Source: a bacterium
GTDB taxonomy: Bacteria > UBA10199 > 2-02-FULL-44-16 > DYJF01
Reading direction: 5' to 3'
DNA length: 34,421 nt
Assembly: GCA_041739675.1 (NCBI GenBank)
Contig: JBGSNL010000020.1
Coordinates: 1 to 34,421 of the forward strand
How positions within the stretch are numbered: the first letter of the stretch is position 1; the number at the start of each line of letters is the position of its first letter. The notes beneath the pieces were generated by a model. It did no database searches. It was not told the DNA's origin and saw only the letters and a program-made list of their open reading frames with translations. The translations under genes were made by a program, and so were the position numbers. Positions 1-34,421 of this stretch are shown here, in pieces.

Positions 1-959
1 GCCATCTTGAAGACGCGCTTCCCCGTCAATTTGAACGAGACGACCTGAGTGATCACCGAAATCGTCTCGAGGACGAAAATTCCGCCGATAAAAAGAAGAA
101 GAATCTCGTTTTTCGTGACAACGGCAACATATCCCAGCGTAGCGCCGAGCGGCAGGCTGCCGACATCGCCCATGAATATCGACGCAGGATGGGCGTTGTA
201 CCAGAGAAACCCTATGCACGCCCCGACGATCGCGCCGCACAGAACGGTCAACTCACCGCTTCCGGCAACGTATGGCACGACGAGATATGACGCGATCCTC
301 GCGTGGCCCGCAATGTAGGCAAGAACTCCAAAGGCAAAGAAGGCGACGATAGACGGCACGCTGACCAGCCCGTCAAGACCGTCCGTCAGATTGACGGCGT
401 TCGACGCGCCGACTATTACGACCACGGCGAACGGATAGTACCACCATCCTATGTCGGGATAGAACGTCTTGAAGAACGGAACCGCGAGTTCGCGGCTCAA
501 TCCTATTCCGTCGAAAAGAACGAGAGCTGCGACGGTCGCGACGAGGAGCTGCAGCGGGAACTTGAAACGCGCCCTCAAACCCTTCGCATCGTGCAAAATG
601 ACTTTTCTGTAATCGTCTAAAAATCCTATCGCGCCGAAACAGAACGCCACAGCGAGGCCTATGACAATAAAGAGCTGGTCGAATCTCGTCCAGAGCAGGG
701 TTGATATGAAAACCGAGGCCCAAATGAGAATTCCTCCCATCGTCGGCGTTCCGCGCTTGTCCATGTGCGAGATCGGGCCGTCATCGCGAACCGTCTGCCA
801 GAACTGTTTGCGTGAAAGATATCTGATCATCCACTTTCCGAAGAGAAAATAGATCACCATGGCGGTGAAGAGCGCGCCGAACATCCTGAAGGTGATGTAG
901 CGCAAAACACCCAAGCCTATGAACTGCTCGTGTAACGGATATAATAAATGATAAAGCAT
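1..959 (-). CDS. mraY: Phospho-N-acetylmuramoyl-pentapeptide transferase (3' end outside window)
   Basis: Not in the ORF track because no stop lies in the window. Manual translation from ATG at 959 gives MLYHLLYPLHEQFIGLGVLRYITFRMFGALFTAM... and ends ...ETISVITQVVSFKLTGKRVFKM at the window edge, both typical of MraY. Follows murF in the dcw cluster. Confidence 0.96.
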   Translation of the reverse strand, partial: MLYHLLYPLHEQFIGLGVLRYITFRMFGALFTAMVIYFLFGKWMIRYLSRKQFWQTVRDDGPISHMDKRGTPTMGGILIWASVFISTLLWTRFDQLFIVIGLAVAFCFGAIGFLDDYRKVILHDAKGLRARFKFPLQLLVATVAALVLFDGIGLSRELAVPFFKTFYPDIGWWYYPFAVVVIVGASNAVNLTDGLDGLVSVPSIVAFFAFGVLAYIAGHARIASYLVVPYVAGSGELTVLCGAIVGACIGFLWYNAHPASIFMGDVGSLPLGATLGYVAVVTKNEILLLFIGGIFVLETISVITQVVSFKLTGKRVFKM

Positions 960-972
960 ATGCCTCTTTGGC

Positions 973-2388
973 CTAACCGCAGCCGATTGTGTGTTTCAAA
1001 TATTCGACGATCCGTTCCATGCGCATTCCGCGCGAACCCTTGACGAGCAGGACATCTCCCGCGCGTATCTCGTTTTCCACCGTGCTCTTGAGCGACTCTA
1101 TGTCGTCGAATTCCTCGATCTTCGAATTGTCAAGACCGCCCTCTCTCGCCCCCTGTGCAATTTCATCGGCGAAATTTCCGAAGACGAACAGACGCTCGAT
1201 TCCCGCTTCGGCGGCCGCGCGCCCCACTTCGCGGTGAAGCTCTGCGGCATGGAGGCCCAGTTCCAGCATGACGCCCAAAACCGCGACGAATCTGCCGGCC
1301 CTTCTAGCGGAACCGACCGTTCTGAAAGCGGCCTTCATCGATTGCGGATTGGCGTTATACGAATCGTTCACCATGCAGACGCCGTTCGAAAGCTGAACGC
1401 GTTCGAACCGCATCGACATAGGATGAAACTCTGTTATCCTCGACAGTATGTCATCAAGTCCGATTTCAAGCGCGGTGCCGACGGCAATGGCCGCCATCGC
1501 GTTCATGACGTTGTGCGTTCCGGGAAGCGGCAGTTTTATCGTGCGCTCTTCCCCCATTATCCGGAGCGTGAGATCGGTCGACGTAAGATCCGTGCTCTCC
1601 ATATGGCGGAACTGAACGTCGCTTGTATTTTGCATGCCGAACGTAATCGTGCGGCCGCCGTATTTCTTGCCCAGTTTTTTCACCCACGGATCCTCGTCGT
1701 TGATGATCGCAATCCCTTTGCCCGCCATCACGTCGAAGAGCTCCCCCTTCGCCTGCGCGACTCCTTCAACGTTTTCCAGTTTTTCAAGGTGGGCCGCGGT
1801 GACGTTCGTTATCAGCCCGACATCGGGCCTGGAAACTTCAGCCAGGCGCCTGATCTCGCCTTTCGCATTCATTCCCATCTCAAGGACAGCCGTCTTGTGC
1901 TCTTTTTCCCATCTGAACACGGTGAGCGGGAGCCCGATCAGATTGTTAAAATTCCCTTCGGTCTTGAGTACAGGGCCCCTCACAGATGCAATCGCGGAGA
2001 CCATCTCCTTTGTCGTCGACTTGCCGTTGCTCCCGGTGATCGCGACGCATGGAGCGTCAAATCTCGACCTCCACCATGAAGCGATGTCGCCCAGGGCCGT
2101 AACCGTATCGCGGACTTTCACGACGCTCACGTCGCCCGCCACCAGGACGTCGGCGGGCTTGCCGGAGAGCGGCGCGGGGGACGCCACGACCACCGCCGGC
2201 GTCCCTTTTCTCACCGCCTCCCCCAAAAAGTCGTGTCCGTCGTAATGTGCACCCTTCACGGCGACAAAAACTTCGTTTTCCTTCATCGCGCGCGTGTCTA
2301 TGCCAACGCCGTCGAACGAAGTCGATTTTCCGCTTTTCACCAGCTCTCCGCCCGTCGCTTTCAATATGTCATCCAATGTCAGTTTCAT
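973..2388 (-). CDS. murF: UDP-N-acetylmuramoyl-tripeptide--D-alanyl-D-alanine ligase
   Basis: Motifs ITGSNGKSTTKE, GNFNNLIGLP, LEMGM, NDSYNANP, VKGSRG. ATG at 2388 overlaps the murE stop (ATGA). Confidence 0.97.
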   Translation of the reverse strand: MKLTLDDILKATGGELVKSGKSTSFDGVGIDTRAMKENEVFVAVKGAHYDGHDFLGEAVRKGTPAVVVASPAPLSGKPADVLVAGDVSVVKVRDTVTALGDIASWWRSRFDAPCVAITGSNGKSTTKEMVSAIASVRGPVLKTEGNFNNLIGLPLTVFRWEKEHKTAVLEMGMNAKGEIRRLAEVSRPDVGLITNVTAAHLEKLENVEGVAQAKGELFDVMAGKGIAIINDEDPWVKKLGKKYGGRTITFGMQNTSDVQFRHMESTDLTSTDLTLRIMGEERTIKLPLPGTHNVMNAMAAIAVGTALEIGLDDILSRITEFHPMSMRFERVQLSNGVCMVNDSYNANPQSMKAAFRTVGSARRAGRFVAVLGVMLELGLHAAELHREVGRAAAEAGIERLFVFGNFADEIAQGAREGGLDNSKIEEFDDIESLKSTVENEIRAGDVLLVKGSRGMRMERIVEYLKHTIGCG

Positions 2389-3851
2389 ATTAAGCATTCT
2401 TTTAACACCTCTCGGTCGTCAAAGTGGTGTCTCTCATTTCCGATGATCTGATAATCCTCATGCCCTTTGCCGGCCACGATGATGATGTCTTTTTCGCGCG
2501 CCACCGAACAGGCGCGCGCTATCGCAGCCTTGCGGTCGGCTATCACCTCACAGCCGCCCTTTTTGATTCCGGCCATGATCTCTTTTATTATCGCGTCAGG
2601 ATCCTCTCCGCGCGGGTTGTCGCTTGTGACGATCAGGAGATCGGCCAGTTTCGACGCGACCTCGCCCATCAGAGGCCTCTTCGCCCTGTCCCTGTTTCCG
2701 CCGCAACCGAACACGACGATGAGCCGCCCGCCGGATTTTTTCGCCAGATCGCTGACATGGGTTAAAACTTTTTCCAGTGCGTCGGGCGTGTGAGCGTAGT
2801 CCACCAGCGCCAGGATTTCGCGTTTGTTCGGCACGCGCTCTAACCTTCCCGGAACGGAAGAGACCTTTTCAACACCGCGCGAAATCGCACCCAGCGGAAG
2901 GCCAAGGCCCAGTCCTCCGGCAACTGCAGCAAGTATATTATGCGCGTTGAACCGTCCTATGAGTTGCGAATTGCACGTGAAATTCCCCGCCGGTGTTTTG
3001 ACGTTCATGCGGATCCCTGTCGCATCGAGTTCAATATCTTCGGCCGTCACCTCGCCCACACCGTTCAATGAATATCTCCACAATTTGTGATCAACGTCGG
3101 AGGCGAGCCTTAAGCCGTACGGATCGTCGGCGTTTATCGCGGCAAAGACACCGTCTTTTCCGCTGTCGGAAAGCCGCTCGCGGAAGAGGCGAACCTTGCT
3201 CTCGAAATAGGCCTCCATCTCCCCGTGGAAATCCAGATGCTCCGGCGAAAGGTTCGTGAAAATCGCGCCGTCAAAACTGCAACCGACGACGCGGTCGAGC
3301 GTCAACGCGTGAGAAGAAACCTCCATCGCGCACGCATTCACGCCCTTTGTCGTCATCTCCTTCAAAAGCTTTTGAAGATCGTACGACTCCGGCGTCGTGT
3401 TCATCGACTTGATCCTCTGTCCGCCGAAACGATGTTCGACAGTCCCGATGACACCGGGGTTCAGACCCGCCTCCTTGAATATCGATTCCAGAAAATACGT
3501 GATCGTCGTCTTGCCGTTCGTGCCGGTGACGCCGATGAGTTTCAAACTACCCGACGGGTTGCCGAAAAATTTCGACGACAACTTTGCAAGCGCGACTCGG
3601 GCGTTCTTGACGACGACAAGCGTCGCCTCGGAATTGAGATTCATATTCTCTTCCGACACTATGGTGCGCGCACCCTTGACGAGCGCTTCATTTATATATT
3701 TATGACCGTCGACCACATTGCCCCGGACGGCGACAAAAACCACACCGGGCCCCGCACGGAGGCTGTGATAGGCTATGTCGGAGACGGCCCTCTCCACGTC
3801 GCCCCTGACGGTCACAACTTCCAGATCCTTTATGAGTTCTTTGAGCTTCAT
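2385..3851 (-). CDS. murE: UDP-N-acetylmuramoyl-L-alanyl-D-glutamate--2,6-diaminopimelate ligase
   Basis: Motifs GVTGTNGKTT, TTPES, MEVSSH, DYAHTPD, GCGG, DNPR (meso-DAP specificity), AGKGHEDYQ. Start trimmed to MKLKEL at 3851. Confidence 0.97.
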   Translation of the reverse strand: MKLKELIKDLEVVTVRGDVERAVSDIAYHSLRAGPGVVFVAVRGNVVDGHKYINEALVKGARTIVSEENMNLNSEATLVVVKNARVALAKLSSKFFGNPSGSLKLIGVTGTNGKTTITYFLESIFKEAGLNPGVIGTVEHRFGGQRIKSMNTTPESYDLQKLLKEMTTKGVNACAMEVSSHALTLDRVVGCSFDGAIFTNLSPEHLDFHGEMEAYFESKVRLFRERLSDSGKDGVFAAINADDPYGLRLASDVDHKLWRYSLNGVGEVTAEDIELDATGIRMNVKTPAGNFTCNSQLIGRFNAHNILAAVAGGLGLGLPLGAISRGVEKVSSVPGRLERVPNKREILALVDYAHTPDALEKVLTHVSDLAKKSGGRLIVVFGCGGNRDRAKRPLMGEVASKLADLLIVTSDNPRGEDPDAIIKEIMAGIKKGGCEVIADRKAAIARACSVAREKDIIIVAGKGHEDYQIIGNERHHFDDREVLKECLI

Positions 3852-3858
3852 CTTTATT

Positions 3859-5952
3859 TTATAGTAACGGTCTGAACTCCACCGTGCATTCCGTGCCCGC
3901 GGGCACAAGACTTCCCGCGGCCGGATTCTGTTTTACCGCAATTCCCGTTCCAACGAATTTGAGCGCGACTTCACCACCGCCGGTCGCATCCAGCACACCC
4001 CGCATTGTGAGGCCGGTGTAATCGGGCAGCTTCCACATTTCTCTTCCCTCGGACATGACGCGCGAGATCTCTTCCGCCCCCTTGCGCACGCTTACGGCCT
4101 GCACCGCTTCGGACTCTTTGCTTTCCTCAAGCGAAACCGCTTCCACGTCCGTTTGAATATCCGCGTGTTTTAAAGATCCGTCCGAAGGTAGAGGGCCCTC
4201 CGCCAGATTTTCAGCGTCAAGCGACGCCGTCGCTACAACGATCCCCTTCTGTATAGGAACGCTCAAGTAGTGAAGGCTTTCTTCGGCTACGCGCCTGAAA
4301 ACCGGCGCGGCAACCTGCCCGCCGTAGTAATATCCCTTCGGCTCGTCGATGCCGACGTAGACGACAAGGCGAGCCTGATCCACAGGCGCAAAACCTATGA
4401 ATGAGGAATAATATCTCCCCTCCGCATATCCGCCGTGAGCAGCCGCTTTCTGGGCAGTTCCGGTCTTGCCGCCCACAGGATACTCCTGACTTGCGGCAAG
4501 CATCCCCGTTCCGCCCTGCTCGACAACGCGTTTCAAAAGACCTCTCATGACCGCCGCCGTTTCCGCCTTTAGCGGATTTGCCCTTACCTCTTTTTTTCGC
4601 TCGTAAATTGTCTCTCCGTCCGGATCGACGATTTTTTTAACTATATGGGGACGCAAAAGCTCCCCGCCGTTTGCGATGGCGGCGAAGGCCATGGCCATCT
4701 GCAGCGGAGTTGTGCTGATGCCCTGACCGAAGGCGATCGTCACAAACTGCACCTCGGACCAAGTCTTGGCAGGCGACAATATTCCAGACGATTCTCCCGG
4801 GAGATCGATCCCCGAAAGTCCGCCGAAACCGAATTCGCGAAGCGAATTGTTCACGCGCTCTTTTCCGAGCTTCGCCTCTACGCGCGCGGCGCCGATATTT
4901 GACGACACCTTCACTATGTCGGCGACGGAGAGCCTCCCGTGAGGATGCGCGTCTCGCACGATATCCTTGCCCACAACAAGCTTTCCCATCCCGCAGTCAA
5001 AAATATCTTCGGGCGTCACAACCGCCGCATCGAGCGCCTTTGCGATCACGACCGCCTTGAAAGTTGAGCCGGGCTCGTATGCATCCGCGACCGCCCTGTT
5101 CTTCCATTCATCGACCTTGATCTGACCGAACTTGTTGGGATCGAATGAGGGCACCGTCGCCATAGCCAGGATATCGCCGGTCTGGACGTCCACCACGATC
5201 GCCGTTCCGCTCTTTGCGCGCGCGTTTGCCACGGCGGCCGAAAGCTCGCGTTCCGTTATATACTGAATCGTCTTGTCGATGGTCAGCTCGACATGCGGGG
5301 GTTTCAATTTCTCGTCCACAGCGGACGGAGACAGATAAAGATGTCCCAGAGCGTCCCGCTTGTACGCACTCTTGACGTTGCTCACGAGCAACTGATCGTT
5401 CAACTGGAACTCCACGCCTGCCAACCCCTCCGCATCGACTCCGACCGTTCCCAGGATCGGTGCTCCAAGGGAACCATTGGGATAAGAGCGGCTGTTCTCC
5501 GTCATCAGAAAGATCCCGGGAAGCTCCGCCTGCGCAACAGCCGAGGCCTCTTCCGATGTGACCCTCCGCTTGATCCAGACGAATTTCCTGTTCTTCGAGA
5601 TCAACTCGGAGAGTTTTTGGGAATCGAGCTTGAGTATCTGCGCAAGGGTGCTTGCCGCCTTCGAGCGGTCCTTTATGAATCTTGGATCGGCGAAAACGGA
5701 TTCCGTGGGGATGTTGATCGCAAGCTCTCGGCCCGCAGAATCGAGTATCTTCCCGCGCTCCGTGCTCTTTTGGACCGCGGTCCTGTATTGCCTCATCGCG
5801 ACGCGCTCTATGTTCGAATTATCCTTGAGCAGAAAAAAGACAGCGCGGCTGATCAAAACGCCGAAACAGACGGCAAAGATTCCGCCGATCGCAAACAGGC
5901 GGATCGCCAGCCGCCTTTTGCTCTCTTCGCCTCCTGTCTTGTACCTCGGCAT
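3859..5952 (-). CDS. ftsI: Penicillin-binding protein 3 (class B transpeptidase) with C-terminal PASTA-like domain
   Basis: N-terminal TM helix, RGKILD, EPGSTFK (SxxK), SSN (SxN), KTGTAQK; C-terminal LPDYTGLT...QNPAAG PASTA pattern. SD AAGGAG precedes ATG 5952. Confidence 0.95.
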   Translation of the reverse strand: MPRYKTGGEESKRRLAIRLFAIGGIFAVCFGVLISRAVFFLLKDNSNIERVAMRQYRTAVQKSTERGKILDSAGRELAINIPTESVFADPRFIKDRSKAASTLAQILKLDSQKLSELISKNRKFVWIKRRVTSEEASAVAQAELPGIFLMTENSRSYPNGSLGAPILGTVGVDAEGLAGVEFQLNDQLLVSNVKSAYKRDALGHLYLSPSAVDEKLKPPHVELTIDKTIQYITERELSAAVANARAKSGTAIVVDVQTGDILAMATVPSFDPNKFGQIKVDEWKNRAVADAYEPGSTFKAVVIAKALDAAVVTPEDIFDCGMGKLVVGKDIVRDAHPHGRLSVADIVKVSSNIGAARVEAKLGKERVNNSLREFGFGGLSGIDLPGESSGILSPAKTWSEVQFVTIAFGQGISTTPLQMAMAFAAIANGGELLRPHIVKKIVDPDGETIYERKKEVRANPLKAETAAVMRGLLKRVVEQGGTGMLAASQEYPVGGKTGTAQKAAAHGGYAEGRYYSSFIGFAPVDQARLVVYVGIDEPKGYYYGGQVAAPVFRRVAEESLHYLSVPIQKGIVVATASLDAENLAEGPLPSDGSLKHADIQTDVEAVSLEESKESEAVQAVSVRKGAEEISRVMSEGREMWKLPDYTGLTMRGVLDATGGGEVALKFVGTGIAVKQNPAAGSLVPAGTECTVEFRPLL

Positions 5953-5962
5953 CAAAACTCCT

Positions 5963-6307
5963 TTACGGTTCGATAAGGACAATCTCGTCGCCCTTGGGCA
6001 GCCTCATTCCAAAATGATCGCGCGCAACCTGCTCAAGGCGCTGAGGCGATTTCAAACCAGCGATTTCCGATTCAAGCTTGCTCTTTTGCCCCAGAAGCTC
6101 CTCGGTCTCGCGGTTGAGCTTTGAAACCTCGTAGCCCTGTTGAACGACACGCACTCTCGTCCAGACATACGTGAGCGACGCAAACAAAATGAGCCCCATG
6201 AGCATGCAATAGAACTTCACCCGCCGGTTGCGGAGCACAACCGACTTGCCAGCAACGTGCTGGCGCCTGACTGTTTCCGCTACGACCATGCTCGGAACCA
6301 TTTTCAA
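5963..6307 (-). CDS. ftsL: Cell division protein FtsL
   Basis: Single TM segment followed by a heptad coiled coil ending LKSPQRLEQVARDHFGM; located between rsmH and ftsI. Confidence 0.9.
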   Translation of the reverse strand: MKMVPSMVVAETVRRQHVAGKSVVLRNRRVKFYCMLMGLILFASLTYVWTRVRVVQQGYEVSKLNRETEELLGQKSKLESEIAGLKSPQRLEQVARDHFGMRLPKGDEIVLIEP

Positions 6308-7197
6308 TCCCTTTCCAGAACCCTCAACTTTGCACTTCGCGATCTCGTGTTTTTTCCGACCTCATCCTCGGAAGGCGTCACAATTTTTTTTGTCACAACT
6401 TTGTAGCCGCCTTTTTTCGCCAGATCCCGAAACGCATTTTTCACCAATCTATCTTCAAGCGAATGATAACTTATGATCACGAGCCTTCCGCCCCCGCATA
6501 GAATCTCCGGTGCATTCTCCAAAAATCCGGCCAGCTCGCCCAGTTCGTCGTTTACGAATATCCGAAGCGCCTGAAACGTGCGCGTCGCCGGATGAATTCT
6601 CCCCCGGCGCGCAGGAGGCGGAACCGCCAAGCGAACCGCATCCGCCAAATCTCCGGTTGTAAGGATCGGATTCATCCTTCTTCTCGTCACTATCGCCCTT
6701 GCGATCCTTCTGGAATACCTCTCCTCTCCAAACTCAAATATGATTCTCGAAAGCTCTTCTTCGCCCTCATTGTTCACAACATCCGCGGCGCTTCTTCCTC
6801 GGCCCTGATCCATCCTCATGTCGAGCGGGCCGTCACTTGAAAACCCGAAACCGCGTCCGGCCTTTTCCAACTGGTGCGATGAGACTCCAAGATCCGCGAG
6901 AATTCCGTTAGCGCATCTATAATTCCCGCTTCTTGTCAATTCGCGGACATTGGAGAATGCACCCTGAACTATCCGAACTCTTTCGCCGAACTCCTTCAAA
7001 TTCTCGCGCGCCGCAATCACCGCGTCGGCATCCTTATCTATTCCAAAGAGCCGGCCCGAAGGATTTGACGCCTCAAGTATCGCCCTTGAATGACCGCCTC
7101 CGCCGACAGTAGAGTCGATGTAGAATCCCTCCGGGCTGCACCTCAAAAAGTGAAGGGTCTCCTGCACCATCACCGGTGTATGCCCAAAAGAATTCAT
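6304..7197 (-). CDS. rsmH: 16S rRNA m4C1402 methyltransferase
   Basis: Motifs HTPVM, DSTVGGGGHS, DLGVSSHQL, PLDMRMD, HPATRTFQALRI, SYHSLEDR, RSRSAKLR. Confidence 0.98.
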   Translation of the reverse strand: MNSFGHTPVMVQETLHFLRCSPEGFYIDSTVGGGGHSRAILEASNPSGRLFGIDKDADAVIAARENLKEFGERVRIVQGAFSNVRELTRSGNYRCANGILADLGVSSHQLEKAGRGFGFSSDGPLDMRMDQGRGRSAADVVNNEGEEELSRIIFEFGEERYSRRIARAIVTRRRMNPILTTGDLADAVRLAVPPPARRGRIHPATRTFQALRIFVNDELGELAGFLENAPEILCGGGRLVIISYHSLEDRLVKNAFRDLAKKGGYKVVTKKIVTPSEDEVGKNTRSRSAKLRVLERD

Positions 7198-7589
7198 TGC
7201 AGCTCGCCGTCGGGTCTTTTCTCAAGAAAACTCAAGAGCGCATCCTCAACAGATGGGAAGAACTCTTCCTCCAGACCCATCACCTGCAGAATGCTTTGGA
7301 CATAGGAGCTGACGTTCGCCATTTTTATATCGCCGCCCTCGCACTGAAACGTGACTATGTGATCGGCGAGACGTCTCACCAGCTGATAATCCAAATGCCT
7401 CAGGCGTTCCATGTTGAGAATTACGTTAAGTTGGCCGCACTGCGAAAACGATTTGAAGACGTCTTCAAGATGACGCACATTGTGCCTGGACAAGTCACCC
7501 GCGACATCCACGACTGAGATGTCGTGAACGCGATTGACCTGAAACATCCGCCCTTCATTTATTGTGCTTTCCCTCACCCCATAAATCAT
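7194..7589 (-). CDS. STAS-domain (anti-sigma-factor antagonist-like) protein; alternative start at 7547
   Basis: SpoIIAA/STAS pattern: VVDVAGDL, VILNMERLRHLD, GGDIKMAN, VQSILQVMGL, FPSVEDAL. Packed between mraZ (2-bp gap) and rsmH (4-bp overlap). Confidence 0.8.
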   Translation of the reverse strand: MIYGVRESTINEGRMFQVNRVHDISVVDVAGDLSRHNVRHLEDVFKSFSQCGQLNVILNMERLRHLDYQLVRRLADHIVTFQCEGGDIKMANVSSYVQSILQVMGLEEEFFPSVEDALLSFLEKRPDGELQ

Positions 7590-7591
7590 GG

Positions 7592-8032
7592 CTAGAGACC
7601 CAGATCGGCAAGTTTGCTGCCAAGCGATTCAAGTTTTCTCTGGGCGGATTCGAAGACGACATCCCATCTCTCCTTCGCCCAGATCTCTATTCGCTTGGTC
7701 ATTCCTACGATGATGACATTTTTATCTATCGCCGCGTATTCGCGAAGCTGAGGCGGAAGTAAAATTCTTCCCTGCTTGTCCAGCGGACACTCGGTCGCTG
7801 CCGAGATGAAGACACGCTCGAGCGCTTTCACTTCATCTGAAAATTGCGGCAGGGCCCTCACTTTTGCCTCAAGCTCCTGCCACTCGCCCACCTGATAGGC
7901 CCACAGGCACTGGTCGAAATTTGTGATGATTAAGCGCTCGTCAGAGTTGGAGGAGAGCACCTCCCTGAACTTGGAAGGAATGGAGAGTCTTCCCTTGGTG
8001 TCTATGCCGTGATAGAATCTTCCACGAAACAT
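7592..8032 (-). CDS. mraZ: Division/cell wall cluster transcriptional repressor MraZ
   Basis: MFRGRFYHGIDTKGRLSIP and LDKQGRILLP (two DxxGR repeats), RIEIW; first gene of the dcw cluster. Confidence 0.98.
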   Translation of the reverse strand: MFRGRFYHGIDTKGRLSIPSKFREVLSSNSDERLIITNFDQCLWAYQVGEWQELEAKVRALPQFSDEVKALERVFISAATECPLDKQGRILLPPQLREYAAIDKNVIIVGMTKRIEIWAKERWDVVFESAQRKLESLGSKLADLGL

Positions 8033-8040
8033 GTGAAATA

Positions 8041-8076
8041 CCCACTAGTTAGGAGGCTTATACCACTTTATCCCAC
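8041..8076 (-). promoter_or_regulatory. MraZ-binding repeats (GTGG boxes)
   Basis: Minus strand reads GTGGGATAAA-GTGGTATAAG-CCTCCTAACTA-GTGGG. GTGG boxes start at 8076, 8066 (10-bp period) and 8045, directly upstream of mraZ, matching known MraZ operators. Confidence 0.8.
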
Positions 8077-8085
8077 TTCATGGGC

Positions 8086-8114
8086 AAGTTAAGGGAATAA
8101 CCGAGGCAGGTCAA
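8086..8114 (-). promoter_or_regulatory. Sigma70-type promoter of the dcw cluster
   Basis: TTGACC (8114-8109), 17-nt spacer, TAACTT (8091-8086), just upstream of the MraZ boxes. Confidence 0.7.
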
Positions 8115-8470
8115 GAATTTTTCTTTCTAATTGCTTGAAATATCGCTGTTTTTTCCTATTTTGTCATCAAAAAATTGAGTCAAAAATCCGTCAAAAAATT
8201 GGCATGTTGAAAACCGTATTAAAAGTAAAAGATCGCTATGTCGTATAATGAGCTGAAATATATACATTTATTTATTTGTCAAAGAACGAGTCTTTCTGGC
8301 GGCTTCAAACATCGATCTGGCGCTTGTTTCGCGTCCTCGCCGCCCTCTTTTGCAGGTAAATAGCCAACTTGGCAAGGGAAAAGGTGTCCTTTTCCTTTGT
8401 TTGCGGGCCTTTACGGCCGCGACAGCTTTTCATTGGAATTTGTGCAGGATTCCGATATTAAATTCGAACC

Positions 8471-9316
8471 ATGCGCATCGGGCCATACGATCTCCACGCA
8501 ATTGAAACAGGCGAGTTTGCGCTCGATGGCGGCGCGATGTTCGGAATCATCCCGAAGGTGCTGTGGGAGAAAAAAATTCCTGCGGACGAGAAAAACAGGA
8601 TCCCCCTGCGTTTGCGCTCTCTCTTGATTTCAGGCAACGGAAAAAACATTCTGGTCGATGACGGCGTCGGCACCAAGGATGATCAGAAGTTCTCATCCAT
8701 ATACAAAGTTGACCACACGAGATTCACGCTTGAGTCGTCGCTTTCGAAATACGGGCTCGCCTGCAAAGATATAACCGACGTGGTTTTGACGCATTTTCAT
8801 TTCGATCACGCCGGCGGTTCCACGAATATCGACAAGAACGGAAATATAGTTCCGACGTTTCCTGACGCCGCCTATTACATTCAGAAAAAAAATCTCGAGT
8901 GGGCAAAGGATCCTTCTGAAAAAGATCAGGCGAGTTTCACGAAAGAAAATTTCGAACCTTTGATCGAAGCGGGACTTCTAAAGGAGCTCGAAGGCCCCGT
9001 CGATCTCTATCCCGGAATTTCAATTCTTGTCGCGGATGGTCACACACCGGCCCAGCAACTTGTCAAAGTCACCGATGGAAAAGAAACGCTTCTTTACTGC
9101 GGCGATCTCATCCCCACATCGGCGCATGTGCCGGTCCCGTGGGTGATGGGATATGACAACCACCCCATAACTACGCTCAATGAAAAAAGAAGGATTCTGG
9201 AACAGGCTGCAAAAGAGAACTGGATACTGTTTTTTGAACACTGTCCCATAATGGCGGCCTGCCGCATTGTGAAGACCCAAAAAGGATTCGACTGTGGAGA
9301 AAAAATCGAGCTCTGA
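8471..9316 (+). CDS. MBL-fold metallo-hydrolase (YtnP-like)
   Basis: LDGGAMFGIIPKVLW N-terminus, THFHFDHAGG (HxHxDH), GHT, GDL, MGYD, FEH. Confidence 0.9.
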   Translation: MRIGPYDLHAIETGEFALDGGAMFGIIPKVLWEKKIPADEKNRIPLRLRSLLISGNGKNILVDDGVGTKDDQKFSSIYKVDHTRFTLESSLSKYGLACKDITDVVLTHFHFDHAGGSTNIDKNGNIVPTFPDAAYYIQKKNLEWAKDPSEKDQASFTKENFEPLIEAGLLKELEGPVDLYPGISILVADGHTPAQQLVKVTDGKETLLYCGDLIPTSAHVPVPWVMGYDNHPITTLNEKRRILEQAAKENWILFFEHCPIMAACRIVKTQKGFDCGEKIEL

Positions 9317-10133
9317 TTTTCTAAAAAGATTATTTTCCGTCGGGCAGCCCCTTCCCGGTCTGCCTTTGATCTTTTTTCTCGTCGCGATCGTTTCGCTGCT
9401 TCAGCTCCCCGCCAATTATATAATGATAAATATTTCAAAGGATCTGGGCATCTCGATCAACGAAATATTCGTCATAGCGGGGCTGCCAATTGCGATGCTT
9501 TTGCTTTTCGGCTTTGACATCTCAAAACTTCTTCGATTCAAGGCGCCAAAAATACCCGCCTTCATATTCGCCGCCGCCATGTCTGTTCCGGTTGCAATGC
9601 TCATTGACTACGCCGCCTCCGCAAGCGGATCGCTTCTGCCGCTGCCTCAAAAATATCACGAGGTGATGGATCAGATGATGGTCTATTCGGGAAACTTCGG
9701 ATTCGCCGTCAAACTCCTTGTTCTATGTCTGCTGCCGGGTGTCTGCGAAGAGATATTTTTTCGCGGCATCTGTCAGACCCCGCTCGAAAATCGGTGGGGA
9801 ACAAGCATTGGCATCATAGTCACCGCCGCGCTCTTTGCGCTTCTTCACGGCAACCCGTGGTATTTTCACCTCTACTTCATTTTGGGATTATTTTTAAGCT
9901 GGACCTTCGCCGTCACGAGAACTCTCTGGATACCGATCGCCTGTCACGTCATCAACAATGCGTGGACTTTTTTAAATTATTCGCTGGGGATCGACTATCC
10001 TATCGATGGATTCGGAAGTGCCACGGACATACTTCTCATGCTGACAGGAATTATCTTCGCTTTCTTCTTCGCATTTGCCTTTATGAAAACGGCCCGGATC
10101 ACTTCACCTTCGATCCGATCGCGACATCCTTGA
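9294..10133 (+). CDS. CPBP (Abi/CAAX) family intramembrane glutamic endopeptidase
   Basis: Multi-TM protein with EEIFFRG, FALLH and HVINN motifs. Start (GTG 9294) is uncertain. Confidence 0.88.
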   Translation: MEKKSSSDFLKRLFSVGQPLPGLPLIFFLVAIVSLLQLPANYIMINISKDLGISINEIFVIAGLPIAMLLLFGFDISKLLRFKAPKIPAFIFAAAMSVPVAMLIDYAASASGSLLPLPQKYHEVMDQMMVYSGNFGFAVKLLVLCLLPGVCEEIFFRGICQTPLENRWGTSIGIIVTAALFALLHGNPWYFHLYFILGLFLSWTFAVTRTLWIPIACHVINNAWTFLNYSLGIDYPIDGFGSATDILLMLTGIIFAFFFAFAFMKTARITSPSIRSRHP

Positions 10134-12048
10134 GAGGGGTGAGAATGGAGATGGCATTCTCGTCCGACGCGGCCAAAAGCATACCGTTCGATTCGATTCC
10201 CTTGAGCTTTGCGGGTTTGAGATTGGCAACCACGACTATCTTTTTGCCGACCAGATCCTCGGGCGCGTACTGCTTCGCGATTCCTGCGACGATCTGGCGC
10301 GTTTCCGAACCGAGATCGATCTGAAGTTTTAAAAGTTTGTCGGCCCCCTCCACCTTTTCAGCTTGCAACACGGAGGCTACGCGCAGATCCACTTTCGCAA
10401 AATCCGTGATGTCTATGAGTTCGGCTGCCTGAATCTCCATCTTCTTCTCCTTTTTCTTTTCCTTTACCGGGGCTTTGACCTCAACCTTCGCCTTCTCTTC
10501 CTCTATCCTCGGAAATAAAGGCGTGCCCTCTTTCACCTGAACCGGTTTATCTATCCCGCCCCACGATTTGATAGACGAAAAATCCTGCGACTCAAACTTG
10601 CCCACGGCCTCGAGCCCCAGCTGGTTCCATATGTTCCCGGAGGTTTCGGGGATGAAGGGAGCCAATTCAATTGCCACGAACCGCAGGGTCTCGAGCAAGT
10701 GATAAAGTATGCAGTTTATCTGCGCGCCGTCGCCAGCCTTGGCAAGCTCCCACGGTTTCCATTCATTGATATAGCGGTCGGCGGCGGCCATCATCTCCCA
10801 TACGGTTGCAAGCGCGTTGTGGAACTCGACTTCACCTTCCGAGCAATCGAGAAATTTTCGAAGTTTTTCCAAAGAGGATTCAACTTCTTTTCTCAGCTCT
10901 TTTTCCTTATCGCCGATTTTGGCTTTGTCGGGCGGACTGATCTTCCCTTTCTGAAAACGGGTCGCCATCCCGATGGTTCTGGCAACAAGGTTACCCAAGC
11001 CGTTCGCGAGATCCCCGTTGTAGCGCTTTATGAAATTTTCCCACGTGAAATCGCCGTCACGCCCGAAGCCTCCTTCGCGCAGGAGATAATAACGGAGCGG
11101 GTCGGCGCCGTATTTTTCAATGACATCGAACGGCGTCACGACATTTCCAAGGCTCTTGCTCATCTTCTCCCCCTTGAGGGAGATGAAACCGTGGCCGAAG
11201 ACCGTCTTCGGAAGGTCAATTCCGGCGCTCATAAGCATGGCTGGCCAGATAACGCAGTGGAACCTCGTGATGTCTTTTCCAATGACGTGCACGTCGGCGG
11301 GCCACCATTTCTTGAAGAGCTTTTCATTCCAGCCGTATCCGACCGCGGTTATATAATTGATGAGCGCGTCGAACCAGACATAGACGACATGCGTGGGATC
11401 GTTGGGAAGCGGGATCCCCCACGGAAAAGATGCGCGGGAAACGCTTATATCCTCAAGCCCTTCGTTCAGAAGAGAGAGTATTTCGTTCCGCCTGATCTCG
11501 GGCAGAATGAATTCCGGATGTTTTTTTATGTGTGAAAGCAACCGGTCGCGGTATTTTGAAAGCGCGAAGAAATAATTTTCCTCTTTGAGCCATTTCGGTT
11601 TCGTCTTGTGGTTGGGGCACAACCCTTCCACCAGATCCTTCTCGGTTAAAAACGCCTCGCACGATTCACAGTACCATCCTTCATAGTGGGACTGGTAGAT
11701 GTCTTTGTTTGCGGCGATCACTGCGAAAAATTTTTTGACTCCCTCTTCGTGATTCGGGTCGCTCGTCTGAATGAAACCGTCATAAGAGATGCCAAGCTTT
11801 TTCCATATCTTTTCAAATTCGATGCGCATGCGGTCGCAGTAGACTTTGGGACCCAGCCCCTTCTCGTCCGCCGCCTTTTTCACGTTCACGCTGTGTTCGT
11901 CGTTTCCCATCTGGAAGTGGACATCGAACCCGTCCATCCTTTTGAAACGCGCGAGCACGTCCGCTCCGATTTTCTCATAGGCGGTCCCTATGTGCGGAAG
12001 ACTGTTCACGTAATCTATGGCGGTCGTGATGTAGAACTGTTTTGCCAT
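10099..12048 (-). CDS. metG: Methionine--tRNA ligase with C-terminal tRNA-binding (OB) domain
   Basis: YITTAIDYVN, HIGT (HIGH variant), zinc knuckle CxxC...CxxH, YVWFDAL, GKDI, KMSKSLGN, C-terminal DFAKVDLRV...SNGMLL. Confidence 0.98.
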   Translation of the reverse strand: MAKQFYITTAIDYVNSLPHIGTAYEKIGADVLARFKRMDGFDVHFQMGNDEHSVNVKKAADEKGLGPKVYCDRMRIEFEKIWKKLGISYDGFIQTSDPNHEEGVKKFFAVIAANKDIYQSHYEGWYCESCEAFLTEKDLVEGLCPNHKTKPKWLKEENYFFALSKYRDRLLSHIKKHPEFILPEIRRNEILSLLNEGLEDISVSRASFPWGIPLPNDPTHVVYVWFDALINYITAVGYGWNEKLFKKWWPADVHVIGKDITRFHCVIWPAMLMSAGIDLPKTVFGHGFISLKGEKMSKSLGNVVTPFDVIEKYGADPLRYYLLREGGFGRDGDFTWENFIKRYNGDLANGLGNLVARTIGMATRFQKGKISPPDKAKIGDKEKELRKEVESSLEKLRKFLDCSEGEVEFHNALATVWEMMAAADRYINEWKPWELAKAGDGAQINCILYHLLETLRFVAIELAPFIPETSGNIWNQLGLEAVGKFESQDFSSIKSWGGIDKPVQVKEGTPLFPRIEEEKAKVEVKAPVKEKKKEKKMEIQAAELIDITDFAKVDLRVASVLQAEKVEGADKLLKLQIDLGSETRQIVAGIAKQYAPEDLVGKKIVVVANLKPAKLKGIESNGMLLAASDENAISILTPLKDVAIGSKVK

Positions 12049-12050
12049 AT

Positions 12051-13058
12051 CTATTTTCTGCGGCGCCTCTCTCCTTTTCCCCGTTCCCTTTGCCTCGGTT
12101 GCCGCTCCTGCGGCCGCGATCTCGGCCGCGCGGCCTGTTCTGCCTTTTTCGTCTCCTCGCCCTTTTTTGCTTCCTCTTTGACCTCACCCTCCGGCTTTGC
12201 CGCTTGCGGCGCTATGTCGCGGAGATGCACCTTTGCTTCGCCCCCTTCGTCCAAACGTACGTGACAAACCTCGCTCAGCACATCGAGACCCGTGATTTTT
12301 CCGTTTCCCTGCGGCGTGCTCACAAGCATGCCCACCCTGGGCATTCGCTGCCTCAGTTCGCAATAAAGCGCGTTTTCATACGCAAGACAGCACTTGAGCT
12401 TGCCGCAAAGCCCCGTGAGCTTGGCGGGGTTGGGTGTGAGCCCCTGCGCCTTTGCCATCTGGATGGAGATGGATTGAAATTGTCTCAAGTGGCGGGAGCA
12501 GCAGGTCAAGAGCCCGCACGGACCAAGGCCTCCCCTGTGCTTCACCTCGTCTCGCGCGCCGATCTGGTGCATTTCGATCCTCATGTGCAGCGACGTCGCA
12601 AGGTCTTTCACAAGATTTCTGAAATCGACACGCTCCTCGGCAAAAAAAGTGAGTATGACCTTCTTCTCCCCTTCGCGCAGCTCAGCGCCAAGCGGTTTCA
12701 TAGGAAGGGCTCTCTCTTTGACCTTTTCGGTAAATAGTTCGAATATTTCGAACTCCTTTTCATTCTGCGCTGCGAGTTGCAAAAGTTCCTCGCGTGACGC
12801 GCGATGAAGCACCTTTCTGATATCTTTAGGCACGTCGGATTCCAAAACCGGCTGCGGCGGGGCGATGACAATGCCAATGGAGCTTCCCTGCTCCGCCTCG
12901 ACAACCACTTGTTCGCCACGCGCAAGGGTCTTGTCGTCGGTCAGATAGGTGTATATCTTTCCGGCCGTGCGATACTGGATCCCCACAATGAACTTCTGCG
13001 GCACGGAGGATTTTTCTTCTGTTTTTGTTTCTGCCGGTGTCTGTTCCATATCGCTCAT
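12051..13058 (-). CDS. PSP1-domain / RicT (YaaT) family protein
   Basis: ERVDFRNLVKDLA, RIEMHQIGARDE, GGLGPCG...CC, KLTGLCGKLKCCLAYE; conserved position between holB and metG; basic low-complexity tail. Confidence 0.92.
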   Translation of the reverse strand: MSDMEQTPAETKTEEKSSVPQKFIVGIQYRTAGKIYTYLTDDKTLARGEQVVVEAEQGSSIGIVIAPPQPVLESDVPKDIRKVLHRASREELLQLAAQNEKEFEIFELFTEKVKERALPMKPLGAELREGEKKVILTFFAEERVDFRNLVKDLATSLHMRIEMHQIGARDEVKHRGGLGPCGLLTCCSRHLRQFQSISIQMAKAQGLTPNPAKLTGLCGKLKCCLAYENALYCELRQRMPRVGMLVSTPQGNGKITGLDVLSEVCHVRLDEGGEAKVHLRDIAPQAAKPEGEVKEEAKKGEETKKAEQAARPRSRPQERQPRQRERGKGERRRRK

Positions 13059-13061
13059 TTG

Positions 13062-14012
13062 CTAATTTGCTAACGTAAATAACAATTGTTCAAACAGCAA
13101 CTGTTTATTGGCCGTCGTCGAAAGCCCGTCGCGCACAGCCGCCACCGATCTCAAATTGCCTTCAAGTTTGGACATCGGCTGATTTTCAAACACGTCCGTC
13201 AATTCGGCGTGTATCAGGCCGGAATCCGAACCGGTAGAGCGCCGGTAGAGCGCGTCCCTGTAGAAACTCACTATCAGATCCACGATCAGGGACGCCTTTT
13301 CGCCCTCTTTTGACCATGTTTCGGCAGTGGCGATGATATCCGACGAATTCGCACCCTTCAAAAAAGTTTTCAACCGCCCTATAACCTCTTCGATAAATTC
13401 GGGTTCGAGAAGCGCAACCGCTCCGATGCTCCCCTGCGATATCCTGGCGATCCTTTTTGCATTCGCCTCGTCAAATCCCCTTTTATCCCTGAGATAACCC
13501 GTGACGTCTGTTTCGGAAAGCGGGGAAAACATGATCTTCTGGCAGCGCGAGCGTATGGTCGGCAGCAAACGGTGGGGGAACGCCGACACCAGTATGAAGT
13601 GGGTTGCCTGCGGCGGCTCTTCCAAAATTTTTAAAAGCGAGTTGGACGCCGACTCGGTCATGAGATCGGCATCGTCTATTATCGCAACTTTTGCGTCCGA
13701 CTCAAGCGGATGATATTGAAGGCCCTGCTGCAATTCGCGAACCTGATCGATCAGAATTTTTTCCGTAACAGGTTCGATCGGGAAAAAGTCCGGATGGGAA
13801 CGGTTCTTTATCTTGATGCAGGGCGTGCAGACACCGCATGCCTTATTGGAATCGGCGCAGAAGATAGCGGATGTGAAAACATCCGCTACAAGACGCTTGC
13901 CGATCCCGGAAAGCCCGGAAAAAAGATAGGCGTTCGGAAGATGGCCGCTGATAAGCGCCCTCTTCAGCTGATCGATTTGCCGCTTGTGACCTATGATGGT
14001 GGACCACATCAC
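13062..14012 (-). CDS. holB: DNA polymerase III subunit delta'
   Basis: AYLFSGLSGIGK, zinc site C...CGVCTPC, HPDF, NSLLKILEEPP, LPTIRSRCQ; downstream of tmk. Confidence 0.96.
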   Translation of the reverse strand: MMWSTIIGHKRQIDQLKRALISGHLPNAYLFSGLSGIGKRLVADVFTSAIFCADSNKACGVCTPCIKIKNRSHPDFFPIEPVTEKILIDQVRELQQGLQYHPLESDAKVAIIDDADLMTESASNSLLKILEEPPQATHFILVSAFPHRLLPTIRSRCQKIMFSPLSETDVTGYLRDKRGFDEANAKRIARISQGSIGAVALLEPEFIEEVIGRLKTFLKGANSSDIIATAETWSKEGEKASLIVDLIVSFYRDALYRRSTGSDSGLIHAELTDVFENQPMSKLEGNLRSVAAVRDGLSTTANKQLLFEQLLFTLAN

Positions 14013-14650
14013 TTCACGACCTTCATTATTTCCTGGACGATCCTCTGGTGAATCGTGTCTACGGGTTCCAGTGCGTTGATGACCTTCACGCGGAACGGCT
14101 CGTTGCGCGCGATCTCAAGATAGCCGTCGCGCACGCGTTCGTGGAAATCTATAGCCTCCTGCTCGAATCTGTCTTCCTTGCCTGTGAGTTTTTCCTTTTC
14201 GTTTCTCTCCCACGCGCGTTTGAGACCCGCCTCCGCAGGGAGATCGAGAAGAATCGTAAGATCGGGCTTCAGTCCGCCCGTTGCAATCTTGTGGATCTCC
14301 GTAAGAAAATTTCTTTCGATCCTTCTGGCGGCGCCCTGATAGGCCGTCGTCGCGTCGGCGAATCTGTCGCACAGGACGATTTTTCCATCTTTGAGCGCGG
14401 GGGCGATAACCTCAAAGACGTGCTGACTCCTGGCCGCCGCGTACAAAAAGAGTTCGGCGACGGGAAACATTCCGCGATTCTCAACGGAAAGCAGTATCTT
14501 TCTTATCTGATCGCCGATGCGCGTTCCGCCCGGCTCCCGCGTGAGAATGGTCTCGTGGCTCCTGAGGTTCAAGAAATCCTGGGCGAGCCTTATCTGCGTC
14601 GTCTTGCCGCACCCCTCGATCCCTTCAAATGTGATAAATAGGCCAGCCAT
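14009..14650 (-). CDS. tmk: Thymidylate kinase
   Basis: FITFEGIEGCGKTTQ, TREPGGT, CDRF, AYQG, PDLTILLD, DRFEQE. Confidence 0.98.
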   Translation of the reverse strand: MAGLFITFEGIEGCGKTTQIRLAQDFLNLRSHETILTREPGGTRIGDQIRKILLSVENRGMFPVAELFLYAAARSQHVFEVIAPALKDGKIVLCDRFADATTAYQGAARRIERNFLTEIHKIATGGLKPDLTILLDLPAEAGLKRAWERNEKEKLTGKEDRFEQEAIDFHERVRDGYLEIARNEPFRVKVINALEPVDTIHQRIVQEIMKVVK

Positions 14651-14769
14651 GGCCCCCGATCTATTAATTTATGGCTAAAAAAGCAAGGATTTTAAATAGT
14701 TAGAAATACAAGCAACTTCGGGGTACCTCCAAACCGATAATAATATTGGAGGGGTGGGCTATCATCAAT

Positions 14770-14973
14770 ATGAGCAAAGTCGTTGAAATAACTTCGGCAC
14801 TGACAGGCGAGAAGATGAAGGTCTTTGACTTTCTAGAAGACAAGGCCGATTCGGCAGATAATCGTCCTGTGCCCGCCGCTTCCGCAGACTCATATACGGG
14901 CCCAAACGACCAACCGGTCTCTCTTGATTTCAATTCGCTTTTGAACGGCGGAAAGATCTCCCACACGTCATAG
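14770..14973 (+). CDS. Small acidic hypothetical protein (about 67 aa)
   Basis: ATG 14770 to TAG 14973 fills the tmk-pepA gap and ends 1 bp from the pepA stop. No recognised motif. Confidence 0.5.
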   Translation: MSKVVEITSALTGEKMKVFDFLEDKADSADNRPVPAASADSYTGPNDQPVSLDFNSLLNGGKISHTS

Positions 14974-14974
14974 T

Positions 14975-16498
14975 CTAAAGACTCGTCAAAAAATTCAAAA
15001 GAACACGCACTCCCGCACCGGTGCATCCGCGCGGGGCATACGCCAGATCTTCATCCGTCCAGGAAGTGGATGCGATGTCCAGATGGGCCCACTTCGTCTC
15101 GCCGACAAACTCTTCCAGGAAGAGCGCGCCGTTTATCGTGTCTGCCCTGCTCGACCCCACGTTTTTCATGTCCGCAATGCTTCTCATGAGCCCTTTTTTA
15201 TATTCCTTTTCCAGCGGGAGCTGCCAGAGCGGTTCGCCCGCCCTGTCGCCGTTTTTCTTGAGCTTGTCTATGAGCCTCTGATCGTTTCCGACGATCGCGG
15301 CGTAGCGCTCGCCCACCGCATAGACACACGCGCCGGTCAGCGTCGCAATATCTATCATATAGTCCGGTTTTTTATCGGCGGCATATGAAAGCGCGTCGGC
15401 CAGAATCATTCTGCCTTCGGCATCGGTGGTTATGATCTCGATCGTCTTTCCGTTTCTTGCCCTCACTACGTCCCCGGGCTTGATCGCGTTTCCGGCGGGC
15501 ATGTTTTCGCAGGCCGGCACATATGCGTCCACCTGAACTTGAGGTTTTAGCTCGGCCAGCGCCTTCATCACCGCAATGACCGCCGCCGCGCCCGCCATGT
15601 CATCTTTCATCTGCTCCATCCCCTTCGGGGGTTTTATCGAGATGCCGCCTGAATCGAAGGTGACACCTTTGCCGACTATGGCAATTTTTGTTTTCGCTTT
15701 TCTTGCGGGCTTGTACTGCACGTGGATGAAAACCGGAGGTTCGCTGCTCCCCTTCGCAATGGAGTAGAACGCCTCCATCTTCTCCGCCCTTATCTGTTTC
15801 GGCCCCATGACGTTTACGATCATGCGATTTTTAGACGCGATATCGCGCGCCAATTTGGCAAGCACGGCCGGCGTCATATCGAGCGACGGGGTGTTGCCGA
15901 GGTTGCGGGCGAAATTCGTCGCGTTTGCCACCGACTCCCCGATTTTGATCGCCCTCTCGAACATCGCCCTGTTTCCGGTTGCGATGAAATGAACCGTCTC
16001 AAGCGTTTTCTTTTTGCGGTCGTCTTCCTTTTTATATCGATCGAACGCGTATGAACCCAGAATCAGTCCCTCCACAACCGCCTGCATGCGGGTGGGAGTG
16101 CCTATCTCGCCGATAGATCCGCGCTCGAAGACCGCAACGACCGATGTCGCTCTCACATCGTTTGCCGCTTTCGCAATGTGGGCGGCCGCCTTTCGGAGTG
16201 TTTCAAGTGTGAACGCTTTTTTCTGCCCCAGACCAAGAAGCAGAACATACCGCGCCGGTATAAGACCGGCAGTGAACAGGAGCTTGTTTTTGCATTCGGC
16301 GCCGGTGAACTCTTCGACGCTAATGAGTTTTGAAATCGCCCCCTTGAGTTTGCGGTCGATTGCTATACCGCCGTCCTCTTTGGCAAGAACGGCCGGTTTC
16401 GGCTTTTCGCCCTTCTTTGTCTCTTTTTCAAACGAGGCCACGACGACGATGTCGGCCTTGAACGACTCGACCTGACCTTTGGCTATGCGAAATTTCAT
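14975..16498 (-). CDS. pepA: Leucyl aminopeptidase (M17)
   Basis: VGKGVTFDSGG, MKDDMAG, ENMP, TDAEGR, ATLTGA, WAHLDIA. Start trimmed to MKFRIAK at 16498, with GAAAGGGG upstream. Confidence 0.96.
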   Translation of the reverse strand: MKFRIAKGQVESFKADIVVVASFEKETKKGEKPKPAVLAKEDGGIAIDRKLKGAISKLISVEEFTGAECKNKLLFTAGLIPARYVLLLGLGQKKAFTLETLRKAAAHIAKAANDVRATSVVAVFERGSIGEIGTPTRMQAVVEGLILGSYAFDRYKKEDDRKKKTLETVHFIATGNRAMFERAIKIGESVANATNFARNLGNTPSLDMTPAVLAKLARDIASKNRMIVNVMGPKQIRAEKMEAFYSIAKGSSEPPVFIHVQYKPARKAKTKIAIVGKGVTFDSGGISIKPPKGMEQMKDDMAGAAAVIAVMKALAELKPQVQVDAYVPACENMPAGNAIKPGDVVRARNGKTIEIITTDAEGRMILADALSYAADKKPDYMIDIATLTGACVYAVGERYAAIVGNDQRLIDKLKKNGDRAGEPLWQLPLEKEYKKGLMRSIADMKNVGSSRADTINGALFLEEFVGETKWAHLDIASTSWTDEDLAYAPRGCTGAGVRVLLNFLTSL

Positions 16499-16518
16499 AA
16501 AACCCCTTTCACAAAACA

Positions 16519-16576
16519 AAATTCCAATAACCAAATACCAAATTCCAAACAAATTCCAAGCACCAATTTGGAATTT
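16519..16576. repeat. Degenerate heptamer tandem repeat (AAATTCC-like) with an inverted terminal copy
   Basis: AAATTCC-AATAACC-AAATACC-AAATTCC-AAAC-AAATTCC-AAGCACC-AATTT-GGAATTT. Confidence 0.8.
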
Positions 16577-16581
16577 CATCA

Positions 16582-16610
16582 TTGTTTCCACTGGTCATTT
16601 CAGCTACATT
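16582..16610 (+). promoter_or_regulatory. Sigma70-type promoter, probably for a leaderless transcript
   Basis: TTGTTT-N17-TACATT-N6-ATG(16617); no Shine-Dalgarno sequence. Confidence 0.55.
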
Positions 16611-16616
16611 CCAGCC

Positions 16617-17387
16617 ATGGCTGATTCGTTCGAGGTATTTTTAAAAAAACTTATGGAGGGCGCCGGGCGCGCGATCGAAAAGGTAATCGGCGAGGCACAC
16701 AAGGCCAAGGTGTCGGTCGGCGGAAGAAGCGGCATAAAACCCATCCTATCGCTGGAGAGTCAGATTCCTCCCGCAAAGATCAGGGACATGATAAATTTCG
16801 CCGTCGAGCGGACCTGTGTTCCGGCGCTGCCCGATCTCAAAGGACAAGCTACGCTTGAAATAGGGGAAGGGCCCTCGCTTCTTGTCGGCCGCTTCATGAG
16901 CCAGCATGCAAGGGTATCGGTCGGCTTCGAAATCGGCGGCACAAAGACTCTGCGACAGGGCGATTCCACCCGCGGTTATGTGGCAAGGGGCATCCCCTCT
17001 TCGCTTCCATTCGACAAGGATTTTTTTGAATACATCGGGGCAAGACTCGCCACGAATCTCCAAGGCGACGTAATCAAAGATGTAAAGGAAATCAGCCGCG
17101 TGCTCTCCCCGGGCGGGCAGGGTTTTCTTGTGGATTTCCATCCGTTCGGTCTCTATGCAAAAAAGGGAACCGAAAGACTTCGTGCGGTCGAATCGACGAT
17201 AAAGGGCGTGGAGGATTATTACAAGATATGCCGTTCGGCGGGCTTGAGAGTCGCCGATCTTCGCGAGTCGTTTGTCGACGAATCTTTCAGATCCATGTTC
17301 GAAGGTGACGAGATACAGGCATACAGGAACGTTAAGGGAACGCCGCTAGTAATTTTCATATTCTTCTTCAAACCACGGGCAAAATAG
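16617..17387 (+). CDS. Class I SAM-dependent methyltransferase-like protein (degenerate motif I)
   Basis: LEIGEGPS (motif I-like), LPFDKDFFEYI, KEISRVLSPGGQGFLVDFHP. Confidence 0.75.
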   Translation: MADSFEVFLKKLMEGAGRAIEKVIGEAHKAKVSVGGRSGIKPILSLESQIPPAKIRDMINFAVERTCVPALPDLKGQATLEIGEGPSLLVGRFMSQHARVSVGFEIGGTKTLRQGDSTRGYVARGIPSSLPFDKDFFEYIGARLATNLQGDVIKDVKEISRVLSPGGQGFLVDFHPFGLYAKKGTERLRAVESTIKGVEDYYKICRSAGLRVADLRESFVDESFRSMFEGDEIQAYRNVKGTPLVIFIFFFKPRAK

Positions 17388-17401
17388 AAACGGGATATAT
17401 T

Positions 17402-17863
17402 ATGGATTTTGACGAAAAGTTGGACGAGTTATATATCGATCTTCCTGAACCGCCGACACCTGCGGCCGGCACTGTTCACGCGGTCCAAGTCGGAAAACTT
17501 CTGTACATAAGCGGCGTATTGCCAATGTCGGAGGGAAAGATCCAGCCGAAGGGACGTGTGGGTCTTGAAGTGAAACTCGATAATGCGAAATTTGCGGCGA
17601 GGGTTGCGGCGGTGAATGCGCTTTCAATTATCACGGCCGAATGCGGCGGAACTTTGAACAAGGTCAAAAGAATTATCGAAGCAACCGGATTCGTCGCGTC
17701 CGGCGGCGATTTCAGACAACATTTCAAGGTTCTTGATGGCGCCACCGAGCTTTTGAACCAGGTCTTTGGTTCTTTCGGCAAGCACACCAGGAACGCAATC
17801 GGCTGCGCATCGCTGCCCGAAAATGCCTGCGTCGAACTATCCCTTATTGTAGAGCTGAAATAA
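17402..17863 (+). CDS. RidA/YjgF/UK114 family protein
   Basis: LLYISGVLP, GRVG, GFVAS, DGATELL..VFG..GKHTRNAIG..SLP...VE; the conserved Arg is present. Confidence 0.92.
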   Translation: MDFDEKLDELYIDLPEPPTPAAGTVHAVQVGKLLYISGVLPMSEGKIQPKGRVGLEVKLDNAKFAARVAAVNALSIITAECGGTLNKVKRIIEATGFVASGGDFRQHFKVLDGATELLNQVFGSFGKHTRNAIGCASLPENACVELSLIVELK

Positions 17864-18286
17864 TTATTCGGATTTTATTGCCGCCGCGAATTCTTCCTCA
17901 CGCCTTTTCTGCAACATGTGCTCAATCTTTCTGACGAGCGACCTCAGATGAAATGGTTTTGAAACGTAGTCGTCGGCGCCGTGCGTAAGACCTTCGATGC
18001 GGTCGGCCTGCGCGTCCCTTGCCGAGACGATAAGTATCAGTATGTCTTTTGTTGCCGGATCTCCCTTCAAACGATTGCACACTTCTATGCCGGAAATCTT
18101 GGGCATCATTATATCAAGAATGATCAGATCGGGTCTCGCCGTCTTCACCTTTTCGAAGGCTTCATCGGCGTTGAAAGCGCTCTGAATTGCATAGCCCTCC
18201 CGGACCAGCATTTTGCCCAGAACGGTATGAACTTCAGGCTCGTCATCGACAATCAAAATGAGTTTGGAACCTTCATTAATGCTCAT
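17864..18286 (-). CDS. Single-domain response regulator (receiver only)
   Basis: ILIVDDE, PDLIILDIMMP (phospho-Asp), VSA, GADDYVSKPF; no output domain. Confidence 0.93.
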   Translation of the reverse strand: MSINEGSKLILIVDDEPEVHTVLGKMLVREGYAIQSAFNADEAFEKVKTARPDLIILDIMMPKISGIEVCNRLKGDPATKDILILIVSARDAQADRIEGLTHGADDYVSKPFHLRSLVRKIEHMLQKRREEEFAAAIKSE

Positions 18287-18444
18287 GTTTTCATGGACTT
18301 ACATAATTATTGAGGGTGGTCAAGAAAATTTGAATAGTATTCAGGGCGATTTTTTTATTGCATCATCCTTTTCCTTCATTTATATTCCCATTTGCCTGTT
18401 TTTAAGGGGATTTTTGCCCTTTGAAATTCTGGGGGATCGAAAGC

Positions 18445-18473
18445 TTGACAGGGGGAATAAGCCAAGTTATAAG
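18445..18473 (+). promoter_or_regulatory. Near-consensus sigma70 promoter of the porin gene
   Basis: TTGACA (18445-18450), 17-nt spacer, TATAAG (18468-18473). Confidence 0.7.
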
Positions 18474-18479
18474 CGCTTA

Positions 18480-18672
18480 AATTCCTACCGTCCCATAGTT
18501 GGGGTGGACGGTAAGTACTCGTCGTTATTAGTGAAATCTTAAAATGGAACCCGTAGCGGAAATCCGGTCTGGAAAGGAGGTGCCCTCTCAAAGGCCATCC
18601 GCGAAAAGCTGTTCATATGAGCACTCGTCTTACGAGCGCTCGAGAAAAGAAACCAAAAGGAGAGGATACACA
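18480..18672 (+). promoter_or_regulatory. Long structured 5' leader (candidate cis-regulatory RNA)
   Basis: Stems TACCGTCC/GGACGGTA (18486-18513), GCGGA/TCCGC (18556-18602) enclosing GGAAAGGAGGTG, and GAGC-A-CTCGT/ACGAG-C-GCTC (18619-18641). Confidence 0.5.
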
Positions 18673-19866
18673 ATGAAGAAATATACAATAGCAATATTGG
18701 CCCTGGCTATTGCGGCATTCGTTGCCACATCAGCACAGGCCGAAGAGAAGTACGTAGCCGGCGGTTTTGAAGCAGCCGGTCACGTGATGGCTGGCGGCGG
18801 TTGGACACATTTCACCAACAATACGCCAGCGGGAACCAGCTATTTCCCGACAGACGGTGATTACGTTTACTTCCCCGGCGTATTGGGCAAGTATTTGAAT
18901 CCTGTCTACGCAGGCCCGAAGAGCGATCAGTTCGAGTTCTTCGTTGACGAAGTTGAGTTGGATCTTATGAAGTCCTTCGGTGAGAACGTAAGACTGCGCG
19001 CGGATTTGGATTTCGGCCGCTCCGCTTCTTCCGGCCCGTTCCAGCCGGCGTTCGTGCTTGAGCAGGCTTATGCCACGGCCAACATCCCTGTTGGAAATGG
19101 CATTGAATTCATGCTCGGCCGTTTCAACACACCGATCGGATTCGAATCAGTTGACGTTCCCGAGAACGACACGATCTCCAAGTCAGTTCTGGTAGCTGGC
19201 CTTCGTCCGGCTAACACGACCGGCGCGAAGATCTATTATTCGTTTTCCGACCTGGTTGACCTGCATTTCTACATCGTCAACAGCTTGACCCAGGACAGCA
19301 ATTTCAAGGTTAACTCGATTCCGTCGTTCGGTCTTCGCTTAGGCTTCAATTGGGGCGAAGAGGGCAACGAGAGCACGTTCGGTATCTCCCCCTTCTTCGG
19401 ACCGGAAACACGCTTCTCCAATAAGCACTTCACCTACGGTGGAGATCTCGATTTGAACTGGTGGATCACGGATGCATTCGCACTCGGAGCAGAAGGTCTG
19501 TTCCGCCGCGACGATGCCCCGACCGCCACGAACGGCGTAGTCCCGAACGTCAACAACACGTACATCGCCGGTTTGCTCAACCTGCACTATGCATTCTCCG
19601 ATGTGTGGGATGGGACACTGAAGTTCGCGTTCGCGAAGCAGTATCAGTCATGCAACGGCTTCATCGCGATACCTGGCGATACGCTGTGGATGAACCTGAC
19701 GGGCGCGCAGCAGTCGATCTATCAGACATCTTTGGCCGGCGGATATGAAGTTGCCGACGGAGCGAAGATGAAGATGGAAGGCCGCTTCGACATCATCAAC
19801 CCAGCTGGACCGAGCAACACGTATTACAACTACGGCTTGGCACTGGCATTCGCTTACAACTTCTAA
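18673..19866 (+). CDS. Outer-membrane beta-barrel porin (BBP2/OmpL-like)
   Basis: SD AGGAGAGG; signal peptide MKKYTIAILALAIAAFVATSAQA; LEQAY and GRFNTPIGFE motifs; C-terminal ALAFAYNF beta-signal. Confidence 0.85.
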   Translation: MKKYTIAILALAIAAFVATSAQAEEKYVAGGFEAAGHVMAGGGWTHFTNNTPAGTSYFPTDGDYVYFPGVLGKYLNPVYAGPKSDQFEFFVDEVELDLMKSFGENVRLRADLDFGRSASSGPFQPAFVLEQAYATANIPVGNGIEFMLGRFNTPIGFESVDVPENDTISKSVLVAGLRPANTTGAKIYYSFSDLVDLHFYIVNSLTQDSNFKVNSIPSFGLRLGFNWGEEGNESTFGISPFFGPETRFSNKHFTYGGDLDLNWWITDAFALGAEGLFRRDDAPTATNGVVPNVNNTYIAGLLNLHYAFSDVWDGTLKFAFAKQYQSCNGFIAIPGDTLWMNLTGAQQSIYQTSLAGGYEVADGAKMKMEGRFDIINPAGPSNTYYNYGLALAFAYNF

Positions 19867-19884
19867 GCGAAAAGGAAAGAAGTC

Positions 19885-19919
19885 AAAAAACCCCGTCCAG
19901 AAATGGACGGGGTTTTTTT
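19885..19919. terminator. Bidirectional intrinsic terminator
   Basis: AAAAAACCCCGTCCA-GAAA-TGGACGGGGTTTTTTT between the convergent porin and radical SAM genes. Confidence 0.93.
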
Positions 19920-19950
19920 ATGCATGATGTCCCCTTACAAAGGGGAGGAA

Positions 19951-20901
19951 TTATCTTGATACAATTTCACTCCAGATTTCTTTCAGGAGATTGGTCGGGT
20001 GTTTCCAGGCGCGGATGGAATAGGGAACGATGCAGCCGCAGCGGTCGCAATCGGCCTTGGCGCCTATCACACAGGGCTTTTTGGGGTTGCCCTGGCAGTC
20101 CAACGCGAGACCGTGCTTAACAAAGACGCAATTTTTTCCGACAGCCCTTCCCTTGTTTTCGTGCATCATTAGTTTGAATGTCATGGGCGGGCCGCCGATG
20201 AATGAACCGTATTTCTCCCTCTTGAGGATCATGAGTTTTTGAAGAACGCGGTCCCGCTCTTCAAAGGTGAGCCACAAATCTTCTTTGACGCCCTTGATGG
20301 GGGTGAAAAAATCAAAAAGGATATGCCTGATGTTGGGAATTTGGCTCCACTCCGCAAGCAGCGCCTCGATGCAATTCACGTTGTTTCTGTGCAGACAACA
20401 CGCAATAGCAATTTGCATTGAGCCGTCACCCACATTTCCCAAATTCTCCTTAATCTTCGCGTACGTCCCCTTGCCACGGACCTTGTCGTGAAACTCTTCG
20501 GTACCGTCCACGGAGATATGGAACTCCACATCTTGCCATGAGGGCAGAGACAACGTGCCGTTGGTAACGACCCTGTTTGCTTTGAAAAATTTCCGCCCTT
20601 TCTCTATGAGCCCGCAACGCAGCAGAGGCTCCCCCCCGACCCAGGTACAGCTGTAGAAGGGCTTGGGGCCCTTCTGCATCTTCTCGATTCGCGCAAGCCA
20701 CTCGTCGTCGGTAAGCTCTTTTTTGTCGTTCTGATCGTATGAGAAAAAATAACAATGTTCACACCTTAGGTTGCACTTTGAGGTTACGTCGATCGAGCAA
20801 AAGGTGTTTTTGGGGAGGGGGGCGAACATCAGGGCCACTCTTGGCAGTATTTTACCCCTCCAGAATGGGTGTTTGGCCTGCTTGACTATCTTATCCGCCA
20901 T
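19951..20901 (-). CDS. Radical SAM protein with Cys-rich C-terminal (auxiliary Fe-S) extension
   Basis: CNLRCEHC (CxxxCxxC), GGEPLL, TNGT, ISVDG...HDKVRG; C-terminal C...C...PC...DCDRCGC. Start trimmed to 20901 because the longer ORF overlaps the divergent gene. Confidence 0.9.
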   Translation of the reverse strand: MADKIVKQAKHPFWRGKILPRVALMFAPLPKNTFCSIDVTSKCNLRCEHCYFFSYDQNDKKELTDDEWLARIEKMQKGPKPFYSCTWVGGEPLLRCGLIEKGRKFFKANRVVTNGTLSLPSWQDVEFHISVDGTEEFHDKVRGKGTYAKIKENLGNVGDGSMQIAIACCLHRNNVNCIEALLAEWSQIPNIRHILFDFFTPIKGVKEDLWLTFEERDRVLQKLMILKREKYGSFIGGPPMTFKLMMHENKGRAVGKNCVFVKHGLALDCQGNPKKPCVIGAKADCDRCGCIVPYSIRAWKHPTNLLKEIWSEIVSR

Positions 20902-20950
20902 AGGGTATGGACGCTTAACCCATAGGCCGCACCCAAGGCAAGGAGAATTA

Positions 20951-23281
20951 ATGGGACTTCTGGGACTAAATCCGAAATTGTGGATCACATTGGGGCCCAT
21001 TGTGGCCATCAATATAATCCTTTTTATTTCTCTTTTGGCCTACACCTTCACAAACAGGACACGTAAAAGGGATATACCTGAGGCGGCCAAACGCCATACC
21101 TCCAAATTTCTCTCGGGCCATTTTAAGGAATGGTGGGTCTTCACGACCGACCCGATCGCCAAGCTCTTCGTGCGCCTTGGCATCAGGCCGTCCACCCTCA
21201 CACTCATAGGATTCCTCTTCAGCGCCACAGCGGCTATCCTTTTTGCGAAAGGGCTTTTCGGATATGCCGGTTGGGTCATGATCTTCGGCGCGACGTTCGA
21301 TATTTTCGACGGTCGCGTGGCGCGCCTGACGGGAACGGAATCCCGGTCGGGCGCGTTCTACGATTCCGTGATGGACCGCTTCGGCGAGGGTGTCTGCTTT
21401 CTGGGGCTGGCCTTCTATTTCCACGCAAGCTGGGTCCTCTTCTTCGTGGTCGCCGGGTTAATCGGATCGATGCTCGTTTCATACACACGCGCGCGCGGCG
21501 AGAGCGTTGGAATCATCTGCAAGGGCGGCTCGATGCAGCGCCCGGAGCGCATCGTTTACTTAGGCGTCTCCTCCGTTTTCGATCCCATCTCTTCGATACT
21601 GCTTCTCAACTGGTTTACGGCGCCACCCCCGGTTCTGGTCATCGGCGCCATCATTATAATAGCTGTGATGACCAACATTACGGCGATCCATCGGATGATA
21701 TATATAATGAATGCCCTCGACACATCGGACAAGAGCGATCGCGAAACAATTCCGCAGCTTTTGACAAGACTTTCGACCCCCGAAGGGAGAGAGGCGTTTT
21801 TTTCCAAGGCAAGATACGGCTATGACAGAAGCAGGGCCTCTTTCGAGCACGTGATTTTGTTCCTTTTGGACGGTGCGGATCGTGAAGTGATCGCCGATCT
21901 CGCGCGCCGCGGCCAAATGCCCAACGTCTCGGAGCATCTTTTGGCCAGAGGAGGCATGTATGAGGCCGTCAGTGCATTTCCATCCACGACCGGCCCGGCG
22001 TTCACGCCTTTCGTGACGGGATGTTTTCCGGGAACGTGCAACCTGCCGGCAGTGAAGTGGTTTGACAGGTCCATTTCCTCGGCGCGCGTTCTGGCGCTCA
22101 ACCGTTTTCGCGATTATATCGGATGGGGCGCGTACGCGATGGATTACGATCTTTCAAAATCGGTCAGGACTATTTTTGAATATTCCCGCCGTGCGATGAA
22201 TATTTTCGGACCGCTCAATCGCGGTTGCGGAATCATCAGGGACCCGGCGTTCTTCCGCCTCCATTCGATTTTCAGAAGGGCGCGAAAAGATACGGACCTG
22301 GCGGAACTTGAAGGAGTCGCGTTCCAGTGGTTTGAAGACGCGATGTGGCGCGATACGGATTTTGTCTTCTACTCGTTCCCCTCGGTGGACGTTGCCGGCA
22401 TCCACAGGGATAAAGACGCCATACATGAGGCATACCGCAGATTCGACGCCGTCCTCGGAAAGGCCGTGGCCCTTTTGAAGGAGCACGGAAAATACGACCA
22501 GACGGCGATTCTCATAGCTAGCGATCACGGCCACGGCGTTCACGAGCGCTCGTTCGATCTTTCCGGCTTCTTGAGTGCGCGCATGCCCACGCTTCGCTAT
22601 CCCGCAAAGGCGCGCTTGTGGCAGGAGGCGAAAGCGATCCCGCTCGTTTCCGGCACGTCGATGGCACATCTCTATCTCAGAAAGGGAAGCGACTGGACGG
22701 AAAAATGTCTTTTCGAGGACATTGAGCGGACGGGCCTTGTGGGAGCGCTGCTGGAGAAAAACGAGATAGACATCATCGCGGGAAGGAGCGCCGAGGGAGG
22801 CGTTGGCGTCTTGAGCCGGAGGGGAAGGGCCCATCTTGTGGAAGACGCGGACGGCAGGATCACCTATCGGACGACCGGCGGCGATCCGTTCGGCTTCGGT
22901 GAGATCCCGCAGGTAATAGATTCGGAAACCGCTTTCTCCCTGACATCGAAATCGGATCATCCCGACTCAATCATGCAGGTGCTGCAGCTTTTCAGATCGC
23001 CCAGAACCGGCGATATCGTGATAAGCGCGGCCGCAGGCTGCTCGCTCGAGGAGCGCAGAAAAACGGTCTCAACACACGGTTCTCTATTACGCCAACATCT
23101 GTCCGTGCCTTTCCTGTCCAGCGTTCCCATAAAGCGGGATTTAGTGAGGACGGTCGATGTGTTCGCGTTTATACTCGACATTCTGGGGATCGACACGGAG
23201 CACAAACTTGACGGTGAAGCATTGGAGCGATCAAGTCGCCACATTGACAGCCAACTCAAAACTGCTATAGACGGTTTATAA
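20951..23281 (+). CDS. Fusion of a CDP-alcohol phosphatidyltransferase (PIP/AIP-synthase-like) and an alkaline-phosphatase-superfamily (NPP-like) domain
   Basis: SD AAGGAG. N-half: DIFDGRVAR...GAFYDSVMD signature, SYTRARGE, QRPERI. C-half: LLDG, FPSTT, DVAGIH, ASDHG, THG. Confidence 0.88.
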   Translation: MGLLGLNPKLWITLGPIVAINIILFISLLAYTFTNRTRKRDIPEAAKRHTSKFLSGHFKEWWVFTTDPIAKLFVRLGIRPSTLTLIGFLFSATAAILFAKGLFGYAGWVMIFGATFDIFDGRVARLTGTESRSGAFYDSVMDRFGEGVCFLGLAFYFHASWVLFFVVAGLIGSMLVSYTRARGESVGIICKGGSMQRPERIVYLGVSSVFDPISSILLLNWFTAPPPVLVIGAIIIIAVMTNITAIHRMIYIMNALDTSDKSDRETIPQLLTRLSTPEGREAFFSKARYGYDRSRASFEHVILFLLDGADREVIADLARRGQMPNVSEHLLARGGMYEAVSAFPSTTGPAFTPFVTGCFPGTCNLPAVKWFDRSISSARVLALNRFRDYIGWGAYAMDYDLSKSVRTIFEYSRRAMNIFGPLNRGCGIIRDPAFFRLHSIFRRARKDTDLAELEGVAFQWFEDAMWRDTDFVFYSFPSVDVAGIHRDKDAIHEAYRRFDAVLGKAVALLKEHGKYDQTAILIASDHGHGVHERSFDLSGFLSARMPTLRYPAKARLWQEAKAIPLVSGTSMAHLYLRKGSDWTEKCLFEDIERTGLVGALLEKNEIDIIAGRSAEGGVGVLSRRGRAHLVEDADGRITYRTTGGDPFGFGEIPQVIDSETAFSLTSKSDHPDSIMQVLQLFRSPRTGDIVISAAAGCSLEERRKTVSTHGSLLRQHLSVPFLSSVPIKRDLVRTVDVFAFILDILGIDTEHKLDGEALERSSRHIDSQLKTAIDGL

Positions 23282-23881
23282 ATGACAAAGAAAACGAAAT
23301 CAGCCGATGTGAAGACGGGTGAACTGGCCCTTGAACAAGCTGTCGACACCTTTATACAGGGCGCGGGGAAGGTATCTTCCGCGCTTCTCGGGATGATCAA
23401 CAAGGCGGGCGGCCAGATTTACGCGCTTCTCTTCCTGAGCGACGAACCGCTCTCGCTGGACGAAATATCAAAGCGCCTTGGAATCAGCAAAAGCAACGTA
23501 TCAATCAACATCCGGCTCCTTGAAGACTTCAGCCTCGTACGCAAGGTCTGGGTGAAGGGCTCCAGAAAAGACTACTACGCGGCGGAACGCATCTATCCAA
23601 AAAAAGTTCTGGGTGATTTTCTTGGAAAGATACGGGGAACGATAGGCGATGCAATTACAACAATTGAGCGCACGCGCGCCAAGGCCACGGAGGCCAAGGT
23701 TCTCCTTGACGGTTCGCACCGCGAGAGAATCGAGTTTATCTTAAACCAGCTCACGCTCATGGGCCTTTTTTATTACGCAGCGAACAAATTTTTTGACGAT
23801 TTTTTTGCCGGGAAACCCGTCAACACGGAGTTGCTCCGGCGCGTGATACTGAACCCGGAGCAGTTCCAGCCCAAGAAATAA
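23282..23881 (+). CDS. GbsR/MarR-family transcriptional regulator
   Basis: GQIYALLFLSDEPLSLDEISKRLGISKSNVSINIRLL...VRKVWVKGSRKDYY winged-HTH pattern; ATG directly follows the upstream stop. Confidence 0.88.
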   Translation: MTKKTKSADVKTGELALEQAVDTFIQGAGKVSSALLGMINKAGGQIYALLFLSDEPLSLDEISKRLGISKSNVSINIRLLEDFSLVRKVWVKGSRKDYYAAERIYPKKVLGDFLGKIRGTIGDAITTIERTRAKATEAKVLLDGSHRERIEFILNQLTLMGLFYYAANKFFDDFFAGKPVNTELLRRVILNPEQFQPKK

Positions 23882-26590
23882 CTAAAATAAGTATCCAAAC
23901 GTCAGATGAAATCTGCCGAAACTTTCGCCGGCCTTCCGGTCGAGTTTGATGCCGTAATCCGCGCGGATGGGGCCCACGGGCGTGGCGTAGCGAAGGCCGA
24001 AACCCGCCGATTCGCGGATCGTGTCCCAGCCGATTGAAGAGTAATCGTTGGTCAAACTTCCCATATCGAAGAAGAACGCCCAGCTGAAATGGCTGAAAAG
24101 GCGGATCCGGAGCTCCTCATTGTATATCCACCTCACCCTTCCTCCGACGGGATTGCCGCTGGCATCGACGGGACCGATATCGTCCTGGCCGTAACCGCGG
24201 ATCGTGTCGTCGCCTCCCAAAAACAGAAGATACGTCGTCGGAACGCTGACATTTTTGCCGAATGTCTGGATGTTGTTGAAACGAAGCATGCTCGATAAAG
24301 TGAAGCGCTTCCAGAAGGTCAGGTCGTTTTCGCCCATCCAGTTGAATTGGACGAAATTAGCATGGGCCCCGCCGATCTCATCGAAAAAGTCTGCACCGCC
24401 CAGTGTGTACCATCCCTTTTTCGGATTGGAGAAGCTGTCGCGCGTGTCGTAGCTGGCCGAGAGCGAGTTCTTGGCCGTCGTATTGTTTCTCAAGCTCTCC
24501 TGATCCGCCGCCGTGGCGTTTCCTTCCACCAGATAATTGCGGTCGAGCTCGGATTTAAAAAAGAAACCGAAGCTTCTGTAACGACGGAAAAAACTCACTG
24601 AGCCAGCGAGCTGCACATAATCGAAGGCCGGCATGATCTCATGTTGCATCCATCCTATCACGGACATTTCGAAACTCGAACCGACAAGCGCCGGATCGCG
24701 CCAACCCACTTCACCGCGCGTTATCCTTTTTCCGCCGGTCAGCTTGAAATTCGTGTGTTTCGCCCAGCCGAACGAATTCAAATTGGTGAACGAAAGCGAG
24801 CCTGCGAAGGAATAATCGGTTGAGTAACCAAACTGCAGATCCACGAGAAACGGCTTCTGCTCGTCAACGCTCACAAGCACATGCGCTGTCGAAGCTTTGT
24901 CCGCAATTCCCAGCGTTTCGACAGTCACGGCTGAAAAAGCGCCCAACCGTCTGAGCTTGAGCTGACTCTCGATAATTTTTTTGCGGCTGAAAAGTTCACC
25001 GGTGCTGATCCCCATCGCGCTCCTTATGGCTTTCTGGCTGGTGAGCACGTCGCCCGCTATTAGTATCTGCCCGAACCTGACTTCCTTACCCTCTTCTATG
25101 CTGTAAAAAATATCGACTGTGTTTGCAGATTCGTCGCGGACAATTGTTTGATCGATTTTAGCGTAGGGATGGCCGTGATCGGCGTAGTAGTCAAGCAGGC
25201 GCAGCTTGTCATCGGGCATGGCAAGTTCATTGAAGGGTTTTTCCGGTTTTACCTTAAGAACCTTCAAGAGACGATGCGAAGACGCGCTCTCGTTCCCTTC
25301 AAATTCGACATTTTTCACAATGGTTTGTGGACCTTCGACAATGGGGATTTTGACATCGAGATCGAAACCCTGTTCCGTGGGTTTCACATCCCAGCTCCCG
25401 ACTTCCGTTCCAAGGTAGCCTTCACTTTTATAAACCTGCCGGATAGCGTCCGAATCTTTTTCCTCGAGTTCCGGATCGAACGCCCCCTTGTAACCGAATG
25501 CGCGCTGCTCTGTGGCTATCGCCTTCCTCAAGCGCTTTCCGCCCACGTTCTCGTTGCCCTCAAAATCTATGCGCTTGACGATCCGTGATTTTCCCTCATC
25601 TATGAAAAAGGAGATGACTATTGTGCCGTCTTTTTGAGTCTTTGACTCTGTCTCCACTTTGACATCGGGGTAGCCGATGTTCCTGTACGCATCTTTTATC
25701 GCATCGACGGAGGCCTCGATCTCGAAGGAATCGTAGCTTCCCTCTTTGAAAATGGTGATCGTCTTTCTGAGCTTGTTTTTACTTATACGGTGGTTGCCGA
25801 CGAATTTCGCCTTCACATGCGGCCCTTCATCCACGCCAATGACCACATCCGCGCGGTTCAAATCATAATCCACGTCTTTTTTTAAAATTGTGATCCTGGC
25901 CCGGGGATAGCCGTGCAGCCGGTAAAATTCAGAAAGGCTTCGAAGCGACCTTTTGAGCCTCAACTCCGAATACGGCCGCCACGAACCTATCGCGGACGTG
26001 AAGCGCCCCTTCGGGTAGGCTCGGTTCCCCTGAATCTCTATCTTTCGATACCTGATCAAATCCCCGCGCTTGATATGGAAAGTAATAGCGACACCGTTCT
26101 TGACCGGCTCATCCTGCTCTTCTGTGTAGGCCTCCATGCCGACGTAACCCTCACGCTCGTAAAATCCTCTGATGCGCTCCAGTTGTTCCTCAATGCGTTT
26201 GGGCGAGTAGACTTCTCCCGTGTGAATGGTCAAATACTTGAGAACCTTGTTTTCGAGATACGGATAATTGCCGACGACATCTATGTTTGTGATAACCCTC
26301 GCGTCTCCGAATGATATTTCAACCACAACGCCTTCGTCAGAATCGAGAATCCTCGCTTCGATTGTCGAAAACACCCCCCATTTTCTGAGATAGCCTATCC
26401 CGCGATCCAGGTCTTCTATGCGGAATTCGTCGCCGACTTTGAAGGGCAGAACACCCTGAATCTCCGCTTCTTCAACACCTGTAAGGTTTTTGAAACAAAT
26501 GTCAGCGATAGTCTCGCCCATAGCGAGGCACGGCCACGCCGCTTCCATGGCAAGAAGAAACACTATTGCTACTACTTTGATCCCCCTCAT
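23882..26590 (-). CDS. Omp85-family outer-membrane assembly factor (BamA/TamA-like) with seven POTRA repeats
   Basis: Signal peptide; seven POTRA-like units (I.F.GN...Y...GY...I.EG); barrel with GGDDTIRGY, FFDMG, GFGLRYATPVGPIRADYG; terminal F. Confidence 0.93.
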   Translation of the reverse strand: MRGIKVVAIVFLLAMEAAWPCLAMGETIADICFKNLTGVEEAEIQGVLPFKVGDEFRIEDLDRGIGYLRKWGVFSTIEARILDSDEGVVVEISFGDARVITNIDVVGNYPYLENKVLKYLTIHTGEVYSPKRIEEQLERIRGFYEREGYVGMEAYTEEQDEPVKNGVAITFHIKRGDLIRYRKIEIQGNRAYPKGRFTSAIGSWRPYSELRLKRSLRSLSEFYRLHGYPRARITILKKDVDYDLNRADVVIGVDEGPHVKAKFVGNHRISKNKLRKTITIFKEGSYDSFEIEASVDAIKDAYRNIGYPDVKVETESKTQKDGTIVISFFIDEGKSRIVKRIDFEGNENVGGKRLRKAIATEQRAFGYKGAFDPELEEKDSDAIRQVYKSEGYLGTEVGSWDVKPTEQGFDLDVKIPIVEGPQTIVKNVEFEGNESASSHRLLKVLKVKPEKPFNELAMPDDKLRLLDYYADHGHPYAKIDQTIVRDESANTVDIFYSIEEGKEVRFGQILIAGDVLTSQKAIRSAMGISTGELFSRKKIIESQLKLRRLGAFSAVTVETLGIADKASTAHVLVSVDEQKPFLVDLQFGYSTDYSFAGSLSFTNLNSFGWAKHTNFKLTGGKRITRGEVGWRDPALVGSSFEMSVIGWMQHEIMPAFDYVQLAGSVSFFRRYRSFGFFFKSELDRNYLVEGNATAADQESLRNNTTAKNSLSASYDTRDSFSNPKKGWYTLGGADFFDEIGGAHANFVQFNWMGENDLTFWKRFTLSSMLRFNNIQTFGKNVSVPTTYLLFLGGDDTIRGYGQDDIGPVDASGNPVGGRVRWIYNEELRIRLFSHFSWAFFFDMGSLTNDYSSIGWDTIRESAGFGLRYATPVGPIRADYGIKLDRKAGESFGRFHLTFGYLF

Positions 26591-26594
26591 GTCA

Positions 26595-29500
26595 TTAACG
26601 CAATCTGAACCGGATCGCGCCGTCTATTTCGTAACGGCCGTCGGAACTCCGTGAACCCTTCATGAGCAATGAGTCTGTTATCAGATATTCACCGGTCACC
26701 GTCTGCGTAGCATCCTGCGTGTTGATATCCGTTGCAAAATCCACACTGAGTCTGTCGGAGACCTGTTTGCCGACCCTGATGCGTGAAATGACCTGTGATG
26801 TGGGCTCCGCCGCCTCAAGTCTGAACGTGTCGAGGTGGGTGAATTTGGATACGGGCCTTTCGATGACGTGAGTCAACTGCTGAGCCGCCATGGAAAAACC
26901 GAACTGCTCGCCTGTGCGCACCGCCATCTGCTCGCGTTCGGTTTCCGTCATCCCGAAGGCAATGAGCGAAATCACGTCCCTTTTTTCAAGCGCGCCGGAA
27001 GGCGAAGTGGCCGACAGATCCAGCGCCAGATTGTCGGTGGGCCCGTGCGCCTCTATTGTCACGTTGTAGACGCCGATTTCCCTCTGCGCCACCGCCTCCA
27101 AATAGGGGCTCTCCGATTCCGGCCGGAACTCAACAAAACCCCGTGTGATATCGAACTCCAGCCCCATGTAGTGTATTTCGCCTTCGGTGACATCGACTGC
27201 GCCATGTATGAGCGGCTTATTTCTCGTACCCTTTATCTCCAGATCGGCCCTGAGCCAGATATCTCCGACGTTATTTTTTATGTAAAGGTCCCCCGTGTTT
27301 CTCACGTGCAAATCGAGCTGCGGCGAGAAAGCGATTTCACTCGTCCTTTGTTTCTTCACGGAGGCGGAGGATCTAGTGATCGATTCGAGGATATTGAAAT
27401 CTTTTGTGTACCTTCCTTCGAGGATTGTTATGTCGCCCGCCAAAAGCGGCTCCGGGAATTGCCCCTTGAGCGTAAGGTTGCCGTCAAACTCCATGTTGAA
27501 GTAGCCGTCGTCGCTCCTGTATCGCAAATCATTCGCCTCAAGAACGATATTGGCGCTCGCAAGCTTGAGCCCGCTGTGGGAAAGCCCGCCCTTCAGCACG
27601 AAACGCCCGTCTTCCGTGACTCCCGAAACATTGTCGAAGGTGATTATGTGCCCGTCAAAGAGCACGTTTCCCTTTAAATTTTCCAGGGGAAGACGGACGA
27701 AGCGGGGCGAGATCACACTGTCATTAAACCCGATCCTGCCGTTGATCGCGGGATTCGATGCAGAACCTGTCACTGCAAGCTTCATATCGACCGGACCGGA
27801 CACTTCGCGGACCAGAAAACCCAAAGGCGTCAAAACTTTCAGATCGGCGGAGCCTGAGAGCAAAAGATTGATGCCGCCTCCGGAAACGATACCTCCCGAA
27901 ACATCAAAGTGGCTCGATGTCGAAGGGTCGTCATATGAGATTTTTTTAATCTGCCATCTTTTCCCGGAATACTGATATCCCATGTCGAGCGATAGATTCG
28001 GCACGGGCGTGCCCCAGAGCCTAAGAGATCCTTCGGTCAGATCCATTGTGAGCGGCTGCGTGAAAATTATCGGGTTTAACCTATGAAGAACAATCTCCAC
28101 GTCTTTGAAGGTCAACTTTTTTCTCGAAATGTCCATGGCGGCGACGGCCTTATCGAACGGAAGGGCGAACCATTTTCCGTTCACGATCTGGGCTGACGCC
28201 TGGCCCTTGAAATTGAGATGGGGCCCCTTGATCACGAGATCGCCCGTGGCCTCTCCCGAGAGCCCGATCGTAGAAAGAGCAGTTGCCAGAGGATGACGCT
28301 CCATGTGGGCTTTCAGGTCGATATCTTTCGACCGGAACTGTCCCTCAATTTTTTTACCGATCCTGATATCCAGATCCGCGGTTCCCGTCTGTCTGTTGTC
28401 CTCAACAACTCTCCACTTGAAACTCAAACGGTCGTATGTCGCGTCGAGATCGGTCTCGACGGTCGTCGCGACGATCGGTTTATATCCGCCCTGATGCGTG
28501 GTCCCCTTGATCTTTGCTTGAAACTGTCTCGCCCAGCCGTCGAACGTCGCGGTGAAGTCGGTCTTTCCAAAAATCGGATGAAAATGAATGTTTTTGAATT
28601 TGTCGAAAAAGAGTTCAATGGGGAAACCCGTGCCCGACCCTTTAAGTGCAATTTTCTTCTTTCTAATGTCCACCGAGCCGTCAAACTTGATGACGTCGCT
28701 TTGCGCCCTGACCTCGCCGCCGGAAATATTTATCACGCCTTCCGACCACTGGGCCTTCGCACTCGCGACGATGGGAATTTCAGGCGATATCCTGAAGCGG
28801 TGCGCGAACGAGGCCTCAGCCTTTCCACTGCTCTCCGACGGTAGAAACCCGTGCCCGCTGATCTTGAACGATCCGGCAAGATCGCCCGCCGTGTCTATCG
28901 TGACCATATCCTTGCCTATGTAGGGCAAGGATATGGGCTTCGGTATGTCGATGGAGGCGTCGAAATTCTGTGTTTGCGTGTTCGCGCTCAGCTTTCCCGT
29001 CAGGCTTCTTTCCTTTATCGTCAATTCCAGCTGATCGAGTTTGAGTTCGTTATCCAAAAAATGCAGCTTCGCCTTGAGCTTGTCGATTTCAAGCGCCTCC
29101 AGATGCCCGTCTTCAATATCGAGACTTCCCTTGAGCGCGTTGAGATATGGAAACTCGGACTTCCACTTCGGCAGCGCGGTCGAAGTGTCGAGCGTGAGCG
29201 ATGCCGCGTTGGCCATCGGTTCCCCCGCGCGCGAAAGAGCCAAACCGTCGAAACGGATATTGACCTGCGTCTCCCCGAAAAGCGTACGCGACATTCCGAA
29301 GCGCATCTCATCCGCCTTCACGTCCACATCCCTGGGCAGCGAAAGATCCACCCCCTTGACTATTCCGTGTTTGATGATGATGTTTTGAAGAATAAAAAGG
29401 CGGGTCAGATTTAGCTCAAGACGCTTTTTTTCGGGCGGCGCTTCAGATGGAGGAATCGCGATCCTGACGTCGTCGATTTCAAATATCGTGATGACGAATC

Positions 29501-29792
29501 TCCCCCTTAAGATATCCCACGGTCTGTATTTTATATTTACACTTTTGGCGAACGCCTCTTTGGCGTTTTTTTTATGAATGAGATGGAGTCCGCCGATGAC
29601 AACACGGTTCGAAAAAGGCTTCCAGGAGAAGGTTTCGAGCGTGATGTTCCATGGGCTCTTGACGTTGGCCGTCTTCAAAACGTAGCGGATCGTCTCCGGC
29701 CTGTTGAGAATCATGACCGTTCCGACGACAAAAAGAAAAAATGCCGCGACGGAAAGAAGAAGGTTTCTCAACAATGTGGATTTTCGTTTCAT
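26595..29792 (-). CDS. tamB: Translocation and assembly module TamB-like protein (AsmA-like, C-terminal DUF490-type region)
   Basis: N-terminal TM anchor, long beta-rich body, C-terminal L.IKGT...P...G, ALDLSATSP, RVGKQVSDRLSV, GEYLIT; adjacent to an Omp85 gene. Confidence 0.85.
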   Translation of the reverse strand: MKRKSTLLRNLLLSVAAFFLFVVGTVMILNRPETIRYVLKTANVKSPWNITLETFSWKPFSNRVVIGGLHLIHKKNAKEAFAKSVNIKYRPWDILRGRFVITIFEIDDVRIAIPPSEAPPEKKRLELNLTRLFILQNIIIKHGIVKGVDLSLPRDVDVKADEMRFGMSRTLFGETQVNIRFDGLALSRAGEPMANAASLTLDTSTALPKWKSEFPYLNALKGSLDIEDGHLEALEIDKLKAKLHFLDNELKLDQLELTIKERSLTGKLSANTQTQNFDASIDIPKPISLPYIGKDMVTIDTAGDLAGSFKISGHGFLPSESSGKAEASFAHRFRISPEIPIVASAKAQWSEGVINISGGEVRAQSDVIKFDGSVDIRKKKIALKGSGTGFPIELFFDKFKNIHFHPIFGKTDFTATFDGWARQFQAKIKGTTHQGGYKPIVATTVETDLDATYDRLSFKWRVVEDNRQTGTADLDIRIGKKIEGQFRSKDIDLKAHMERHPLATALSTIGLSGEATGDLVIKGPHLNFKGQASAQIVNGKWFALPFDKAVAAMDISRKKLTFKDVEIVLHRLNPIIFTQPLTMDLTEGSLRLWGTPVPNLSLDMGYQYSGKRWQIKKISYDDPSTSSHFDVSGGIVSGGGINLLLSGSADLKVLTPLGFLVREVSGPVDMKLAVTGSASNPAINGRIGFNDSVISPRFVRLPLENLKGNVLFDGHIITFDNVSGVTEDGRFVLKGGLSHSGLKLASANIVLEANDLRYRSDDGYFNMEFDGNLTLKGQFPEPLLAGDITILEGRYTKDFNILESITRSSASVKKQRTSEIAFSPQLDLHVRNTGDLYIKNNVGDIWLRADLEIKGTRNKPLIHGAVDVTEGEIHYMGLEFDITRGFVEFRPESESPYLEAVAQREIGVYNVTIEAHGPTDNLALDLSATSPSGALEKRDVISLIAFGMTETEREQMAVRTGEQFGFSMAAQQLTHVIERPVSKFTHLDTFRLEAAEPTSQVISRIRVGKQVSDRLSVDFATDINTQDATQTVTGEYLITDSLLMKGSRSSDGRYEIDGAIRFRLR

Positions 29793-29793
29793 T

Positions 29794-31203
29794 TTAATTA
29801 ACGCGTCTCCTTTTCATTCCTTCAACAAGCCTTCGCGGCAGGTTGTCAAACGCACCGTTGGACATGAAGAGAACGACATCGTTCGCGCTTATGTTTCTCA
29901 GTGCAAATTCAAGGAGGTTATCTGACTGCGGAATGTAATGAGCATCGATCCCCTTTCTCATCAGGGTATCGGCCACACCCTGAACGTCCAGCCGCTCGTT
30001 TTCCGGAATCTTCTCCGAGCGGAAGACACCTCCGATGAGAACGCGGTCGGCCTTTGAGAGCGCGTCGATGAAGCCCTCGCGGAAAATGTTGCGGCGGCTG
30101 GTGTTGGAGCGCGGCTCGAATATCGCCCAGAGGCGTCTGTCCGGATATTTTTGCCGCATAGCCTGTATCGTTTTGGCGACCGCCGTGGGATGATGGGCAA
30201 AATCGTCGATCACCACGACAGATTTGACCTCGCCCACAATCTCCTGTCTGCGGGCGACCCCTTTGAACGTGGCCAGTCCCTTCTGGATCTTTTCAGGCGA
30301 AACACCGTATTCGCAAAGAATCGCGATCGCACCAACGACATTTGAGAGATTGTGGTCACCGGAAAGTGTGGTCGTAAAATTAGCCGACACGTTCGGGCCG
30401 GCAAGATCGAAGTTCGTGCCAGTCTCGGTTGCGGAAACATTTTCCGGATAATAGTTCGTGCCGGCTTTCAGGCCGTACGTGAGTGTGCGCCCCTTTGCAA
30501 GCTTTGCAATCTCGGACACGTTTTCGTCTTCCCCGTTACAGATGAGAAGACCGTCGGGCGGCAGAACTCCCATCAATTTTTTGAAAGACTCTTTTATGTG
30601 GTTAAGATCCCGATAAATATCAGCATGGTCGAACTCAATTGAGGTAAGGAGAATCGCCTGCGGCAGATAATGCAAAAACTTCGGCCCTTTGTCGAAAAAC
30701 GCGGTGTCGTATTCGTCCCCTTCGATCACAAAGATTCGGCCGCCGCCGACGTGCGCGCTCTTCTCGAAATTTTTTCCCACTCCGCCGATCAAAAATCCTG
30801 GATCCTCGCCAGCCTCCGAGAAGAGCCATGCAAGAAGAGTCGCCGTCGTCGTCTTGCCGTGCGTGCCGGCGACGACTATCGGAGTTTTTCCCTTCAGGAA
30901 AAATTCGGCAACCGCCTGCGGCATCGAACGATAAGGCAGCCCCAGTCTCAAGACTTCCTGTGCCTCAGGATTCATCTTCGTGATGACGTTTCCGATGATG
31001 ACAAGATCGGGCTTTTCACTCAGGTTTGCGGCCCCATAGCCTTCGAAAATTTTTATCTTGAGCTCTGCGAGTTGATCACTCATGGGGGGATAGAGCTTCT
31101 CGTCGCTGCCGGTCACGCGGTATCCCTTTTCAACAAGGAGCCTTGCCAGCGACCCCATCCCCGTCCCGCCGATACCAACCATGTGTATGTGACTAAGCTC
31201 CAT
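29794..31203 (-). CDS. mpl: UDP-MurNAc:L-Ala-gamma-D-Glu-meso-DAP ligase (murein peptide ligase)
   Basis: IGGTGMGSLA, YPPMSDQL, AGTHGKTTT, IEGDEYDTAFFDK, EFDHADIY, DDFAHHPTA, FEPRSNT, MSNG; these are Mpl rather than MurC signatures. Confidence 0.93.
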   Translation of the reverse strand: MELSHIHMVGIGGTGMGSLARLLVEKGYRVTGSDEKLYPPMSDQLAELKIKIFEGYGAANLSEKPDLVIIGNVITKMNPEAQEVLRLGLPYRSMPQAVAEFFLKGKTPIVVAGTHGKTTTATLLAWLFSEAGEDPGFLIGGVGKNFEKSAHVGGGRIFVIEGDEYDTAFFDKGPKFLHYLPQAILLTSIEFDHADIYRDLNHIKESFKKLMGVLPPDGLLICNGEDENVSEIAKLAKGRTLTYGLKAGTNYYPENVSATETGTNFDLAGPNVSANFTTTLSGDHNLSNVVGAIAILCEYGVSPEKIQKGLATFKGVARRQEIVGEVKSVVVIDDFAHHPTAVAKTIQAMRQKYPDRRLWAIFEPRSNTSRRNIFREGFIDALSKADRVLIGGVFRSEKIPENERLDVQGVADTLMRKGIDAHYIPQSDNLLEFALRNISANDVVLFMSNGAFDNLPRRLVEGMKRRRVN

Positions 31204-31285
31204 TGGACACACCCCTACCTTTAGGTTTTAATATGCCAAAATAACCAAATTTTGCGGGAATTTCAAGTATTTATAAGCCGCCCGT

Positions 31286-31324
31286 AAAACAAAAATGCCC
31301 CCCACTTGAAAGCAAGGGGCATTG
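31286..31324 (-). terminator. Intrinsic terminator after the lipoprotein gene
   Basis: Minus strand AATGCCCC-TTGCTTTCAAGTGG-GGGGCATT followed by TTTGTTTT. Confidence 0.75.
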
Positions 31325-31344
31325 AAAATCTATGTCGGAAATTT

Positions 31345-32310
31345 CTATTCACTTCCTAATCTCGCCCGCTCACGCTCCTGGACACGCGCCTGCTGCCTTT
31401 CCTGATCGGGATCGTGACACGTATCGCTTGTTCCACCAAAATCTCTCACGGTGAATGATGTGGCGATATCGGCGGCCAACGCATCGCCTTCAGCCGATAA
31501 AACACCTTCTGGGCCCGAAACAATAAGGACATCAATCGTGGCACCCATTTCATATCCACCCGAAGGAGCAAAGACGATTTCAAATTCCATATACTCCGCA
31601 TCTTCCCATACAGAAAACGCACCTTCGACGGCGGCCCCATCGACCGTGGAGATTTTAATTGTATCTGCAGTCACCGTTGCTTCATCCAATGCCTTGGTGA
31701 AAACAATCTTCACTGGTCTGCAAGGCGCGACGTTCAATTGACCGTCATAAGGTCTTATAAAGAGTAAATTGAAAACTGAAGTATCAACAACTGTCTCGCC
31801 GTCTCCAAAAGCTTGCGGAATGCCGTCACGATCCGCGTCCTGGCCGTAATAGGAGCGGATCCCGTTTTCACCGAGGCCTTCAACATCGCCTTGCATTACC
31901 ATCTCACCCCCACTGAAACCCATCTTTCCAAGGTCAACATCCGTTCCGTCTTCAATCACAAGCGCGGTGATACCGTTCATCGTCAGATATCCAAGACGTT
32001 GCCCCGCACCGTCTAAAAATCCGAACATCCAGTTTCCATTCCGCACCCTCACCCTCCAGCGGTTCGTTGCGGGATCTATCTCTCCCTGAACTTCACTCCC
32101 GTCGGAATTGTAAGCCGTGACACCGCACACCTCGCCGATGCACGAGCCTCCCTCCTCCAGCGCCTTCATGGTAACGGCGGCGGCATCGCTTTCAATTTCA
32201 CCTGTGATCAGCCGTCCCTCGTCTGCCGGCTCAGTTGAAGTCGCTCCTCCACACGCTGCCACAAGAAGTAAGACACCGATCATCTCCAAAAAATTTTTAT
32301 TTATCTTCAT
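31345..32310 (-). CDS. Lipoprotein with an N-terminal beta domain, a DxDxDG motif and a C-terminal Ig-like (Big_5-type) domain
   Basis: SD GGAGGT; lipobox VAA-C; DADRDG; P.DG..NV....VKIVFTKALD..TV...F.P...G...SFTV pattern. Confidence 0.82.
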   Translation of the reverse strand: MKINKNFLEMIGVLLLVAACGGATSTEPADEGRLITGEIESDAAAVTMKALEEGGSCIGEVCGVTAYNSDGSEVQGEIDPATNRWRVRVRNGNWMFGFLDGAGQRLGYLTMNGITALVIEDGTDVDLGKMGFSGGEMVMQGDVEGLGENGIRSYYGQDADRDGIPQAFGDGETVVDTSVFNLLFIRPYDGQLNVAPCRPVKIVFTKALDEATVTADTIKISTVDGAAVEGAFSVWEDAEYMEFEIVFAPSGGYEMGATIDVLIVSGPEGVLSAEGDALAADIATSFTVRDFGGTSDTCHDPDQERQQARVQERERARLGSE

Positions 32311-32352
32311 AACGCACCTCCATTTTTTTACTTGTTATGCGGTCCTTTCCTT

Positions 32353-32364
32353 CACCTCCTTTCC
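32353..32364 (-). promoter_or_regulatory. Orphan extended Shine-Dalgarno-like element in the 5' leader
   Basis: GGAAAGGAGGTG(A) in the loop of a GCGGT/ACCGC stem (32373-32339). No start codon at SD distance; the gene has its own SD further downstream. Confidence 0.55.
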
Positions 32365-32434
32365 TGCAACCGCGATTCATCTGCCATTATTGTCTCTTAT
32401 CCCGCTGCTAGAGGCACGCATATTGTTCCCTAAA

Positions 32435-32453
32435 TGTATTCAATATGAATACA
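32435..32453. promoter_or_regulatory. Palindromic operator, copy 1
   Basis: TGTATTCA-ATA-TGAATACA, a perfect 8-bp inverted repeat upstream of the 31345-32310 lipoprotein gene. Confidence 0.8.
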
Positions 32454-32551
32454 CTCAAAACTCTTAATTAGTTAATATATAAGGTGATTTAAATCTAATG
32501 TGATTAATATGTATCGTAATCGAAACCAATTAGAATACAACCGACTGTTTG

Positions 32552-33037
32552 TTACATACCGCCAGAACCATTTCCCATTTGCCGGCGCGGCTCATTTTCA
32601 GGGATAAAGACACCGTCCTGAAACCTCACCTGTCCCATATCTATCGGGCTTCCCCTCTGGGTTATTTGCAGCCGGTTTGCCCTGTTGCCCATCTCATCTT
32701 GTTCAAAACTGAACGGTCCCACCACCTCTCCCTGCATCAGAACCTCAAGGGAATATGTTTTTCCCAACTCAACATCTATCGCAAAAAAACCGTCCACATC
32801 CACCATGGATTCTTTTACTGAGCCGTCCGTTGCCGTTGCGACGACGGTGAGTGTCGTGGGATCAACCGCCTGCAGCGCAACGCTTTTCGCCTCCTCAATG
32901 GTGCTGACATCGATTACGCCCTCTATCGTCCTCAATGTAGGAATCTCGCTTGTCGGATTGCCAACTTCCGTTGCGCTCCCGCAGCCCATAATCACAGCGG
33001 CCGCAAAGACAAAAATGACCTTGAATAAACTTCTCAT
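32552..33037 (-). CDS. Lipoprotein (161 aa), translationally coupled to the TIGR02147-type gene
   Basis: Lipobox IMG-C followed by GSATEVGNP; beta-rich body; ATGA overlap with the upstream stop. Confidence 0.85.
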   Translation of the reverse strand: MRSLFKVIFVFAAAVIMGCGSATEVGNPTSEIPTLRTIEGVIDVSTIEEAKSVALQAVDPTTLTVVATATDGSVKESMVDVDGFFAIDVELGKTYSLEVLMQGEVVGPFSFEQDEMGNRANRLQITQRGSPIDMGQVRFQDGVFIPENEPRRQMGNGSGGM

Positions 33038-33873
33038 ACTTGCCTCTTTTCACGCGTTACACGGAACAGTTGAAGATTCAATTGATAGACATGGTCATCT
33101 TCAATTTTCCCTCGCCCTTCCAGATAAGAAAGTATTTGCTTCCGGCAATCGTTTAACATTTGTGTAATTTCCGGAACATCCTCTTGCCGGCATGCAAAAG
33201 TTATGGCCGAAAAATTCCTTTTATCGGGCATTTGAGTGCTAAGCGCATCCATTGCCAGGCGCATCATTTGATCGTGATAAAAATATGATGCCGCAGCCTG
33301 CGTTTCCGGGCCGGTCGAGATGACGGCCTCGGATTGTTTCAAATTTCCGCTTTGATCGCGACTCAAAAGACCAAGCTCCACAAGTTTGTCGATGGCCTCG
33401 TCGACATGCGGCGGGGATACATTGTGGCCTATCCTTCCTGCGATAGCGCGCCGTTCGTTTCTGAACCACTTCGTTGTCACCATCTCGCGAATCACCGGAT
33501 AATACCACTTGGTCAGATATTCGTATTGGTTCTGCTTGAGGTTATTCTTATATTTTTTAAAATAATTCGCCATCTCCAGAACGTAGTTGGCCTTCGCCTC
33601 CGGCGTGTCAGCCTGATTCATGTTGACGAGCAGCTCAAAATATTTTTTCTCCCTTCTCTTGAGCTTCAAGATTTTCGTGAAAATCGTCATCGTTGCCGGC
33701 GTGATATTGCGCTTGCCGTTGATGATAAGCTGAAGCTGGTTGGGCGATTTGAAACCGGCCCATCTGGAAAAAGTGCGGTACGAAAACCCCGCCCTAGTCT
33801 CCTTCATCCACAAATACCAGTCTTTGAGATATACCCTGAAGTTTTCGTAATCTGAAATGACCGGGCAATTCAT
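33034..33873 (-). CDS. TIGR02147 / DUF4423-type protein (N-terminal HTH, probable transcriptional regulator)
   Basis: DY..FRVYLKDWY...K.....FSYRTFSRWAGFKSP..L.LIINGKRNI, WYYPVIREM, YH.QM..LA..AL, R.FS.ITF, VYQLNLQLF; SD AAGGGAG. Confidence 0.85.
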   Translation of the reverse strand: MNCPVISDYENFRVYLKDWYLWMKETRAGFSYRTFSRWAGFKSPNQLQLIINGKRNITPATMTIFTKILKLKRREKKYFELLVNMNQADTPEAKANYVLEMANYFKKYKNNLKQNQYEYLTKWYYPVIREMVTTKWFRNERRAIAGRIGHNVSPPHVDEAIDKLVELGLLSRDQSGNLKQSEAVISTGPETQAAASYFYHDQMMRLAMDALSTQMPDKRNFSAITFACRQEDVPEITQMLNDCRKQILSYLEGRGKIEDDHVYQLNLQLFRVTREKRQV

Positions 33874-33941
33874 AAGATCTCCCTTTCATGCATATTATCT
33901 CATAATATAACCTGGCTTGGGAGAATAATATACGCATAGGC

Positions 33942-33958
33942 GTATTCAAACTGAATAC
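33942..33958. promoter_or_regulatory. Palindromic operator, copy 2
   Basis: GTATTCA-AAC-TGAATAC upstream of the TIGR02147-type gene; arms and spacer length identical to copy 1. Confidence 0.8.
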
Positions 33959-33995
33959 ACCTAAAGCACATATCCAATTGATATTATTAGCTATA

Positions 33996-34421
33996 TCAGC
34001 GACCTATAATATAACGATGAGGATCCACGTCCTCGCTAAGAATTCGCAGACATTCCGCCTTAGGGGCTTCGGTCGTTTTGAGATTTTTGGATATAAGCAG
34101 CTCGAAGCCGGTATTTTCCACGACTTGCTCTATCGTGACGCCGGGGTGAAGCGATTCCACTTCCATCCTGCGGTCGGAATTATTGAAACCCATGATGGCG
34201 AGATTTGTGATGATCTTGTAGGGGCCCGATCCTTTCGGAAGACCGGCATCTTCCCTTGCGTTTCCGCCCGTGAGATAGCCCGGCGATGTAATGAAATCCA
34301 CTTTTTTTGCAAAGCGGCGCTTCTCATGCGGGGTGATCACGATCGTGTGCCAGCAGTTCGTCGCCAGGTCGCACGCCCCGCCGCTCCCGGGAAGCCTTAC
34401 CTTCGGATGATTGTAGTCGTC
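33996..34421 (-). CDS. Family I CoA-transferase beta subunit (GctB/CatJ-like), 5' end outside window
   Basis: The frame is open to the window edge: DYNHPKVRLPGSGGACDLA...HEKRRF..KVDFITSPGY...SLHPGVT..V.ENTGFEL. Confidence 0.9.
   Translation of the reverse strand, partial: DDYNHPKVRLPGSGGACDLATNCWHTIVITPHEKRRFAKKVDFITSPGYLTGGNAREDAGLPKGSGPYKIITNLAIMGFNNSDRRMEVESLHPGVTIEQVVENTGFELLISKNLKTTEAPKAECLRILSEDVDPHRYIIGR

Follow-up and report, generated by a model that had tools for sequence, protein, structure and literature searches.

A TIGR02147-family regulator and two lipoprotein genes as a candidate self-activating module with two operator sites

A candidate regulatory module was found in the window (the whole stretch of DNA analysed, 34,421 nucleotides). 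It consists of a gene for a regulator of the TIGR02147/DUF4423 family, a lipoprotein gene coupled to it, here called LipoA, and a second lipoprotein gene, LipoB, with the same palindrome upstream of both units. The regulator is probably a positively autoregulated activator with a self-contained regulon of two sites, switching surface lipoproteins. The features are as follows.

33034..33873, minus strand: TIGR02147/DUF4423 regulator gene, ORF of 279 aa
33034..33037, minus strand: ATGA stop/start overlap between the regulator and LipoA genes (gap -4)
32552..33037, minus strand: LipoA gene, ORF for a 161-aa lipoprotein, lipid Cys19
32951..32971, minus strand: tag T-E-V-G-N-P-T (LipoA residues 23-29), within the tether that follows the lipid cysteine
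31345..32310, minus strand: LipoB gene, ORF for a 321-aa lipoprotein, lipid Cys20
31294..31323, minus strand: intrinsic-terminator-like hairpin 3' of LipoB, 13-pair stem and T-run
33942..33958, no strand: operator 1, exact GTATTCA-N3-TGAATAC, centre at about -63 from the predicted regulator transcript start
32436..32452, no strand: operator 2, exact GTATTCA-N3-TGAATAC, centre at about -62 from the predicted LipoB transcript start
33894..33902, minus strand: predicted extended -10, TG-n-GATAAT, of the regulator/LipoA operon, with no conserved -35
32412..32417, minus strand: predicted weak -35, GTGCCT, of the LipoB promoter
32389..32394, minus strand: predicted -10, GACAAT, of the LipoB promoter, 17 nt past the -35

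The first-pass annotation had described an HTH gene coupled by ATGA to a small lipoprotein with the mature N-terminus C-GSATEVGNP, and both the gap of -4 and this N-terminus were confirmed. The same gap occurs in 44 of 99 coupled lipoproteins across the TIGR02147 family. Lipoproteins were recognised by eye and with a pattern rule for a basic N-region, a hydrophobic core and a lipobox; the lipobox cysteine is invariant, as C19 in 51 of 51 LipoA and C20 in 36 of 36 LipoB sequences. The further claim that the larger lipoprotein is transcribed separately held in part. LipoB has its own predicted promoter and is followed by the terminator-like hairpin, and strong hairpins are also present 3' of LipoB in several orthologous loci; however, no terminator-like site was found in the gap between LipoA and LipoB. 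As in addition one orthologue has operator 2 just 10 nt past the LipoA stop codon, read-through from LipoA into LipoB may occur. No Rfam family was found at the gathering level in positions 31000-34421, and a search of the LipoB leader for a conserved RNA structure or upstream ORF found none. The neighbouring genes, mpl, tamB, a bamA-like gene and a CoA transferase gene, were placed outside the module, as their synteny is kept only in a genome of the same genus.

The expected absence of a kinase and of an ECF sigma factor was borne out: neither these nor a response regulator, anti-sigma factor or membrane transducer were found in the module or conserved beside it. A search with PF04542 yielded three sigma factors in the assembly (94.6% complete), with best matches to RpoD, RpoH and FliA/WhiG.

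The palindrome, which had been noted upstream of both units, is indeed present there in two exact copies. Such a pair is not expected by chance (mean 0.07 at up to two mismatches; none of 100 shuffles reaches two), and the two module sites are the only ones at zero or one mismatch in the whole assembly of 1,911,008 bases. A wider regulon in this genome was rejected, since at up to two mismatches a -10 at the right distance occurs only for the module sites. Operator 1, with 0-2 mismatches, is kept at 8 of 8 orthologous loci and operator 2 at 9 of 9, these 8-9 copies forming one clade within one order and thus being non-independent. Of the loci added by a regulator search of contigs (one) and a LipoB search of metagenomes (three), L187 was included in the counts and the other three were omitted as possible repeats. 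The regulator-LipoA-LipoB module with both sites is found in seven further genomes of the same order, and both sites are retained in all eight modules although the flanking genes differ. A degenerate operator pattern, built from these same sites, gave 19 sites in the eight module genomes, 16 of them inside the module, and none with the reversed control; the three sites outside the module do not show the operator-promoter geometry of the module. The same pattern had no sites in two module-less genomes of the order and none in five others of the class.

The regulator is a member of TIGR02147/PF14394, as had been suggested, and passes both curated cut-offs: 232.8 bits with TIGR02147 (cut-off 50; profile positions 4-271 of 272) and 117.5 bits with PF14394, DUF4423 (cut-off 30; residues 109-272). 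The family is large, with 7,442 clusters at 50% identity (E up to 1e-30), and is present in 33 of 41 related genomes; it is single-copy in this genome, and relatives have up to 18 matches. In the openly accessible literature covered, no function, site or partner was found for this family, TIGR02147 (Fsuc_second) or DUF4423. Its sole mention there, in PMC12546842, is a table row listing Bd3700 as upregulated during growth in prey.

The AF2 model of the regulator (mean pLDDT 89.2) has three parts. The predicted Xre/Cro-type HTH at about 9-93, with the recognition triplet S43-P44-N45, matches 3pxp (Z 8.0 over 11-93) and DdrO (Z 6.8). The winged helix at about 109-186 matches 2p4w and 7r22 (Z 8.4 over 109-186), and together with the C-terminal domain at about 189-272 it matches 4g6q (Z 7.3 over 112-272). 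Z values near 8 are middling. No Pfam HTH model matched the regulator itself, and the HTH is provisionally assigned from the fold model and from Xre-type Pfam matches in relatives (HTH_3 and HTH_31, each in 5 of 53 family members). A Foldseek search with this model found nothing at E 0.001, and a sequence search of solved structures gave weak matches only, among them C.BclI (E 0.079). Residues 109-272 resemble the fold of the ArsR-like Kfla_6221 (4g6q, 150 residues) and of Pyrococcus Phr (2p4w, 74 residues); unlike the regulator, these have no N-terminal Xre domain, the part that appears to read the operator, and the middling scores support no functional inference.

Across the family, the half-site follows the residues of the recognition helix. 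GTnnnC palindromes were found in 62 of 124 family promoters (shuffles: mean 2.1, maximum 7). Perfect GTATTC sites accompany 17 of 53 regulators with S-P-N and none of the 71 others, GTGTTC sites 7 of 22 with [ST]-S-N and none of 102 others, and GTTTTC sites 5 of 9 with S-S-[GA] and 1 of 115 others. The first two pairings recur in separate supported clades of a quick tree. When labels were permuted, with kinship ignored, the observed 32 matches out of 35 compared with a mean of 9.2 and a maximum of 18, the motif-triplet pairs having been picked from the same data. On the other hand, a perfect GTATTC site is missing within 250 nt of 36 of the 53 S-P-N regulators. Because of this correspondence, the regulator very probably reads its operator through the N-terminal Xre helix. 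The presence of the sites in 8 of 8 modules, their specificity in the genome and the helix-half-site code all favour the earlier proposal of an autoregulated transcription factor controlling a downstream surface lipoprotein.

One may suppose instead that the palindrome is read by another, global factor and that the TIGR02147 gene is merely one of its targets, given that binding of the regulator to the site is deduced from sequence. This seems very improbable: the genome has only two sites, the seven module-less genomes searched have none, and the half-site follows the helix of the adjacent gene.

The placement of the operators points to activation rather than repression, as judged from promoter geometry. 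The regulator promoters contain TG-n-[GC]A-n-AAT in 8 of 8 orthologues, as read by eye, 50-52 nt from the operator centre. Upstream of LipoB, the GTG of the predicted -35 is invariant at its offset in 9 of 9 loci, the -10 varies among orthologues as GATAAT, TACAAT and TAGAAT, and the distance from the operator centre to the -10-like hexamer is exactly 50 nt in all nine; none of 5000 rotations match. These elements are consensus reads, and a sigma70 scan listed neither promoter. In the family as a whole, 34 of 62 operators have a -10-like element 48-52 nt away from their centre, and in 14 of 62 the centre falls 59-63 nt ahead of the ATG, as in leaderless genes. The positions of the module operators agree with a class I site, near -61.5 or a further helical turn away at a weak promoter, relative to transcript starts that are predicted and supported by the leaderless family members. 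The GATAAT hexamer also resembles the sigma28-like class of this genome, GCAAC[TA]-16/18-GATAA; sigma28 is less likely for both promoters, as the -10 variants GACAAT, TACAAT, TAGAAT and TG-n-CATAAT suit sigma70 better.

The closest parallel in geometry is class I activation by CRP in E. coli where, according to PMC4132738, the dimer site is centred near -61.5 of a weak promoter and the spacing is less strict when the -10 is extended. The latter matches the fixed distance of 50 at LipoB against 50-52 at the regulator gene. Unlike CRP, the regulator combines a predicted Xre domain and a winged helix, its regulon consists of two local sites, and a contact with the alphaCTD is putative.

Thus we propose the following scheme. 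A regulator dimer would bind GTATTCA-N3-TGAATAC with its N-terminal Xre helix, for which the covariation gives strong grounds. Bound at about -62 of two weak promoters, presumably of sigma70 type, it would recruit RNA polymerase in the class I manner, as the geometry suggests. The extended -10 promoter would supply basal regulator and translationally coupled LipoA, the basal regulator would then amplify its own operon, and the weak -35/-10 promoter of LipoB would depend almost wholly on the activator.

Most Xre proteins are repressors, and a site at -62 may be compatible with repression in some states. The Xre fold of the model and the resemblance to HigA, DdrO and C.BclI could mean that the regulator is an ordinary autorepressor, or a dual regulator of the C-protein kind, keeping both lipoproteins off. 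We consider this improbable, as the operators are 17 nt further upstream than the -35 and clear of the core elements, with a spacing that is exactly the same in 9 of 9 loci, the core elements are non-consensus, and a second strong site was not found. The C proteins of restriction-modification systems have an Xre fold, a palindromic operator and an autoregulated operon with a coupled second gene. They are small single-domain Xre proteins encoded upstream of an endonuclease gene, with tandem operators at the -35. The regulator resembles them in its predicted Xre fold, its palindromic operator and its probably autoregulated operon with a coupled second gene, and has the weak HMM match to C.BclI (E 0.079). 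By contrast, it has 279 aa with two extra domains and a single far-upstream site, and its partner is a lipoprotein and no nuclease; it was not assigned to the C proteins.

The tag of LipoA is strictly conserved. T23, V25, G26, N27, P28 and T29 are invariant in 51 of 51 LipoA homologues, and E24 is kept in at least 90%. As the synonymous third codon positions vary, the tag is conserved as a peptide, and conservation at the DNA or RNA level was ruled out. Pfam searches of 107 coupled lipoproteins yielded no family for it. SecM is a ribosome-arrest export monitor; a similar role for the tag was judged unlikely, as it lies just 23-29 codons from the start. The first-pass annotation had asked whether the downstream gene is consistently a tagged lipoprotein, and it usually is: with a loose pattern the tag was found in 90 of 107 first lipoproteins and 2 of 35 second ones, and with a tight pattern in 70 and 1. 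Among the exceptions are four regulators whose coupled lipoprotein is a beta-propeller protein with no tag. The most likely role of the tag is that of a linear docking peptide, bound to the gene position next to the regulator and with a putative partner.

Tentatively, and as an addition to the activator model, the tag may be a ligand of the regulator C-terminal domain, the unexported or released N-terminus of LipoA tuning activation, so that the pair would monitor lipoprotein export or the envelope state without a kinase or sigma factor. This would agree with the confinement of the tag to regulator-coupled lipoproteins, its rarity in this genome (3 of 72 lipoprotein-like ORFs, LipoA among them) and its absence from the paralogue LipoB (36 of 36). 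The tag is also kept across 40 sequence clusters of lipoprotein bodies, one such body being a Cu/Zn superoxide dismutase (L018), and occurs in tandem repeats in L011. Its variants follow regulator clades, and in one clade (L137, L145, L150) the loss of G-N-P accompanies the replacement of R219, arginine in 120 of 126 regulators, by K and of H200 by K or Q. However, this covariation comes from a single clade, and linkage by itself would align tag and regulator clades. Besides, the inner membrane separates the regulator from the mature lipoprotein, the module encodes no membrane transducer, and the four regulators with beta-propeller partners retain most conserved positions.

Alternatively, the tag could be a trafficking, processing or modification signal for envelope machinery encoded elsewhere, with no feedback to the regulator. 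Its site in the tether beside the lipid cysteine, independent of the body fold, recalls the Bacteroidota lipoprotein export signal, a short motif right after the cysteine, K-(D/E)2 or Q-A-(D/E)2 in PMC5080379. LipoA has G-S-A-T-E-V-G-N-P-T in this position, which matches neither form, and the distance of the tag from the cysteine varies widely. A general signal would be expected on many lipoproteins, whereas the tag is nearly absent elsewhere in the genome, from second lipoproteins and from LipoB. This explanation is doubtful.

The reading of the tag as a ligand can be extended to the family, again tentatively, as an envelope monitor made of two proteins. In it, a self-amplifying activator would bind, through its C-terminal domain, the T-[ED]-x-G-N-P tether peptide of its own co-translated lipoprotein, export or release of the peptide setting the switch with no kinase, anti-sigma factor or membrane transducer. 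Paralogous cassettes with differing helix/operator pairs would amount to a set of surface modules, each of which can be switched separately, and this locus would be the minimal form, with the tag on LipoA and the payload in a protein of its own, LipoB. RcsF-IgaA-RcsCDB and NlpE-CpxAR are lipoprotein-triggered systems of envelope signalling. Here too the localisation of a lipoprotein could report the envelope state; unlike those systems, the module has no inner-membrane transducer, kinase, response regulator or anti-sigma factor. If the tag does bind the regulator, this would be a new route by which the envelope state is reported to the chromosome. The locus is the cleanest test case, with a single regulator in each genome, no more than two sites, activator geometry and a predicted residue-to-base code, and the tagged LipoA and its untagged paralogue provide a natural control.

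LipoA consists of a single beta-sandwich domain, to which the N-terminal domain of LipoB is related (HHalign 97.7%, E 1.5e-12; pairwise BLASTP not significant). It had no match at cut-off in Pfam/NCBIfam; CarboxypepD_reg-like look-alikes at 0.91 are a lead only. LipoB (AF2 pLDDT 86.1) contains the N-terminal beta-sandwich, an Asp-rich loop (158-163), a Big_5 Ig-like domain (177-287; PF13205, 25.9 bits, cut-off 23.6) and a C-terminal helix. In other clades the tag and Big_5 occur in single coupled lipoproteins, e.g. L089, L091 and L101. A duplication in which the operator was copied along appears to have given rise to LipoA and LipoB; LipoA would then have retained the tag but not the Ig domain, and LipoB would have kept the Ig domain without the tag. 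The Ig-like domain of LipoB has Z 10-11 to the Ig domains of LdtMt2, CopC and SbsC, and the most likely role of LipoB is that of a scaffold or adhesin of the envelope or surface, with no catalytic activity.

The candidate module lies on the minus strand and consists of three genes and two copies of the palindrome GTATTCA-N3-TGAATAC, which we call the operator.

33034-33873, minus strand: regulator ORF, 279 aa, member of TIGR02147 and DUF4423
32552-33037, minus strand: LipoA ORF, 161 aa, start overlapping the regulator stop by ATGA
31345-32310, minus strand: LipoB ORF, 321 aa, lipoprotein with a Big_5 domain
33942-33958: palindromic operator copy before the regulator
32436-32452: palindromic operator copy before LipoB

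The first-pass annotation had assigned the regulator to TIGR02147, coupled it to LipoA by the ATGA overlap and placed one palindrome before both units. All three assignments were borne out: the regulator scores 232.8 bits against a TIGR02147 cut-off of 50 and also matches DUF4423, and the overlap and both palindromes are present at the coordinates listed here. The regulator is the sole TIGR02147 copy in its assembly (1.91 Mb, 94.6% complete). Shuffled sequences contain on average 0.07 operators, and no further copies with 0-1 mismatch were found in the genome besides the two module sites. Downstream of LipoB is a terminator-like hairpin; the gap between LipoA and LipoB showed none. The LipoB leader contains a second strong Shine-Dalgarno-like sequence (32352-32363). 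Upstream in-frame starts in four of seven orthologues would make LipoB 11-24 residues longer; this frame is closed in the window.

Of 92 other genomes in the class, 7 have a close LipoB homologue (one truncated by a contig end), and all 7 belong to the order. In every case a LipoA orthologue and a regulator come before this homologue, the regulators being 58-77% identical. The operator precedes both the regulator and LipoB in 8/8 loci, although these regulators form one clade (support 99 in a quick tree) and the copies are thus not independent. It was also observed at the LipoB promoter of one partial metagenome locus. The flanking genes differ among orthologues, except in a same-genus genome. 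A degenerate pattern, built from the module sites themselves, has 19 matches in the eight module genomes, 16 of them in the module, whereas the reversed control pattern has none there; no matches of the degenerate pattern were found in two module-less genomes of the order or in five other genomes of the class. The three extra copies lie in loci L190 and L195 (G002:C3) and L192 (G016:C40). The two in genome G002 are upstream of paralogous genes for lipoprotein-like proteins of 430-450 aa near another S-P-N regulator, and lack the -62 geometry.

In the AF2 model of the regulator (pLDDT 89), an Xre-type domain at the N-terminus is followed by a winged helix and then a C-terminal domain, with middling fold matches (Z 7-8). 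Among 126 distinct family regulators, 124 had sufficient upstream DNA, and GTnnnC palindromes precede 62 of these (shuffle mean 2.1). The half-site follows residues 43-45: perfect GTATTC occurs with 17/53 S-P-N regulators and 0/71 others, GTGTTC with 7/22 [ST]-S-N and 0/102 others, GTTTTC with 5/9 S-S-[GA] and 1/115 others, and GTATAC/GTGTAC with 3/5 S-T-N and 2/119 others, the pairs having been chosen from the data that were counted and the permutation ignoring kinship. In the quick tree, the GTATTC/S-P-N and GTGTTC/[ST]-S-N pairings recur in separate clades. We infer that the regulator reads the operator through this triplet. Autoregulation and control of LipoB, as initially proposed, are well supported by the shared operator and by this tracking of half-sites.

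The LipoB promoter has the order operator, 17 nt, GTG-nnn, 17 nt, nAnAAT; between the operator centre and the start of the -10 element there are exactly 50 nt in 9/9 loci (0/5000 rotations match). The regulator promoter has a TG-extended -10 and no conserved -35, at 50-52 nt in 8/8. These spacings put the operator centre at -62 to -64 relative to predicted transcript starts. PMC4132738 gives the class I position as -61.5 and describes a spacing requirement relaxed by an extended -10, the same asymmetry as between the regulator and LipoB promoters. Family-wide, a -10-like element stands 48-52 nt from the operator centre in 34/62 cases. Another measure, 59-63 nt from operator centre to ATG, holds for 14/62, many with TTG and TAnnnT elements, the pattern expected for leaderless genes. 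Most likely, the regulator activates rather than represses, working similarly to a class I activator. A promoter scan of the window listed neither of the two weak predicted promoters.

The genome encodes RpoD, one RpoH-like and one FliA-like sigma factor. The window elements seem to fit sigma70 better than the sigma28-like class; activation at sigma28 promoters from -49.5 is described in PMC2859248. The sigma28-like class in this genome, GCAAC[TA]-N16 or N18-GATAA, has 66 matches (7-10 in controls), standing before many long unannotated ORFs on many contigs. The FliA/WhiG-like sigma gene is truncated where contig C5 ends; the same contig encodes a lipoprotein that may resemble a type III secretion ring protein.

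LipoA carries the tag T-[ED]-V-G-N-P-T after its lipid cysteine. The tag is conserved at the peptide level, with six of seven positions invariant in 51/51 LipoA homologues, and is absent from 36/36 LipoB homologues. For coupling, 114 regulators were counted (the 126 minus loci found only via LipoA, those with <300 nt downstream and one fragment). By an automatic rule, a lipoprotein starts within 60 nt of 99 of them, and by a loose pattern 82 of these 99 carry the tag, compared with 3/72 lipoprotein-like ORFs of the window's genome, so the expected tagged lipoprotein neighbour is indeed usual. The tag occurs in 90/107 first lipoproteins and in 2/35 second ones, eight of the latter 35 being LipoB orthologues. 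The bodies of the coupled lipoproteins fall into 40 clusters. Locus L011 has three tandem tag copies, L018 a tagged Cu/Zn superoxide dismutase lipoprotein and L022 a tagged 77-aa mini-lipoprotein; the only tight tag among second lipoproteins is at L111, where this gene also has an operator copy of its own upstream.

LipoA might act as a sensor for the regulator, as was suggested. Selection maintains the tag, which goes with the regulator-coupled position, but the module encodes no transducer that would cross the membrane. A weak lead to a tag-regulator link is that R219 and H200 are altered in the one clade where G-N-P is lost from the tag. However, four regulators are coupled to beta-propellers without the tag, which argues against a required partnership.

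Profile comparison relates LipoA to the N-terminal domain of LipoB (97.7%, signal peptides contributing part of the score); BLASTP alone gave no significant match. Beyond this domain LipoB has Big_5, and no catalytic family was found in it. Since tag and Big_5 sit within one coupled lipoprotein in other clades, the sequences suggest that LipoA and LipoB arose by duplication and division of parts. In LipoB four cysteines other than the lipidated one are conserved, as is a D-x-D-x-D-G loop that looks calcium-binding (cysteines and loop at residues 57-62, 158-163, 197 and 298).

The module shares a self-contained operon with C proteins; by the features tested it is not one of these, nor a two-component or ECF system. 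The open-access literature searched yielded no publication on TIGR02147, PF14394 or Fsuc_second, and DUF4423 appears there in one table row only. The locus adds a single-copy, two-site, three-gene form with one tagged and one untagged paralogue.

Elsewhere in the window, a STAS-domain gene (7194-7589, minus strand) lies between mraZ and the mraW/rsmH methylase gene, usually adjacent, at the head of a cell-wall gene cluster. A single predicted open frame (20771-23281, plus strand) joins a CDP-alcohol phosphatidyltransferase and an alkaline-phosphatase-superfamily domain; a MarR/ArsR-type HTH gene comes after it and a radical SAM gene lies opposite.
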